64,000 nt of DNA from Bdellovibrionales bacterium (lineage in GTDB: Bacteria > Bdellovibrionota > Bdellovibrionia > Bdellovibrionales > UBA1609): contig CBDHDF010000011.1 in assembly GCA_965261545.1 (NCBI GenBank), forward strand, positions 864,001 to 928,000. The letters run 5' to 3'. The translations under genes were made by a program, and so were the position numbers. The notes under the pieces were generated by a model. The model saw only the letters and a list, made by a program, of their open reading frames with translations, did not search any database and had not been told where the DNA came from. Shown here in pieces: positions 1 through 64,000 of the stretch; within the stretch, counting starts at the first letter, position 1, and every line of letters starts with the position of its first letter.

Positions 1-1021
1 GTGAAAGGCATTGGTTCTGCGTATCGTGCACCTCTTTGTTTATTGTCTCTAAAAGAGACTTCATTTCTTTTGCCCATTTTTGATCATCTTGCTCCCAAGC
101 TCTTTGAAGCTCCCTTAAATGGTGCGCATTGCAAAGGGCATGAATGCAGGAAGTATATGTATAATAAGGTTTCCAATGGTCATGACAAACAATCCCTGTG
201 TATTTTGGAAGAATTCCCATGCGATCCATAGCCTCTGCGCCTCTTTTTTCGTCCACCTGATAGAGAACCACAGTATCATTGGACAAGAGGTGAAACCACA
301 GCCTCTTCCCATTAACATTCACTCCAGTTTCGTCAGCATGAATCAAAGGTGAGTTCAGAAGAGTTTCCTTTGCCCACTCCTCAAAAGCTTCCAGAGCCTC
401 AAAGGCAGATTTGTTAAAATTGTGTACCGTAGATCCAGCAAGCGATAGACCCCATTGATTAAAGTAACTTGCGACTCGAAGATGAGGGATTAACTGAAAC
501 TGGGACATATAAACTGAGTGAGCTTTCACAGAAGGGCCATATTGAGTTGGGTTATTGATTCCTTCTGGAAAACCTGCAACCCACTGATTCCCATCTTGGT
601 CTTCGAGGATTTCTCCTTGATACTCCGTGACATGCACAGAAAGGTCTACCTCAAATACTTGACGCTTTTCAACTCCAGAAGAAATGTAATCACCTGGAGG
701 AAGTTCCTCTTTATTAATAGAAATGAACTCCACCTTGTCTGGAGTATCCACGGGTTTTAAAGTAGCTCCTTCGTGTCCGGGTTGTCCTCCTGGCTTCTTA
801 CCAGTTTCTTCCTTAGGTTTCTTTTTAGGGCCATTCGGATCTTGAGAAGGGGCAATACTACTGTTTTGACTATTTAATTTTTTTTGATTTACTAGAATAG
901 TGATGATTTTGATCAACAACTCAATGGCCACAATAAAAGCGGGAGAAAGGGACTTCTCTTTCTTAAGAAGCTTCCTGATTTTATTTATGGCTGAAGACAC
1001 GTCAATATTTTCTATTTTCAT
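1..1021 (-). CDS. tnpC: IS66 transposase, 5' part
   Basis: Same sequence as 23470-24490; ATG at 1021. Confidence 0.9.
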   Translation of the reverse strand, partial: MKIENIDVSSAINKIRKLLKKEKSLSPAFIVAIELLIKIITILVNQKKLNSQNSSIAPSQDPNGPKKKPKEETGKKPGGQPGHEGATLKPVDTPDKVEFISINKEELPPGDYISSGVEKRQVFEVDLSVHVTEYQGEILEDQDGNQWVAGFPEGINNPTQYGPSVKAHSVYMSQFQLIPHLRVASYFNQWGLSLAGSTVHNFNKSAFEALEAFEEWAKETLLNSPLIHADETGVNVNGKRLWFHLLSNDTVVLYQVDEKRGAEAMDRMGILPKYTGIVCHDHWKPYYTYTSCIHALCNAHHLRELQRAWEQDDQKWAKEMKSLLETINKEVHDTQNQCLS

Positions 1022-1295
1022 ACTTACCTTATGAAAATATTAACATGCCTTTTTTTCATTAAAAAAAATGCACTAGGATTCGTTCTAAGAAGCAAAAGGA
1101 ATGAGAAGTGCCCCCCGCGACCTATGTTTCACAATCTTTCAATACTATGGCTCTCAGAGAGTTTAAGGCATATGCAGGAACATATTCGATAAAGAACAAA
1201 TGAAAGAGGTCGTTTGCTTCAAAAACTTGTCAAGAATTTTTATACTTTTTTTAAAAAAATTGTTCGAATTAATGCAGCACCCCCTGAATAGTTAC
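1..1295 (-). mobile_element. IS66-family element, runs off window start
   Basis: Reverse complement of 23196-24490; terminus GTAACTATTCAGGGGGTG at 1295. Confidence 0.95.
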
Positions 1296-1650
1296 GAGTC
1301 AACAAGAAGAACGTCTGAGACTCCCAGTTGTAATAATATGGCTTTGCTCCCATGAAAAGCTCCTGAGATAGCTTTATCATGAGCATTTCAACCAGTTTAC
1401 TCAGAAGCTCTTTTAATCTTTTTCTAGAGAGTCTTTCCCAGAAGCTGTGTCTTTCAATTCTTAATCCTAAATGACTTATCATAAACCTCCTAATTCCCTC
1501 TATTGAATATGTCTTAGAGTCTCCCTGGAATGACAAGACAAGAGCCACAATAAACTCAAGAGGTGGAATGGTTGCCCGAGAGTCCTTTTCAGGAATAACT
1601 TTCTTGAAACATTTTTTGATCGTTTTAAGTGTTTGAGCTTCCGTGCTCAT
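1296..1650 (-). pseudogene. IS4-like transposase N-terminal fragment
   Basis: ORF with SFWERLSRK-type IS4 N-terminal segment, cut by IS66. Confidence 0.6.
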
Positions 1651-1755
1651 ATTTGCCCCCTGCGTTTAAAAAATAAAAATTTCCTCCAATTAATCTTGAC
1701 CTATTAAGATACTAACGCGAGAATCATTAAGTCTGTAGATAACTCACTTGTATCT

Positions 1756-2220
1756 ATGCGGATTCATTGTATTCGACAGGAGCAAAAAATAGCAATGATT
1801 TTTGGACTTTTAATATTACTTTCTTTGGGATCCTTTATATCTCTTCTTATTTCCTTATTGGTATTTGGATTTGGTTATTTACTGGCACTCATCCTCCCAT
1901 TAACTCAGATGCAAGCATCTTCTTTGTTTTTTGCTTCACTCACACTTTTGGTTCTTACATGTATTTTTATGATGCTCATATCTCAATTTAAAAATCGTTA
2001 CTTTCACCAGAATCTAGGAGATATTCTTTTTGATAATTTGGATGAGGATTTGGAAGATGAAAAGCAAAAAAAAATTGTAACTGAAGATATGTCTGCATCA
2101 CAGCAGAAAAATGACCAAAGCGAAAAAATTGGAAGAAATCAATCCTGTCCATGCGGAAGTGGAAAGAAATTTAAATTCTGTTGTTCCCAAAAGTCCACAG
2201 TTCTTTCGTTACACAATTAA
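1756..2220 (+). CDS. Membrane protein with C-terminal SEC-C zinc-binding motif
   Basis: Hydrophobic N-terminal half; IGRNQSCPCGSGKKFKFCC. Confidence 0.85.
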   Translation: MRIHCIRQEQKIAMIFGLLILLSLGSFISLLISLLVFGFGYLLALILPLTQMQASSLFFASLTLLVLTCIFMMLISQFKNRYFHQNLGDILFDNLDEDLEDEKQKKIVTEDMSASQQKNDQSEKIGRNQSCPCGSGKKFKFCCSQKSTVLSLHN

Positions 2221-2396
2221 GTCTCTTAAAACACATGGCTTGTCGTGGATATCAAATGTCAATCTGCGTCCATTTCTCAAAATACCATCTATAAATATTT
2301 ATAAATCGCCCACTTCCCTCTATGTAAAAAAGGAGGCTTGAAAAGTATTTCCATTAATTCGGAATTAAAATTAGAAAAAAACCACGAACACCTATG

Positions 2397-2738
2397 TGCA
2401 AGAGCTGTATTCTTATTTTTGGCTCTTCAATTATACAAAGATTCAAATGAGCATAAATGAGGATGAAGACAGTGTGAATCAGTTGGTAAAAAATGACTAC
2501 AAAAAACCTAACTTTAAACTGATTCTTGATTTCATAATGGATAGCATCCCCCTTTTTGTTGCGGGGCTCTATCAGAAATTTAGGAAGCAGATAAAGTTGC
2601 TGATGAAGATTTCAATGGAGAAGAGGAGGCACTTCAAAAGAAGCTATGAAAGGTCTATCAAAAGGGCTGGGAGTTCTTTTAAAAGAAATAGCTTAACGCA
2701 GAGGCAGAGGGGTGTGGTGGCTTAAGGAAACGGCATTG
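2397..2738 (+). mobile_element. IS4-B 3' fragment
   Basis: Matches the 3' end of 52334-53750; ends CTTAAGGAAACGGCATTG. Confidence 0.9.
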
Positions 2739-2961
2739 GGTCCTAAGGTGACCTAGTGTCTCTTGGGTGTACTTAGGCTTTCTACCTCGTTTTGCTATGG
2801 GAAGGGTAAGTTGGCCATTCAGTAGCCTTATGGCATATTTCCGGTTATAACCACAAATAGTACAAAACTCAGTTAAAATAATTTTTTTCTCGCTTTTGGA
2901 CGATTTTTGGTAGCGCTCAAGAATAGCCATTAAATATTGCTTTTTTTGCCGAGTGGCTCAT
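2739..2961 (-). pseudogene. Integrase-core-type transposase N-terminal fragment, frameshifted and truncated
   Basis: ERYQKSSKSEKKIILTEFCTICGYNRKYAIRLL; extra A in an A-run after the ATG at 2961. Confidence 0.6.
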
Positions 2962-2997
2962 AATTCCCCCTTAATGTGTCGTTTTGGTACAACAACC

Positions 2998-3130
2998 AGT
3001 CTAGGGTAAGATATTTATGAGTCATTCGGTGATTTCCTAAAAATATCGCACCGAGCAAAGTTACCTTTATTGTGAGTCAATGCGGTTTTAATGTGATGCG
3101 TCTTGGTGTCGTTATTTTTGACCCAATTCG
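2998..3130 (-). repeat. Repeated element-end segment, also at 31154-31285; first ~45 bp also at 62074
   Basis: CGAATTGGGTCAAAAATAACGACACCAAGACGCATCACATTAAAA occurs three times. Confidence 0.85.
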
Positions 3131-3238
3131 CCGATTGAAGGAAACTTCAAACCGACTTGTCAAGATAAAAAATTAAAGGTAGGGTGAGCCCATCTTGTCA
3201 GATCGCCCTAAATGGATGGTTTTGTCCGCCCCTCCGGG
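3131..3238 (+). mobile_element. IS21-B right-end fragment
   Basis: Near identical to 21532-21661. Confidence 0.85.
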
Positions 3239-3257
3239 TAAACTTAATAGAATTCAT

Positions 3258-3334
3258 GGCGGCTGTAGCTCAGTTGGTAGAGCCCCGGATTGTGATTCCG
3301 GTTGTCGCGGGTTCAAGTCCCGTCAGTCGCCCCA
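3258..3334 (+). tRNA. tRNA-His(GTG)
   Basis: Cloverleaf, G-1, anticodon arm CCGGA-TTGTGAT-TCCGG, encoded CCA. Confidence 0.97.
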
Positions 3335-3664
3335 TATTACTCTAGTCGTCAGAATCACTTTCAAGAAAATCAACCCAAGTCATTGAAATTAAAAACTTAA
3401 TGGTTTCAATCATTTAACCATCCGGCTTCCCCTCAAAATTTCCTGAGTTTTCCCGAAATTTCTTGAAACTGCTACTTTTGGCTTCACGCTTGGCTTCACG
3501 AGTAGCAACCCACTCTTTAGCTCATATCGTAGCACTTCTTCTCCGTTATCCTATTGAATTTCTTAACAAAAATTCATAGCCCCTTGCTTGTGGAAAATGG
3601 CTATTTTGCCGCAAGCCGGTGGTTGATAAACGAGGCTCCAAACAAAAGTCTCAAGGAGGAAAAT

Positions 3665-4282
3665 GTGGGAAGTGAAGAAGTAAAAATGAATGCAGTTACT
3701 TTAAGGAAGTTGCGTGAGATTAGAGGGCTAAGTCGAAAGGAGGCGAGCGTCCTTCTTGGCATAGGGCATAAGGCCATTGAGAAGTTTGAAAATGGCCGAA
3801 CAAACCTAAAGCAAAGCCGGATTGAACAAACTCTCAGGGCCTATGGCTTCACTTATGAGGACTTTTTGTTGTGTCGTGAAGGCAAAAGTGAACAAATCCA
3901 GAAAAGGTTTTGTCACAAAAAAGAAAAGCCTCTTGATTATAAAAGAGGTAGGCGGTTTCGCACAAAAATTATCACCAAAGAGGCACGGGTGTTGAAGGTG
4001 TTGAGAATCCTGAAAAACCTTAGCCAGTATAAAGCCAGTTTTATTTGTGGTTACCACCGAAAAGCTATTGGTCATATTGAAAATGGTCGGGTTGAACTCC
4101 GTAAGGCCAGAATTGCCCACATTGTAGAGTCCTATGGGTTCACAATAGAAGATTTTCATCATTACATGGAGGCCGACATTTTAGTTACAGAAATTCAAGA
4201 CGAGTGCATATCTATTATCAAGAGCTTGTGCGAGAAGAATCTCAAAGCCGTTCACCCCTTACTGCTCAACTTTAAATCGTAA
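3665..4282 (+). CDS. Tandem double XRE helix-turn-helix protein
   Basis: Two XRE repeats (LREIRGLSRKEA..IEKFENG; LRILKNLSQYKA..IGHIENG); AAGGAGGA before GTG 3665, alternative ATG 3686. Confidence 0.85.
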   Translation: MGSEEVKMNAVTLRKLREIRGLSRKEASVLLGIGHKAIEKFENGRTNLKQSRIEQTLRAYGFTYEDFLLCREGKSEQIQKRFCHKKEKPLDYKRGRRFRTKIITKEARVLKVLRILKNLSQYKASFICGYHRKAIGHIENGRVELRKARIAHIVESYGFTIEDFHHYMEADILVTEIQDECISIIKSLCEKNLKAVHPLLLNFKS

Positions 4283-4327
4283 TTTTTAAAGACGAGCCCA
4301 TTTCTCAGAGAGAAATACCCACTTTAA

Positions 4328-4360
4328 AGAAGAAAGGGGGGCATAGCCCCCCTTTCTTCT
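4328..4360. terminator. Bidirectional terminator-like hairpin
   Basis: Perfect 15-bp stem AGAAGAAAGGGGGGC-ATA-GCCCCCCTTTCTTCT between convergent genes. Confidence 0.6.
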
Positions 4361-4565
4361 GTGTTCCGACTACTTTTGACAATATGAGTTATTTCATGGG
4401 TCCAGTGGTCGCTGATGAAAGTGGACCTCAGCATCAAATGAGAGCAGCCTCAACATTTTTTTTGCAGTCCATCGGGAGGGGGACCTTCGTCCCCCTCTCA
4501 GTTATTTTTATGGACCTCCTTAAAAAAAGCACCTTTTGTAAAACCCCTTCCGGGGAGGCTTTTTT

Positions 4566-4802
4566 CTATTCCCTGGATTGATTCATTTCCATGAGAAAGG
4601 AGACGATTTTTAATGTCTCCCCAAAACTGGCTTGAAACCTCACCTTGTACTTTCCATCATAATGCTGTGCAATAGACCCATTCTCGAACTCAACATATTT
4701 TTCTGTTCCCCAAGAGCTGGAATACCTATCTCCCATTTTTCCACCAGAAGCCTGAGCTATGGCCTCCAACTTCTTTCTCTCAAAGACCTCCTTTTCCCTC
4801 AT
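4566..4802 (-). CDS. Hypothetical protein (78 aa)
   Basis: ATG with AAAGGGAGGAG RBS; hairpin just downstream. Confidence 0.6.
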   Translation of the reverse strand: MREKEVFERKKLEAIAQASGGKMGDRYSSSWGTEKYVEFENGSIAQHYDGKYKVRFQASFGETLKIVSFLMEMNQSRE

Positions 4803-4999
4803 TCTATTCTCCTCCCTTTTGTGCTCAAAATAGTCATCTCTGTAGGCAGGTAAAAGGCGACGTTTGATATCTTTTGCAATCTTCTCAAGCGGCTTGGTGA
4901 AGGAGCAGCCAATACTATGGTGCCTTCCCGCCCCTCCGGGCCAACTCCACGACTATTGTCTTCCCATTCCAAGAGCATTGAAATGCAAACTCTAAACCA

Positions 5000-5555
5000 C
5001 TATCATTTCTTAACCTGTCTCCATTGGCTTTGTAGCCCGGAGGGAAGGTTTTGGAGGGTTACCCATATTTGGGTGGAAAATATCTTCTCAGCATTGATGG
5101 AACAGGTGCCTTTAGCTCCTCGACTATTCATTGTGAGAATTGTTGTATAAAGAATCATCGTGATGAGACGAAGACCTACTATCATCAAATGTTAGCAGGA
5201 GTGATTGTTCACCCCGATAAGAAACAGGTATACCTATTGCTCCAGAGCCCATTTCAAACACAGATGGATCGAGCAAAAATGATTGTGAGCGTAATGCAGC
5301 CAAACGACTCCTTGAAGATTTTCGCAGGGAACACCCTCACCTTCCAGTGATTGTTATTGAGGATGGATTGGCTTCCAATGCTCCTCACATCACTCTTCTT
5401 AACGAATTAAAATTAAGTTATATTTTAGGCTGTAAGATGGGGGACCACAAAGTTTTATTTGAGTTTGTAAATGGAGCAGATAGCTTAGGAACAGTTTCTC
5501 ACTTCACCGTGGTAGAGAATGGAGTGACACATGAATTTCGATTCATAAATGATGT
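5000..5555 (+). pseudogene. ISNCY-like DDE transposase internal fragment, frameshifted
   Basis: SIDGTGAFSSSTIHCENCC..YYHQML and IEDGLASNAPHI motifs; cut by IS21-A. Confidence 0.75.
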
Positions 5556-6412
5556 TGTTAGGCGCCAATTAAAATTGGCCATTTTTAGAAGCCGTCGCCA
5601 ATGAAAAACGGCCAGTTGATGATGTACTGATTTAGTTATTCTTCGTTCAGAGTTTAGTCAAGTGTCTTTATTTTGCTCATCATTTAACTCGGACTATGCC
5701 ACAAGATTCTGAGGAATGATTTTCTGCCCACCACTTTTGGCATGACCCCAAATGCATCCTTCAGCCCTATGGCAGAGGTAAATGGAGTATTTTTCAGGAT
5801 TCCTTGGCGCAGCTAATGTCTAAAGCTCCGCGAGAGTGACGAGCAAATAGTACGGTAAAAGCCAGTTATCCATAAATTTATCCATGGCGACACTGCGGCT
5901 GTGACCCCGATGTCTAGCAACGCAGTGCTGCTGTGGATAAATTTTGTGGATAACTGGCGAGTTCCTTCCCCAAAAGTGGGGATCTCTAATGAACTTCTTT
6001 GGTTGAACTTTCCTCTTTGCTCTGTTTAGACTTGGCTTTTGCCGATTCGGTTCTCCAACTTTCTTTTCCTTCAATGTTGAGGGTTTCACAGTTGTGAATA
6101 ATTCGATCAACAGCAGCAGCGGTGGTAATAGGGTTAAGAAACACCTTATCCCATTCAGAGTAAGTTAAGTTTGTAGTGATCATGAGACTTTTCCTTTCAT
6201 ATCGCTGAGATATGAATTGAAAGAAAAGATCAGCACCCTCTGTGCAGGAAGCTGTATAGCCAAGTTCATCACAAGCAATAAGATCAAAACGGTCTAATTT
6301 CTTAAAAAGAGCATTCAATGAGAGTTCTTTCTTGCTTTCACGCATTGTTTCAATAAGTTCATGAGTGGTGACCCATAAACATCGATAGCCTTGTTCACAG
6401 AGTGAACGAACT
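5556..6412 (-). mobile_element. IS21-A right-end fragment with 3' part of istB
   Basis: Near identical to 12515-13371; end TGTTAGGCGCCAATT. Confidence 0.92.
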
Positions 6413-7155
6413 GGGATCGAGTGGAACGGGGGAATTGCACCCCCGAGCCCTCACAGATCCCCGCAGGACATTCTCATGTCACGGGGCTCCTATCCTAACA
6501 ACCTACGGAGGGGCCACTCGCCAATGGACAAACAGTTGTGGCCTTGCACGGGCAAAGCTCTTACACCATTTGTAGGCTCGACGGAAGCTTCCTCTCAAGC
6601 TTTTGAGGGTTCGGCGCGCCCATCTCATGAGTGCTCCGTTGAATCTGTGAAGAACAATGTACATTGCTGAAGGGGAGAACTTACCATAGTAATTGTACCA
6701 CCCTCTAAGAATGGGATTCCACTTCTTGGCAATATCTTCCATGGAGAGATGACTGCTCAAACGCACCTTCTCCTTGCGAATTTTATCATTCATTGCTTTC
6801 TTGGCCTTATTGCTTACGGCAGGAAGGTAATTTATAAAATCCTACCCCCTATAATTCCTTGCTGGCCTCGGCTTAAAGGTGTAACCGAGAAAATCGAAGT
6901 TGACTTTCTCTCCTTTCAACCTGCGTCTTCCTGACATTTGGCAATGAATAATGTGCGTCTTCTTTGGGTGAATTTCCAACCCCACTTCGCAGAGCCTTTC
7001 CTCCAATGCCCGTCTCATTTGGCTGGCTTCCTTCTTTGTGCGGCAGTGAATGACAGCGTCATCTGCGTACCGTACAAATGGGGATTCAGGATGATTCCTG
7101 GCCATCCATATATCGAAGGCATAGTGGAGAAATAGATTACTTAGCAGGGGTGAAG

Positions 7156-9100
7156 CAACTCCCCGGACACAATAGACAACTTTTCCATTGAAATTTCCAT
7201 AAATATATATAATCATTCACTTTATGCAATTGGTCGTAAATATGCTCGCTATCGTTGGCATCCACCTGAGGATTCTTCCCATTTAGCTTCGAACCATAGT
7301 CAAAGGAATGATAATGGCCCACCAAACAAAACATCAAAATCCATGGACAGCTCAGTTAAAAAGTGTCTATCAAAGCGACCAAGCCACACGGGTTCAACAG
7401 ACATACGAAGTTGTTGTTCCAAAAATAAAGAAACAATTAAAGCAGAAAGTAAAACAACAGAAAATAATGGAGGTTAAAAATGGAAACATCAGTAGCTCTT
7501 TATTGTCGAGTGTCCTCAGATAAACAAGCTCAAGAGGGAACCATTGATTCACAGATTTCTAGTCTTCACGATTTCGCTAAGGAACACAGCTTTTGTGTAG
7601 AGGAGGATCTTATATTTACGGATAATGGTGTGAGTGGTGCCACCCTTGTTCGTCCTGCTTTAGACTCCCTTCGCGACAAAGCTTTTTCTGGGGAGGTTAC
7701 AAAGGTACTTGTGTTATGTCCAGACAGATTAGCTCGTAAATATGCCCATCAATTGATTCTAATTGAAGAATTTCAGAGGCTAGGTGTTGAAATTATTTTT
7801 TCTAATAGAGATATTACAAATTCACCCGAAGATCAGCTTTTGCTACAAATACAAGGAGTCATTTCAGAATATGAAAGAGAAAAAATTATGGAAAGAAGTC
7901 GAAGGGGTAAACTTCAAAAGGCTTCTAAGGGCTTTGTTAGCGTTTTATGTGGAGCTCCCTATGGTTATATATATATTCCGAAAGCAGACTCCGCTGACGC
8001 ACGATATGAGGTCCATCCAGAAGAGTCTAAAGTTGTTAAAGATGTTTTTCAAATGTATTGCCGAAACAAACTAAGTATTGGAGCAATTGCAAAGGAATTA
8101 AATATAAGGGGGGTGCCTACTAAAAAACAACAAGGTATTTGGGAGCGTTCAACTGTTTGGTGTATGCTTAAAAACCCCGCTTATTATGGACAAGCTGCTT
8201 TTAGAAAGACTATCCAGGTAGAAAGGTTGCGTCCAACCAAGTTAGCAAGAGACAATAATTTTTATCCAAAAAATCCTAAATCAAGCTCTTCCGATCGAAA
8301 TAAAAAGGATTGGATATATATTCCCGTTCCATCTATAATTTCTTCAAAAACTTTTCAAGATGCATCCAGTCAATTGGAAACTAACAAAAAACTTTCCCCT
8401 CGGAATAATAAAAAATATGAGTATTTGTTAAGTGGTCTTTTACGATGCAAAGAGTGTGGTTATTCGATCTATGGCAAACCCGCTTCTAATTCAAGGTATA
8501 AGCGTTGTTATTATCGCTGTATGGGACAAGATGGTCATAGATGGCCAGCTAAAGGTAGAGTTTGCTCATCTCATCCCGTAAGAGTTGAAGTTTTAGATGA
8601 CTTAGTTTGGGAACAAACAGTTAAATTACTTGAAAATCCTCAGGCAGTTATAGATGAGTATACAAATAGAATTCATGAGCAAAAAGGCCAACAACAATCA
8701 TTGGAAAAATTAATTGCAAAAAAGGCTCAGGAGATTCGTCAAATAACACATGAAAAGGAACGTCTCTTGGATCTTTATCAAAATGGAACTCTAAATCTAT
8801 CAGAAATAGAGTCACGATTAAAAAAAATAAGAGGCAAAATAAAGCAACTTGAAAATGAAAAGCAATCTTTAGAGTATGAGCAAAGGCAAGAAGGACAACA
8901 ATTACAGCTTGTAGATCAACTCCAAGAATTCCAAAAAAAAGTGAGTGCCAACTTAAAGGTATTGAGTTTTGAGCAAAAAAAGGAGATTGTAAGGCTACTG
9001 GTAAAGGAGGTTGAGGTGAACATTAAGACAAGTGAAATTGTGGTTCGACACGTTGTGCCAACATCCAAAAGTTTGCCATTGTGTCCGGGGAGTCACAACT
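7156..9100 (+). mobile_element. Minimal serine-recombinase element 1
   Basis: CAACT core at 7156-7160 and 9096-9100; 16-bp perfect inverted repeat at 7158-7173 and 9078-9093; removal restores GTPQGSVASPLL. Confidence 0.92.
7308..7523 (+). CDS. Small protein overlapping the LSR start (possible accessory factor)
   Basis: AAAGGA RBS; overlaps recombinase ATG. Confidence 0.55.
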   Translation: MIMAHQTKHQNPWTAQLKSVYQSDQATRVQQTYEVVVPKIKKQLKQKVKQQKIMEVKNGNISSSLLSSVLR

Positions 9101-9102
9101 GA
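7480..9102 (+). CDS. Large serine recombinase
   Basis: YCRVSS catalytic motif, DRLAR, recombinase domain, LSGLLRCKECG zinc ribbon, coiled coil. Confidence 0.95.
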   Translation: METSVALYCRVSSDKQAQEGTIDSQISSLHDFAKEHSFCVEEDLIFTDNGVSGATLVRPALDSLRDKAFSGEVTKVLVLCPDRLARKYAHQLILIEEFQRLGVEIIFSNRDITNSPEDQLLLQIQGVISEYEREKIMERSRRGKLQKASKGFVSVLCGAPYGYIYIPKADSADARYEVHPEESKVVKDVFQMYCRNKLSIGAIAKELNIRGVPTKKQQGIWERSTVWCMLKNPAYYGQAAFRKTIQVERLRPTKLARDNNFYPKNPKSSSSDRNKKDWIYIPVPSIISSKTFQDASSQLETNKKLSPRNNKKYEYLLSGLLRCKECGYSIYGKPASNSRYKRCYYRCMGQDGHRWPAKGRVCSSHPVRVEVLDDLVWEQTVKLLENPQAVIDEYTNRIHEQKGQQQSLEKLIAKKAQEIRQITHEKERLLDLYQNGTLNLSEIESRLKKIRGKIKQLENEKQSLEYEQRQEGQQLQLVDQLQEFQKKVSANLKVLSFEQKKEIVRLLVKEVEVNIKTSEIVVRHVVPTSKSLPLCPGSHN

Positions 9103-11305
9103 ACCCTGTGGCGTGCCCTTTGTGCGAGGTTTTTCCTTTCCGTTGTGACTCATGGGAGCTTCCAGCCACCTTTTGATGTATAAAAGAACCCATTTATCTT
9201 GGATGTGAAACTCCACCGCTTTTAAGAGCAAACTCCAGGAAATATTATCGAATAATCCTTTGATGTCAAATTCTAGGACCCATGAATATTTCCAGCATCT
9301 CTCTCGCACCTTTCCCACAGCATCGTGTGCTGACTTATTGGGACGGTATCCGTAAGAGTTTGGATGAAACAAAGGCTCTAGCTTTGGCTCAATAAATCGT
9401 CTGACCACCGTTTGCGCAACTCGGTCTCCCACTGTGGGAATTCCAAGCATTCGCACTCCGCCATCTTTCTTTGGTATGGGCACCGCTTTCACTGCGGGAG
9501 GGAAGTAACTTCCTGAAGCCATTTGATTCCAGATTTTATAGAGATTGTTTCTCAAATCCTGACCAAAATCATCCAAGCTGACTCCATCCACTCCACCAGC
9601 TCCACCGTTGTCCCGTACCTCCAAATAGGCGTACTTCACCATGTTCTTTGCAATGCCCTCAAAGGGCTTTGTTTTAGGTTGTGTAGACTCTATGCTTACC
9701 TCCTTTTTCAGTTTCTGCATCTAACCTACGTTTAGAATGTGCCCCCTTCGCCCTACACCTATTACAGTGTAGCTTTGCTACTACGAGACACTCTGCCCCA
9801 CCATCTGGCATCGGCATTTGAGTCTTGTGGATTACCGCCCACTCGAACTCCTACCTTAACATCCAGAGGATGGTTCCCAAGTTTCCTGAAAGAGCCTAAG
9901 CAAGATTCTTGTCACCTCAGTACCGGAGATCGCCCAACCAGTAAACAGGTTGCCGCTGGGCTTATCGTAGAGTGATACATTCTCTAGTTTCGACCTCAGT
10001 ATTAACTTTTCGATATGTCATCAGTGATTCTTTTGCAATCAACTCTCTTGCTCGTACCTGATGGTTTATACCACCTTTTCCTCACCCCCGATGGGCGGAT
10101 CAAAACCATCCATTTGTGGGCTAACAAAACCATCCATTTAAAAACTTAATATCTGACAAGGCGTATTATAGAATACTTCCTAGAAAACAACCTGGGAGGG
10201 AAGGATGAACGTCTTGAATAAACAAAAACAAGAAGAGATATTAACATTAATTATAGCAGGTCGCTCCTTTCGTGAAATAGCGAAAAGGCTACATGTCAGT
10301 CGATTTACAGTTTCAGAATATGCTAAAGCCCATAGTGTCATTGCGAAAAAAGGGCGCACAGGAGGTGTGGAGCCAAAGTCTCTACCTTTTTCAGGTCCCC
10401 CTGAAGCAGAACCATCATCTTCAGGGTCCCTTGAGGTTTGCTCTGTAGAGTCTTCAAGTGCTTCTGTAATCCAGATCCAAGAGCCCGATGAAGTTTCGGT
10501 TTCCTCTACAGAGGCCAATCAGCGGACACTCCTTGGGGAATCAGGCCTAACACCAGTAGAATCTCATTCAGCACCCCCTGTGGAGCCATGCTCAACTTCT
10601 TTGGCCGTGTCTGATTTGGTTAGCATGGGCCCCAGTGTTTGCCAAAAGCCCCCATCTCCAACCACCACCATGGTGGAAACGAATTTAGCTGCTCCTACAG
10701 AAACTGGATCCACCGACTGTGTAGCTCATTTAATCGAACGAGACAAGCCAGTTCCACCCTCACCTATGGATACAAAGCAGGCTTTTGCCAATGAAAAGCC
10801 ACCTACTCTTTCTTCTTCGGAATTAGGTTTTGTTGTCCCCATGGAAGTAACAAAACCCTTTGAGACAGCACCACCTGAATTGAAAAAGTCTCTTACTGAC
10901 CAGGCTTCCCCAAAGCACCCTCAACGATCTTCCTACCATCAGTCGGCTTGTGAGCCCCACAGGGTTTGGATTGAAAATCAGGCTTTGGATTTAGAGCGCA
11001 ATCGAATGGCCATCTACCAAGATTTGGTGGAGAAATTTGGTTTTTCTCACTCCTAACACAGCGTGAAAAAATTTGTAAGGAAGCTGAAGAAGAGTACCCC
11101 CAAACGCTATGATCGCTTGGATTTTCCCCCGGAGAGGAAGCCCAAGTGGATTATGGCCAAGGGGCTCTGACTATTCACCCCCGGACAGGCAAATATAGGC
11201 GGCCTCGCCTTTTTGTGATGACCCTCAAGTACTCTCGTGCCTCTTTTCGCAAGGTTGTTTGGAAGTCCAGCCAAGAGACGTGGAGCAGACTCCATGAGGA
11301 GGCTT

Positions 11306-11899
11306 CCTGAAATCCCTAAAAGTTGTAACTAGGTTTAATGTATTGCGTTAACTCTCTTTTCCTATGGAATTGGCTACTATCAACGGTTTGAGAGGTTTAA
11401 TAGTATTAATATATTTAATATGACTCATAAAAATCTTCTTCGAAAGGTCCTTCGTTCCCATTGGATCGACAATATAAATTAGGCATAGTGGTAGCCTGCT
11501 TCTCTTCCTTGTCCCAAAAGCTTTTAACTTTATAGAGATAGGTTTTTCTTCAGTAACCCTCTCCAAAATTAGTTTCAGCTCCTATAGCCTGTTTCATGTG
11601 TTCTTGGGAAAGATATATCGCAGATTTTTCCTCTATTTGAAACAATTTTGAGAGATATTTCTTTCATTAAGATTATTATAAGAGTACACAGTTTAAAATA
11701 GCAGTGCCAAGTTTCAAAACGAATCTCGGCAAGAACTACTGGTTTTTTCCTTATTTTTTTGCTCAAAAGTGTATGACATCGTTAATATTGTAACTATGCT
11801 TTTGAAGAGATGAAAATCTCTTAATCAAAGTGAAGGCCTTCTCAGACAATAATCAGGACTTAAGTCCTATACCTAGTTACAACTTTTAGGGATTTCAGG
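11306..11899 (-). mobile_element. Internally deleted (MITE-like) derivative of IS1634-F
   Basis: Ends CCTGAAATCCCTAAAAGTTGTAACTAGG as in 36021-37919; TSD GAGGCTT. Confidence 0.9.
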
Positions 11900-14609
11900 G
11901 AGGCTTTTCATTATTTTTTGGGCTGCCCCTCAATATGTCGTCTTAGACAATCTCAAGGAAGGTGTTATTAAGCCAGATATCTATGAGCCAACGCTGAACG
12001 CCGTTTATGGCGCTGTACTGACTCACTACGGGGTCGTTGCTGACCCGGCAAGAGTTCGTGATCCTGATAGGAAAGGAACCGTTGAGCACGCCATTCACCA
12101 CACCCAAGACACAGCACTGAAGGGTCGTTCATTTAAAACCATTGAGGAGCAAAATGAGTGGCTCATGCACTGGGAGCACACTTGGGCTCGCCCTCGAGTC
12201 CATGGTTTGCACCAAGCGGGTCGTTTCTGAGATGTTTGAAGAAGAGAGCCCCTTTCTCAAAAAGCTCCCCCAAAAGAAATTTGATTTTTTTAAACAAGAG
12301 ATACGAACAGTTGCAGACGATGGGCTCATTCAAGTTGGAAACAGTTACTATTGCGCCTACCCTTCTGATCTAAAGAGCCAAGTCATTGTGCGTATTTATG
12401 ATAAAGACATAGAGATTATGGACCCTGCCACGATGAGTGTGATCCGCCGCCACCAAAAAGCCACTCTCCCGGGGAGTCTCTCTTTGCTAGACAAAGATCG
12501 TGTTTATAATCCATTGTTAGGCGCCAATTAAAATTGGCCATTTTTAGAAGCCGTCGCCAATGAAAAACGGCCAGTTGATGATGTACTGATTTAGTTATTC
12601 TTCGTTCAGAGTTTAGTCAAGTGTCTTTATTTTGCTCATCATTTAACTCGGACTATGCCACAAGATTCTGAGGAATGATTTTCTGCCCACCACTTTTGGC
12701 ATGACCCCAAATGCATCCTTCAGCCCTATGGCAGAGGTAAATGGAGTATTTTTCAGGATTCCTTGGCGCAGCTAATGTCTAAAGCTCCGCGAGAGTGACG
12801 AGCAAATAGTACGGTAAAAGCCAGTTATCCATAAATTTATCCATGGCGACACTGCGGCTGTGACCCCGATGTCTAGCAACGCAGTGCTGCTGTGGATAAA
12901 TTTTGTGGATAACTGGCGAGTTCCTTCCCCAAAAGTGGGGATCTCTAATGAACTTCTTTGGTTGAACTTTCCTCTTTGCTCTGTTTAGACTTGGCTTTTG
13001 CCGATTCGGTTCTCCAACTTTCTTTTCCTTCAATGTTGAGGGTTTCACAGTTGTGAATAATTCGATCAACAGCAGCAGCGGTGGTAATAGGGTTAAGAAA
13101 CACCTTATCCCATTCAGAGTAAGTTAAGTTTGTAGTGATCATGAGACTTTTCCTTTCATATCGCTGAGATATGAATTGAAAGAAAAGATCTGCCCCCTCT
13201 GTGCAGGAAGCTGTATAGCCAAGTTCATCACAAGCAATAAGATCAAAACGGTCTAATTTCTTAAAAAGAGCATTCAATGAGAGTTCTTTCTTGCTTTCAC
13301 GCATTGTTTCAATAAGTTCATGAGTGGTGACCCATAAACATCGATAGCCTTGTTCACAGAGTGAACGAACTAGGGACATGGCCAAATGACTTTTCCCCAT
13401 TCCAAAGCTTCCGTAAAACACAACATTACAGGCTTTTCTGACCCACTCTCCCTCTGCCATCCAATTAATTTGCTGAGCTGTCACTCCCGTTCTTTTCTGG
13501 AAGTTATAAGTTTGGAGTGATTTAAGTTGAGGAAGCTTGGCCCCCTTAAGCAATCTTTTCACTCTCTGGGAATGCTTGTCAGCAAGCTCATTTTGAACGA
13601 GTATACCTAAATAGTTCCTGTCCAGGGAAGAAAGTTAAGTAGTTTTAAGTATTTACATGCCTTCCCTTTAGATTTTATGCTTTAAAATGGAGTCCATCAA
13701 ACATAATCCGTGTAAATTCAGTTACTTACATAAAACGGAAAAATAAAATAAGTTCCCCCCCCCTCTCTTGACGAACCTTTCACAGCCCCTCCCTTTCAGT
13801 GACTTATGTGGCTATCAACTGGTTACTTGATATGAGAGGAAGAGTTGGATCAACCTGTGTTTCCACCGTGGTGATTTCAAACCTCCTTCAGGGAAATAAC
13901 ATTACGTTGCGCATCAACTTCAAAAAATACTTGACGTGTTTTTTCAGAGAAATAATTTTTGATATTTTATTCTTCATTTATTTTTTATGTAGGTTTTAGG
14001 AGGCGTGGGAACCTCTCTATGAGGTAGAATTCTTATCCATGTTCTCCGAGAACCTCTCTGATTTTTTTCTTCTTAAAAGACATCCTTGCTCACTTTTTTC
14101 CCTCAAAAAAACGTATGTTAATATAAAAATTAAAGAGAAACTTTCACCAAAGGGGGGACTATGCGCCATTTGAAGAAGACACAGTTGGGACTCTTTTCCC
14201 AATATCCTAACCACCAACTCAGTACAGAATTGCAGCAAATTAATAACATCATTGATCGCCATCCAGAGTTTGCCCATATGGTTCATGAAGACCTTGTTAA
14301 AGAAAAGAAAGATTCTGGTGATATTGGTATGACATCGGAGCAAGTTCTCAAGGTGGCTATTCTTAAATCCATAAGAGGTCTTTCCTATCGTGCGTTAGCC
14401 TTTAATCTTGTCGATTCAGTATCCACCAGAGCTTTTCTGGGCCTTGAATTGGAAGAAAATTACGCTCACTCCACCTTACAGGACTTGATTGTTCAAATAA
14501 GTGAAGAAACTTGGGGAATTATTAGCGCCTCTTTAGTTTCAGATGCAAGAGATCAAAAGATTGAGCCGTGTAAGAAAATGAGATTGGACAGTACAGTGAC
14601 GAAATCAAA

Positions 14610-14971
14610 CGAGTCCATTACTTAATACCCCCGTCAACGACAGAGGTTTTAGAGAGCTAAGGGTCACGGACCCCTCCCATCCCCTTTATAGGAAGTCATT
14701 CAAGGTGATTTCCATACCTAAAAATCAGAAAAAATCTACTTTTGCTTTTGTTCAATACAAGAACCACATGACGCTACGCATACCATTGGCTTCTACCAAT
14801 CTGAACCCCAATCTCTACGATAGGCAGGCCCCAAGCAAACTTGGTATAGTTGCAATTCAGGAGCTAATTTCACTGACTCAACAACTGGAAGAGCAACTAT
14901 GTCAATTACACCAAAAGATGTCTGGCCAAGACTGCCAAAAGAAATTCAAAAGCAAGTCATCAAAGACTTAA
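14610..14971 (+). CDS. Body of an attP-spanning small gene (start codon at 17054)
   Basis: Frame open from the left junction; RVTDPSHPLYRKSFKV motif lies upstream of the first in-frame GTG. Confidence 0.65.
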
Positions 14972-15135
14972 CTTTAGCCATTGAGGAGATTATATATGAA
15001 AACATCGGAATTGATTACACCTATTCACTTAAAGAGAAAAGCCATAATATACATCAGACAGTCGACCCCTCAGCAAGCCATCAAAAACAAAGAAAGTCTC
15101 GACCTTCAATACTCACTCAGGCAAAGAGCTACTGA
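14899..15135 (+). CDS. Small protein overlapping the LSR start
   Basis: ATG with GGAAGAG upstream; VWPRLPKEIQKQVIKDL. Confidence 0.5.
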   Translation: MSITPKDVWPRLPKEIQKQVIKDLTLAIEEIIYENIGIDYTYSLKEKSHNIHQTVDPSASHQKQRKSRPSILTQAKSY

Positions 15136-17041
15136 ATTAGGTTGGCAAGAAGATAGTATTGAAATTGTCGATGATGATTTGGGGATCACAGGAAGTAGTA
15201 TACAGTTTAGAGAAGGCTTCAAGAATATCCTTGCAGAAGTGACCTTGGAAAAAATTGGTATTATTCTATCGTACGATGTCACTCGTCTATCTAGAAACTG
15301 TACGGACTGGTACCAATTACTTGATCTGTGTGCTTTTAAGAATTGCCTCATTGCTGATAGAGAGTCTATTTATAACCCTTCTAATGTTAATGGAAGAATG
15401 TTACTCGGGTTTAAAGGTCAACTCTCAGAAATGGAATTATTTACGATACGCAATAGATTAACAGCAGGTCTTCTCAACAAAGCCAAGCGAGGAGATTTAG
15501 CTCTTAAATTACCAGTTGGTTTTATTCGAACAGAACAAGGTAAAGTGCTAAAAGATCCAAATAAAGATTTACAAGATCGCATAAATTTAGTATTTACTAT
15601 ATTCTTAAAACTGAAATCAGCCGGTAAGGTGTCGCGATTTTTTAACGATAACAACCTCTTACTTCCAAGAGTTGATTTTGTAAAAAGTATTCATTGGAAA
15701 AAAACATCCAAGGCAGCCATACTTTCTATTTTGAAGAATCCAGCTTATAGCGGAACTTTTGTATATGGCAAAGCTGAATACCGTAGAAAAGACTTAGCTG
15801 GAAAACTTAAGCGTACAAAGCTTCCACTTAATGAATGGAAAATTGTTGTGAAAGATAAATATCCTAAATATATCGATTGGAATACATTCTTAAAGATACA
15901 AGAAATTCTAAAAGACAACTACACTGAATATACTCGTAATAAAACAAGAGGCATACCTCGCCCTGGTAAGGCCCTCTTACATGGGATAGTCTATTGTGGA
16001 GAATGTGGCCACAAAATGTCAGTGCAGTATAAAACAGCAACTCGATACTTATGCAACTATCTACGCCAACAACATCGGGAACCTACTTGCCAATTCATTC
16101 CTACAGATCCAATCGATGATTATGTAGTAAACGCTTTTTTTAAGGTTCTTTCCCCTGTCGAGCTAGACTTGTATGCCAAGGCTTTAGAAAATAAGTCAAA
16201 AATTGACCAAGAGGTTTACAAATCACACATTCAGCAAATTCAGCGTTTAAGGTATGAAGCTCAACTGGTAGAAAAGAGGTATCGCAAAGTAGACCCTGAG
16301 AATAGACTTGTTGCAGATGAATTAGAAACACAATGGGAAGAGGCTTTAGTAATACTTAAAAAAGCCGAAGATCACCTAGAGAGGGTTAAGAATGAACAGC
16401 GTATTCCAACTGTGATCTCTCAAAAAATGAAAAGAGAATTTTCAGATTTGAATCAAAAACTACCTTCGCTATGGGAGGATAAGATATTGACCAAAGACAT
16501 GAAAAAGAAAATTCTTAGAACATTGGTTGAAAAGGTTGTCATTCACAGAAAGAAAAGAGATATGGTTGCACTGAGAATTGTTTGGATTGGAGGAGATACA
16601 ACAGAAGCTAGCATTCCAATCAAAGTTGGATCTTTTGATGAACTGTCATCTTCTGAAACGATAAAGAAAATAATTGCGCATCAGGTCAAGCTTGGGGTGT
16701 CTGATGAAGATATTGCCAAACTATTGACCCAAAAAGGATTCAGATCACCAATGGATACCACTTTTCTCAGAAATACTGTGAAGTCCTATAGACTAAACAA
16801 TAAAATCTATCGGAATCGAAAGCACTCTTTTCCGACCAAAGTCGAGGGAAGCCTCACAACATCTCAAATTGCAGCACTTATTGATGTTAAAGTTCATTGG
16901 ATTTATCACCATATTAAACAAGGGAGGATCATTGTCAAAAAACACGAGAAAACAAAGGCTTATCTCTTTCCAGATAAGAAAAAAACCATATCTGACTTTA
17001 AAAAACTTAAGTCCGGATCAATTAAAAAGCTACGTTACTAA
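14996..17041 (+). CDS. Large serine recombinase with C-terminal HTH-like extension
   Basis: YIRQST, TRLSR, LLHGIVYCGECG; GAGGAG RBS before ATG 14996. Confidence 0.95.
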   Translation: MKTSELITPIHLKRKAIIYIRQSTPQQAIKNKESLDLQYSLRQRATELGWQEDSIEIVDDDLGITGSSIQFREGFKNILAEVTLEKIGIILSYDVTRLSRNCTDWYQLLDLCAFKNCLIADRESIYNPSNVNGRMLLGFKGQLSEMELFTIRNRLTAGLLNKAKRGDLALKLPVGFIRTEQGKVLKDPNKDLQDRINLVFTIFLKLKSAGKVSRFFNDNNLLLPRVDFVKSIHWKKTSKAAILSILKNPAYSGTFVYGKAEYRRKDLAGKLKRTKLPLNEWKIVVKDKYPKYIDWNTFLKIQEILKDNYTEYTRNKTRGIPRPGKALLHGIVYCGECGHKMSVQYKTATRYLCNYLRQQHREPTCQFIPTDPIDDYVVNAFFKVLSPVELDLYAKALENKSKIDQEVYKSHIQQIQRLRYEAQLVEKRYRKVDPENRLVADELETQWEEALVILKKAEDHLERVKNEQRIPTVISQKMKREFSDLNQKLPSLWEDKILTKDMKKKILRTLVEKVVIHRKKRDMVALRIVWIGGDTTEASIPIKVGSFDELSSSETIKKIIAHQVKLGVSDEDIAKLLTQKGFRSPMDTTFLRNTVKSYRLNNKIYRNRKHSFPTKVEGSLTTSQIAALIDVKVHWIYHHIKQGRIIVKKHEKTKAYLFPDKKKTISDFKKLKSGSIKKLRY

Positions 17042-18335
17042 GGGGGTATCAACATGAGTGATCAAATATTCATCATCCAACGGATGCATCGCTTTTATAT
17101 GACTGCATAAGAGTTACAGAAAGAGAATTTAAAAAAGTTCGTAAAAATGTCATGAAAGATTTTTGGCGACTTATTTCAAGAGAAGATCTTAAGAGAGCAA
17201 AAACCTTGCTTTACAAAATTAATAATTCCAAAAATGATGCGGAAAGACTACCTTGCTATAAGGAGCTTTTAAAAATCGCTACCAAATTGAACAAAGGATT
17301 ACCTGATACCATCAGAAAGATAAAAAAAGAACAAAAATGTGTGAAGATGAATGCTTTGAAAAAGAGTCTAAAACAGTTAGAAAATGTTGCCTTCTACCTG
17401 GAAAAAATCATCTTTCAAACTCAAAAAAGAGTTATTGAGGGGAAAAAAGTATCTTCTGAAAAAAAGGTCCTATCCATCTTTGAACCGCATACAGACATTA
17501 TTGTAAAGGGGCAAAGAGAAGTCGAGTTTGGGCATAAAATCTTTCTGACCTCAGGGCAAAGCAACATGATTTTAGATTGTCAGATCCCTGATGGCAACCC
17601 CGCAGACTCTGATATGTTTTTAAAAGTTATGAATTCAGTGACACAAACCTATGGGGCTTGCCCTGTAAAAGTAAGTGCAGATGGTGGGTTTGCTTCAAAA
17701 GAAAATCTTGAAGAGGCCAAAGAGATGGGGGCTAAAGATGTTTGCTTCCCAGAAAAAAAAGGAATGAAAATATTAAAGATGGTTAAAAGTGCTTGGGTCT
17801 TTAAAAATCTTCTCAATTGGAGAGCCGGAATAGAGGCTGTTATTTCATTCCTTAAGAGATGTTTTGGTATGAGAGTTGCTTACTGGAAAGGGCATGATGG
17901 TTTTAAGAGGTATGTAAAGAATGCCGTTTGTGCCTATAATTTTGTTGTCTTGGCAAGACATGAATTATCAACTGTCACCTAAATTTATCCATTAGGAATA
18001 ACAGCAATGGACCAGGTCGAAGGTGCTAAAATCTTCCAAAGGTAGGGGTGCGTCTTCAAATCGAAAAAACTAGGGCGCAAGTCGCTTAAAGACCTTTTTC
18101 CCCTTAATCTGTAGAGTTTGTGTGGCAAATCTCCAACTCTCACTCCCCCATTGAGGCATTGGGAGGCTCAATGGGGAGTGTCAGAGAACAAAAAATGGGC
18201 CTTTCTGGACAGAAACTAAATACTGTTCATACGTCTTTTTTGTTTTTTCGGCAACTCTAGCCGTTGCAACATATTCATCCGCCATCGCTGGAAGTCGGAG
18301 TTTTTTAAGAGAACCTATAAGTTCTTCGTGATTCA

Positions 18336-19802
18336 TTAAGAACCTCCTATGTTTGGAACAAGACTGTCATATTGAGACAATCTAGGTTGAAGTGGTTTTT
18401 GTTGGTCATTCAAATTAATTTTGGTGGGATTGCCTAAGAGCAAATCTTTTATGGATTTAAAGTCGAAAATCTCACGACTTTCTAATTGAAGCTCCATGGC
18501 TGTAGATAAGTCCTGCCAACTCACATGCTGAATCAAGTTGATAACTCTTAAATATTCATGCTCGGCACGGCTTGAATCTTGTTGCTTGAGGTATTGATAA
18601 AAATTTTCAAACACATTTGTTGGAAAAAGAATGGATCGGTGAGCCCATCTTACCATGGCTTGCGGCTTACGAACTAAAGAAGGAAGGATATGTTCAAGAA
18701 GAAGACTATGCTCCCCATCAGGTTTTCTTTGATGGCGAGCGACAATCTCTTGCTTCCCTCCTGCACGATAGATCGTGACATGATAGGGACCCTGTACGGT
18801 TTTACAGGGAGCTTGGATCACCTCATCAGGTATGGAATATGTGGTTTTACCTATTCTCAAAGTCCCATAACCATTACTTTGACAAATATTCACCTTACAG
18901 AGAATATCTTCATCTCGTGGAGGCAAAGGCTTAAGAACTTTGGCCTCCTCCTCAAAGCGAGATTTGGTGGAGTCACTCTGATGCTGATCCATATAAGACT
19001 CTAAAAACTGATTCAAATGATCCCAGTCTTTAAAAACAATTCCTTTGTTTCTAACAATATTTTTTATCCGAGAACTGAAGGTTCGAATATCACGCTCCAC
19101 ATCTCCCTTGTCAGAGCCCTTCCCTGCGCGGCAGGGAAGAACCTTAAATCCATAGTATTGGATGGCTCGATCAAAAGATTGGGTGTAAATTCGCTGATTT
19201 CCTTTAAGAACTTTCTTCACACAGGGAGATAAATTATCAATACGGATGTTCGCACTCATCCCACCTATCTTTTCAAAAAAAGCATGCACCCCATCGATGA
19301 AACACTCATAGACAAGAAAGGGGTAGGCACGAACCCAACAGGTGCCACTACAAGGCAATGTTCCAAAATGGAGATGAACGATCTGAACACCATCGGCAAA
19401 TGGTAAAGCAACCTTCTCCTTAAAATCAAACTGAGCCTGTTCTCCAGGATCATATCTTTGGCTGAAAAAACGCTCCTTGGGGCGAGAACCAAGAATCTCA
19501 CAAACTCTTCTCTGAACCGTTCTCTCACTCCCACGATAACCCTCCTCAACTAATAGCTCATATATTTCACGGGCGGTGTTACTTGGGTTCAACTTCAAAA
19601 AGTACTTCACCCGATCCATATATCCATTAAGGGGATCTGGGCGAGTTCTTTTGGACCTCGCCTTGTACTTCGGTGGGGTGTTGGACTCACAGTACTTGCG
19701 CACCGTCTTACGATTGATCCCTAATTCACGAGATATTTCTGTCTTATTTTTACCACTGTGACTCAGGTCACGAATGCGGCCGAAAGTGTATTGACTAATC
19801 AT
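18336..19802 (-). CDS. istA: IS21-A transposase
   Basis: HTH, QFDF, IDNL, KGDVE; GAGGAGG RBS before ATG 19802. Confidence 0.92.
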   Translation of the reverse strand: MISQYTFGRIRDLSHSGKNKTEISRELGINRKTVRKYCESNTPPKYKARSKRTRPDPLNGYMDRVKYFLKLNPSNTAREIYELLVEEGYRGSERTVQRRVCEILGSRPKERFFSQRYDPGEQAQFDFKEKVALPFADGVQIVHLHFGTLPCSGTCWVRAYPFLVYECFIDGVHAFFEKIGGMSANIRIDNLSPCVKKVLKGNQRIYTQSFDRAIQYYGFKVLPCRAGKGSDKGDVERDIRTFSSRIKNIVRNKGIVFKDWDHLNQFLESYMDQHQSDSTKSRFEEEAKVLKPLPPRDEDILCKVNICQSNGYGTLRIGKTTYSIPDEVIQAPCKTVQGPYHVTIYRAGGKQEIVARHQRKPDGEHSLLLEHILPSLVRKPQAMVRWAHRSILFPTNVFENFYQYLKQQDSSRAEHEYLRVINLIQHVSWQDLSTAMELQLESREIFDFKSIKDLLLGNPTKINLNDQQKPLQPRLSQYDSLVPNIGGS

Positions 19803-20807
19803 AAGATCCTCCTCATTGCTAACCTTTTGAGTTGCAAGAGGGAGGGACTCTGTGAGCTTAGTATCTATATCAGAAGAAGAGACTTCATTGTCTAGTATTT
19901 GAACACTCCCTGAAGATTGGTCACTTTTCATTGGCGACAACCTCCATATTGAAAGTGGGACATTTTAATTGGCGACGGCTTTAAGGGAAGCCTGTCTTCA
20001 GAAAGAAATTCCATGAAAATTGAGGCAAATGTTGGAATCTTGTGGAATTTAAATACTTTAGAAAATGGGCACAGCCTAAACAGGCTTTTCTTGACTATAT
20101 ATTTAACCTCATTGAAATCCAGAAACAGTCTACAAATGAGAAATATGGAACCTGAATAGGCTGTCATGGAAGGACTCTCCAACACGGAGCCCCTTTCCAG
20201 GTCGACAAGAACCCAAAAGGAGTTCTTATCAGCTCGGAGCCTTTTTATGAGTAATATCAATTGATTATATGCGTCTCGGTTGACAATGCCAAAAATCACC
20301 ATAGGTCCTCCTCTGAAAAGTGGCCACTTTTCATTGGCGACGGTGGGGCATTTTAATTGTCAGCTAACATCCATCTCGCCATGTAGAAAATATTTTAGCT
20401 GATGCGGGTCAGATTGGCCCTCAAACAAAAGCTTTTTGTCAGTCATTACTCAGGGTGGATGAGAGAGTTGGAAACAGGCAGATGCGTGGGGTGGTGTCCT
20501 TGGCTAAAAAATATCACTCTGATCTTATTGAAAAAGCAGCCATTCAGGCTGTGAGCAGAGGGGTCTTATCTCTTAGGGTCTTTAAAAGGCTTGTTGAGGA
20601 ACTACAGCCCCCTGTGGATGAGAAAAAGATGGAATCCCACCTCACCCAAGACCACGACATCATTCGACCACCATCCGAGTATGCCATCTACTGGGATTTA
20701 CATGCCAACAACGAAATCCACCACTCACCCTTACACCCTCATCCTAGCACCAACCTTACTTAATCCACCCCCCCCAACCCCTCTTCTAGAGGAAAGGAGC
20801 AATCACA

Positions 20808-21578
20808 ATGCCAATGTCACCTACAGAAATACAAGAGACTCTCAAAAGCCTTAAGCTTATAGGCATGTTTGAAACATTTGAGGCTCGAAGTTACCAACAC
20901 ACACAGAACCAACAAAACTTCCAAGAGACCTTCTCATTGCTCTTACAGGATGAAAAGGATTTCAAGAAAAGCAAAAAATGTGAGAGACTCCTCAAAGCAT
21001 CCAAGCTCACGGAAGAGTCCACCCTCACCGGCTTTGATTGGAATTTTAACCCAAAAATACCCAAGCCAATGATCTTGGAATTAATGAACTTGAAGTTCAT
21101 CAAGCAGGGGGAGGGAGCCTTGCTTATTGGCTCCCCTGGAACTGGAAAAAGCCACATTGCAAAAGCTATAGCCACCAAGGTCTGTTCCATATCAAATTAC
21201 AAGGTTTTGTATCAGGAAGCTCACAAGCTTTTTGAAAATCTCTTTGAGGCCAGGCAGCTGGGGCGCAGAAAGAGGTTCTACACCCAACTCATCCATGTGG
21301 ACCTATTGATCATTGATGATCTTTTTCTTAGAAAGCGCATCCCACCAGAGGCTTGTGATGACTTCCAGGAAATCATTCTGGATCGATACTCAGCGAGAAA
21401 AAGCACTCTTATTACCTCCAATCGCATTATTGAGGACTGGGGAAAGTGTTTGGGCGATAATACCGTGGCCTCTGCCATCCTGGATCGCCTTCTCCACTGC
21501 AGCCAACTATTAAAATTTGAGGGAAAAAGCTACCGATTGAAGGAAGCTTCAAACCGACTTGTCAAGATAAAAAATTAA
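20808..21578 (+). CDS. istB: IS21-B helper ATPase
   Basis: GSPGTGKSH, LLIIDDL, AILDRLLH. Confidence 0.95.
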   Translation: MPMSPTEIQETLKSLKLIGMFETFEARSYQHTQNQQNFQETFSLLLQDEKDFKKSKKCERLLKASKLTEESTLTGFDWNFNPKIPKPMILELMNLKFIKQGEGALLIGSPGTGKSHIAKAIATKVCSISNYKVLYQEAHKLFENLFEARQLGRRKRFYTQLIHVDLLIIDDLFLRKRIPPEACDDFQEIILDRYSARKSTLITSNRIIEDWGKCLGDNTVASAILDRLLHCSQLLKFEGKSYRLKEASNRLVKIKN

Positions 21579-21740
21579 ATGTAGGGTGAGCCCATCTTGT
21601 CAGATCACCCTAAATGGATGGTTTTGTTAGCCCACAAATGGATGGTTTTGTCCGCCCCGGGTAGGGCATAAGTGATAATTTTCGTCACTTTCTCATTTTG
21701 AACAGCATCAATTAAAGGTGACACTATGGAATATTTTTTT

Positions 21741-21759
21741 TGAATGAGTTACGATTCAG
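21741..21759. repeat. 19-bp direct repeat, copy 1
   Basis: TGAATGAGTTACGATTCAG, also at 24990-25008. Confidence 0.85.
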
Positions 21760-21828
21760 AAGAGATTTTTTAAAGAATAATTGGCAGTTAGAATATTTTT
21801 AATATGTGGAGGAGTTAAAATATTATGA

Positions 21829-23199
21829 GTGTTCTTAATGAATAGAAAAGAAGAAATAGAATATAAAGAAATAAGAGAATTGATTGATGAAATCATTAAC
21901 AAATGCAGATATAAAAAGCCTATATTTAGAGGAATAAGTAAAATACAGGAATCAGATAGGGAAATTAGCTCTCCTTTATTTAGGAAATTTAATAAAAATA
22001 AAGAAGTGAAGGGTAAATCTCTTACACTTTTATATGCAGAAAGAGATATTATAGAAAATGCAAGAATTTACTTCCCTTCAAATACAAGTGATGTGGAAAT
22101 TTTAACTGAGTTACGTCACTATGGCGCCGATGTGAATCTTATTGATTTTAGTCGTAGCTTATATGTTTCTTTATTTTTTATTTGTAATAAAAATTATAAA
22201 GAAGACGGCCAACTTATAATATTGGAAACTGATGGCCTAAAGATTCGCAAAGAAATTAAATATCCAGAGAATAGTCTCGAATTAAAATTTAAAAAAAGTA
22301 ATAAAGAAGATAGCGTCGAACAAGAGGTCAATTCAAAATATAAAAACAACCCTCAGATTATAGAACCTACACAAATATTTTCTAGCAAGAATAGAGTGAT
22401 ATCTCAATCAAGTATATTTGTTTATTGCTATAAAGGATATTTAGACAAAAAAAGTTGTATTAAAGAAATAATAAAAAAAGAATATAAAAAAGATATTTTA
22501 GATTATATAGAAAAATATCACAATATTTCCCTTAAAACTATTTACAACGATGTAATAGGTTTTATCAAAAGTAATAATGATAATGGCAACTATATACTCG
22601 CCCACAATCATTATACTCACGGAGAATATCTTTATAAGAAATTTAATAGAGAAGGAGATAAAGTAAAAGATGAAGTAAAATCTATTAACGAAATTATCAA
22701 TCAATATGACGAGGCAATTAATCTAAATCCTTACTATGTAGAAGCTTACGCAAGTCGTTCCTTGATGAAATTTATAATAATTCAAGATAAGGGTGCCCTT
22801 GAGGATATTAATAGATCTATTGAATTAGATTCTAATAATTCAATCCATTATTTGCAAAGAGGGTATATTAGATTAAAAAATAAGGATTTTGAAAATGCGA
22901 TGATTGATGTTGAAAAGTCTATTCAATTGGACCCCAGTAATAATCTATCTTACTGTCTCCGAGGTGAAATAAGGTTGGAACAAAAATTGTATGAAAAGGC
23001 TATTGATGATTTCAATACAAGTATTGAATTTCAAGAGCCTGTAAACTATATAGCTCATTATTCCCGAGGTCGGGCTTATTATTATTTAAGGCATTTTGAA
23101 AAAGCTCGTGATGACTTTAAAAAAGCTCTTACACTCAATCCACCTAAAGAAGGTAGAGAGATGTGTGAGAAATATATAAGTTGTATAAATAAATTGTAA
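21829..23199 (+). CDS. FRG-domain protein with C-terminal TPR repeats; last codons replaced by IS66
   Basis: IFRG..SPLFR..LRHYG..LIDFS..SLFF; several TPR-like units. Confidence 0.85.
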   Translation: MFLMNRKEEIEYKEIRELIDEIINKCRYKKPIFRGISKIQESDREISSPLFRKFNKNKEVKGKSLTLLYAERDIIENARIYFPSNTSDVEILTELRHYGADVNLIDFSRSLYVSLFFICNKNYKEDGQLIILETDGLKIRKEIKYPENSLELKFKKSNKEDSVEQEVNSKYKNNPQIIEPTQIFSSKNRVISQSSIFVYCYKGYLDKKSCIKEIIKKEYKKDILDYIEKYHNISLKTIYNDVIGFIKSNNDNGNYILAHNHYTHGEYLYKKFNREGDKVKDEVKSINEIINQYDEAINLNPYYVEAYASRSLMKFIIIQDKGALEDINRSIELDSNNSIHYLQRGYIRLKNKDFENAMIDVEKSIQLDPSNNLSYCLRGEIRLEQKLYEKAIDDFNTSIEFQEPVNYIAHYSRGRAYYYLRHFEKARDDFKKALTLNPPKEGREMCEKYISCINKL

Positions 23200-24910
23200 C
23201 TATTCAGGGGGTGCTGCATTAATTCGAACAATTTTTTTAAAAAAAGTATAAAAATTCTTGACAAGTTTTTGAAGCAAACGACCTCTTTCATTTGTTCTTT
23301 ATCGAATATGTTCCTGCATATGGCTTAAACTCTCTGAGAGCCATAGTATTGAAAGATTGTGAAACATAGGTCGCGGGGGGCACTTCTCATTCCTTTTGCT
23401 TCTTAGAACGAATCCTAGTGCATTTTTTTTAATGAAAAAAAGGCATGTTAATATTTTCATAAGGTAAGTATGAAAATAGAAAATATTGACGTGTCTTCAG
23501 CCATAAATAAAATCAGGAAGCTTCTTAAGAAAGAGAAGTCCCTTTCTCCCGCTTTTATTGTGGCCATTGAGTTGTTGATCAAAATCATCACTATTCTAGT
23601 AAATCAAAAAAAATTAAATAGTCAAAACAGTAGTATTGCCCCTTCTCAAGATCCGAATGGCCCTAAAAAGAAACCTAAGGAAGAAACTGGTAAGAAGCCA
23701 GGAGGACAACCCGGACACGAAGGAGCTACTTTAAAACCCGTGGATACTCCAGACAAGGTGGAGTTCATTTCTATTAATAAAGAGGAACTTCCTCCAGGTG
23801 ATTACATTTCTTCTGGAGTTGAAAAGCGTCAAGTATTTGAGGTAGACCTTTCTGTGCATGTCACGGAGTATCAAGGAGAAATCCTCGAAGACCAAGATGG
23901 GAATCAGTGGGTTGCAGGTTTTCCAGAAGGAATCAATAACCCAACTCAATATGGCCCTTCTGTGAAAGCTCACTCAGTTTATATGTCCCAGTTTCAGTTA
24001 ATCCCTCATCTTCGAGTCGCAAGTTACTTTAATCAATGGGGTCTATCGCTTGCTGGATCTACGGTACACAATTTTAACAAATCTGCCTTTGAGGCTCTGG
24101 AAGCTTTTGAGGAGTGGGCAAAGGAAACTCTTCTGAACTCACCTTTGATTCATGCTGACGAAACTGGAGTGAATGTTAATGGGAAGAGGCTGTGGTTTCA
24201 CCTCTTGTCCAATGATACTGTGGTTCTCTATCAGGTGGACGAAAAAAGAGGCGCAGAGGCTATGGATCGCATGGGAATTCTTCCAAAATACACAGGGATT
24301 GTTTGTCATGACCATTGGAAACCTTATTATACATATACTTCCTGCATTCATGCCCTTTGCAATGCGCACCATTTAAGGGAGCTTCAAAGAGCTTGGGAGC
24401 AAGATGATCAAAAATGGGCAAAAGAAATGAAGTCTCTTTTAGAGACAATAAACAAAGAGGTGCACGATACGCAGAACCAATGCCTTTCACAAGACCGAAT
24501 TGAATATTACAAAGAGAAATATCGAAATATTCTCTTCGAAGGGGAAAAGGAATCTCCATTAATGGAGAGGACAGAGAAAAAAAAGAAGGGAAAGGTTAAA
24601 CAATCCAAATCTAGAAATTTACTAGATCGACTGAGAAACTTTGAAGATGATACCTTGCTATTTATGAAGGACCCCATAGTTCCATTTACGAATAATATAG
24701 CAGAAAATGATCTGAGAATGACCAAAGTTCAGCAGAAAATATCTGGGTGCTTTCGTTCGTTGATGGGAGCCAAGACATTTTGTAGAAACCGAAGCTTTCT
24801 CCTGACTTGCCAGAAAAATGGCATAGAACCTAAAGATGCTCTAAATATGCTATTTCAAGGAAAACTTCCCTCATTTATGACTCGAATTCGCCCACCCCCT
24901 GAATAGTTAC
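23196..24910 (+). mobile_element. IS66-family element, single-ORF type
   Basis: TIR GTAACTATTCAGGGGGTG; 8-bp TSD AATAAATT. Confidence 0.97.
23470..24906 (+). CDS. tnpC: IS66 transposase
   Basis: NSSIAPSQD, GGQPGHEG, HADETG, LCNAHHLREL, FTNNIAENDLR. Confidence 0.96.
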   Translation: MKIENIDVSSAINKIRKLLKKEKSLSPAFIVAIELLIKIITILVNQKKLNSQNSSIAPSQDPNGPKKKPKEETGKKPGGQPGHEGATLKPVDTPDKVEFISINKEELPPGDYISSGVEKRQVFEVDLSVHVTEYQGEILEDQDGNQWVAGFPEGINNPTQYGPSVKAHSVYMSQFQLIPHLRVASYFNQWGLSLAGSTVHNFNKSAFEALEAFEEWAKETLLNSPLIHADETGVNVNGKRLWFHLLSNDTVVLYQVDEKRGAEAMDRMGILPKYTGIVCHDHWKPYYTYTSCIHALCNAHHLRELQRAWEQDDQKWAKEMKSLLETINKEVHDTQNQCLSQDRIEYYKEKYRNILFEGEKESPLMERTEKKKKGKVKQSKSRNLLDRLRNFEDDTLLFMKDPIVPFTNNIAENDLRMTKVQQKISGCFRSLMGAKTFCRNRSFLLTCQKNGIEPKDALNMLFQGKLPSFMTRIRPPPE

Positions 24911-24989
24911 AATAAATTTATAAAAAAGAACGATAAGAAGCTGTAGTCCGACGTCTCTTTTCAAGGAAAATTGTTTCTGAATATGAGCC

Positions 24990-25008
24990 TGAATGAGTTA
25001 CGATTCAG
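24990..25008. repeat. 19-bp direct repeat, copy 2
   Basis: Identical to 21741-21759. Confidence 0.85.
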
Positions 25009-25192
25009 TAGGTGGGTCTTCTTTTTTAGAGAATCTAAGATCTCTAGAATTTGCTGTCATGAAGAAATTTGCTTTCGGTTCAAATTTCCAAGGCTCCCAT
25101 TTTTCATGTCGCTTATCTTTATAAATATTTTTGGACATTTTTTTAAAAATTTGAAAATTACGCTCTTCTCTTGCTTCAATATCTGAACTCAT
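24998..25192 (-). CDS. Small hypothetical protein coupled to the deaminase
   Basis: ATG 3 nt after the deaminase stop; AAGGAG RBS. Confidence 0.55.
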   Translation of the reverse strand: MSSDIEAREERNFQIFKKMSKNIYKDKRHEKWEPWKFEPKANFFMTANSRDLRFSKKEDPPTES

Positions 25193-25195
25193 TTT

Positions 25196-26683
25196 CTACT
25201 CCTTAGTAGGAAATAATTTTCTTGATAGTAAATGCTCTTGCTCAATGATTGATCCTAGGTTTAGTCTTATTCGAGGTAGAGCAGATTTTCTACCAAAATT
25301 AAAATCTATGACTCGACCATTATCACTTCTCAAGATTTCATCTCCAGAGCTTAAAGTCAAAGAAAATAGATCAAAGAATCTCCGCGGACCAACTCCTGTG
25401 AATGGTTCAAAGTGTAGCTTGTTTTTCTCATTCTTATCTTCTGAAATAGCATCATCATGCAATTTTTTAGCCAAACTTTTAGGGTAAGGCTCTACATAAA
25501 CGACTCTCTTAATTCCTGCTGAAATTATATGCTTCGCACAGTTGTGGCATGGGTAAGTTGTTGTAAATAATGACAACCCTTTGCTCTGTATTCCCAACCG
25601 GTTCATCAACAAAAGTGCAGCCATTTCAGCGTGAACAGCACGCCCATATTCTGTTATGCCTTTGAATTCGCTGTCATCAATTTCTCTTTTTATGATATCC
25701 TTAACTTCTTTAATTTTATTGCCCGCTATTTCTTTAAGCTCGCTGTCTGATGAGACCCCTTTAATTATTTCTTCTACGATCTCCTCTCTCCTTTTTTTAT
25801 TTGAATCATATCCTCTAGCGTAATCTCTTTGGTCCATCCCTGTAAGATAATCATCTGACCAATATTGGCCACCACCAAACTTTGGAGCGTCATTTGCTCC
25901 TTGGGCAACAATTTCCCCCTCTGAAGTAACAATGACTGCCCCCACTTGTCGAGACAAATCAGCAGATCTTAACGAGGCTGCGTACGCATGAAACATGGCA
26001 TACTCATCTTTATTAGGTGTGTGATATGGATGGCCAAATATTAAATCTATAAATCTAGATAGTTCTCTATCTAACCTAGTTTTATTATCAATTGGAATAA
26101 ATACATCAGACTTATGAAATGAATCACTCACCTTTTGTCCATATTTTTTTATGTTATCTTGCTCTAATTTTAGTAATTTCTTTGCATTATTTTCAGCAAT
26201 ACCTTCTTCCTTGTTAAGGTAATTTAGCCTCTCAGGTATATCACTATACAATCCTATTAAGAAGAAACTACTCCCATAGAGAGAGCGTATTTTTTCAATT
26301 TCTTTGTAGTGCTTAAATCCATTTATAAGGAACGCAGTTTTTTTGTTTCTCTCAGATTTGTCTTCCCTTAAAGAGTAGATACTAGAAATCGCTACTTCAG
26401 CTAAATAATCAGGCTTATTTTCATTTCTTAACTTATCTCCCATTTTGATTAATTCTTTCTTTCTCTCAAAAGGGGTCTCTGGAATTTTACCTTTGTCTTC
26501 TTTATACTTGTCCTCTAAAAACTTACTTATTTTAATGGGCTCAAGAATATAATTGTAATCTTTCAATATATTCTCTAGGGAATTTGTGAATTTTTTTACA
26601 TCACAACCCATTGGTGCAATGAGGCCCAAGTATATGTCGTTGTCATCGTCGTTGTTTTCTTTACTTCTCATCTTGTTGCTCAT
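25196..26683 (-). CDS. Anti-phage-type dCTP/dCMP deaminase (P-loop-like plus deaminase domains; AvcD-like)
   Basis: GLIAPMG N-terminal motif; RSADLSRQVGA, HAE, PCHNC, YVEPYPKS. Confidence 0.92.
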   Translation of the reverse strand: MSNKMRSKENNDDDNDIYLGLIAPMGCDVKKFTNSLENILKDYNYILEPIKISKFLEDKYKEDKGKIPETPFERKKELIKMGDKLRNENKPDYLAEVAISSIYSLREDKSERNKKTAFLINGFKHYKEIEKIRSLYGSSFFLIGLYSDIPERLNYLNKEEGIAENNAKKLLKLEQDNIKKYGQKVSDSFHKSDVFIPIDNKTRLDRELSRFIDLIFGHPYHTPNKDEYAMFHAYAASLRSADLSRQVGAVIVTSEGEIVAQGANDAPKFGGGQYWSDDYLTGMDQRDYARGYDSNKKRREEIVEEIIKGVSSDSELKEIAGNKIKEVKDIIKREIDDSEFKGITEYGRAVHAEMAALLLMNRLGIQSKGLSLFTTTYPCHNCAKHIISAGIKRVVYVEPYPKSLAKKLHDDAISEDKNEKNKLHFEPFTGVGPRRFFDLFSLTLSSGDEILRSDNGRVIDFNFGRKSALPRIRLNLGSIIEQEHLLSRKLFPTKE

Positions 26684-27029
26684 AGATCATAATTTATTAA
26701 ATATATGCAAGGCCATTGCTGGGGAAAAGAACTGATGGGTACAAAGGTACAATAAGAAATAATTATAGTCAAACGGTCGAGTGGCCTGGCGCAGGGCAAT
26801 AACTCAGGTCTGCTCGCTTGTTTATTGATTTTATTGATGATCGACACAACGTCTTGAGTGAACCAAGTATCAGCCTGTTCTGGAAAATTTCTCTAATATT
26901 TCTCTTCCCTCCTGTAGGAGACTTGCCTAACAAGAAAGTGGTTGATATAGTTGTAAGCAAATGACTGTCAGACAGAAGATGACAGGGACCAGTGTATGAG
27001 TCATAAGTAATAGTGTTTGTGGCTCTGGT

Positions 27030-27230
27030 ATGTTCTTTGAAAATTTAATATGGATGACGACAGAAGAAGCGGCTCGGTATTTGCGTAAAAGTGCCAATGC
27101 TTTAAGAATCATGGTTTATAAAAGATTCTTAAGGTTAGAAAATTTCGTCGAAGACTCTGCTTTTTAAGAGGAATGAACTGGATGCCTTGATTGAAACCTC
27201 ACTTATTAAAGGAGGTTATTGTTATGGCAG
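27030..27230 (+). pseudogene. Excisionase-like HTH gene, frameshifted
   Basis: WMTTEEAARYLRKSANALRIMVY followed by frame disruptions; directly upstream of the integrase. Confidence 0.65.
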
Positions 27231-28390
27231 TTAGTACATACAAGGAAAATGGTAGAGAATTTTATTGTGTTTATGTTCAAGCAAAAGGAAAAGAGGATAA
27301 AAATTTGAGACTTCAACGTAAGAGAAAGAAAATTGTTTCTTTTCGGGAGGCTCAAAAACTTGAAAAAGCTCTTTTCAAAGAAGTTATCGAGCAGATTGCA
27401 AAGATTGAAGGTCGCGGGTTGACTTGGCGAGAGATTATCGACAGATGGGAGATTAAAGCCCGTCGAGGGGATCTCGGAGACAAGTATCAAAACAATTACT
27501 TGATTCAAACTCATGTGAATCGGTTGAACGAATACACAAAGATTTGGCTTCAACGCAGAGCTTCTGATTTGACCAAAGGTGATGGAAGGCAGGTTTTAAA
27601 TGCTGCCAAAGCTGATGGTGTAACAGGAAGTTCTTTGAAGAAAATCAAAACTTCAGTGAATGTTGTTTTTAACTGGGGAATCGAAGAGAAGTATATTGTT
27701 GGTACATCTTCAACCCCAGTTGAGGGTCTTTGTGTTTCAGACAAAGTGGAGAAGGTTCCTCAAATTTTAACTCTTGAGGATATTCGGACTTTGCTTGGAA
27801 GGGCGTGCAAACTTGACCACCCTTGGTATCCCATCTGGGCATTTGCTTTTTTAACTGGTATGAGAAGTGGCGAGCTTAAAGCCCTACAGTGGAAGGATAT
27901 AGACCTTGAGAAGCGTATAATAACGGTTTCCAAGTCCTATAGCCCCCATTTAAAGGGTATTAAAGGCACAAAGGCTGGGTACTGGAGAAATGTTCCCATT
28001 TCACCGGAACTTGAAGGGATTATTTCCGGCTTAAAAGAAGGCCAGAAACTAACACCTAAAGACTTTGTGTTACCTCGTCACTACACTTGGACAAATGGGC
28101 AAGCTGGGGAGGTTCTCAGAGGCTTTTTGAAAGAGCAGGGGATAGACAAGGATATTGTTTTTCACACGCTCAGAGCTTGCTTTGCGACTCATATGCTAGC
28201 TCAGGGGGCCAATCAAGCCACTGTTATGAAAATCGGTGGATGGAAAGATATAAAGACTTTCCAGATTTATGTTCGATTGGCTGGTGTTGAGGTCCATGGG
28301 GCAACAGATATTTTAAGTGTCTTGCCTAAGATTCGACCTGTCACAACTGATAAAGTTGTGAGTTTAAGTGACCATGCGAGGAGAGCCTAA
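27224..28390 (+). CDS. Tyrosine integrase
   Basis: TGMRSGE, K, HTLR, GGW, Y; AGGAGG RBS. Confidence 0.95.
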   Translation: MAVSTYKENGREFYCVYVQAKGKEDKNLRLQRKRKKIVSFREAQKLEKALFKEVIEQIAKIEGRGLTWREIIDRWEIKARRGDLGDKYQNNYLIQTHVNRLNEYTKIWLQRRASDLTKGDGRQVLNAAKADGVTGSSLKKIKTSVNVVFNWGIEEKYIVGTSSTPVEGLCVSDKVEKVPQILTLEDIRTLLGRACKLDHPWYPIWAFAFLTGMRSGELKALQWKDIDLEKRIITVSKSYSPHLKGIKGTKAGYWRNVPISPELEGIISGLKEGQKLTPKDFVLPRHYTWTNGQAGEVLRGFLKEQGIDKDIVFHTLRACFATHMLAQGANQATVMKIGGWKDIKTFQIYVRLAGVEVHGATDILSVLPKIRPVTTDKVVSLSDHARRA

Positions 28391-28891
28391 CCAGGCTTTC
28401 TCCACAAAAGAATTATTTTTTTGAATATTTCCTGAAATGTTTCTTCTGACTTCTAAAGTAATCCATATAGGAATCTCCATGTGAGGTGTGTTTCTGAGTA
28501 TTTCCTGAAAACGCTTTTCAGAGCTTCCAATTAGAGGGCCGGTTGTTAAAATCACTGAAGGTTTCCAATTCACCCCAGAAGGAATCAAAAAGGAGGAACA
28601 AGAAAACCCTCAGTCATGATGAAATTAGTCAAATGAAGGTTATTCTTCAGCCCGTACCTTTGAATGAAGCAAAGAATTACAATCGACTCATAAGGCTTTG
28701 TCAGCTTATTTATCCTCACCGAGGGTCTTTAGAGTCAGACTGTAGGAAAAAGGAAAAAGACACTAAAAAAAATAATTTTATGTGAGTGATGACGGAAAAT
28801 AACTGGACTTTTAAGTTGAAAATGACTAAAGTTAAAACACTAAAACATAGCTGCTCATTATTGATGGAAGCTGGAAAGGGAACGATAGAGT

Positions 28892-30700
28892 ATGAGAAAA
28901 GTAGCGCTTTATTGTCGAGTGAGTACCGATGAGCAGGCAAAGAATAAGGAAGGGTCTATCACTTCTCAAGTTCAGCGACTTCAAATGAAAGTCAATGAGA
29001 AAAACTCCTATGAGAATGGTCAATGGGGAAAAGTGGTGGGTATCTATAAAGATGAAGCTTATTCCGGGAAGAATACAGACCGCCCTGAATTTCAACGCAT
29101 GTTGACCGATGTAAAAACACAGCGAGTGAATACCATCCTTATTACGGAGTTGTCTCGATTGAGTCGCTCAGTCACCGATTTTTTAAGTTTCATTGAAGAG
29201 CTTGAAGACCATGGTTGTGACTTTATTTGCCCTCAATATGATTTTGATACCACAAGTCCCGCAGGTAAAGTCTTTATGACTATCATTATGGCCCTCGCCC
29301 AGTTTGAGCGAGAATTGACTGCCGAAAGAATTAGAAATAACTTTCACGCCCGTGCCTTACGGGGGTTGTCCAATGGGGGAGTGCCTTTTTTGGGCTATGA
29401 TAGAGACCCTACTCAGTCAGGACAACTTTTGGTGAATACCCATGAAGGGGTGATTGTAAAGAAAATATTTGACTTATACTTAGAGGGTAAGAGTCTTTCA
29501 GAATCGGCAAAATATCTCAATGAGGAAAACATTAAAAATAAGTCATGGATAAGCAAAGATGGAAAAGCCTGCGGAGGGCAGCCTTTTCGTGCCACTTCGG
29601 TTTTGCGAACACTGACCAACTATGCCTATATTGGAAAGCGAGAAGTAAACAAGAGAAACAAAAAATTAGTCTCGGAATCTCTCAAGACTGAAGAACAATA
29701 TACTCTTGTTGATTCCAGTTGGAAGGCCATTATAGACCCTGAAACTTTTCAAAAGGCCCAAACAAAGCTTAATATCAATAAGAAAGTTAAGAAGCCCATG
29801 AACTTTGATTTTTGCTATTCAGGCATCATGGTATGCGACGAGTGCGGAGCGCCTCTTTCTGGTAAGACGGGGACAGGTAGAAATAGAATCTATTTCTACT
29901 ACGGGCACAATAGAAAGACATCCTGTAAGGTTCAAAGATATGATGCTGAGGCTCTAGAAAAGGTTCTTCGTAGACAGCTTTTCACCCTTATCAACAATGA
30001 AGCCATGGGCAAGCAATTCATTCAAGCTTTGTCTGAACAGGTTCAAGGCTCTTCCAAAATCTCGGAGGCTCTCCTCAAAAAGACCCAGGAGGATATTGGA
30101 AAACGCCACTCTGAAAATGAGAGACTTATCAATCTTATGGCCGATCATGCAGAAGCCCAAGGGCTAGATGCCCTGCTGGGCCGTATCAAGAAAAATGAGG
30201 CCGAGATACTTGAGTTGAAAGCTCAACTGTCAAAACTTGAGGAACAGCGCATCATAGAAGCGGCGCAACCCACCATCGACCCACAGTTTATTCTCTCTGG
30301 CATCAAAAAGTTTCGCGAAGATGGGTTTCGCAAAGCTAAGGTTTCCAAGAAAAGAGCTATTGTGCAAGATGTTATCAAGACGATTCATGTCCATCCCGAT
30401 AATGTGATTCGCATTGATTTTTGGACCAGTGAGAGTCAGTCTAGCGTTGCTGTAAAGGATGCATTTCAATCAGGAGTTGTTCTCCCTTTTCAGCCCCTAG
30501 GTAGGCCACTTGAGGCATCTTTTCGTGAGAATGCCTCTCGTGAGGATAGGTTTTCCGATATAAAAAGAGCTGCAAATTTAGGTGTCTATATTCTCCCACA
30601 AGGGAGAATGACGCCCAAAAGCAGCCTCGGCGGCAGTTTCGGGCCTTCTCTGGCCCACGGTTCGTCCAGCGTTGTAACTGGTGGAGGTGGTGGGAATTGA
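28892..30700 (+). CDS. Large serine recombinase reading into the tmRNA 3' end
   Basis: YCRVST, SRLSR, CDECG; last codons antisense to ssrA. Confidence 0.95.
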   Translation: MRKVALYCRVSTDEQAKNKEGSITSQVQRLQMKVNEKNSYENGQWGKVVGIYKDEAYSGKNTDRPEFQRMLTDVKTQRVNTILITELSRLSRSVTDFLSFIEELEDHGCDFICPQYDFDTTSPAGKVFMTIIMALAQFERELTAERIRNNFHARALRGLSNGGVPFLGYDRDPTQSGQLLVNTHEGVIVKKIFDLYLEGKSLSESAKYLNEENIKNKSWISKDGKACGGQPFRATSVLRTLTNYAYIGKREVNKRNKKLVSESLKTEEQYTLVDSSWKAIIDPETFQKAQTKLNINKKVKKPMNFDFCYSGIMVCDECGAPLSGKTGTGRNRIYFYYGHNRKTSCKVQRYDAEALEKVLRRQLFTLINNEAMGKQFIQALSEQVQGSSKISEALLKKTQEDIGKRHSENERLINLMADHAEAQGLDALLGRIKKNEAEILELKAQLSKLEEQRIIEAAQPTIDPQFILSGIKKFREDGFRKAKVSKKRAIVQDVIKTIHVHPDNVIRIDFWTSESQSSVAVKDAFQSGVVLPFQPLGRPLEASFRENASREDRFSDIKRAANLGVYILPQGRMTPKSSLGGSFGPSLAHGSSSVVTGGGGGN

Positions 30701-31034
30701 ACCCACGTCCATAAGTCTTTCACATTAAGGCAAAGCTACATGCTTAGTCTATGTTTTATAGGTGACCTATAGACCTCCACAGACAAAGTGCTATAAGTCC
30801 CTCCTCCAGTGATTTAAGTTGCAATTCCTGGAGAAACCAACTTGCGACCGAGGTAGTTTGAGTGACATCTCTCCACACCCACTACCTTAGTGCGAAGAGA
30901 CGTAGCTGAACCGATTAGGCAGCTAGTGCATAGTTGCTATTATCAACTATAGTTTTACCCGTTTTGAAGAGGACCTCGGGTGCCTCTGCATGCTCCTTAA
31001 GCTTCAATACCCATGTCGAATCCATGTCACCCCC
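30679..31034 (-). ncRNA. ssrA: tmRNA; predicted tag (A)DNSNYALAA
   Basis: 5' GGGGGTGAC..GGATTCGAC, 3' GGTTCAATTCCCACCACCTCCACCA, tag frame ending GCACTAGCTGCCTAA. Confidence 0.95.
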
Positions 31035-31284
31035 ATAAAACAAGTCAAAAAAATAATGTCATGTTTTATGTACAACGATATTGATTCCACCCTAAAGATA
31101 ACATAAGCACTTTTATCGTACAACTATAAATACCTGAAATTCCCCAAAGTTATCGAATTGGGTCAAAAATAACGACACCAAGACGCATCACATTAAAATG
31201 CATTGACTCACAATAAAGGTAACTTTGCTCGGTGCGATATTTTTAGGAAATCACCGAATGACTCATAAATATCTTACCCTAGAC

Positions 31285-32349
31285 TCAATGCCGTTTCCTT
31301 AAGCCACCACACCCCTCTGCCTCTGCGTTAAGTAAGCTATTTCTTTTAAAAGAACTCCCAGCCCTTTTGATAGACCTTTCATAGCTTCTTTTGAAGTGCC
31401 TCCTCTTCTCCATTGAAATCTTCATCAGCAACTTTATCTGCTTCCTAAATTTCTGATAGAGCCCCGCAACAAAAAGGGGGATGCTATCCATTATGAAATC
31501 AAGAATCAGTTTAAAGTTAGGTTTTTTGTAGTCATTTTTTACCAACTGATTCACACTGTCTTCATCCTCATTTATGCTCATTTGAATCTTTGTATAATTG
31601 AAGAGCCAAAAATAAGAATACAGCTCTTGCAATATTCCATTAAGGCTTGTTGAGTGCCACTGCTCCATTTTCATTGTCGATGTAAAATCACGAAATGTCG
31701 TTTCTATTTCCCAACGACGAGAGTAAAGAGCAACCATATCCTTCTTGTCCAAGGAGCCATGCGGAAGATTAGTGGCCAAAACAGAGAACTCCCCAGTCTT
31801 TGGGTTTTTATACTTATAGAGATGAATGACCACCCCCTCAATAACCATTTGTGAATACCAACCTGGGCCATTAAATAAATTTACGATGGGGATAAAAGTA
31901 GAGCCTCGCTTACAACGCGCAATAAAGAAGTTACTGGCTTGAGCATGGGCCTTAATAATCTCTGTAGATAAATAAAGCCTATCGTAGAGAGTTATGCTAT
32001 TACTCTCAAAACTACCTATCATTTGAATAGCATTGGCGATTTCGTTGAGAGCGGGAGAATAGCAAAGATTCTTTGTCACACCCGATAAAACGTCATAAGC
32101 ATGAGATAGATACATACGTAAGAAATGAGTTTCCATCTCATTTGGGCAAGGGTACCCACAATAACCCTCCTTTAAAAGATCTTTAGAGCGAGGAAGTGCT
32201 AATTGGTCGCCATCTATGGCATAGATATAAAAACCATGAAACGTTTTTCTCAATGGTTCGTAGTCTGTAATCAGAGATTCAAAGATATCTTTGAAAAATA
32301 GGTAAGAAATACTTTGACGTATCTTGCTGAGACTGCTTTTGACTGGCAT
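31285..32349 (-). CDS. IS4 transposase; true start probably further upstream
   Basis: AIDGD, YDRLY, YSRRWEIETTFRDF. Confidence 0.9.
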   Translation of the reverse strand: MPVKSSLSKIRQSISYLFFKDIFESLITDYEPLRKTFHGFYIYAIDGDQLALPRSKDLLKEGYCGYPCPNEMETHFLRMYLSHAYDVLSGVTKNLCYSPALNEIANAIQMIGSFESNSITLYDRLYLSTEIIKAHAQASNFFIARCKRGSTFIPIVNLFNGPGWYSQMVIEGVVIHLYKYKNPKTGEFSVLATNLPHGSLDKKDMVALYSRRWEIETTFRDFTSTMKMEQWHSTSLNGILQELYSYFWLFNYTKIQMSINEDEDSVNQLVKNDYKKPNFKLILDFIMDSIPLFVAGLYQKFRKQIKLLMKISMEKRRHFKRSYERSIKRAGSSFKRNSLLNAEAEGCGGLRKRH

Positions 32350-32706
32350 GAGAAGCAGGTCACCAAAATGAGTCCATACCGTCTTAAGAGCGATTTGGTA
32401 GCCTTCGTAATTTGTTCCGGAAATAAGATAGATAATGGTAAAAAAGAAAATTTGAGGATTAAATTTTCGATTCCTTTTTTGTTTTTCTGGATCGACAAGG
32501 TGCTCTGGCTTGAAGGAAGAATCAAGTTTTGGTAGAATAAAATGGTCATCTGTGACGCGAACTCGTCATTTGGGGGCTTTCGAGATCAATATTGGATTGC
32601 ATGTGACTTACTCCTTGGTTGAGGGTTGGGTGTAAAATAAAACAAGTCTTATTCTTGTCGATTTATCTAATGATTTCAAGAGATTTTTCTTAAGGAAACG
32701 GCATTG
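31286..32706 (-). mobile_element. IS4-B copy with a 4-bp duplication near the stop; no matching TSD
   Basis: TIR CAATGCCGTTTCCTTAAG at both ends. Confidence 0.95.
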
Positions 32707-32730
32707 ATTCAGGGGGTGGGCGAATTCGAG

Positions 32731-34620
32731 GGGACTGTAAAAATAATTGTGTAACTGCAATTTTTTTCTTAAATCTTAAAGCCACTTATGTGGCTCCACT
32801 CCTGGTAAAAAGCACAGTCCCATATTATTCGTCAATGTATAATTGACATTTTTTCCTTCAAGCGATTTTGTCAGTCACAATGCATTATTAAGTTAATGGG
32901 GAGGTGGACATCTTCGCTGGTCTATATAATTGGCCTCTTTAGTTACTCTGGACTTTTGATTGTATTATGGAGCCGTAATGGGATCATATCAGAACTGGAA
33001 AGAACTCAAATAAATAATTATCATCTTGGTTGAAAAAAAATCAGCAATGGCTCTCTCAAAAAAATGGAAATTCCAATCTCATCAAAGGGTTCATGTGTTT
33101 AGGTTCCCATACTATATTACCCCCTTTTTTTTATTTTTTTTAACTTAGGATATTCGAGAAATACCAGAATTGGGATGAAATATGAAAAAAAATGGAAACC
33201 CAAATCTGCACCAAGAGGGCATGTATTTAGGTTCCCATACTATATTACCCTAACCATAGTCTCGGTATTCCAGTACTTCTGTCAACGCCTTAGAGGGGCT
33301 TTTAAGCCCCCTTATAAGGCAGGTGGTGGACCTTATTAAAAAACTTAGTTGTCAAAACGGTCACCGTATTCAATGGCAAACCTGTTCATGGCTGGCTTCC
33401 AGTTGTGTAATGGTCGTGTCCATCGCTTAGAGGCCATTTTTATCGCTAAATATACAACTTTTAAAGCCGACCGATCACTGGGAAATATCTTACGATTTCT
33501 GATCGCCTTGCGGATCACGCTATTTAACGACTCTATGGCGTTTGTGGTATAAAAAATCTTTCTGATTTCATCCGGATAATCGAAAATAGTGATGAGATTG
33601 TCCCAATTCCTACGCCAAGACTTTTCAATATTAGGATACTTTGAAGACCACTTGGTACAAAATTCCTCAAGGGCCTTTTCAGCTTCTGTCAGAGTCGTAG
33701 AGCCATAAATGGACTTGAGGTCTTGGGCGACAGCTTTCATATCCTTGGAAGGAACATAGCGAAGGGAATTGCGGACCATATGGACAATGCACAGTTGCAC
33801 TTTAGACTTGGGAAAAGCCGCTGAAATGGCTTGAGGAAAACCTGTAAGACCATCTACAGAAAATATAAATACATCTTTCAACCCTCGATTTTGCAGCTCA
33901 GTCAAAACACTCAACCAAAACTTTGAACCCTCATTTTCAGAAATCCATAGGCCCAACAAGTCTTTCTGACCCTCCTCTGTAATACCAAGAGCTAGGTAAA
34001 TCGCCTTATTAATAACTCTCTTGTCTTGATGGACCTTCACCACGATACAGTCCAAAAATACGATAGGGTAAGTGCTATCCAAGGGGCGGTTCTGCCAAGC
34101 CGTAACTTCATCAATAACAGCATCCGTCACGTTGGCTATCACTGAGTGGGATATCTCTGCACCATGGTAGAGGTCTTTGATAGCTCCTTGAATATCCCTG
34201 GTCGTCATTCCCCTCGCATAGAGGGTCAGGATACTGTCTTCAAAGCCCTCAAGACGAGTCTTACCCTTGGGAATGACTTGAGGTTCAAAGGAGGCACTTC
34301 GGTCACGGGGGACCTGAAGCTCCACCTCGCCTTTCTCTCCCTTTATGGTCTTTCTACTGTAACCATTGCGAGTGTTGGATTTGCGGGTCTCAGACTTCTC
34401 ATGCCTCTCATAACCTAGGTGATCGTCCATTTCCGCATTAAGGGCCGTCTCTAAAACAACCTTCATCAGTTGACCCGTTATGTCGGATAAATCCTTTTGG
34501 GTCTTGACGTTCTTCGCTAGTTCCTTGCCTATTGTCTTGATATCCATTCTGCCTTCTCCTTTCAGGATGATAGTTCATCCTAATATGATTCGGCAGTTAC
34601 ACAAAATAGTTTACAGGCTC
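32731..34620 (-). mobile_element. IS256-family element with a long 3' non-coding region
   Basis: Imperfect TIRs GGGACTGTAAAAATAATTGTGTAACTG / GAGCCTGTAAACTATTTTGTGTAACTG. Confidence 0.85.
33345..34547 (-). CDS. IS256 transposase
   Basis: RNGY, VPRDR, DGLTGF, QLCIVH, YTTNAIESLN. Confidence 0.97.
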   Translation of the reverse strand: MDIKTIGKELAKNVKTQKDLSDITGQLMKVVLETALNAEMDDHLGYERHEKSETRKSNTRNGYSRKTIKGEKGEVELQVPRDRSASFEPQVIPKGKTRLEGFEDSILTLYARGMTTRDIQGAIKDLYHGAEISHSVIANVTDAVIDEVTAWQNRPLDSTYPIVFLDCIVVKVHQDKRVINKAIYLALGITEEGQKDLLGLWISENEGSKFWLSVLTELQNRGLKDVFIFSVDGLTGFPQAISAAFPKSKVQLCIVHMVRNSLRYVPSKDMKAVAQDLKSIYGSTTLTEAEKALEEFCTKWSSKYPNIEKSWRRNWDNLITIFDYPDEIRKIFYTTNAIESLNSVIRKAIRNRKIFPSDRSALKVVYLAIKMASKRWTRPLHNWKPAMNRFAIEYGDRFDN

Positions 34621-35947
34621 AAGGAGTAAGTCACATGCAATCCAATATTGATCTCGAAAGCCCCCAAATGACGAGTTCGCGTCACAGATGACCATTTTAT
34701 TCTACCAAAACTTGATTCTTCCTTCAAGCCAGAGCACCTTGTCGATCCAGAAAAACAAAAAAGGAATCGAAAATTTAATCCTCAAATTTTCTTTTTTACC
34801 ATTATCTATCTTATTTCCGGAACAAATTACGAAGGCTACCAAATCGCTCTTAAGACGGTATGGACTCATTTTGGTGACCTGCTTCTCATGCCAGTCAAAA
34901 GCAGTCTCAGCAAGATACGTCAAAGTATTTCTTACCTATTTTTCAAAGATATCTTTGAATCTCTGATTACAGACTACGAACCATTGAGAAAAACGTTTCA
35001 TGGTTTTTATATCTATGCCATAGATGGCGACCAATTAGCACTTCCTCGCTCTAAAGATCTTTTAAAGGAGGGTTATTGTGGGTACCCTTGCCCAAATGAG
35101 ATGGAAACTCATTTCTTACGTATGTATCTATCTCATGCTTATGACGTTTTATCGGGTGTGACAAAGAATCTTTGCTTTTCTCCCGCTCTCAACGAAATCG
35201 CCAATGCTATTCAAATGATAGGTAGTTTTGAGAGTAATAGCATAACTCTCTACGATAGGCTTTATTTATCTACAGAGATTATTAAGGCCCATGCTCAAGC
35301 CAGTAACTTCTTTATTGCGCGTTGTAAGCGAGGCTCTACTTTTATCCCCATCGTAAATTTATTTAATGGCCCAGGTTGGTATTCACAAATGGTTATTGAG
35401 GGGGTGGTCATTCATCTCTATAAGTATAAAAACCCAAAGACTGGGGAGTTCTCTGTTTTGGCCACTAATCTTCCGCATGGCTCCTTGGACAAGAAGGATA
35501 TGGTTGCTCTTTACTCTCGTCGTTGGGAAATAGAAACGACATTTCGTGATTTTACATCGACAATGAAAATGGAGCAGTGGCACTCAACAAGCCTTAATGG
35601 AATATTGCAAGAGCTGTATTCTTATTTTTGGCTCTTCAATTATACAAAGATTCAAATGAGCATAAATGAGGATGAAGACAGTGTGAATCAGTTGGTAAAA
35701 AATGACTACAAAAAACCTAACTTTAAACTGATTCTTGATTTCATAATGGATAGCATCCCTCTTTTTGTTGCGGGGCTCTATCAGAAATTTAGGAAGCAGA
35801 TAAAGTTGCTGATGAAGATTTCAATGGAGAAGAGGAGGCACTTCAAAAGAAGCTATGAAAGGTCTATCAAAAGCGCTGGGAGTTCTTTTAAAAGAAATAG
35901 CTTAACGCAGAGGCAGAGGGGTGTGGTGGCTTAAGGAAACGGCATTG
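34621..35947 (+). mobile_element. IS4-B copy lacking its left end
   Basis: Abuts the IS256 end; right TIR ends at 35947. Confidence 0.92.
34888..35934 (+). CDS. IS4 transposase
   Basis: Same motifs as the other IS4-B copies. Confidence 0.9.
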   Translation: MPVKSSLSKIRQSISYLFFKDIFESLITDYEPLRKTFHGFYIYAIDGDQLALPRSKDLLKEGYCGYPCPNEMETHFLRMYLSHAYDVLSGVTKNLCFSPALNEIANAIQMIGSFESNSITLYDRLYLSTEIIKAHAQASNFFIARCKRGSTFIPIVNLFNGPGWYSQMVIEGVVIHLYKYKNPKTGEFSVLATNLPHGSLDKKDMVALYSRRWEIETTFRDFTSTMKMEQWHSTSLNGILQELYSYFWLFNYTKIQMSINEDEDSVNQLVKNDYKKPNFKLILDFIMDSIPLFVAGLYQKFRKQIKLLMKISMEKRRHFKRSYERSIKSAGSSFKRNSLTQRQRGVVA

Positions 35948-36020
35948 ACCTAAGGACATGAGCATGCGTTTTTTGGATTTGCCTTTTTCTCTGTAGGACT
36001 CCACAAGGTGGTAGTAGCAC

Positions 36021-37919
36021 CCTGAAATCCCTAAAAGTTGTAACTAGGTTTAATGTATTGCGTTAACTTTCCTCTCTTCCTATGGAATTGGCTGCTGTCA
36101 ACGGTTTGAGAGGTTTAATAGTATTAATATATTTAATATGATTCATAAGAATTTGCTGCGAAAGGTCCTCTTCGTCCCCATTGGATAGATGAGGCATAGT
36201 GGTAGCCACAGCCACCGTCACATTTGAAACAGATAAAAAACATCATTTTGTCTTGGGAAGCCCATCTATTTGGAAGGCTGAAAAAATATCCTTTTGTTTT
36301 TTAGACAGCTCTCCAAGCATCAGATCACCTGTAGCTAATTCATAAAATTTTAATCGGTCCATCATTTTGTAAATTTCTATTTTAGACATTTTTTTATATA
36401 ACTTCTTATCTTTCATAACAGTATCAATATGTGAAATTAAAATTAAAGAGAGAAAATTAATAAAGATGCTTCCCCTCATATTCATGAGAGAATGAACTCG
36501 ACTTCTCCTTCCATTAATATCATGCTTGAATGAGAAAAATACTTTCTCAATGATATCTTTGTTTCGATATAAACTCAATATATTTGTTTTCTTTAAATCA
36601 TGACTATTTGTAATTAATATCATAATACCCAGCGTAGAAGATTCTTCATTAATATTTTCTTCATTTAAAGAAATCTTAAATGGAGTGCAATCAGAGATAT
36701 TGAGAAACCTTTTTTTATTTCCTAAAGTTTCTTTCATATAGGAACTAGCTTGTTCTTCTGATTTCAAATCTTTCTCAAGAAAGAGTTTCATAAAATCAAG
36801 CAACTCTTTCATTAACACAGATTCCTCATAAACCCTTCTTTCTTTGTCTAAGAAAATATGAGCCGTACAATCAAATCCTCCGATTTTTATTGATTCTTTG
36901 CAATGCGAATAAATTTCCTCATTAAAAGTAAAAGAGCATGATGGAGATTTTATTTTCTCATTTAAAGCCACAGCAAGCTCTCTTGAGAGTTTTGTTCTAA
37001 AACTCATGGGTATCAAATACTTCAATTCCTTACGATGCAGTCCCTTAATATTTTCTACACTAGAAAAACCCTTATCCATAACTAAACAATCTAAATCTAA
37101 TTTATAACTTGTTATGATCTCAATAATATTCGATAAAGTTTTGACATCCGGTATACTTCCAGGATAGATTCTGTACGCTATAGGCGTATGAGTTTTATTG
37201 TCTTCAGATTTCCTACTTATCAGACCTAAGTTTATTTGTTCGAGATTCTCTCCATCTCTGTTGTAACCTTTCTCTAAAAATTCATTATTCATAGAGTAGG
37301 AAGAAAAGGATGTGATGTCAAACATTACCGTACCAGAACCCTTCACTTGATTTATCCATTCGCTAAAGAAAGATTCTATCTTTTTTTGATCTCTCCCAAG
37401 ATCACATAAGAGATTGCTTATTTTTTGTGACGACATAAAATTTTTCTTTGAAACATAAGCTTCTTGACACCACATATCGTAAAGATAAAAGGGCTCTCTT
37501 TTGATTATTTTAAAAAAAGCTAAATGCAAATAATGTTCGTAATTATCTGGATAAATTTTAGACAATGTTTTTAGAAGATTTAGTTGTTCGCATATTTTCT
37601 CTAAGAAAAATAAGGCTCCCACATTATAGGAGCCTATGGGAATCTTTTTTCTTTTGGTCTTAATTTGACCTGTAAACTCATCCTTTCTTCCAAGGTAGAT
37701 GCGTTTTTGCCTGGCCTGCTTTTTTTCCTTGTCCCAAAAGCTTTCAACTTTATAGACATAGGTTTTTCCCTTATTTTTTTGCTCAAAAGTGTATGACATC
37801 GTTAATATTGTAACTATGCTTTTGAAGAGATGACAATCTCTTAATCAAAGTGAAGGCCTTCTCAGACAATAATCAGGACTTAAGTCCTACACCTAGTTAC
37901 AACTTTTAGGGATTTCAGG
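36021..37919 (-). mobile_element. IS1634-family element F
   Basis: TIR CCTGAAATCCCTAAAAGTTGTAACTAGG; TSD TAGCAC. Confidence 0.93.
36243..37799 (-). CDS. IS1634-family transposase
   Basis: FDITSFSSY, GYNRD, PGSIPDV, MDKGF, YRNKDIIEKVF. Confidence 0.92.
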   Translation of the reverse strand: MSYTFEQKNKGKTYVYKVESFWDKEKKQARQKRIYLGRKDEFTGQIKTKRKKIPIGSYNVGALFFLEKICEQLNLLKTLSKIYPDNYEHYLHLAFFKIIKREPFYLYDMWCQEAYVSKKNFMSSQKISNLLCDLGRDQKKIESFFSEWINQVKGSGTVMFDITSFSSYSMNNEFLEKGYNRDGENLEQINLGLISRKSEDNKTHTPIAYRIYPGSIPDVKTLSNIIEIITSYKLDLDCLVMDKGFSSVENIKGLHRKELKYLIPMSFRTKLSRELAVALNEKIKSPSCSFTFNEEIYSHCKESIKIGGFDCTAHIFLDKERRVYEESVLMKELLDFMKLFLEKDLKSEEQASSYMKETLGNKKRFLNISDCTPFKISLNEENINEESSTLGIMILITNSHDLKKTNILSLYRNKDIIEKVFFSFKHDINGRRSRVHSLMNMRGSIFINFLSLILISHIDTVMKDKKLYKKMSKIEIYKMMDRLKFYELATGDLMLGELSKKQKDIFSAFQIDGLPKTK

Positions 37920-38184
37920 TAGCACTGACCTTTTGAGTTTTTAGTCGTTTGGATGTACATGAGGATATTTTCTACATATTTCTATGATATATCAATATTT
38001 AAAACGATAAAATCCTATTTTGTTTTCTACACTTTTTTTACGTCAATTTTAATTTTTCCAGCAGCTACCATTATATTTCAGTACAACCCCAATTTCTGGA
38101 AATTTCGCATTTTAACGCAGATGCTGCTGTCAAACTCGGGAGAACTCAAAAAGGTTGCGACCTTAGAGAGGCTGATCTCACAGG

Positions 38185-38278
38185 TGTTAACTGACAATTA
38201 AAATGCCCCACCGTCGCCAATGAAAAGTGGCCACTTTTCAGAGGAGGGTTATCGTGATTCTTGGCATTGTCAACCAAG
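38185..38278 (+). mobile_element. Diverged IS21-A left-end remnant
   Basis: TGTTAACTGACAATTAAAATGCCCCACCG. Confidence 0.8.
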
Positions 38279-38384
38279 TGCAAAATTTCACCTTGTTTGC
38301 CCATAGACACCTCCTCGTTAATGCGTAGCGCAGAAAGAATATCTATGAAGACTCTAAGTGGGTCAAACTAGGTGAAATTTTGCA
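38279..38384. mobile_element. 106-bp MITE-like derivative of IS21-C
   Basis: TGCAAAATTTCACC inverted ends; interior matches the IS21-C left end. Confidence 0.75.
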
Positions 38385-38429
38385 CCTATCAGACACCTCA
38401 GAGTTAATTGCACAAAAAATGGGCAAAGA

Positions 38430-39035
38430 CTAGACTTTAGGCTTCGACCACAAAGCACTCAAATCAATCTCTATGGCTTCAAACGGAGGGGATGAAAACT
38501 TGTCGCTTTCTGCAAAAGCAGTTTTTAGACGATAAGACCCATCGTCAAAAACCAAAATCTCTAAGGTCTTAGCTATTGGGTCTACAATCCAGTAATAAGG
38601 AATCATATTGGCTGCATATATCTGCAACTTTGAAATCTTATCATAACGAGCGGTTGATGGAGACAAAACCTCACAAACCCAATCTGGAGGTAGCTCAAAA
38701 TAGGCTGTTTCTGGAAGCTCTGGCAAGCGACTAACTTTCCATCCTGCTAAATCAGGGACAACAGTATTTTTTTTCTCTCTCTTTTGAACAGGTTTTTTAA
38801 AATGAAGTTCTGGTTCACCAATGATCCACCATCCACCGGGGCCTCCGTTTTTTCCTTTTTGAAAAGGGCCTATAAGTTCTTCTCCTAAGGATGAAGATGT
38901 AACAGCGTGCTTGGGAGCCGGTCGAGGAGAGACCACAAGTTCATCGTTAAAAATTTCACCAACTACATTTTCTGGTAAATCGCATAGTTCTTCCCATAAG
39001 CTTGAATATGTTTTTACATTTTTTGCTTCACTCAT
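38430..39035 (-). CDS. Uma2-family (PD-(D/E)XK) endonuclease-like protein
   Basis: VVPDLAGW, PDWVCEVLSPST, YWIVDP. Confidence 0.93.
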   Translation of the reverse strand: MSEAKNVKTYSSLWEELCDLPENVVGEIFNDELVVSPRPAPKHAVTSSSLGEELIGPFQKGKNGGPGGWWIIGEPELHFKKPVQKREKKNTVVPDLAGWKVSRLPELPETAYFELPPDWVCEVLSPSTARYDKISKLQIYAANMIPYYWIVDPIAKTLEILVFDDGSYRLKTAFAESDKFSSPPFEAIEIDLSALWSKPKV

Positions 39036-39132
39036 GAAATAACTCCTCTGAATATGTTAAACTTCTAAAATAATTCACGTGGTGATAAAATAAAAGCACA
39101 TCGCTTCAAATGGGTACTCCTATCAATTATTT

Positions 39133-39747
39133 TTAATCGGATTCTTCAGGTTCCATTGGATACCACAAAGCACCTAAGTCAAATTCTATGGCCTCAAATG
39201 GAGGAGCTGAAACCCTTTCGTCTTCTGAAAAAGCCACTTCAAATTTATAAGACCCTCCATCAAAAACTAGAATCTCTAATGTTTTAGCTATTGGGTCGAT
39301 AATCCAGTAGTAGGGAATTTTATTTGCAGCATATATTCGCAATTTTGAAACCCTGTCATAACGAGCCGTTGATGGAGACAACACTTCACAAACCCAATCT
39401 GGCGGTAATTCAGAATAAGCGGTCTTTGGCAATCTTGGGAGACGCTCTTTCTTCCACCCAGCAAGATCAGGTACAACAACATTTTCTTTTTCTTTTCTCT
39501 GAGGAGGATCTTTAAAGTGAAGTTCTGGCTCATGGAGAATTATCCAACCTCCCGGCCCACCATTTCCAAAACGGAATGGTCCGGCGATTAAAACACCCAA
39601 ATCAGAAGATGCAGCTACATGTCTTAGAGATGGTCTAGGAGAGACAATAAGTTCATCGTTAAAAATCTCACCAACTACATTATCAGATAAGGAGCAAAGT
39701 TCTTCCCACAAACTCTTTTCTACTCGCAAATTCTCAGCCTTACTCAT
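39133..39747 (-). CDS. Uma2-family protein, tandem paralog
   Basis: Same motifs as 38430-39035. Confidence 0.93.
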   Translation of the reverse strand: MSKAENLRVEKSLWEELCSLSDNVVGEIFNDELIVSPRPSLRHVAASSDLGVLIAGPFRFGNGGPGGWIILHEPELHFKDPPQRKEKENVVVPDLAGWKKERLPRLPKTAYSELPPDWVCEVLSPSTARYDRVSKLRIYAANKIPYYWIIDPIAKTLEILVFDGGSYKFEVAFSEDERVSAPPFEAIEFDLGALWYPMEPEESD

Positions 39748-39835
39748 AATTGCTCCTATGGATTCTTAGAATCTATTTCCTTCTTCCAAATTGTAAGCTT
39801 AGAAATTCTTCGCAGTTGAAGCGCTCATCTGAACA

Positions 39836-39911
39836 TGGTGGAGCCTAGCGGGTTTGAACCGCTGACCTCCACGCTGCCAGCGTGGCGCTCTCCCAGCTGA
39901 GCTAAGGCCCC
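39836..39911 (-). tRNA. tRNA-Ala(GGC)
   Basis: GGGGCCTTAGCTCAGCTGGGAGAGCG, anticodon arm CCACG-CTGGCAG-CGTGG, CCA end. Confidence 0.97.
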
Positions 39912-40089
39912 ATGGGTCGCATTCTATTCTTTGTGAAAAGCTCTGACAAGATAAAACTTTATTTTTATACCTGAATTACCCAGCGTTTTGAATTAGTACT
40001 TTGTAAAAAAAGTCTTGCCCTACATTGAATTAATCAATCTTACTTGCGAGAATACTGGAGTTCCCCAAAAAAACCTCCACCCCAAGGGG

Positions 40090-40502
40090 CAATGCCGTTT
40101 CCTTAAGAATAATTTCTTGAAATCATTAAATAAATCGACAATAATAAGACTTGTTTTACTTTACACCCAACCCTCAACCAAGGAGTAAGTCACATGAAAT
40201 CCAATATTGATCTCGAAAGCCCCCAAATGACGATTTCGCGTCACAGATGACCATTTTATTCTACCAAAACTTGACTCTTCCTTCAAGCCAGATCACCTTG
40301 TCAATCCAGAAAAACAAAAAAGGAATCGAAAATTTAATCCTCAAATTTTCTTTTTTACCATTATCTATCTTATTTCCGGAACAAATTACGAAGGCTACCA
40401 AATCGCTCTTAAGACGGTATGGACTCATTTTGGTGACCTGCTTCTCATGCCAGTCAAAAGCAGTCTCAGCAAGATACGTCAAAGTATTTCTTACCTATTT
40501 TT
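40090..40502 (+). mobile_element. Slightly diverged IS4-B 5' fragment
   Basis: Left TIR at 40090. Confidence 0.9.
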
Positions 40503-40740
40503 ATTGGGTAGAAGGGCCGGTTACCCGACCCAACCCCCGTTCCCACCACATCGTGCCCAATTAAGGCAATAGGCGGACGATAACTCCACTCACTCAACTA
40601 TATCAATATCGATCTATTCCCACAGTCTTCATCCAATCCAACTCATGGAAATACCAAGTGAGTGACCCTTGTTCACCTAGGACATCCGCCCATGTGACAT
40701 CTTGGGATCCTCACCAGATAGATGAACTAGTCGCTGTCGC
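40503..40740 (-). mobile_element. Group II intron 3' fragment (IIC-like)
   Basis: Domain V with CGC triad (CCGCCTATTGCC..GTGGTGGGAACGGGG); domain VI ending CTACCCAAT. Confidence 0.7.
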
Positions 40741-40761
40741 GAAATAGACTTAAGAAATCCA

Positions 40762-40981
40762 TCATTCAGCTTCAAGGTGGTCTTTTTGATAAATATAATT
40801 TTCAATTTGCATAAGATTTTTAAATGGACTCCTCTCCTGAAGATAGCGAGTAGAGAATTCTGGGTCAAAATGGTTCATTTTACACATATCCATGATGATT
40901 TTTGCTTTTGGCCCCACTGTCCTTTTTGATGTGTTGAAGTGCTCAACAATCTCATCCATGGAAACATATGGTGACATCTTG
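40762..40981 (-). pseudogene. DUF6398-like gene, 3' part
   Basis: Continues the 47893-48149 frame: SMDEIVEHFNTSKRTV..FDPEFS. Confidence 0.8.
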
Positions 40982-42422
40982 CCCGAGTTTGACAGCAGCA
41001 TCTGCGTTAAAATGCGAAATTTCCAGAAATTATAGTTCTCATTTAGGTACAATGGGGGAATACGAAGGAATTTGCCCCAAGTGTCTCATGGCTTTAGGTC
41101 ACTGTTAGTTTTTATAAAGCTTGTTCAAACTATAAACATCAGCCCGACCCGATCCGACCTCATCCCCCCATTCAACTCAAAGAGAAGTCCCTATTTTTTG
41201 GCCTCTAACTTGCATCCCTAAAGTGTTAGGGGGAAGCATGTACAGTTCAAATCATATAAGACATATCATTTTAAAACAGCGTGGAAAATCTCGGATTTAT
41301 CCTCTTTTTTTGTCTTGGGCTTTGGCTTTAGCCTTGGCTTTGATCTTCAATGGATGTGCGGATGTATCTATTGTTCCTTCACCTCCCATAGAGGCATCGT
41401 CTGTGGCTTCTCAAGATAATTTTTGTATTGATGATCCTCTAGAAAACGAATCCTTTCTAAAGATTATGTTTGTGGTGGATATCTCAGGAAGTAACGGCGC
41501 GACAGACAAAAATGGGTCCAAGCGTGCTGACAATATTGACAGATTTGTAGATGATTTGTCCCTGCAAGATCAAAAGCACTATCAATATGGAATCATCTTA
41601 TTTAATAACGAACCCAGGGCTCTTATTCATGACAGTGGTGACAAAACGAAGGCCACTTTTACAAAGGATTCCAATGAAGTCAAATTAGCCACCAATAAAA
41701 TCCGGGCAAATCCCTTCCGTGGAGGTACACAGTATGGACTGGCCCTCATGATGACAAAAAGTGCCATTGAGAATGACATGTTGAAGTTTCCCGATGAAAG
41801 GTCAAAATATATCGTATTTCTTATTTCAGATGGACGACCAAATGATGGAGATAATAAATCCACAGTTTCCAGTCTTGTCAATACGGTCGGTGGGAGTGAA
41901 ATTTATTTAAGCACAGCCTTTTATGGCAATGGCGGTGCCGGTGCGATTAAGATACTTGAAGATATGGCAAAAGTGGGTGGTGGAAATTTTGTCAATTTTG
42001 AGAGTGGTGACAAATGGGATTTGGATCAACTTTTTGTCACCAATACTGTGATACCATGGAGTCTTAAGGAATTTTTGGTTTACAATCTCAATGCTGGATT
42101 TTGTTTTGACGGAAGGGTTGATGTGGACTCAGATGCAGATGGAATGTGTGATCGCGATGAAAGGACAATGAACAATTTGTATGCTGAAGAATTAAAGAAG
42201 GAGGGGAAAACCTTTGATCCCGCCAACCGCTTTAGTTTTGGAGATGGCTATGGAGACTTTTTTCACTGGCTGCGCTTTAGGTATCCGGGAACATTGTTCC
42301 CAGCATGTCAGGATCGTTCTGACCAAGACTTTGATTTACTGACAAAATGTGAAGAACATGAAATTAGGACGCGCAGTGGTCGTACGCAAGGTCTTACGAT
42401 GACGAGGGGAAACCCTGAAGCT

Positions 42423-44334
42423 CCCGAGTTTGACAGCAGCATCTGCGTTAAAATGCGAAATTTCCAGAAATTGGGGTTGTACTGAAATATAATGGTAGCT
42501 GCTGGAAAAATTAAAATTGACGTAAAAAAAGTGTAGAAAACAAAATAGGATTTTATCGTTTTAAATATTGATATATCATAGAAATATGTAGAAAATATCC
42601 TCATGTACATCCAAACGACTAAAAACTCAAAAGGTCAGTGCTACTACCACCTTGTGGAGTCCTACAGAGAAAAAGGCAAATCCAAAAAACGCATGCTCAT
42701 GTCCTTAGGTAAGGCTGGAGAAGGAGGAGAGGATAAGATTAATAGTTTGGCGCAGGCGTATCCCGCCACCGAGAGCTTCTCACTGTGAGTCAATTGGCTA
42801 AGGAGCTTTACATCGAAGAGACTTTCATTTTGGGTCCCTTGCTGATTTTACAAAAGTTGTTTGATCAACTGGGTATCAATAAGACCCTCAAAGACATAAA
42901 AGATTCTCATGAGAAAGTTCAATTTGATTTATGTAAGGTGATTTTTACCTTAGTTGCCAGCCGATTTATTGCTCCTAGTTCCAAGTTAAAGGTTTTTGAG
43001 TATTGGCAAAAATCTTTTTACCCAGACATGATTAAGGGTGATTTGAGTCTCCAGCATATTTATCGGTCTATGGACTTACTTGCCTCCCATAAGGATGAAA
43101 TAGAGAACTCGCTTTATTGGGTGGGGCGAGATTTATTTAATTTCCAAGTAGACATTGTGTTGTATGATTTAACAACCTTACGCTTCGAGAGTACAAGAAC
43201 AGACTTAGGGAAACTTCGTCAATTTGGCTATAGTAAAGAGAGACGATCAGACTGCACCCAAGTTGTCTTTGGTTTGTTGGTGAATCGGGATGGCATCCCT
43301 TTAGGTTTTGAGGTTTTCCCTGGTAATACTTTTGAAGGCAAGACGCTTTCAGATATTGTTGATAAAATGAGAAAAAAGTTTAATGTACGCCGTTTCATTT
43401 TTGTGGCTGATAGGGGGCTTTTATCAAAGGCTAATACTGACAAACTCAGTGAGGATCAAAGCGAGTTTATTGTTGGTATGAAGCTTGGATCTTTAAAAAA
43501 AGAAAAGAAACAAGAGGTCTATGATTTAAATCGTTTTAGCTGGGTATATGAGAATGAGCTTGCTGTTTACGAAACAGACCATGGGGGGCATAGATGTATT
43601 GTGACTTGGTCTAGGAAAAGAGCAGAGAGGGATAAAAAATCTAGAGAATCCCTTCTTGAAAAGATCGAAGGAAAACTATCTTCTAAAGGTGTTCAGTCTA
43701 GTACTTTTGTTTCCAATAAAGGTTATAAGAAATATGTAAAGATGGCTGACGACAAAAATAAAAAACCTGAATTAAATGCAGAACAAATAGAATTAGATGA
43801 AAAAATTGATGGTTTTTTTGCCGTCCTTACAAATGTCAAAGACTTGACGGCAGATGAGATTATTATCAACTACAAAGAATTGTGGAAAATTGAAGATGCT
43901 TTTGGTGAGTTAAAAGGGACTTTGAAAACACGTCCTGTTTTCCATTGGACAGACCAGAGGATTATTGGACATTTAACTCTATGCTTTTTAACTTATCTTT
44001 GTGAGGCCCACCTTACAAAATGTTTAAGAGATAAGAAGATGAACCTAAAAAGCCCAGCCATAGGCATTGGTCATGTTAAAGAGCGACCTTTAACTGTTGT
44101 AGAGGCCATGAGGGAACTCAAGGAAGTTAGGGCTATCCCTGTTAAAATTCGTGATCAAGTCATTTGGACCCGCACAGATATCACTGGCAATGCCAACTCC
44201 TTATTTAAAGCCGCAGGCGTCCCCATCCCTCCCAGAATCCTTAATGCCCACAAGTGTGGATAAACAAAATACAACTATATGCGTTAATCCTTTAATATCA
44301 TTCGTTTGACGCAGATGCTGCTGTCAAACTCGGG
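42423..44334 (+). mobile_element. IS1634-E element
   Basis: TIR CCCGAGTTTGACAGCAGCATCTGCGT at both ends. Confidence 0.93.
42603..44263 (+). pseudogene. IS1634 transposase, frameshift near 42760
   Basis: Two ORFs collinear with 46059-47720. Confidence 0.88.
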
Positions 44335-44849
44335 AGACATGCTGAGCCTGATCCTATAGGGGAAGATGGAGGCGTTTCTAAGGGGGGTGTGGCTTCCCCT
44401 AGAAGAACCTGCTGATTGAATTCTGTGGAGGAGACCGAAACTTCCTTGGGCTTTTCGAACTGGGCCACAGGAAGGCTTGGAGGCTCCGCAGAGCAAATTT
44501 CAGGAGAACATGAAGATGAACATGACTCTGCTTCTGAGCACACCGAAAAGGCTGGAGATTTTGGCTCTATACCTCCTGTACGCCCCTTTTTGGCAATGAC
44601 CCTATGGGCTTTCGCATACTCTGAAACCGTAGATCGACCTACATGTAGCCTTTTCGCTATTTTACGAAATGAGTGACCTGCTATAATTAATGTTAATATC
44701 TCTTCTTGTTTTTGTTTATTCAAGACGTTCATCCTTCCCTCCCAGGTTGTTTTCTAGAAGGTATTTTACAATACGCCTTGTCAGATATTAAATTTTAAAT
44801 GGCCTGGTTTGCCCGCCCACAAATGGCCTGGTTTGCCCTCCCCTCCGGG
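44335..44849 (-). mobile_element. IS21-B-related left-end fragment with istA N-terminus
   Basis: MNVLNKQKQEEIL; similar to 10087-10560. Confidence 0.85.
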
Positions 44850-45357
44850 GAAAGTTGGAGAACCGAATCGGCAAAAGCCAAGTCTAAACAGAGCAAAGAG
44901 GAAAGTTCAACCAAAGAAGTTCATTAGAGATCCCCACTTTTGGGGAAGGAACTCGCCAGTTATCCACAAAATTTATCCACAGCAGCACTGCGTTGCTAGA
45001 CATCGGGGTCACAGCCGCAGTGTCGCCATGGATAAATTTATGGATAACTGGCTTTTACCGTACTATTTGCTCGTCACTCTCGCGGAGCTTTAGACATTAG
45101 CTGCGCCAAGGAATCCTGAAAAATACTCCATTTACCTCTGCCATAGGGCTGAAGGATGCATTTGGGGTCATGCCAAAAGTGGTGGGCAGAAAATCATTCC
45201 TCAGAATCTTGTGGCATAGTCCGAGTTAAATGATGAGCAAAATAAAGACACTTGACTAAACTCTGAACGAAGAATAACTAAATCAGTACATCATCAACTG
45301 GCCGTTTTTCATTGGCGACGGCTTCTAAAAATGGCCAATTTTAATTGGCGCCTAACA
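44850..45357 (+). mobile_element. IS21-A right-end fragment
   Basis: Ends GGCGCCTAACA. Confidence 0.92.
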
Positions 45358-45933
45358 GACGGGTCGCTCCACTCGTTATACGGCGGCTCTCGACCGTGAA
45401 AATATCAAGGATAACCCAGATGGAGAGGAAAGTGTTCTTGTGCAGATAAAACAGCATAGAAACCCTTTGTTCAAAGATCCCGACGTGGCTGCCTATGATA
45501 CAAGGTTAACACCCCTCAATGATGTGAAAAAAGACTGCTATAGTTTTCAACAAAGGGTGCTCCCGGTCTACGAAACACTGGCTGTGCCAGCGGGCAATAC
45601 CCTTCCAGGGCTTGAGCATGAGGCCCATGAAAATGCTGTTCTTGTTTACTATATCCAGGTTTTACAAGACGATCCTGATAGCATGGGGATTCTTAAGCAC
45701 AGTGTGCAAAAACTAGGAACAGACCCCTTGCTCAACGGCCTTCAGGTAAAAGATGGTACATTTCGTGAGTACAGTCCTCCCGATTCCCGATCTCCATAGC
45801 ACGACGAGAGACCTCCATCAGATTGCTCTAAATTGTGTGAAACCAATTTAACTTTCATTTGTCCTTCCTTCTTTGCCTCTAGGCTTGCTACTCCTTCTCC
45901 GGAGGGCCAACAGTGTAATTGTTGTTGTTATCT

Positions 45934-47892
45934 CCCGAGTTTGACAGAAGCATTTGCGTCAAACATGTAGTATCAAGTACTTAACGCACACAGTTGTTTT
46001 TTGTGCCACCACAAATCGGAGGATCAGACTGAATGCGTTATTTTGAGCCTGCTTTTTTCTACCTACATGGTTGAATCTCCCCACACTTGAGTAGTTTGGG
46101 AGGAATAGCCCGTCCTGTGGCTCGAAATAAGGCCGCTGCATTACCGGCAATATCTGTGCGTACCCACACGGTACGATGACCTATTTTAACAGGTATAGCT
46201 TTGACCTCCCGTAATTCCTTCATAGCTTCCACTATGGTCAAGGCCCTTGGCTTTATAGCTTTATCCTCAATAGCTTGGCTTTTTAAAGCTAACTTTTTGT
46301 CTCTGAGCCTCTTTGTTAAATGAGCCTCACATAAATAAGCCAAGAAACACAAGACCAGGTGACCGATAATTCTATTATCGGTCCAATGAAAAATAGGACG
46401 GGTTTTCAAAGTTCCTTTTAGCTCCCCAAAGGCATCTTCTATCTTCCAAAGCTCCTTATAATTCTTAAGGATTTCGCTAGATTTCACGTCTTTGACGTTA
46501 GTTACAATAGCAAAAAAGCCATCCTTTTTTTCTTCTTCATCTATGAATTTTACATTAAGTATGGGTTTCTGATCTTTACTGTCAGGAATATGTACATATT
46601 TTTTATAACCTTTATTGGAAATAAAAGTATTGATTTTGACGCTCTTGGATGATAATTTCTTTTTAACCTTCTCAATAATTTCTGATCGAATTTTTCGATC
46701 TCTTTTAGCTCTCTGACAAGACCAAGTGACAATACATCTATATTTTTCAAATTCCTTTTCATAAATGGCCAATTCGTCTTTTATAACCCAACTAAAGTTA
46801 TCAATATTGTAAGCATCCTCCTTGAAATCCTTTTTCAAGGTACCCAATTTCATGCCTACAATAAACTCCCCATTACAATCACTCAGTGTTCTCAAATTAT
46901 CTTTGGAAAAAAGCCCTCGATCCGCCACAAAAATAAAACGCCCAACACAGAACTTCTTTCTCATCTTATCAACTATGCTAGAAATAGTGTGACCCTCAAA
47001 AGTATTTCCAGGATAAACCTCAAAGCCCAAGGGGATTCCATCTCGGTCAACCAAAAGACCAAAAATAACCTGAGTGCAGTCAGAACGCATCTCTTTACTG
47101 TAACCAAACTGGCGAAGATCCCCTAAATCCGTTCTCGTACTTTCAAAACGAAGTGTGGTGAGATCATATAGAACAATGTCTACCTGTCGATTAAATAAGT
47201 CCCTATCTCTATGAAATAAAGACATCTCAATGTCGTCTTTATGCTGGGAAAGCAGGTCTATGGCTCTATAAAATTGGTGTAATTGGATATCTCCTTCCAA
47301 CATATCAGGATAAAATAAATTTTGCCAATGTTCAAAAATCTTTAATTTTGATCCGGGCTGAACAAAACGGCTAGCAACAATGGTAAATACGATCTTTTGT
47401 AAATCAAATTTGATTTTCTTATGAGAGTCTGTGATTTCCTTGAGAGCATCGTTGATTCCCAAATCTTCAAACATTTTTTCCAAAATAAGGAGGGGACCCA
47501 AAATAAAAGTCTTGTCAATGGAGACGCTTTTAGCCAATTCCGCAACTGTAAGAATCTCCTTATGACGCTTCGCAGAATTGAGTAAGCTATCTAAATTGCC
47601 ATCCTCGACACGGCCCAAAGAAAGTAAGGTACGCTTGCGAACTTTCTTACCCTCTCGGTAGGACTCCACGATGTGGTAGTAGGTCTGTCCAGCCTGATTT
47701 TTGACTTTCCGTATGAACATAAGGAAATGTGACTACTAAAAATGAATAAGATCAAGTGATAACAGTAATGTGAATGATTTTTCTTCATATTTTGTTTACC
47801 ACACTTTTTTCCGCAAATTCGCTCTACTATGGATATATTTTAGCTCAGACCAATTTTAGCCATTTAACACACCTGCTGCTGTCAAACTCGGG
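45934..47892 (-). mobile_element. IS1634-G element
   Basis: TIR CCCGAGTTTGACAG. Confidence 0.93.
46059..47720 (-). CDS. IS1634 transposase, intact
   Basis: YDLTTLRFE, GYSKE, VADRG, YKELWKIEDAF. Confidence 0.95.
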   Translation of the reverse strand: MFIRKVKNQAGQTYYHIVESYREGKKVRKRTLLSLGRVEDGNLDSLLNSAKRHKEILTVAELAKSVSIDKTFILGPLLILEKMFEDLGINDALKEITDSHKKIKFDLQKIVFTIVASRFVQPGSKLKIFEHWQNLFYPDMLEGDIQLHQFYRAIDLLSQHKDDIEMSLFHRDRDLFNRQVDIVLYDLTTLRFESTRTDLGDLRQFGYSKEMRSDCTQVIFGLLVDRDGIPLGFEVYPGNTFEGHTISSIVDKMRKKFCVGRFIFVADRGLFSKDNLRTLSDCNGEFIVGMKLGTLKKDFKEDAYNIDNFSWVIKDELAIYEKEFEKYRCIVTWSCQRAKRDRKIRSEIIEKVKKKLSSKSVKINTFISNKGYKKYVHIPDSKDQKPILNVKFIDEEEKKDGFFAIVTNVKDVKSSEILKNYKELWKIEDAFGELKGTLKTRPIFHWTDNRIIGHLVLCFLAYLCEAHLTKRLRDKKLALKSQAIEDKAIKPRALTIVEAMKELREVKAIPVKIGHRTVWVRTDIAGNAAALFRATGRAIPPKLLKCGEIQPCR

Positions 47893-48149
47893 ACAATCTC
47901 ATCCATGGAAACATATGGTGACATCTTGCTATCATAAAGAAAGTTAATTCTCCCAATGGCATGAATAATCCCCGCAGCCCAAATTTCTACTCTTCCTGTC
48001 ATGTAAGGGACTTGTCTTTTTCGAGACATTCTTGCTACTACACCGTGACAGAGGTTTTTATACTCATCGTTTATATATTGGTCACAAAAATCACTAATAG
48101 CCTTTTCAAGTTCTTTCCTTCTTGGTTGAATGATTTGCTTCTTTTTCAT
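47893..48149 (-). pseudogene. DUF6398-like gene, 5' part
   Basis: FCDQYINDEY..WAAGIIHAIGRINFL; AGGAGG RBS. Confidence 0.8.
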
Positions 48150-48260
48150 TGGGCCTCCTGTTAACCTTATTACCATGTTTCACCTCATGATAAAGGATTA
48201 TCGCTATGAGTTTATGCCCAGAAGGCCTCGAAACCAAGGTCCACCCTGCCAAGGTATCTA

Positions 48261-50406
48261 GTTCCTGTCCAGGGAAGAAAGTTAAGTAGTTTTAAGTATT
48301 TACATGCCTTCCCTTTAGATTTTATGCTTTAAAATGGAGTCCATCAAACATAATCCGTGTAAATTCAGTTACTTACATAAAACGGAAAAATAAAATAAGT
48401 TCCCCCCCCCTCTCTTGACGAACCTTTCACAGCCCCTCCCTTTCAGTGACTTATGTGGCTATCAACTGGTTACTTGATATGAGAGGAAGAGTTGGATCAA
48501 CCTGTGTTTCCACCGTGGTGATTTCAAACCTCCTTCAGGGAAATAACATTACGTTGCGCATCAACTTCAAAAAATACTTGACGTGTTTTTTCAGAGAAAT
48601 AATTTTTGATATTTTATTCTTCATTTATTTTTTATGTAGGTTTTAGGAGGCGTGGGAACCTCTCTATGAGGTAGAATTCTTATCCATGTTCTCCGAGAAC
48701 CTCTCTGATTTTTTTCTTCTTAAAAGACATCCTTGCTCACTTTTTTCCCTCAAAAAAACGTATGTTAATATAAAAATTAAAGAGAAACTTTCACCAAAGG
48801 GGGGACTATGCGCCATTTGAAGAAGACACAGTTGGGACTCTTTTCCCAATATCCTAACCACCAACTCAGTACAGAATTGCAGCAAATTAATAACATCATT
48901 GATCGCCATCCAGAGTTTGCCCATATGGTTCATGAAGACCTTGTTAAAGAAAAGAAAGATTCTGGTGATATTGGTATGACATCGGAGCAAGTTCTCAAGG
49001 TGGCTATTCTTAAATCCATAAGAGGTCTTTCCTATCGTGCGTTAGCCTTTAATCTTGTCGATTCAGTATCCACCAGAGCTTTTCTGGGCCTTGAATTGGA
49101 AGAAAATTACGCTCACTCCACCTTACAGGACTTGATTGTTCAAATAAGTGAAGAAACTTGGGGAATTATTAGCGCCTCTTTAGTTTCAGATGCAAGAGAT
49201 CAAAAGATTGAGCCGTGTAAGAAAATGAGATTGGACAGTACAGTGACGAAATCAAATATTCATCATCCAACGGATGCATCGCTTTTATATGACTGCATAA
49301 GAGTTACAGAAAGAGAATTTAAAAAAGTTCGTAAAAATGTCATGAAAGATTTTTGGCGACTTATTTCAAGAGAAGATCTTAAGAGAGCAAAAACCTTGCT
49401 TTACAAAATTAATAATTCCAAAAATGATGCGGAAAGACTACCTTGCTATAAGGAGCTTTTAAAAATCGCTACCAAATTGAACAAAGGATTACCTGATACC
49501 ATCAGAAAGATAAAAAAAGAACAAAAATGTGTGAAGATGAATGCTTTGAAAAAGAGTCTAAAACAGTTAGAAAATGTTGCCTTCTACCTGGAAAAAATCA
49601 TCTTTCAAACTCAAAAAAGAGTTATTGAGGGGAAAAAAGTATCTTCTGAAAAAAAGGTCCTATCCATCTTTGAACCGCATACAGACATTATTGTAAAGGG
49701 GCAAAGAGAAGTCGAGTTTGGGCATAAAATCTTTTTGACCTCAGGGCAAAGCAACATGATTTTAGATTGTCAGATCCCTGATGGCAACCCCGCAGACTCT
49801 GATATGTTTTTAAAAGTTATGAATTCAGTGACACAAACCTATGGGGCTTGCCCTGTAAAAGTAAGTGCAGATGGTGGGTTTGCTTCAAAAGAAAATCTTG
49901 AAGAGGCCAAAGAGATGGGGGCTAAAGATGTTTGCTTCCCAGAAAAAAAAGGAATGAAAATATTAAAGATGGTTAAAAGTGCTTGGGTCTTTAAAAATCT
50001 TCTCAATTGGAGAGCCGGAATAGAGGCTGTTATTTCATTCCTTAAGAGATGTTTTGGTATGAGAGTTGCTTACTGGAAAGGGCATGATGGTTTTAAGAGG
50101 TATGTAAAGAATGCCGTTTGTGCCTATAATTTTGTTGTCTTGGCAAGACATGAATTATCAACTGTCACCTAAATTTATCCATTAGGAATAACAGCAATGG
50201 ACCAGGTCGAAGGTGCTAAAATCTTCCAAAGGTAGGGGTGCGTCTTCAAATCGAAAAAACTAGGGCGCAAGTCGCTTAAAGACCTTTTTCCCCTTAATCT
50301 GTAGAGTTTGTGTGGCAAATCTCCAACTCTCACTCCCCCATTGAGGCATTGGGAGGCTCAATGGGGAGTGTCAGAGAACAAAAAATGGGCCTTTCTGGAC
50401 AGAAAC
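48261..50406 (+). mobile_element. IS-C, intact copy
   Basis: TIRs; TSD TATCTA. Confidence 0.95.
48808..50172 (+). CDS. IS5/ISNCY-like transposase
   Basis: DSTVTKSNIHHPTD, EFGHK, ADGGF, WRAGIEAVISFLKR. Confidence 0.93.
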   Translation: MRHLKKTQLGLFSQYPNHQLSTELQQINNIIDRHPEFAHMVHEDLVKEKKDSGDIGMTSEQVLKVAILKSIRGLSYRALAFNLVDSVSTRAFLGLELEENYAHSTLQDLIVQISEETWGIISASLVSDARDQKIEPCKKMRLDSTVTKSNIHHPTDASLLYDCIRVTEREFKKVRKNVMKDFWRLISREDLKRAKTLLYKINNSKNDAERLPCYKELLKIATKLNKGLPDTIRKIKKEQKCVKMNALKKSLKQLENVAFYLEKIIFQTQKRVIEGKKVSSEKKVLSIFEPHTDIIVKGQREVEFGHKIFLTSGQSNMILDCQIPDGNPADSDMFLKVMNSVTQTYGACPVKVSADGGFASKENLEEAKEMGAKDVCFPEKKGMKILKMVKSAWVFKNLLNWRAGIEAVISFLKRCFGMRVAYWKGHDGFKRYVKNAVCAYNFVVLARHELSTVT

Positions 50407-51986
50407 TATCTATTATCGTCACAGAATCCGATCCTCTGATTCAACTGGCCAACCACGTCGATTGGAGCTATCTGTCGTGTCTTGTCATGCCCGACTTAAA
50501 AGCCACGACTGCAAAGGGTTTTTGGTGGCTAGGAAGAAAGCTCTTTTTAAGAGTTCATCTAGCCGTGCTGCTGCTTCAGGTTCTATTCAAACTCACGGAT
50601 CGAGGGGTGGAGCAACGGATAAAAGAGACGGCCAGTTATCAGCTTTTTTGTGGTCTAAATATCCTCAAAAAATGGTGTTGTCCCGATCATACGAAAATAG
50701 AAAAATTTCGCAATCGACTGACGGAAGAGACTCACAAAGAAATAGGAGATTATATTCTTCGCTTGGCTCAATCCCTGGGGTTTGCAGACGCCTCTCATTT
50801 GGATGTCGATTCGACCGTTCAGGAAGCCAATATGGCTTATCCCTCCGATGCTGTTAGGCGCCAATTAAAATTGGCCATTTTTAGAAGCCGTCGCCAATGA
50901 AAAACGGCCAGTTGATGATGTACTGATTTAGTTATTCTTCGTTCAGAGTTTAGTCAAGTGTCTTTATTTTGCTCATCATTTAACTCGGACTATGCCACAA
51001 GATTCTGAGGAATGATTTTCTGCCCACCACTTTTGGCATGACCCCAAATGCATCCTTCAGCCCTATGGCAGAGGTAAATGGAGTATTTTTCAGGATTCCT
51101 TGGCGCAGCTAATGTCTAAAGCTCCGCGAGAGTGACGAGCAAATAGTACGGTAAAAGCCAGTTATCCATAAATTTATCCATGGCGACACTGCGGCTGTGA
51201 CCCCGATGTCTAGCAACGCAGTGCTGCTGTGGATAAATTTTGTGGATAACTGGCGAGTTCCTTCCCCAAAAGTGGGGATCTCTAATGAACTTCTTTGGTT
51301 GAACTTTCCTCTTTGCTCTGTTTAGACTTGGCTTTTGCCGATTCGGTTCTCCAACTTTCTTTTCCTTCAATGTTGAGGGTTTCACAGTTGTGAATAATTC
51401 GATCAACAGCAGCAGCGGTGGTAATAGGGTTAAGAAACACCTTATCCCATTCAGAGTAAGTTAAGTTTGTAGTGATCATGAGACTTTTCCTTTCATATCG
51501 CTGAGATATGAATTGAAAGAAAAGATCAGCACCCTCTGTGCAGGAAGCTGTATAGCCAAGTTCATCACAAGCAATAAGATCAAAACGGTCTAATTTCTTA
51601 AAAAGAGCATTCAATGAGAGTTCTTTCTTGCTTTCACGCATTGTTTCAATAAGTTCATGAGTCAATGCCGTTTCCTTAAGCCACCACACCCCTCTGCCTC
51701 TGCGTTAAGCTATTTCTTTTAAAAGAACTCCCAGCCCTTTTGATAGACCTTTCATAGCTTCTTTTGAAGTGCCTCCTCTTCTCCATTGAAATCTTCATCA
51801 GCAACTTTATCTGCTTCCTAAATTTCTGATAGAGCCCCGCAACAAAAAGGGGGATGCTATCCATTATGAAATCAAGAATCAGTTTAAAGTTAGGTTTTTT
51901 GTAGTCATTTTTTACCAACTGATTCACACTGTCTTCATCCTCATTTATGCTCATTTGAATCTTTGTATAATTGAAGTGTACAATTG

Positions 51987-52333
51987 GTTACGGTAGGAAT
52001 GCGTGTTGCCACGCACCCCCCGCACAGATCCGGACGTGCTCGTTAAAGCATCCGGCTCCTACTTCAGGTGGTACCGCATAGCGAACCTATCTGTTGGCCA
52101 CGGGTGGCGTATGGATATACGAGGCCAGAATAGACGAATCATTCTATCCAACCTCTTCCACGAGAATCTCCGTCCACGCTGTGAGCGTCGTCGGATGGCT
52201 TTCATCCAAGCACTCCTGATTGCGCAAATAAATTTTCGTAGGTACACCGTACTTCCTGGAACCGCAAAATAATTGAGCCAGCCTTTGATGACCAAACCCA
52301 ACCACTTTGCACATTCCGCTAGGTCCCTCGTGT
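51987..52333 (-). mobile_element. Group II intron 3' fragment with maturase C-terminus
   Basis: GWLNYFAVPG..RRRSQR; domain V GAGCCGGATGC..CACGTCCGGATCTGTGCGGGG; ends CTACCGTAAC. Confidence 0.88.
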
Positions 52334-52690
52334 CAATGCCGTTTCCTTAAGAAAAATCTCTTGAAATTATTAGATAAATCGACAAGAATAAGACTTGTTT
52401 TATTTTACACCCAACCCTCAACCAAGGAGTAAGTCACATGCAATCCAATATTGATCTCGAAAGCCCCCAAATGACGAGTTCGCGTCACAGATGACCATTT
52501 TATTCTACCAAAACTTGATTCTTCCTTCAAGCCAGAGCACCTTGTCGATCCAGAAAAACAAAAAAGGAATCGAAAATTTAATCCTCAAATTTTCTTTTTT
52601 ACTATTATCTATCTTATTTCCGGAACAAATTACGAAGGCTACCAAATCGCTCTTAAGACGGTATGGACTCATTTTGGTGACCTGCTTCTC

Positions 52691-53737
52691 ATGCCAGTCA
52701 AAAGCAGTCTCAGCAAGATACGTCAAAGTATTTCTTACCTATTTTTTAAAAATATCTTTGAATCTCTGATTACAGACTACGAACCATTGAGAAAAACGTT
52801 TCATGGCTTTTATATCTATGCCATAGATGGCGACCAATTAGCACTTCCTCGCTCTAAAGATCTTTTAAAGGAGGGTTATTGTGGGTACCCTTGCCCAAAT
52901 GAGATGGAAACTCATTTCTTACGTATGTATCTATCTCATGCTTATGACGTTTTATCGGGTGTGACAAAGAATCTTTGCTTTTCTCCCGCTCTCAACGAAA
53001 TCGCCAATGCTATTCAAATGATAGGTAGTTTTGAGAGTAATAGCATAACTCTCTACGATAGGCTTTATTTATCTACAGAGATTATTAAGGCCCATGCTCA
53101 AGCCAGTAACTTCTTTATTGCGCGTTGTAAGCGAGGCTCTACTTTTATCCCCATCGTAAATTTATTTAATGGCCCAGGTTGGTATTCACAAATGGTTATT
53201 GAGGGGGTGGTCATTCATCTCTATAAGTATAAAAACCCAAAGACTGGGGAGTTCTCTGTTTTGGCCACTAATCTTCCGCATGGCTCCTTGGACAAGAAGG
53301 ATATGGTTGCTCTTTACTCTCGTCGTTGGGAAATAGAAACGACATTTCGTGATTTTACATCGACAATGAAAATGGAGCAGTGGCACTCAACAAGCCTTAA
53401 TGGAATATTGCAAGAGCTGTATTCTTATTTTTGGCTCTTCAATTATACAAAGATTCAAATGAGCATAAATGAGGATGAAGACAGTGTGAATCAGTTGGTA
53501 AAAAATGACTACAAAAAACCTAACTTTAAACTGATTCTTGATTTCATAATGGATAGCATCCCCCTTTTTGTTGCGGGGCTCTATCAGAAATTTAGGAAGC
53601 AGATAAAGTTGCTGATGAAGATTTCAATGGAGAAGAGGAGGCACTTCAAAAGAAGCTATGAAAGGTCTATCAAAAGGGCTGGGAGTTCTTTTAAAAGAAA
53701 TAGCTTAACGCAGAGGCAGAGGGGTGTGGTGGCTTAA
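52691..53737 (+). CDS. IS4 transposase
   Basis: IS4-B copy. Confidence 0.9.
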   Translation: MPVKSSLSKIRQSISYLFFKNIFESLITDYEPLRKTFHGFYIYAIDGDQLALPRSKDLLKEGYCGYPCPNEMETHFLRMYLSHAYDVLSGVTKNLCFSPALNEIANAIQMIGSFESNSITLYDRLYLSTEIIKAHAQASNFFIARCKRGSTFIPIVNLFNGPGWYSQMVIEGVVIHLYKYKNPKTGEFSVLATNLPHGSLDKKDMVALYSRRWEIETTFRDFTSTMKMEQWHSTSLNGILQELYSYFWLFNYTKIQMSINEDEDSVNQLVKNDYKKPNFKLILDFIMDSIPLFVAGLYQKFRKQIKLLMKISMEKRRHFKRSYERSIKRAGSSFKRNSLTQRQRGVVA

Positions 53738-54520
53738 GGAAACGGCATTGGTTCATGAGTGGTGACCCATAAACATCGATAGCCTTGTTCACAGAGTGAA
53801 CGAACTAGGGACATGGCCAAATGACTTTTCCCCATTCCAAAGCTTCCGTAAAACACAACATTACAGGCTTTTCTGACCCACTCTCCCTCTGCCATCCAAT
53901 TAATTTGCTGAGCTGTCACTCCCGTTCTTTTCTGGAAGTTATAAGTTTGGAGTGATTTAAGTTGAGGAAGCTTGGCCCCCTTAAGCAATCTTTTCACTCT
54001 CTGGGAATGCTTGTCAGCAAGCTCATTTTGAACGAGTATACCTAAATACTGTTCATACGTCTTTTTTGTTTTTTCGGCAACTCTAGCCGTTGCAACATAT
54101 TCATCCGCCATCGCTGGAAGTCGGAGTTTTTTAAGAGAACCTATAAGTTCTTCGTGATTCATTAAGAACCTCCTATGTTTGGAACAAGACTGTCATATTG
54201 AGACAATCTAGGTTGAAGTGGTTTTTGTTGGTCATTCAAATTAATTTTGGTGGGATTGCCTAAGAGCAAATCTTTTATGGATTTAAAGTCGAAAATCTCA
54301 CGACTTTCTAATTGAAGCTCCATGGCTGTAGATAAGTCCTGCCAACTCACATGCTGAATCAAGTTGATAACTCTTGCAAAATTTCACCTAGTTTGACCCA
54401 CCCAATTTCACCTGGTTTGACCCACCCAATTTCACGAAGTTTGACCCACTGAATTTCACCAAACATTGACCCACTTAGATCTTCATAGATATTCTTTCTG
54501 CGCTACGCATTAACGAGGAG

Positions 54521-56044
54521 GTGTCTATGGGCAAACAAGGTAAGAAAAAAGGAGCAAGAATGATCAACAATATTAAGAAATACATAGAGCTTGGACTCAG
54601 TTCGAGACAAATAGCTCGAGCTATGGGTGTTAGTCGGAACACTGTGAAGAAGTATGTGAAGGATAGTCCCGGAGGCCTAACAGCCGCTCAAAGGGGTCGC
54701 ATGGGCCCCTACCAAGCCCCATGGTCATCCAAGGTGAATTGGACAGATGTTCGCCTCAAGCAAAGCCTAGGGACTCAATTGGCTCATTACTGGGAGCGAC
54801 ATATTCAGTCCGAGATTGACGGTGTGAGTTATCTTTCTTTTTGGAGAGAGTTTCGTCGGAGGCACCCAAGTATAAAGCTTGATATGCACCAGACATTCAC
54901 CCCTGGTGAACGGAGTGAGTTTGACTATAAGGGAAAAGACTCTTGTTTTGGCTATACAGATGCCAAGACTGGGGAGTTCATCCCATGTCGATTATTTGGA
55001 ATGATACTTCCATCGAGTCAGTTTTTCTTTCCATGCGCCACATTAACAGAGCAGCGGGAAGATGTTTTTTCCTCCATAGCTTCTGGTTTTGAGTTTTTTG
55101 GTGGTGTGACCGGAACCATTGCTTTTGATAACGCAAAGGTTCAAGTGACAAGAGCTGATACTTATGACCCCGATATTAACTCTGAGTTTCACCTCTTGTG
55201 TGATCACTACAATGTGGCTCCTTTGGCGATGAGGCCATCTCGCCCCAAAGACAAGAGTCTTATCGAAAATACCCTTGGAGTCTTTTGGCGCTGGTCTTGG
55301 CCCCAGATAAGAGAGCGGCAAATGTATTCTCTAGCAGACATCAACGCTGAGTTGAAGCATTTGGCAGCTATTTTCAATGATCGTATTCAAAAAAAGTATG
55401 GGTTGAGTCGTCGACAGAAGTTTGAATCTTTTGAGAAGTCAAAATTGAATCCTCTTCCTGAAAGACGCTATGAGAGTGGATTCTGGAAGCATTCCAAGGT
55501 TCATCCGGATTGTCACATTCAATATAACTACAATTTTTACTCTGTTCCTTATAAGCATCGCGGCAAGAAGTTAGATATTCGTATTAGCCAACAATGCTTG
55601 GAGGTTTATTCAGAATTAGAGCGGGTGGCGATACATCACATCCCCCAGGGCAGTCGAGGGCGCTACTTTACGACAAAATCTCATCTCCCTGAGTCCCACC
55701 GGGCCATTTTAGAGCAAACGCCACAAAATGTACTTAAAGAGGCATCAAGCCTTGGAGAAAGCATTCACAAAGTTGCCGAGCGGCTTATCAAAGAGCCTCG
55801 CCATCCGCTTATGTATCTTCGTCGTGTTCAGGGGATACTCAATCTAAGAAAACGGTATTCAACAGCTTCTTTGGAGCAGGCTTGCTCATTTTTTGTAGAT
55901 GCAGCTTTAAGTGACATTAGGGTTCGTGGAGTTGAGAAAGTCATTTCAGCAAAAAGTCATCGAAAAGAGGAGCCAAGAGTCTGCCGTCAACCTAATGAAA
56001 ATTTAAGAGGTTCAGAGCACTGGGAGAATGCTTGCCGCCACTAA
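54521..56044 (+). CDS. istA: IS21-C transposase
   Basis: HTH, EFDY, FDNAK, PKDKSLIE. Confidence 0.93.
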   Translation: MSMGKQGKKKGARMINNIKKYIELGLSSRQIARAMGVSRNTVKKYVKDSPGGLTAAQRGRMGPYQAPWSSKVNWTDVRLKQSLGTQLAHYWERHIQSEIDGVSYLSFWREFRRRHPSIKLDMHQTFTPGERSEFDYKGKDSCFGYTDAKTGEFIPCRLFGMILPSSQFFFPCATLTEQREDVFSSIASGFEFFGGVTGTIAFDNAKVQVTRADTYDPDINSEFHLLCDHYNVAPLAMRPSRPKDKSLIENTLGVFWRWSWPQIRERQMYSLADINAELKHLAAIFNDRIQKKYGLSRRQKFESFEKSKLNPLPERRYESGFWKHSKVHPDCHIQYNYNFYSVPYKHRGKKLDIRISQQCLEVYSELERVAIHHIPQGSRGRYFTTKSHLPESHRAILEQTPQNVLKEASSLGESIHKVAERLIKEPRHPLMYLRRVQGILNLRKRYSTASLEQACSFFVDAALSDIRVRGVEKVISAKSHRKEEPRVCRQPNENLRGSEHWENACRH

Positions 56045-56125
56045 TCACATAGCCCCGGTGGGTGGTTCTCAACCACCTAACGGGTCATTTTGACCTCCAT
56101 AAGAGAGGTCGTATAGGAGAAGAAA

Positions 56126-56854
56126 ATGATTAAACAAACAGAAAATTTATTAGAGATATTAAAAATGAGGGGAGTTTTAGCAACCTTGAGCCAGAGGCTC
56201 AAAGAAGCTGAGGAGCAGGATCTTGGTTACGAGGACTTTCTAAATGTCATCTTTGAGGACGAAAAAATCCATCGTGAAAATCAGAAGGTCTCAAGACTTA
56301 TCAAAAGAGCAGCTTTGCAGCAAAAAGCAAGCCTTGAGGCCTTTGAAACCAAATCCAACCGAGGAGTCGATCGAAGAGTTTTGAGTGATCTAGCCCTTAT
56401 GAGATTTGCTCAAAGAGGTCAAAATATAATTATCTCTGGCCCAACGGGTGTTGGAAAGTCATATTTGGCTTGTGCCATAGGTAATCACGCCTGTCGCCAA
56501 GGTTTTTCCACTCAGTTCTTCAGAATGAATACTCTTGTTGAAAAATTCAACTTAGAAAGAGCCCAGGGGACATATCTAAACTTCCTTAAAAGGCTAAAAT
56601 CAGTCTCGATACTTGTGTTGGATGATTTTGGTATCAAGCCCCTTACCTCTAACCAATATCAAGACCTTTACGATGTGATTGATGAACGAGGCCCTGACCT
56701 GAGCCTCATTCTTACAACCCAACTTCCAATAAAAAATTGGAGTGAAGTCATTGAGGATCCCATCGTTTGTGAAGCTATTATGGATCGCATAACCTCTCAA
56801 GCTATCAAAATAGCCATGTCTGGAAGCTCATTTAGGCAGAAAAAGACGATTTAA
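56126..56854 (+). CDS. istB: IS21-C helper ATPase
   Basis: GPTGVGKS, LVLDDFG, AIMDRI. Confidence 0.95.
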   Translation: MIKQTENLLEILKMRGVLATLSQRLKEAEEQDLGYEDFLNVIFEDEKIHRENQKVSRLIKRAALQQKASLEAFETKSNRGVDRRVLSDLALMRFAQRGQNIIISGPTGVGKSYLACAIGNHACRQGFSTQFFRMNTLVEKFNLERAQGTYLNFLKRLKSVSILVLDDFGIKPLTSNQYQDLYDVIDERGPDLSLILTTQLPIKNWSEVIEDPIVCEAIMDRITSQAIKIAMSGSSFRQKKTI

Positions 56855-58126
56855 GGAGAATCCATGCAAAGGCAGACCTTGGAAGACACCATCGGGAGAC
56901 ACTCCATCGGAACTATTGAATCATGTACCCGCCAGTTATCCACAAAATTTACCCACGGCAGCGCTGCGTTGATAGACATCGGGGTCACAGACGCAGCGTC
57001 ACCATGGATAAATTTGTGGATAACTGGCTCGCTATTCTCTGCCATTTTGAGCAATGGATTCAACATCCCCATTGAAAAACCCTCCATTGAAACCTCAGAA
57101 ATGGGGAGGGTCGAGATTCTCAATGACAAAGTGGCCAATTTTAGTTGGCATCTAACATTCTGGCAAATAAGCCTTAACCCACCGTTGGGACATCGTGACA
57201 TTGAGGGTGTAAAAGTTACTGAGTCAGCAGAAAAAAGAAGGTTTAAATTGACAAAGTTTGAGCCACCGTGAAATTCAAAATTGGACCTCAAATTGACTGA
57301 CTGAGGGGTGGGTCAAACTTCGTGAAATTCAGTGGGTCAAACTCGTGAAATTCAGCACTCTTAAATATTCATGCTCGGCACGGCTTGAATCTTGTTGCTT
57401 GAGGTATTGATAAAAATTTTCAAACACATTTGTTGGAAAAAGAATGGATCGGTGAGCCCATCTTACCATGGCTTGCGGCTTACGAACTAAAGAGGGAAGG
57501 ATATGTTCAAGAAGAAGACTATGCTCCCCATCAGGTTTTCTTTGATGGCGAGCGACAATTTCTTGCTTCCCTCCTGCACGATAGATCGTGACATGATAGG
57601 GACCCTGTACGGTTTTACAGGGAGATTGGATCACCTCATCAGGTATGGAATATGTGGTTTTACCTATTCTCAAAGTCCCATAACCATTACTTTGACAAAT
57701 ATTCACCTTACAGAGAATATCTTCATCTCGTGGAGGCAAAGGCTTAAGAACTTTGGCCTCCTCCTCAAAGCGAGATTTGGTGGAGTCACTCTGATGCTGA
57801 TCCATATAAGACTCTAAAAACTGATTCAAATGATCCCAGTCTTTAAAAACAATTCCTTTGTTTCTAACAATATTTTTTATCCGAGAACTGAAGGTTCGAA
57901 TATCACGCTCCACATCTCCCTTGTCAGAGCCCTTCCCTGCGCGGCAGGGAAGAACCTTAAATCCATAGTATTGGATGGCTCGATCAAAAGATTGGGTGTA
58001 AATTCGCTGATTTCCTTTAAGAACTTTCTTCACACAGGGAGATAAATTATCAATACGGATGTTCGCACTCATCCCACCTATCTTTTCAAAAAAAGCATGC
58101 ACCCCATCGATGAAACACTCATAGAC

Positions 58127-59543
58127 CAATGCCGTTTCCTTAAGCCACCACACCCCTCTGCCTCTGCGTTAAGCTATTTCTTTTAAAAGAACTCCCAGCG
58201 CTTTTGATAGACCTTTCATAGCTTCTTTTGAAGTGCCTCCTCTTCTCCATTGAAATCTTCATCAGCAACTTTATCTGCTTCCTAAATTTCTGATAGAGCC
58301 CCGCAACAAAAAGAGGGATGCTATCCATTATGAAATCAAGAATCAGTTTAAAGTTAGGTTTTTTGTAGTCATTTTTTACCAACTGATTCACACTGTCTTC
58401 ATCCTCATTTATGCTCATTTGAATCTTTGTATAATTGAAGAGCCAAAAATAAGAATACAGCTCTTGCAATATTCCATTAAGGCTTGTTGAGTGCCACTGC
58501 TCCATTTTCATTGTCGATGTAAAATCACGAAATGTCGTTTCTATTTCCCAACGACGAGAGTAAAGAGCAACCATATCCTTCTTGTCCAAGGAGCCATGCG
58601 GAAGATTAGTGGCCAAAACAGAGAACTCCCCAGTCTTTGGGTTTTTATACTTATAGAGATGAATGACCACCCCCTCAATAACCATTTGTGAATACCAACC
58701 TGGGCCATTAAATAAATTTACGATGGGGATAAAAGTAGAGCCTCGCTTACAACGCGCAATAAAGAAGTTACTGGCTTGAGCATGGGCCTTAATAATCTCT
58801 GTAGATAAATAAAGCCTATCGTAGAGAGTTATGCTATTACTCTCAAAACTACCTATCATTTGAATAGCATTGGCGATTTCGTTGAGAGCGGGAGAAAAGC
58901 AAAGATTCTTTGTCACACCCGATAAAACGTCATAAGCATGAGATAGATACATACGTAAGAAATGAGTTTCCATCTCATTTGGGCAAGGGTACCCACAATA
59001 ACCCTCCTTTAAAAGATCTTTAGAGCGAGGAAGTGCTAATTGGTCGCCATCTATGGCATAGATATAAAAACCATGAAACGTTTTTCTCAATGGTTCGTAG
59101 TCTGTAATCAGAGATTCAAAGATATCTTTGAAAAATAGGTAAGAAATACTTTGACGTATCTTGCTGAGACTGCTTTTGACTGGCATGAGAAGCAGGTCAC
59201 CAAAATGAGTCCATACCGTCTTAAGAGCGATTTGGTAGCCTTCGTAATTTGTTCCGGAAATAAGATAGATAATGGTAAAAAAGAAAATTTGAGGATTAAA
59301 TTTTCGATTCCTTTTTTGTTTTTCTGGATCGACAAGGTGCTCTGGCTTGAAGGAAGAATCAAGTTTTGGTAGAATAAAATGGTCATCTGTGACGCGAACT
59401 CGTCATTTGGGGGCTTTCGAGATCAATATTGGATTGCATGTGACTTACTCCTTGGTTGAGGGTTGGGTGTAAAATAAAACAAGTCTTATTCTTGTCGATT
59501 TATCTAATGATTTCAAGAGATTTTTCTTAAGGAAACGGCATTG
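58127..59543 (-). mobile_element. IS4-B full copy
   Basis: TIRs; 10-bp TSD ACTCATAGAC. Confidence 0.96.
58140..59186 (-). CDS. IS4 transposase
   Basis: IS4-B copy. Confidence 0.9.
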   Translation of the reverse strand: MPVKSSLSKIRQSISYLFFKDIFESLITDYEPLRKTFHGFYIYAIDGDQLALPRSKDLLKEGYCGYPCPNEMETHFLRMYLSHAYDVLSGVTKNLCFSPALNEIANAIQMIGSFESNSITLYDRLYLSTEIIKAHAQASNFFIARCKRGSTFIPIVNLFNGPGWYSQMVIEGVVIHLYKYKNPKTGEFSVLATNLPHGSLDKKDMVALYSRRWEIETTFRDFTSTMKMEQWHSTSLNGILQELYSYFWLFNYTKIQMSINEDEDSVNQLVKNDYKKPNFKLILDFIMDSIPLFVAGLYQKFRKQIKLLMKISMEKRRHFKRSYERSIKSAGSSFKRNSLTQRQRGVVA

Positions 59544-60712
59544 ACTCATAGACAAGAAAGGGGTAGGCACGAACCCAACAGGTGCCACTACAAGGCAATG
59601 TTCCAAAATGGAGATGAACGATCTGAACACCATCGGCAAATGGTAAAGCAACCTTCTCCTTAAAATCAAACTGAGCCTGTTCTCCAGGATCATATCTTTG
59701 GCTGAAAAAACGCTCCTTGGGGCGAGAACCAAGAATCTCACAAACTCTTCTCTGAACCGTTCTCTCACTCCCACGATAACCCTCCTCAACTAATAGCTCA
59801 TATATTTCACGGGCGGTGTTACTTGGGTTCAACTTCAAAAAGTACTTCACCCGATCCATATATCCATTAAGGGGATCTGGGCGAGTTCTTTTGGACCTCG
59901 CCTTGTACTTCGGTGGGGTGTTGGACTCACAGTACTTGCGCACCGTCTTACGATTGATCCCTAATTCACGAGATATTTCTGTCTTATTTTTACCACTGTG
60001 ACTCAGGTCACGAATGCGGCCGAAAGTGTATTGACTAATCATAAGATCCTCCTCATTGCTAACCTTTTGAGTTGCAAAAGGGAGGGACTCTGTGAGCTTA
60101 GTATCTATATCAGAAGAAGAGACTTCATTGTCTAGTATTTGAACACTCCCTGAAGATTGGTCACTTTTCATTGGCGACAACCTCCATATTGAAAGTGGGA
60201 CATTTTAATTGGCGACGGCTTTAAGGGAAGCCTGTCTTCAGAAAGAAATTCCATGAAAATTGAGGCAAATGTTGGAATCTTGTGGAATTTAAATACTTTA
60301 GAAAATGGGCACAGCCTAAACAGGCTTTTCTTGACTATATATTTAACCTCATTGAAATCCAGAAACAGTCTACAAAGGAGAAATATGGAACCTGAATAGG
60401 CTGTCATGGAAGGACTCTCCAACACGGAGCCCCTTTCCAGGTCGACAAGAACCCAAAAGGAGTTCTTATCAGCTCGGAGCCTTTTTATGAGTAATATCAA
60501 TTGATTATATGCGTCTCGGTTGACAATGCCAAAAATCACCATAGGTCCTCCTCTGAAAAGTGGCCACTTTTCATTGGCGACGGTGGGGCATTTTAATTGT
60601 CAGCTAACAGATGCCAGTCTTTTGAAAAAGTTGGCTCAGAAGTGTTACAAAATTCTTTCGTATCTTCAAGAAAAGCAGAAGACCTACTTACCATCGGGTA
60701 TAACCATAGATA

Positions 60713-60819
60713 GTTCCTGTCCAGGAATGGCTCTTTTTCACCAATTTTCTTCTCCTACTCAAACCTAACGGGATTTGAGAGATAAAATATTCAAAAAAAG
60801 GTCATTCTCGGACAGGAAC
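60713..60819. mobile_element. 107-bp MITE with IS-C-type ends
   Basis: GTTCCTGTCC..GGACAGGAAC, flanked by TAGATA / TAGTTA. Confidence 0.75.
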
Positions 60820-61163
60820 TAGTTACACCAATTATGTTCCTATCCTCTCATAACCGCGAACAGGAAGATATAAAGGCCACAGAAGAGGCCATTAAAGAGA
60901 AACGAGACAAAGAAAAAGAGGCTAGGAGAAGATTCATACAAGAAACAGAAGAGCGGGAAAAAGAAAGAACCCGCATCGAGGAGGCGAAAAGACTTGAAGC
61001 CAAAAAAGAAGCTCTCATCCAACAAAAGATCAAAGAAGTTTCTAGCTCAGACCCTTGGAATTCAGGATTTCTGGGATGATAGGCATCCAATAAGAGTTCT
61101 AGGTGTACAATTGCACGCTACGCGTACTTTCCCTACTCCAATCCGTCATTGATAATTTTCCGA

Positions 61164-61192
61164 TTGAAATATACCATAAAATGGTATATCAT
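61164..61192 (+). promoter_or_regulatory. TA operon promoter with palindromic operator
   Basis: TTGAAA-17-TATCAT overlapping ATATACCAT-AAA-ATGGTATAT. Confidence 0.7.
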
Positions 61193-61215
61193 CTAAAGGT
61201 AATAAAAGTAGAGGG

Positions 61216-61500
61216 TTGTCTAAATTGTGGCAGGTTAATTTTTCAAGGCAAGCAGAGAAACAAGTTAAGCGGCTTCCGGAAACAATCCGCCTTATTCTTC
61301 AAGTCTTAGTTGAAGAAATAAAAAAAGAAGGACCATTCAGATCAACATGGAAAAATTACTCTAAGTTGGAGTCTGGTCGATACCATTGCCATTTGAAGAA
61401 AGGACAACCCACTTATGTTGTTTGCTGGGAAATTATAAATAAAAACACTAAGTCTGTAGAGGTTTACTATGTCGGAACCCATGAAAAAGCCCCTTATTGA
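61216..61500 (+). CDS. RelE/HigB-like toxin
   Basis: WQVNFSRQAEKQVKRLP..YHCHLKKG..EVYYVGTHEKAPY. Confidence 0.8.
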   Translation: MSKLWQVNFSRQAEKQVKRLPETIRLILQVLVEEIKKEGPFRSTWKNYSKLESGRYHCHLKKGQPTYVVCWEIINKNTKSVEVYYVGTHEKAPY

Positions 61501-61849
61501 TACTTTCACAGTAACAGTGAGGAGTAAAAAAACAAGACGTCAGTTCTTATTACCAAAATCGAAAGTTCAAGGGCTGATCTGCTTAATGGAAAGGTTTGAG
61601 GTTCATGATAAGAACAAGTTGGAAACAGAAGATTTATTTTCTGATCTCAACAAAAAATACACAAAACCAGGAGCCATTCTAAAAGGGGCAAGGCTGAAAG
61701 AAAACCTTTCTCAAAAAAAAATAGCTGATAAGTTGAAAATCTCTCAGAGTCATATTTCTGAGATGGAGCATGGGAAAAGGCCCATAGGTAAGCGAATGTC
61801 CCAAAGACTGTCAAAAATTCTTAAGGTCAGTTATAAGATATTTCTGTAA
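61469..61849 (+). CDS. HigA-like XRE HTH antitoxin
   Basis: LKGARLKENLSQKKIA..ISEMEHGKRPIG; overlaps the toxin gene. Confidence 0.8.
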   Translation: MSEPMKKPLIDTFTVTVRSKKTRRQFLLPKSKVQGLICLMERFEVHDKNKLETEDLFSDLNKKYTKPGAILKGARLKENLSQKKIADKLKISQSHISEMEHGKRPIGKRMSQRLSKILKVSYKIFL

Positions 61850-61881
61850 CATAACGTGATTTTATCAGAACACTTCGTTGG

Positions 61882-62030
61882 CCCGGATGGGGGTGCAAAC
61901 CAGGCCATTTAAAATTTAATATCTGACAAGGCGTATTATAAAATACCTTCTAGAAAACAACCTGGGAGGGAAGGATGAACGTCTTGAATAAACAAAAACA
62001 AGAAGAGATATTAACATTAATTATAGAAGG
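61882..62030 (+). mobile_element. IS21-B-related left-end remnant
   Basis: Similar to the reverse complement of 44680-44849. Confidence 0.8.
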
Positions 62031-62376
62031 TGTTAAGCGAAAAAGAGCCTGCTAGAGAATGGCTGGATTCACTCGAATTGGGTCAAAAATAACGACACCA
62101 AGACGCATCACATTAAAACACCTTCGTGGTGCCCGGGTTATGGTCCTCCACCTGGCTGGCTCATTATTCCGACACCGAGTTCCCACTTTTCTCTTTTTGA
62201 GTCAAAAATGTGCGTTGAGGAGACTCCCTCACTCAATAAGACACCGGTTGTTACGCCTTCTAAAACAGATCAGCCGAGCTACCCCTCTGTTGATCCTCTC
62301 AGTAAGATTGATCTTTGGAAACAAACAATCAACGAGGGGGTCTTCAGTGAGGGAGTCGGCTGTTAATGCTTACTTA

Positions 62377-64000
62377 GTTCCTGTCCAGGGAAGAAAGTTA
62401 AGTAGTTTTAAGTATTTACATGCCTTCCCTTTAGATTTTATGCTTTAAAATGGAGTCCATCAAACATAATCCGTGTAAATTCAGTTACTTACATAAAACG
62501 GAAAAATAAAATAAGTTCCCCCCCCTCTCTTGACGAACCTTTCACAGCCCCTCCCTTTCAGTGACTTATGTGGCTATCAACTGGTTACTTGATATGAGAG
62601 GAAGAGTTGGATCAACCTGTGTTTCCACCGTGGTGATTTCAAACCTCCTTCAGGGAAATAACATTACGTTGCGCATCAACTTCAAAAAATACTTGACGTG
62701 TTTTTTCAGAGAAATAATTTTTGATATTTTATTCTTCATTTATTTTTTATGTAGGTTTTAGGAGGCGTGGGAACCTCTCTATGAGGTAGAATTCTTATCC
62801 ATGTTCTCCGAGAACCTCTCTGATTTTTTTCTTCTTAAAAGACATCCTTGCTCACTTTTTTCCCTCAAAAAAACGTATGTTAATATAAAAATTAAAGAGA
62901 AACTTTCACCAAAGGGGGGACTATGCGCCATTTGAAGAAGACACAGTTGGGACTCTTTTCCCAATATCCTAACCACCAACTCAGTACAGAATTGCAGCAA
63001 ATTAATAACATCATTGATCGCCATCCAGAGTTTGCCCATATGGTTCATGAAGACCTTGTTAAAGAAAAGAAAGATTCTGGTGATATTGGTATGACATCGG
63101 AGCAAGTTCTCAAGGTGGCTATTCTTAAATCCATAAGAGGTCTTTCCTATCGTGCGTTAGCCTTTAATCTTGTCGATTCAGTATCCACCAGAGCTTTTCT
63201 GGGCCTTGAATTGGAAGAAAATTACGCTCACTCCACCTTACAGGACTTGATTGTTCAAATAAGTGAAGAAACTTGGGGAATTATTAGCGCCTCTTTAGTT
63301 TCAGATGCAAGAGATCAAAAGATTGAGCCGTGTAAGAAAATGAGATTGGACAGTACAGTGACGAAATCAAATATTCATCATCCAACGGATGCATCGCTTT
63401 TATATGACTGCATAAGAGTTACAGAAAGAGAATTTAAAAAAGTTCGTAAAAATGTCATGAAAGATTTTTGGCGACTTATTTCAAGAGAAGATCTTAAGAG
63501 AGCAAAAACCTTGCTTTACAAAATTAATAATTCCAAAAATGATGCGGAAAGACTACCTTGCTATAAGGAGCTTTTAAAAATCGCTACCAAATTGAACAAA
63601 GGATTACCTGATACCATCAGAAAGATAAAAAAAGAACAAAAATGTGTGAAGATGAATGCTTTGAAAAAGAGTCTAAAACAGTTAGAAAATGTTGCCTTCT
63701 ACCTGGAAAAAATCATCTTTCAAACTCAAAAAAGAGTTATTGAGGGGAAAAAAGTATCTTCTGAAAAAAAGGTCCTATCCATCTTTGAACCGCATACAGA
63801 CATTATTGTAAAGGGGCAAAGAGAAGTCGAGTTTGGGCATAAAATCTTTCTGACCTCAGGGCAAAGCAACATGATTTTAGATTGTCAGATCCCTGATGGC
63901 AACCCCGCAGACTCTGATATGTTTTTAAAAGTTATGAATTCAGTGACACAAACCTATGGGGCTTGCCCTGTAAAAGTAAGTGCAGATGGTGGGTTTGCTT
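62377..64000 (+). mobile_element. IS-C copy, runs off window end; transposase from 62923
   Basis: Matches 48261 onward; preceded by TACTTA. Confidence 0.95.

Follow-up and report, generated by a model that had tools for sequence, protein, structure and literature searches.

A minimal large serine recombinase element that preferentially splits group II intron reverse transcriptase genes at a conserved codon

What kind of element cuts the reverse transcriptase (RT) gene of a group II intron at one conserved codon, and does it do so elsewhere? The locus lies in a 64,000-nucleotide stretch of DNA from a Bdellovibrionales bacterium, C11:864001-928000 (hereafter the window, to which positions refer unless a contig is named), where an insert of about 1.9 kb carrying a large serine recombinase (LSR) gene divides such an RT gene. 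We consider it highly probable that the insert represents a family of minimal elements, the size of insertion sequences (IS), which are mobilised by their own LSR and insert at codon X of the motif P-Q-G-x-x-X-S-P in group II intron RT genes.

The element proper occupies 7157-9094 on the forward strand (1938 bp, plus one 2-nt core; Table 1), and its GC content of 37% contrasts with 46-47% in the RT halves. These halves match positions 1-127 and 124-205 of RVT_1 and are followed by GIIM and then by the Rfam domain V/VI. Deleting 1940 bp in silico restores the RT frame through PQG, and an empty allele of the same intron in the same genome (C11:345 kb) reads GTPQGSVVSPLL. An initial annotation, made from the letters alone, had placed a 1.9-kb LSR element in the PQG motif of the RT; the ends, the domains and the empty allele agree with this, and its rebuilt attB correctly restored the frame, but the empty allele does not carry the ...VASPLL that it had read there. 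Compared with the empty copy, the RT 3' half of the window differs by one base over 739, and that base creates the in-frame TAG at 6842-6844. Public contigs from four runs of one sample, probably the source sample and so not an independent witness, also contain the joined empty site. It was the only joint listed there, and no free circle of the element was seen.

Table 1. Features of the interrupted intron and of the element within it (window positions).
Feature	Position	Strand	Basis
RT 5' half, ending at GTPQGSV	9095..9720	-	Domain search; junction reconstruction
RT 3' half (SPLLSNL, YADD, maturase domain), with premature TAG 6842-6844	6503..7156	-	Domain search; empty-copy comparison
Intron domains V-VI, intron 3' end	6416..6491	-	Rfam RF00029, 43.6 bits
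Host group II intron including insert, approximate; 5' end inferred	6416..10085	-	Contig loose ends 6416/10085, boundary sequence
Mobile element proper	7157..9094	+	Empty allele, sister copies in genome, GC contrast
Left crossover core GC	7155..7156	.	Empty site reads AC; family end geometry
Right crossover core AC	9095..9096	.	Genome copies; family end geometry
Left att arm; perfect 16-bp arm = 7158-7173	7158..7184	+	Inverted-repeat search; family geometry
Right att arm, within LSR coding sequence; perfect arm = 9078-9093	9067..9093	+	Inverted-repeat search; family geometry
Start-less frame, LSR C-terminal tail once ends are joined; conserved ~7157-7258 (NSPDTIDNF...GRKYARYRW)	7157..7477	+	Joined-end analysis
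Small ORF, 69 aa (71 from ATG 7308), overlapping LSR start; candidate directionality/accessory factor	7314..7523	+	Family conservation
LSR of 540 aa with S12 invariant; stop and final codon supplied by target DNA	7480..9102	+	Domain search, alignment

The ends of the element form a 27-nt terminal inverted repeat (89% matched) whose inner 16 bp are perfect, the top hit among 212 pairs found between 5000 and 11500, which confirms the palindromic character first proposed for the rebuilt attP. Each att site of the window consists of a 2-nt core with inverted arms on either side. The pentamer CAACT had been proposed as the core, and it does occur at both junctions (7156-7160 and 9096-9100, 1940 bp apart), but the true core is only 2 nt long, GC/AC. 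We rejected CAACT because family ends consist of an arm, one nucleotide and a 2-nt core, and because of this layout the 5-nt match must be partly coincidental. The two cores of the window are unequal, the left one being a single base away from the empty site. Between the ends lie only two ORFs and a tail frame; prophage genes are absent, and neither a conjugation module nor a rumA target is present. The small ORF and the LSR were thus rightly recognised as contents of the element, but the left end also encodes a tail for the recombinase, which brings the coding features to three. A promoter scan returned 11 sites, against 6.1 +/- 2.1 in shuffled sequences.

Whether this position recurs can be judged from relatives chosen without regard to their targets. 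Of 7999 proteins scored, 3782 match the recombinase at E 1e-30, and not all of these need belong to its family. Based on recombinase sequence alone, 170 homolog loci were picked, including the best 80 of 571 and the best 80 of 545; 21 had no usable end, which left 149, and 12 duplicate flanks were removed (loci L171-L187 are outside these counts). The 149 sampled loci gave 239 distinct flanks, and 193 of these consist of an RT half broken at this exact codon: 94 end in PQG-x-x and 99 start with x-SP, in exact register, and register controls shifted by 1-12 nt gave 0-3 matches. A looser pattern for the C-terminal half, which allowed up to 13 chance matches, was dropped, and the stricter pattern underlies all counts. 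At the level of loci, at least one junction falls exactly at the RT codon (PQG-x-x-/x-SP, the slash marking the cut) in 123 of the 149 with a usable end. This is the enrichment of homologous LSRs at RT PQG sites on which the initial annotation had staked its reading. Its wider idea of retroelement parasitism through a coding motif holds as a preference, since the remaining 46/239 flanks are non-RT and show a weak motif only.

The core covers bases 1 and 2 of the third codon past PQG and reads AT on the RT strand in 96/193 flanks. Insertion occurs in either orientation: where both ends were available (n = 102), 43 loci are sense and 27 antisense, with 15 non-RT, 12 flanked by two like halves and 5 mixed, so that the antisense arrangement expected at a broken PQG exists but the sense one was encountered as well. 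The two cores are equal in 50 and unequal in 20 of 70 matched pairs. Flanks have been swapped by recombination or misassembly in some loci, as the 12/102 with two N or two C halves indicate, and such swaps may inflate the number of core mismatches and thereby weaken the reading that mismatches are tolerated. The layout of the homolog ends in our matrix-based search is constant (arm, one base, 2-nt core), and a second arm type exists. C is found at +5 and +6 outward from the core on both sides of the target and in the att arm, in the target because these are Gly and Pro codons, and the shared arm bases may well drive recognition.

In the close clade (at least 49% identity), 20/30 flanks are RT PQG and 10/30 are not, and no RT flank was found at eight distant LSR loci with 24-37% or partial matches (L003-L008, L089, L090). 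The homolog records span many phyla. Bradyrhizobium elkanii USDA 76 carries the family, and on a complete Bradyrhizobium plasmid RT pieces flank the element on both sides; a match on a Pseudomonas plasmid has no RT annotation near the element. The viral contigs searched yielded 2 loci, at 30% identity.

The genome from which the window derives holds 10 left and 10 right ends, equivalent to 11 copies or part-copies, together with uninterrupted copies of all four resident intron RTs, and the element has moved within it. Subtype A (99-100% identical) has 6/8 of its ends at PQG in three different introns, the other 2/8 lying in a hydantoinase/oxoprolinase gene. Subtype B (97% in DNA, 95% in protein) is present in six copies, with 11/12 ends at a site in the fourth RT, RRVH/TGAY. 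A single genome therefore offers three kinds of target, namely RT PQG, a second RT site and the oxoprolinase gene, and targeting is preferential, relaxed and non-exclusive. A family-target matrix, which owes as much to conserved codons as to the preference of the recombinase, puts the empty PQG sites of RT4, RT1 and RT3 at ranks 1-6 of 4.3 million genome positions, whereas the subtype-B site ranks ~153,000 and the oxoprolinase site ~106,000. The PQG-equivalent sites of RT2 are filled in 0/9 cases. A distant RT of 353 aa (C4:59374-60432; C4:365-961), with YMDD and with PIGILTSQ replacing PQG, is not targeted by the element. At C7:146914-151825 and C10:793057-794991, the RT and oxoprolinase flanks are reciprocally exchanged, either through rearrangement between copies or through misassembly.

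The fourth intron (RT2), which hosts subtype B, homes into 23-bp repeats that end a multicopy IS21-type element. Arrays of this 23-bp tandem repeat hold tandem introns (C11:939.8-943.8 kb, C10:1010-1016 kb and others), and empty arrays also occur. Introns bearing subtype B occupy two types of repeat array and two different repeat units, and subtype B is present on both alleles of one intron SNP site, a pattern that retrohoming, recombination and IS transposition would all give. The simplest reading is that a single rare insertion was afterwards copied passively. What this genome adds to the family is filled alleles next to empty ones, insertions off target and a case of passive amplification in an intron.

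These data bear on how much of the RT enrichment reflects the recombinase itself. The element could instead be a relaxed serine transposon of the TndX/TnpX type whose copies are enriched in RT genes mainly because they survive, and are passively amplified, in harmless introns. The non-RT flanks with their weak motif fit such an account, as do the six subtype-B copies, which share a single poorly scoring site, in a multicopy intron homing into an IS21-type element. Survival, however, leaves unexplained why one exact codon is hit in hundreds of divergent RTs from many phyla, and in this genome subtype A reached PQG in three different introns; we regard the account as improbable. It is less probable still, and in our judgement very unlikely, that the LSR has been domesticated as a switch, inverting or reversibly excising the insert so as to toggle the RT for the host or the intron. 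Ends that are inverted repeats, both orientations, and a precise excision that would restore the RT frame are what such a switch would need, but a single genome has copies in a metabolic gene as well as in four introns, with empty alleles alongside, off-target copies and tandems are typical of selfish spread, and the RT of the window contains a further stop. Finally, the notion that the assembly merely joined an LSR repeat to intron repeats, for which one may cite several repeats frameshifted in the assembly, the swapped C7/C10 flanks and listed contig pieces that never span the full stretch, has a negligible chance of being right and is already refuted at the family level, because unrelated genomes show a junction identical to the base, as does a complete plasmid record in which RT pieces flank the element.

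The preferred reading, an LSR element directed to the RT codon, gains a further dimension from the recombinase gene. The 540-aa ORF matches Resolvase PF00239 (E 7e-32), Recombinase PF07508 and the Zn-ribbon PF13408; S12 is invariant across 30 aligned sequences, as are four Cys residues. The window LSR scores 42 bits against NF033518 (cutoff 110) and has no DUF4368 match at E 0.001. Its stop codon had been described as completed by the target; target DNA does supply it, but to the extent of the whole TGA and the last Asn codon. The stop is likewise missing inside the element in 95/97 distinct elements, and in 95/95 the junction is in phase. The frame that the gene would enter at the opposite end, the tail frame, has an early stop (within the first 18 codons) in 0/114 left ends, compared with 84 and 97 in the other two forward frames, and it varies most at third codon positions, so the tail is conserved as protein. 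As read from these sequences, the element ends form, once joined, a palindromic att site that lies within the LSR gene, and the enzyme gains a conserved C-terminal tail. Two subtype-A left ends in this genome have one extra A, which would put the tail out of frame.

Joined ends with read-through occur naturally in two tandems, L182 and L183, the only setting in which they were encountered, although contigs drop rare forms. A scan for the joined-end pattern gave 7 loci, 2 adjoining LSRs and 5 being lone palindromes. The latter, perfect and similar to a joined att site (L179-L181, L184 and L185, at 2501-2534), come from Actinomycetota MAGs, and no LSR or RT was matched within 2.5 kb of them. In L183 (200-4800), two different elements of ~67% protein identity lie head to tail within one RT PQG site, with CT as the inner and AT as the outer core. 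The predicted structure of the L183 LSR in its natural joined form aligns with solved LSRs over residues 1-526, in keeping with a recombinase domain, zinc ribbon and coiled coil, the tail lying beyond, and the LSR model compares with SPbeta 9y66 at Z 18.0, rmsd 14.6 and 476 aligned residues. The tail was modelled with one strand at low confidence (pLDDT 58 or less). In these models, the tail appears as an addition onto a complete LSR fold. A search for it in longer proteins gave 5 unscored candidates, which is weak evidence. On the opposite strand, an ATG within the element's left end is in frame with the downstream RT part (6842-7216, minus), and the subtype-B counterpart (C11:549444-550622) is a 393-aa RT lacking its N-terminus alone. 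This outward frame into the RT 3' half runs antisense to the tail frame and meets an early stop in 26/114 left ends, and we set it aside as a by-product.

A member of one small ORF family precedes the LSR in 133/133 left ends, the window included, and shuffled ORFs gave 0 matches to this family. The small ORF has no Pfam match, and no PDB match at E 0.001; its model is one helix, for which the best Atlas hit (0.78) is a lead only. When its complex with the LSR was predicted, the score was 0.60, against 0.00 for the best of 3 controls, with runs agreeing in at least 84% of contacts and a partner pLDDT of at least 57. The mark for this score is reached by 116/157 solved and 2/215 mismatched pairs, and the mark-passing pairs at 0.60 or under comprise 18 solved pairs and both mismatches; passes at 0.60 are more often wrong than right unless the pairing is likely beforehand. 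The prediction hints that the small ORF product, a candidate directionality factor, may bind the LSR. Longer family elements add an ORF resembling helix-turn-helix or ribbon-helix-helix proteins below Pfam cutoffs, which the window element lacks.

By analogy with other LSRs, the recombinase would act on both junctions to release a circle, which would then integrate at a new site. The Gly-Val and Ser-Pro codons flanking the target probably keep its DNA pseudo-palindromic and close in sequence to the inner att arm, and this likeness could allow one recombinase to serve very divergent introns. Since AT, the commonest core, is self-complementary, both orientations would be allowed. Mismatches in the core seem to be tolerated, which may widen the range and permit rare off-target insertions, and the small ORF product would probably set directionality. 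Insertion into an intron RT would spare host genes and let the element spread passively with the intron and with the IS elements bearing it; residing in an intron RT gene, it can be seen as a parasite of another genetic parasite. More tentatively, and with the odds against it, this hyperparasite might possess a state switch, in which the integrated form makes a tail-less LSR and the circle a tailed one, the tail setting direction or activity so that the element excises once and then integrates, while tolerance of core mismatches lets the att site take up the core of each target and the element rides on intron RNA by retrohoming in trans. The six copies of subtype B, all in one intron that occupies several positions in the host, would be compatible with the last step.

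The surroundings of the element are rich in mobile DNA, with IS21, IS66, IS4, IS256, IS1634 and ISNCY types in the window. The element had been called the second, divergent LSR element of the window; another one does exist at 14610-17066, but it is unrelated (24% identity), and the gene that it occupies encodes an IS transposase rather than an RT. It is 2457 bp long, encodes a 686-aa LSR with its stop inside the element and a 78-aa ORF, and interrupts an ISNCY-type transposase gene, an intact 454-aa copy of which lies at 48808-50172; all 9 left and 9/10 right ends of this element in the genome have the same flank. A third LSR (28892-30700, 602 aa, 26% identity to the first) overlaps with its 3' end the 3' end of a tmRNA gene (30679-31034, minus), near a tyrosine recombinase-like gene (27191-28390) and an anti-phage dCTP deaminase gene (25196-26683). 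This region is likely an island at tmRNA.

The family is likely a natural enemy of group II introns and may explain many of the broken RT genes in genomes. It also indicates that protein conservation can yield a DNA target common to many phyla. Its large size and many natural att pairs make it well suited to tests of how specific LSRs are, which cores they tolerate and what sets their direction. As stored in databases, LSRs of this family finish in junk derived from the target, and the tail encoded across the junction may be needed when they are tried as tools.

No description of the family was found in the openly accessible literature searched. With phage-type integrases (Bxb1, phiC31, A118, SPbeta SprA), the element shares the domain order, the fold, a 2-nt core in the att sites, a small neighbouring gene that may encode a directionality factor, and a target within a conserved gene. 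Unlike them, it measures 1.9-2.3 kb, carries no phage genes and has many divergent targets set by a codon motif; it also inserts in either orientation, its cores are often unequal and its att site splits the LSR gene. Phage integrases, according to the available part of one source, exchange efficiently only when the cores are aligned in parallel (PMC3783163). An att site in the 3' end of the integrase gene, with C-termini that differ between integrated and excised forms, is described for the streptococcal rumA ICEs (one serine integrase) and for the tyrosine integrase of phage Mx8, in the part of PMC4701971 available to us. The att site of the present element is placed likewise, in its recombinase gene; as far as that account goes, those systems are conjugative or prophage elements with a host-gene target, whereas this one is minimal, targets a retroelement and has a tail conserved as protein in 114 left ends. 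In TndX (Tn5397) and TnpX (Tn4451), one LSR uses several sites, with multiple copies, a short core and a circular intermediate. Like these and the multi-targeting clade of Durrant et al., as the accessible sections present it, the family uses several unrelated target genes (PMC10083194). DUF4368, found in 63% of that clade, is common there and not universal, in the same sections (PMC10083194); compared with these systems as described, the element lacks DUF4368, cargo and mobilisation genes and strongly prefers a single RT codon. The portions of that paper's text and supplements at hand name no RT or intron target, and unnamed table entries may include members (PMC10083194). IS607 elements also combine IS size with a serine recombinase, but the available excerpt describes a small TnpA whose DNA-binding domain is N-terminal, and elements that lack inverted repeats at their ends (PMC6188088), in contrast to the full 540-aa LSR and inverted arms found here. 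Elements driven by LSRs and split integrase genes are already known, and the family that targets an RT codon is a new variant among them.

Follow-up and report, generated by a model that had tools for sequence, protein, structure and literature searches.

A transposon of 2457 bp in the window (the whole 64,000-nucleotide stretch of DNA analysed here) is likely to carry a recombinase cofactor gated by topology: in the integrated element its first gene, ORF1, has no start, and excision as a circle would complete a gene of 124 amino acids. The right tip of the element holds a ribosome-binding site, an ATG 13 nt from the tip and four codons, with the other 120 codons at the left tip. That such a gene should exist only after excision was proposed in the initial annotation, and when the joined ends (attP) were rebuilt for homologous elements, 59 of the 62 loci in which both ends could be placed proved to keep the ribosome-binding site and the ATG, together with a frame that runs on through the joint. 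These loci come from Wolbachia, cyanobacteria, Planctomycetota, proteobacteria and Chloroflexota, with recombinases 45–63% identical; they are related and include near-identical copies, so that the counts are not counts of independent events.

The element and its divided gene

The element (14610–17066; this and every feature below on the + strand) lies within an IS5-type transposase gene; it is a minimal transposon, similar to an IS, for which a large serine recombinase serves as the transposase. The N-terminal fragment of the interrupted transposase (14161–14625, DUF772 domain) continues through the first 16 nt of the element in a different frame before it terminates, and the rest of the gene (17067–17982, with an ORF listed from 17152) carries the DDE_Tnp_1 domain; read from the sequence, the transposase frame is continuous across the empty site. 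Eight full 2457-bp copies of the element (99.8–100% identity) and four fragments are present in the genome, beside 51–52 full copies of each IS flank, and the ends of the element were set by the approximately 40 empty copies of the same IS, in which ATCAAA is single. Spread of one insertion by transposition of the IS is not favoured, the five typed copies of the element here being spread over three different IS haplotypes, of which two also occur in empty copies. One Wolbachia genome has six copies at five distinct sites, all ending in AA; insertion at several sites that have a core dinucleotide in common and resemble the joint is thus found, as in elements of the Tn4451/Tn5397 kind. Gene conversion is a process that could imitate the haplotype pattern of loaded and empty IS copies.

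The coordinates of the two ends were right as initially annotated, with ATCAAA at 17061–17066 and again at 14604–14609, but the proposal that all 6 bp form the core did not hold: relatives place the crossover at the terminal dinucleotide, AA here, and only the last 2–7 bases are common to their left flank and right end. The left ATCAAA copy belongs to the target IS, and crossover probably takes place at the AA with which it ends. The left arm of the recombination site (14610–14632) consists of 12 inner bases and then TTAATACCCCC at 14622–14632 (family end consensus, information per position), a mirror image of the right-arm motif. The right arm (17042–17066) consists of GGGGGTATCAA at 17042–17052, which doubles as a Shine-Dalgarno sequence, the ATG at 17054–17056, three codons and the first base of the fifth, and closes with the AA core at 17065–17066.

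The reading of the divided gene was likewise reproduced. AGGGGGT (17041–17047) follows immediately on the recombinase stop codon (17039–17041), with the ATG at 17054, and the left-end frame is open from 14600 to a stop at 14969–14971, its first ATG, GTG or TTG being GTG 14705; the ORF1 body (14612–14971, 119 codons and the stop) accordingly has no start codon of its own before that GTG. Joining 17054–17066 to 14610–14971 by script gave one ORF of 124 codons, in which the codon spanning the joint is made up of A (17066) and CG (14610–14611), and the same ATG in the integrated state gives only an 18-aa peptide.

Joined forms of related elements have been recovered in assembled DNA. Of 20 metagenome contigs that matched the junction pattern, 18 did so by chance and two contain genuine junctions with the ORF intact; a 3228-bp contig (L127) has a 127-bp terminal overlap that closes it into a 3101-bp circle, again with the junction ORF intact, and at L131 the order is recombinase C-terminus, junction, ORF1, recombinase N-terminus. 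Three of 32 catalogue proteins fetched have a junction-type M-x-x-R-T start, one of them on a 2600-bp contig. Neither the 40-mer nor the 24-mer of the junction occurs in the assembly of this organism, and the four public runs holding the stretch, which are one sample kept as assembly contigs, a form that drops rare molecules, contain both the filled IS and the empty form skipping exactly 2457 bp, with the back-joint not found. Viral contigs gave 14 junction-pattern matches, none with a recombinase, and the public runs list no RNA run containing the stretch.

The ORF1 protein, its predicted partner and the genes downstream

The proposed mechanism starts from the integrated element, in which ORF1 would be silent for want of a start codon. 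Excision as a circle would join the tips into a complete ORF1, followed by ORF2 and the recombinase gene, and the ORF1 message would presumably arise from transcripts that continue beyond the end of the recombinase gene and follow the circle round to ORF1. The ORF1 protein would then bind the recombinase, at the junction of zinc ribbon and coiled coil that serves as the site of directionality factors, and alter its action in the free element, most likely by committing it to integration or by blocking the back-reaction. Ribosomes translating ORF1 would travel across the start of ORF2 and terminate at, or a little short of, that of the recombinase, and the circle may thereby yield more recombinase as well; integration would split ORF1 again, resetting the switch. 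Since a classical directionality factor made only by the circle would block integration, seemingly a maladaptive outcome, the direction of control proposed here is a guess.

ORF1 is a real protein, judging by its substitution pattern and its modelled fold. Substitutions in its core number 1154, 770 and 2158 at codon positions 1, 2 and 3, a profile search returned 867 cluster representatives, and the structure model (pLDDT 78.5) is an SH3-like barrel with a helix, for which fold searches retrieved no more than barrels of the generic SH3, KOW and Tudor kinds (Foldseek E of at least 0.024, Z of at most 5.0). The likeness to DUF5372 that the initial annotation had pointed to is real but weak at the level of sequence profiles, making ORF1 a distant relative of that family: PF17342 matches at E≤0.1 in 31 of 43 relatives, with 14–19 bits and hence below the 25-bit gathering cut-off, seven of eight relatives examined singly score 13.9–19.1 bits over profile positions 1–45 of 78, and DUF5372 is carried by 28 of the 30 nearest Atlas clusters, whereas ORF1 of the window itself has no PF17342 match even at E≤10. 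A PF17342 search was blank for 201 genomes of the phylum, but it was blank for all 14 control genomes too, and is therefore uninformative; a six-frame ORF1 search of 401 genomes of the phylum found nothing credible beyond the genome itself, a word-based search found one protein only, a rearranged copy, and neither NCBIfam nor a sequence-profile search of the PDB gave a match or relative for ORF1.

The recombinase gene (14996–17041) encodes 681 aa with the Pfam domains Resolvase, Recombinase and Zn_ribbon_recom, arranged as the resolvase catalytic domain (PF00239, 72.1 bits, residues 16–167), DBD1 (PF07508, 65.7 bits, residues 196–308) and then the zinc-ribbon DBD2 (PF13408, 38.4 bits, residues 327–380). 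The catalytic serine is present, and R21, Q22 and S23 do not vary among the 27 relatives aligned. Relatives of the recombinase number 5516 at E≤1e-10 among 8000 candidates scored; a single-protein scan of genome contigs gave none and an alignment-based scan gave 213. The closest solved recombinase is the SPbeta integrase (E 5e-10), with no TnpX structure among the matches.

A complex of ORF1 with this recombinase was predicted with a score of 0.62, a mark reached by 116 of 157 solved complexes and by 2 of 215 mismatched pairs, against 0.00 for the best of three controls; the score expresses model confidence and comes from self-made alignments, and the runs share at least 86% of contacts with a partner pLDDT of at least 64. 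The modelled interface involves recombinase residues 333–339, 356–362, 384–400, 472–515 and 527–536, and on the ORF1 side the D-P-x-H-P-L-Y motif and the helix; a coiled coil in DBD2 is suggested by the approximately 100 residues after the zinc ribbon and by these interface residues. Directionality factors bind the junction of DBD2 and coiled coil, according to an excerpt of PMC12286644. The idea of an accessory protein, raised in the initial annotation, has thereby gained a predicted recombinase interface, which is a model result, and the ORF1 protein probably steers the recombinase, as far as such modelling can indicate.

A second small frame, ORF2 (14899–15135), encodes 78 aa. It is read at −1 with respect to ORF1 and the recombinase, begins before ORF1 has ended and extends 140 nt into the recombinase gene. 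Its ATG lies at −97 (32) or −94 (7) from the recombinase ATG in 39 of the 50 relatives with the recombinase start located, the others having an earlier in-frame ATG (three) or another local layout (eight). Its residues 1–40 are modelled confidently as helical and the remainder as disordered, and searches of Pfam and the Atlas gave no match for it. In the 90 nt upstream of the recombinase, substitutions number 2237, 1539 and 2590 at ORF2 codon positions 1, 2 and 3, following the frame of ORF2 and not that of ORF1, which indicates that the ORF1 tail is open but not selected as protein. In 17 of 51 relatives a distance of 6 nt separates the ORF1 stop from the recombinase ATG downstream of it; in 5 of 51 the two overlap as ATGA. 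A promoter-like site inside ORF1 and upstream of ORF2 (14821–14850; TAGGCA, 18 nt, TATAGT, with TG before) is a lead only, a promoter scan having found 7 sites in the region against 7.9 expected from shuffles, which is no excess.

Such a layout would also suit a coupling device, in which the junction ATG loads ribosomes only on transcripts of the circle and carries them to the ORF2 and recombinase starts, so that only the circle gives a high output of recombinase, the ORF1 protein being secondary. The open ORF1 tail, with its substitutions in the frame of ORF2, is as this explanation would have it, and in 43 of 51 relatives that tail continues past the ORF2 ATG to stop 6–63 nt before the recombinase ATG, in the same frame; the recombinase gene nevertheless has a Shine-Dalgarno sequence of its own, and the coding signature of the ORF1 core, its confident fold, its hundreds of relatives and its predicted specific interface with the recombinase leave coupling improbable as the main function, although the coupling and cofactor roles are compatible with each other. 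It is similarly unlikely that ORF1 is a directionality factor of the classical kind, raising excision and lowering integration, which would act as a burst in trans on integrated copies and allow integration after its decay: the predicted binding site is that of known directionality factors, and copies that could be targets in trans are many (eight here, six in the Wolbachia genome), yet the first excision would have to happen without the factor, and a circle that lacks a replication origin and blocks its own integration risks loss.

Conservation of the joint among relatives

The arrangement at the junction exceeds chance in the sequences compared. From the left end to the conserved motif, the ORF1 frame is stop-free in 59 of 61 non-identical relatives, against 27 and 3 for the other frames, and the length of this leader takes ten values between 45 and 80 nt, equal to 2 mod 3 in 58 of 61; of the three exceptions, two (L050 and L111) were traced by hand to the end-finding heuristic, which presumably accounts for the third as well. 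Where a right end was found (n=52), its start codon is ATG in 49, GTG in two and TTG in one, this last being a false call at L072. The junction ATG is invariant (1.6, 2.0 and 2.0 bits), in contrast to its neighbouring bases and to the mirrored positions of the left arm, both of which vary, and this points to a start codon and not just a binding site. No in-frame ATG, GTG or TTG occurs between the left end and the conserved motif in 53 of the 61 relatives, and the internal start at GTG 14705, which the initial annotation had named as the outcome that would count against it, would remove the most conserved motif of the protein, V-T-D-P-x-H-P-L-F/Y (14663–14689), because the motif lies upstream of that codon. 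Across the first seven codons of the leader, the substitution counts (176, 244 and 293 at codon positions 1, 2 and 3) give no clear sign of coding, and as GGGG-TATCAA at the right end mirrors the left-arm motif, conservation there is partly attributable to recombinase binding rather than ribosome binding.

That the right-end ATG and Shine-Dalgarno sequence are conserved only as a recombinase binding site, with ORF1 started otherwise in integrated copies and the continuity of its frame functionless, is very unlikely, for although this mirrored motif, an in-frame start within the leader of 8 of the 61 relatives, upstream start codons supplied to the open frame by some flanks and the varied N-termini of gene-called ORF1 proteins all agree with it, the ATG is unmirrored in the left arm and yet the most conserved triplet of the inner arm, the leader changes in length only by multiples of three and is stop-free in one frame only, and the starts supplied by flanks are sporadic and differ between sites. 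Some integrated copies might conceivably still express ORF1.

Should ORF1 indeed be a cofactor gated by topology, the free or inserted state would be read by the physical wholeness of one gene, with no regulator, which would be a very economical route to directionality for a transposon with only a recombinase, and DUF5372-like proteins would gain a job as recombinase cofactors. A gene that has no start when integrated is also an annotation blind spot: as integrated copies lack the ORF1 start codon, gene callers skip ORF1 or assign arbitrary N-termini. Large serine recombinases are already used to engineer genomes, and a compact pair of recombinase and cofactor, with its new mode of control and its low specificity for targets, might be of use there; insertion into the catalytic motifs of other mobile elements is a clear added case of element-on-element parasitism. 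A much wider reading is possible though doubtful, namely that DUF5372-like proteins and this recombinase clade together define insertion elements of a large class, so far unrecognised, that are moved by serine recombinases and have a topology sensor built in; in these the recombinase alone would excise, the circle-only cofactor would be an inverse directionality factor that switches it to integration and is turned off in its turn by that very integration, and the elements would specialise in catalytic motifs of the genes of other mobile elements (group II intron reverse transcriptase, other serine recombinases, IS transposases) as hyperparasites of the mobilome.

Comparison with known systems

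The open-access literature searched contains no description of this element family or of a cofactor gene completed by a junction, and names DUF5372 in no paper. The nearest parallels are the transposons moved by large serine recombinases, Tn4451/Tn4453 (TnpX) and Tn5397 (TndX), which have a 2-bp crossover dinucleotide at their ends, insert at sites resembling the joined ends and, in the circle, make a promoter for the recombinase gene at the joint. The element described here likewise uses a large serine recombinase as transposase and would gain from its joined ends an expression signal that the integrated form lacks; unlike those transposons it is only 2.46 kb long without cargo, its recombinase is distantly related to the solved ones, and its joint completes the coding sequence of a separate small protein instead of a promoter. 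Circles of IS911, IS30 and IS492 and of the IS110/IS1111 group also report the excised state, through junction promoters formed by the abutted ends; they share with this element the creation of an expression signal by joined ends, which here consists of translation start signals joined to a coding body.

In mycobacteriophage BPs, which uses a tyrosine integrase, integration trims the 3′ end of the repressor gene and both forms are translated; integration here removes the 5′ start signals, and the integrated form should go untranslated. The integration-dependent immunity of BPs is otherwise similar, with attP in a regulatory gene whose protein differs between the integrated and free states (PMC4557955, in extract). 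A recombination site inside the element's own ORF, which is whole only in the free circle, is also known from the 'suicidal' tyrosine integrases of the SSV type (part of PMC7253208), from which the present case differs in that the recombinase ORF (14996–17041) is intact and the split gene is that of the small putative accessory protein, and in having a serine and not a tyrosine enzyme in another domain of hosts, SSV-type elements being archaeal viruses and plasmids. Serine recombinases are described only in the context of XisF for Thiomargarita (in the portion of PMC4853749 available), and the gin/GirX system combines an ordinary directionality factor of 42 aa with the rebuilding of a host gene (PMC5595907, in extract). 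Like the directionality factors of large serine integrases, ORF1 is a small protein of a class that lacks any one fold, has its gene next to that of the recombinase and has its predicted binding site at the junction of DBD2 and the coiled coil (PMC12286644, in excerpt); the known factors come from conventional genes that an integrated prophage expresses in order to set off excision, whereas ORF1 would not be expressible from its own integrated copy.

The split gene and its integrated copies

The serine-recombinase element (14610–17066, 2457 bp) lies within an IS5-type transposase gene (14161–17982), the halves of which carry the Pfam domains DUF772 to the left and DDE_Tnp_1 to the right, and encodes a 681-aa large serine recombinase (14996–17041) with Resolvase, Recombinase and zinc-ribbon domains. 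Direct reading of the sequence bore out the right end described in the initial annotation, where AGGGGGT (17041–17047) and an ATG at 17054 precede ATCAAA (17061–17066). A second ATCAAA occupies 14604–14609, and from it a frame runs open to a stop at 14969–14971, as had been proposed, with no ATG, GTG or TTG before GTG 14705. Joining 17054–17066 to 14610–14971 by script returns a single ORF of 124 codons (ORF1); read in place in the integrated state, the ATG at 17054 gives only 18 codons. The element's own recombination site divides ORF1 in two, which confirms in the window sequence the suggestion of a gene spanning attP.

Eight full copies of the 2457-bp insert (99.8–100% identity) and four fragments are present in the assembly, together with 51–52 full copies of each IS flank; filled IS copies contain two ATCAAA sequences and empty copies one. 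Contigs from four runs of one sample include the filled form as well as one lacking exactly 2457 bp. Typing was possible for five loaded IS copies, which represent three IS haplotypes; two of these also occur in 14 and 3 empty copies. This pattern favours the element having entered the same IS site repeatedly rather than one insertion spread by the IS, with gene conversion as a process that could generate the same haplotype picture.

Elsewhere in the genome, an element copy (contig C11:326875–331346) carries a 2011-bp insert flanked on each side by element positions 1097–1112, an IS copy (C11:318069) retains the first 14 nt of the left end followed by unrelated DNA, and further pieces of 84 nt and 946 nt lie at C10:8505–8588 and C7:583399–584343. 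Insertion sequences are dense in the window; two further ORFs beside the IS (12945–13562 and 18336–19940, both minus strand) resemble an IS21-type helper ATPase and transposase in sequence. A weak terminator-like hairpin in the IS flank just past the right end (17074–17086) could terminate recombinase transcripts from the integrated copy.

Distribution, conservation and joined forms in relatives

Recombinase relatives are abundant (5516 at E ≤ 1e-10 among 8000 candidates scored), many on contigs of ~2.4–2.6 kb, a size suggestive of assembly breaks at the ends of a repeat. An alignment of 27 relatives brought up 213 loci in reference genomes; the 80 retained (45–63% identity) represent Wolbachia, cyanobacteria, Planctomycetota, Alpha-, Beta- and Gammaproteobacteria, Chloroflexota, Acidobacteriota and Actinomycetota. 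The ends can be read directly from six copies in one Wolbachia genome: the left end opens with the same arm motif beginning CGA, the right end falls 13 nt past an ATG preceded by a Shine-Dalgarno sequence, and AA always closes the left flank and also closes the element. Assemblies break exactly at the element tips at five loci (L038, L042, L054, L111, L113) and in many contigs of recombinase relatives, L111 being a 2449-bp contig that is solely the element; as such breaks are frequent, draft genomes probably under-count the family and place it poorly.

Most loci (L039, L055, L087, L114 and ~30 more) interrupt, in antisense, the reverse-transcriptase gene of a group II intron. The insertion point, at RVT_1 profile position 78/79, separates D-A-D-I-S-K-C exactly from F-D-R-I-N-H within a conserved motif, and maturase and HNH domains are encoded downstream. 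Two loci (L107, L113) lie in the gene of a different serine recombinase, and the window's copy has its IS5-type transposase host. Judged from these host genes, the family inserts within genes of other mobile elements.

A script seeking the right-end Shine-Dalgarno and ATG motif and the left end in the window's copy and the 80 loci located both in 62. The joined ends keep the frame in 59 of them, as the split-gene proposal predicted, and the resulting ORF exceeds 60 aa, begins M-x-x-R/Q-T and continues into a conserved V-T-D-P-x-H-P-L-F motif; the three misses are failures of the end-finding heuristic, comprising a wrong left end (L050), a spurious call on a decayed right end (L072) and a contig starting exactly at the left end (L111). 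Among 61 non-identical left ends, the leader, from the left end to the V-T-D-P motif, is free of stops in the ORF1 frame in 59 (27 and 3 for the other two frames), takes ten lengths from 45 to 80 nt with the frame kept in 58, and in 53 contains no in-frame ATG, GTG or TTG. The right-end start is ATG in 49/52, GTG in 2/52 and TTG in 1/52, the last being the false call at L072. The internal GTG 14705 is excluded as the start in this family, as it falls downstream of the best-conserved motif. Conservation of the split of ORF1 is thereby demonstrated at the level of sequence.

The family consensus of the tips is symmetric: GGGG-TATCAA and its mirror TTGATA-CCCC flank the core dinucleotide, each at a distance of 12 nt from it. 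The Shine-Dalgarno-like bases double as arm motif, so that their conservation is not creditable to translation alone. The right-end ATG departs from this pattern: it carries 1.6, 2.0 and 2.0 bits and the next five bases 0.3–0.9 bits; the left-arm positions mirroring the ATG are variable. Substitutions by codon position reveal no coding pattern in the first seven codons of the leader, a weak one in its remainder and a strong one in the ORF1 core.

The joined form is present in nature in relatives. A degenerate junction-spanning pattern matched 20 metagenome contigs, two with a recombinase. A 127-nt overlap between the ends of one 3228-bp contig, L127, closes it as a 3101-bp circle, the alternative being a tandem repeat; its order is recombinase, an extra 161-aa ORF, junction, intact ORF1, ORF2 (a small overlapping ORF) and recombinase. 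A second contig, L131, reads recombinase C-terminus, junction, ORF1 and recombinase N-terminus, its recombinase being only 30–36% identical to that of the window. For the Bdellovibrionales bacterium, the junction 24-mer is absent from the assembly and the back-joint was not found in runs kept as contigs only. The extra ORF of L127 (423–905) separates the recombinase stop from the right-end start signals, which indicates that the family can carry cargo there; L037 and L054 have 80–150 extra nt at this position.

Products of the split gene and a proposed role

A search with a profile built from 43 ORF1 sequences returned 867 cluster representatives with differing N-termini, as expected if gene callers improvise, and a junction-type M-x-x-R-T start occurs in 3/32 fetched proteins, one of them on a 2600-bp contig. 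The proposed likeness to DUF5372 holds in part: 31/43 relatives match below threshold, from the V-T-D-P motif onwards, and DUF5372 occurs in 28 of the best 30 Atlas clusters, but the window's ORF1 has no Pfam match. Its model (pLDDT 78.5) comprises four strands then a long helix, the barrel weakly resembling SH3, KOW and Tudor folds (Z ≤ 5). Co-folding with the recombinase reached 0.62 (highest of three controls, 0.00), a mark attained by 116/157 solved complexes and 2/215 mismatches, with at least 86% of contacts in agreement between runs and partner pLDDT of at least 64. The predicted contacts involve the D-P-x-H-P-L-Y motif and helix of ORF1 and recombinase residues 333–339, 356–362, 384–400, 472–515 and 527–536, which belong to the zinc-ribbon domain and to the base of the putative coiled coil. 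PMC12286644 describes directionality factors as binding the zinc-ribbon/coiled-coil junction and acting by redirecting the coiled coil, and the predicted ORF1 contact site is this same junction.

ORF2 (14899–15135), a conserved ORF, occupies the third frame, overlapping ORF1 and the recombinase gene, and matches no known family. Among 50 relatives whose recombinase start was located, 39 have the ORF2 ATG at −97 (32) or −94 (7) relative to the recombinase ATG, three an earlier in-frame ATG and eight a different local layout. The openness of ORF2 over the recombinase gene exceeds synonymous shuffles in AT-rich hosts (p 0.002–0.07), with no excess in GC-rich hosts; the first 40 residues are predicted confidently helical and the remainder, overlapping the recombinase gene, disordered. 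Over the 90 nt leading up to the recombinase start, the substitution pattern is that of the ORF2 frame (2237, 1539 and 2590 at ORF2 codon positions 1, 2 and 3) and not that of ORF1; the ORF1 tail is therefore open without being selected as protein. Its layout suits translational coupling, the ORF1 stop lying 6 nt before the recombinase ATG in 17/51 relatives and overlapping it as ATGA in 5/51, with the tail in the recombinase frame in 43/51.

In integrated copies, an internal promoter would drive ORF2 and the recombinase, although the candidate at 14821–14850 scores no better than chance. In the circle, transcription would cross the joint, as the gap from the recombinase stop to the Shine-Dalgarno sequence leaves no room for a terminator, and would yield a translatable ORF1, the product of which may bind the recombinase and alter its preferred reaction; ORF1 translation may additionally raise recombinase synthesis, and integration would then disrupt ORF1. 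The suggestion of an accessory protein made from the circle is supported as a reading by the kept frame, the joined forms in relatives and the predicted recombinase contacts. Commitment of the free circle to integration is the favoured role, as an origin-less circle gains nothing by blocking integration, and a classical excision-promoting factor is less favoured.

Comparison with known systems

In IS circles and Tn4451, joined ends create promoters, whereas the joint described here brings translation start signals to a gene body. No description of this arrangement was found in the open-access papers searched. SSV-type tyrosine integrases (PMC7253208) and integration-dependent immunity in mycobacteriophages (PMC4557955) provide known cases of genes spanning attP. 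What is new is the combination of a serine-recombinase transposon, separated translation start signals and, in place of the recombinase or a repressor, a predicted recombinase-binding cofactor as the split gene.
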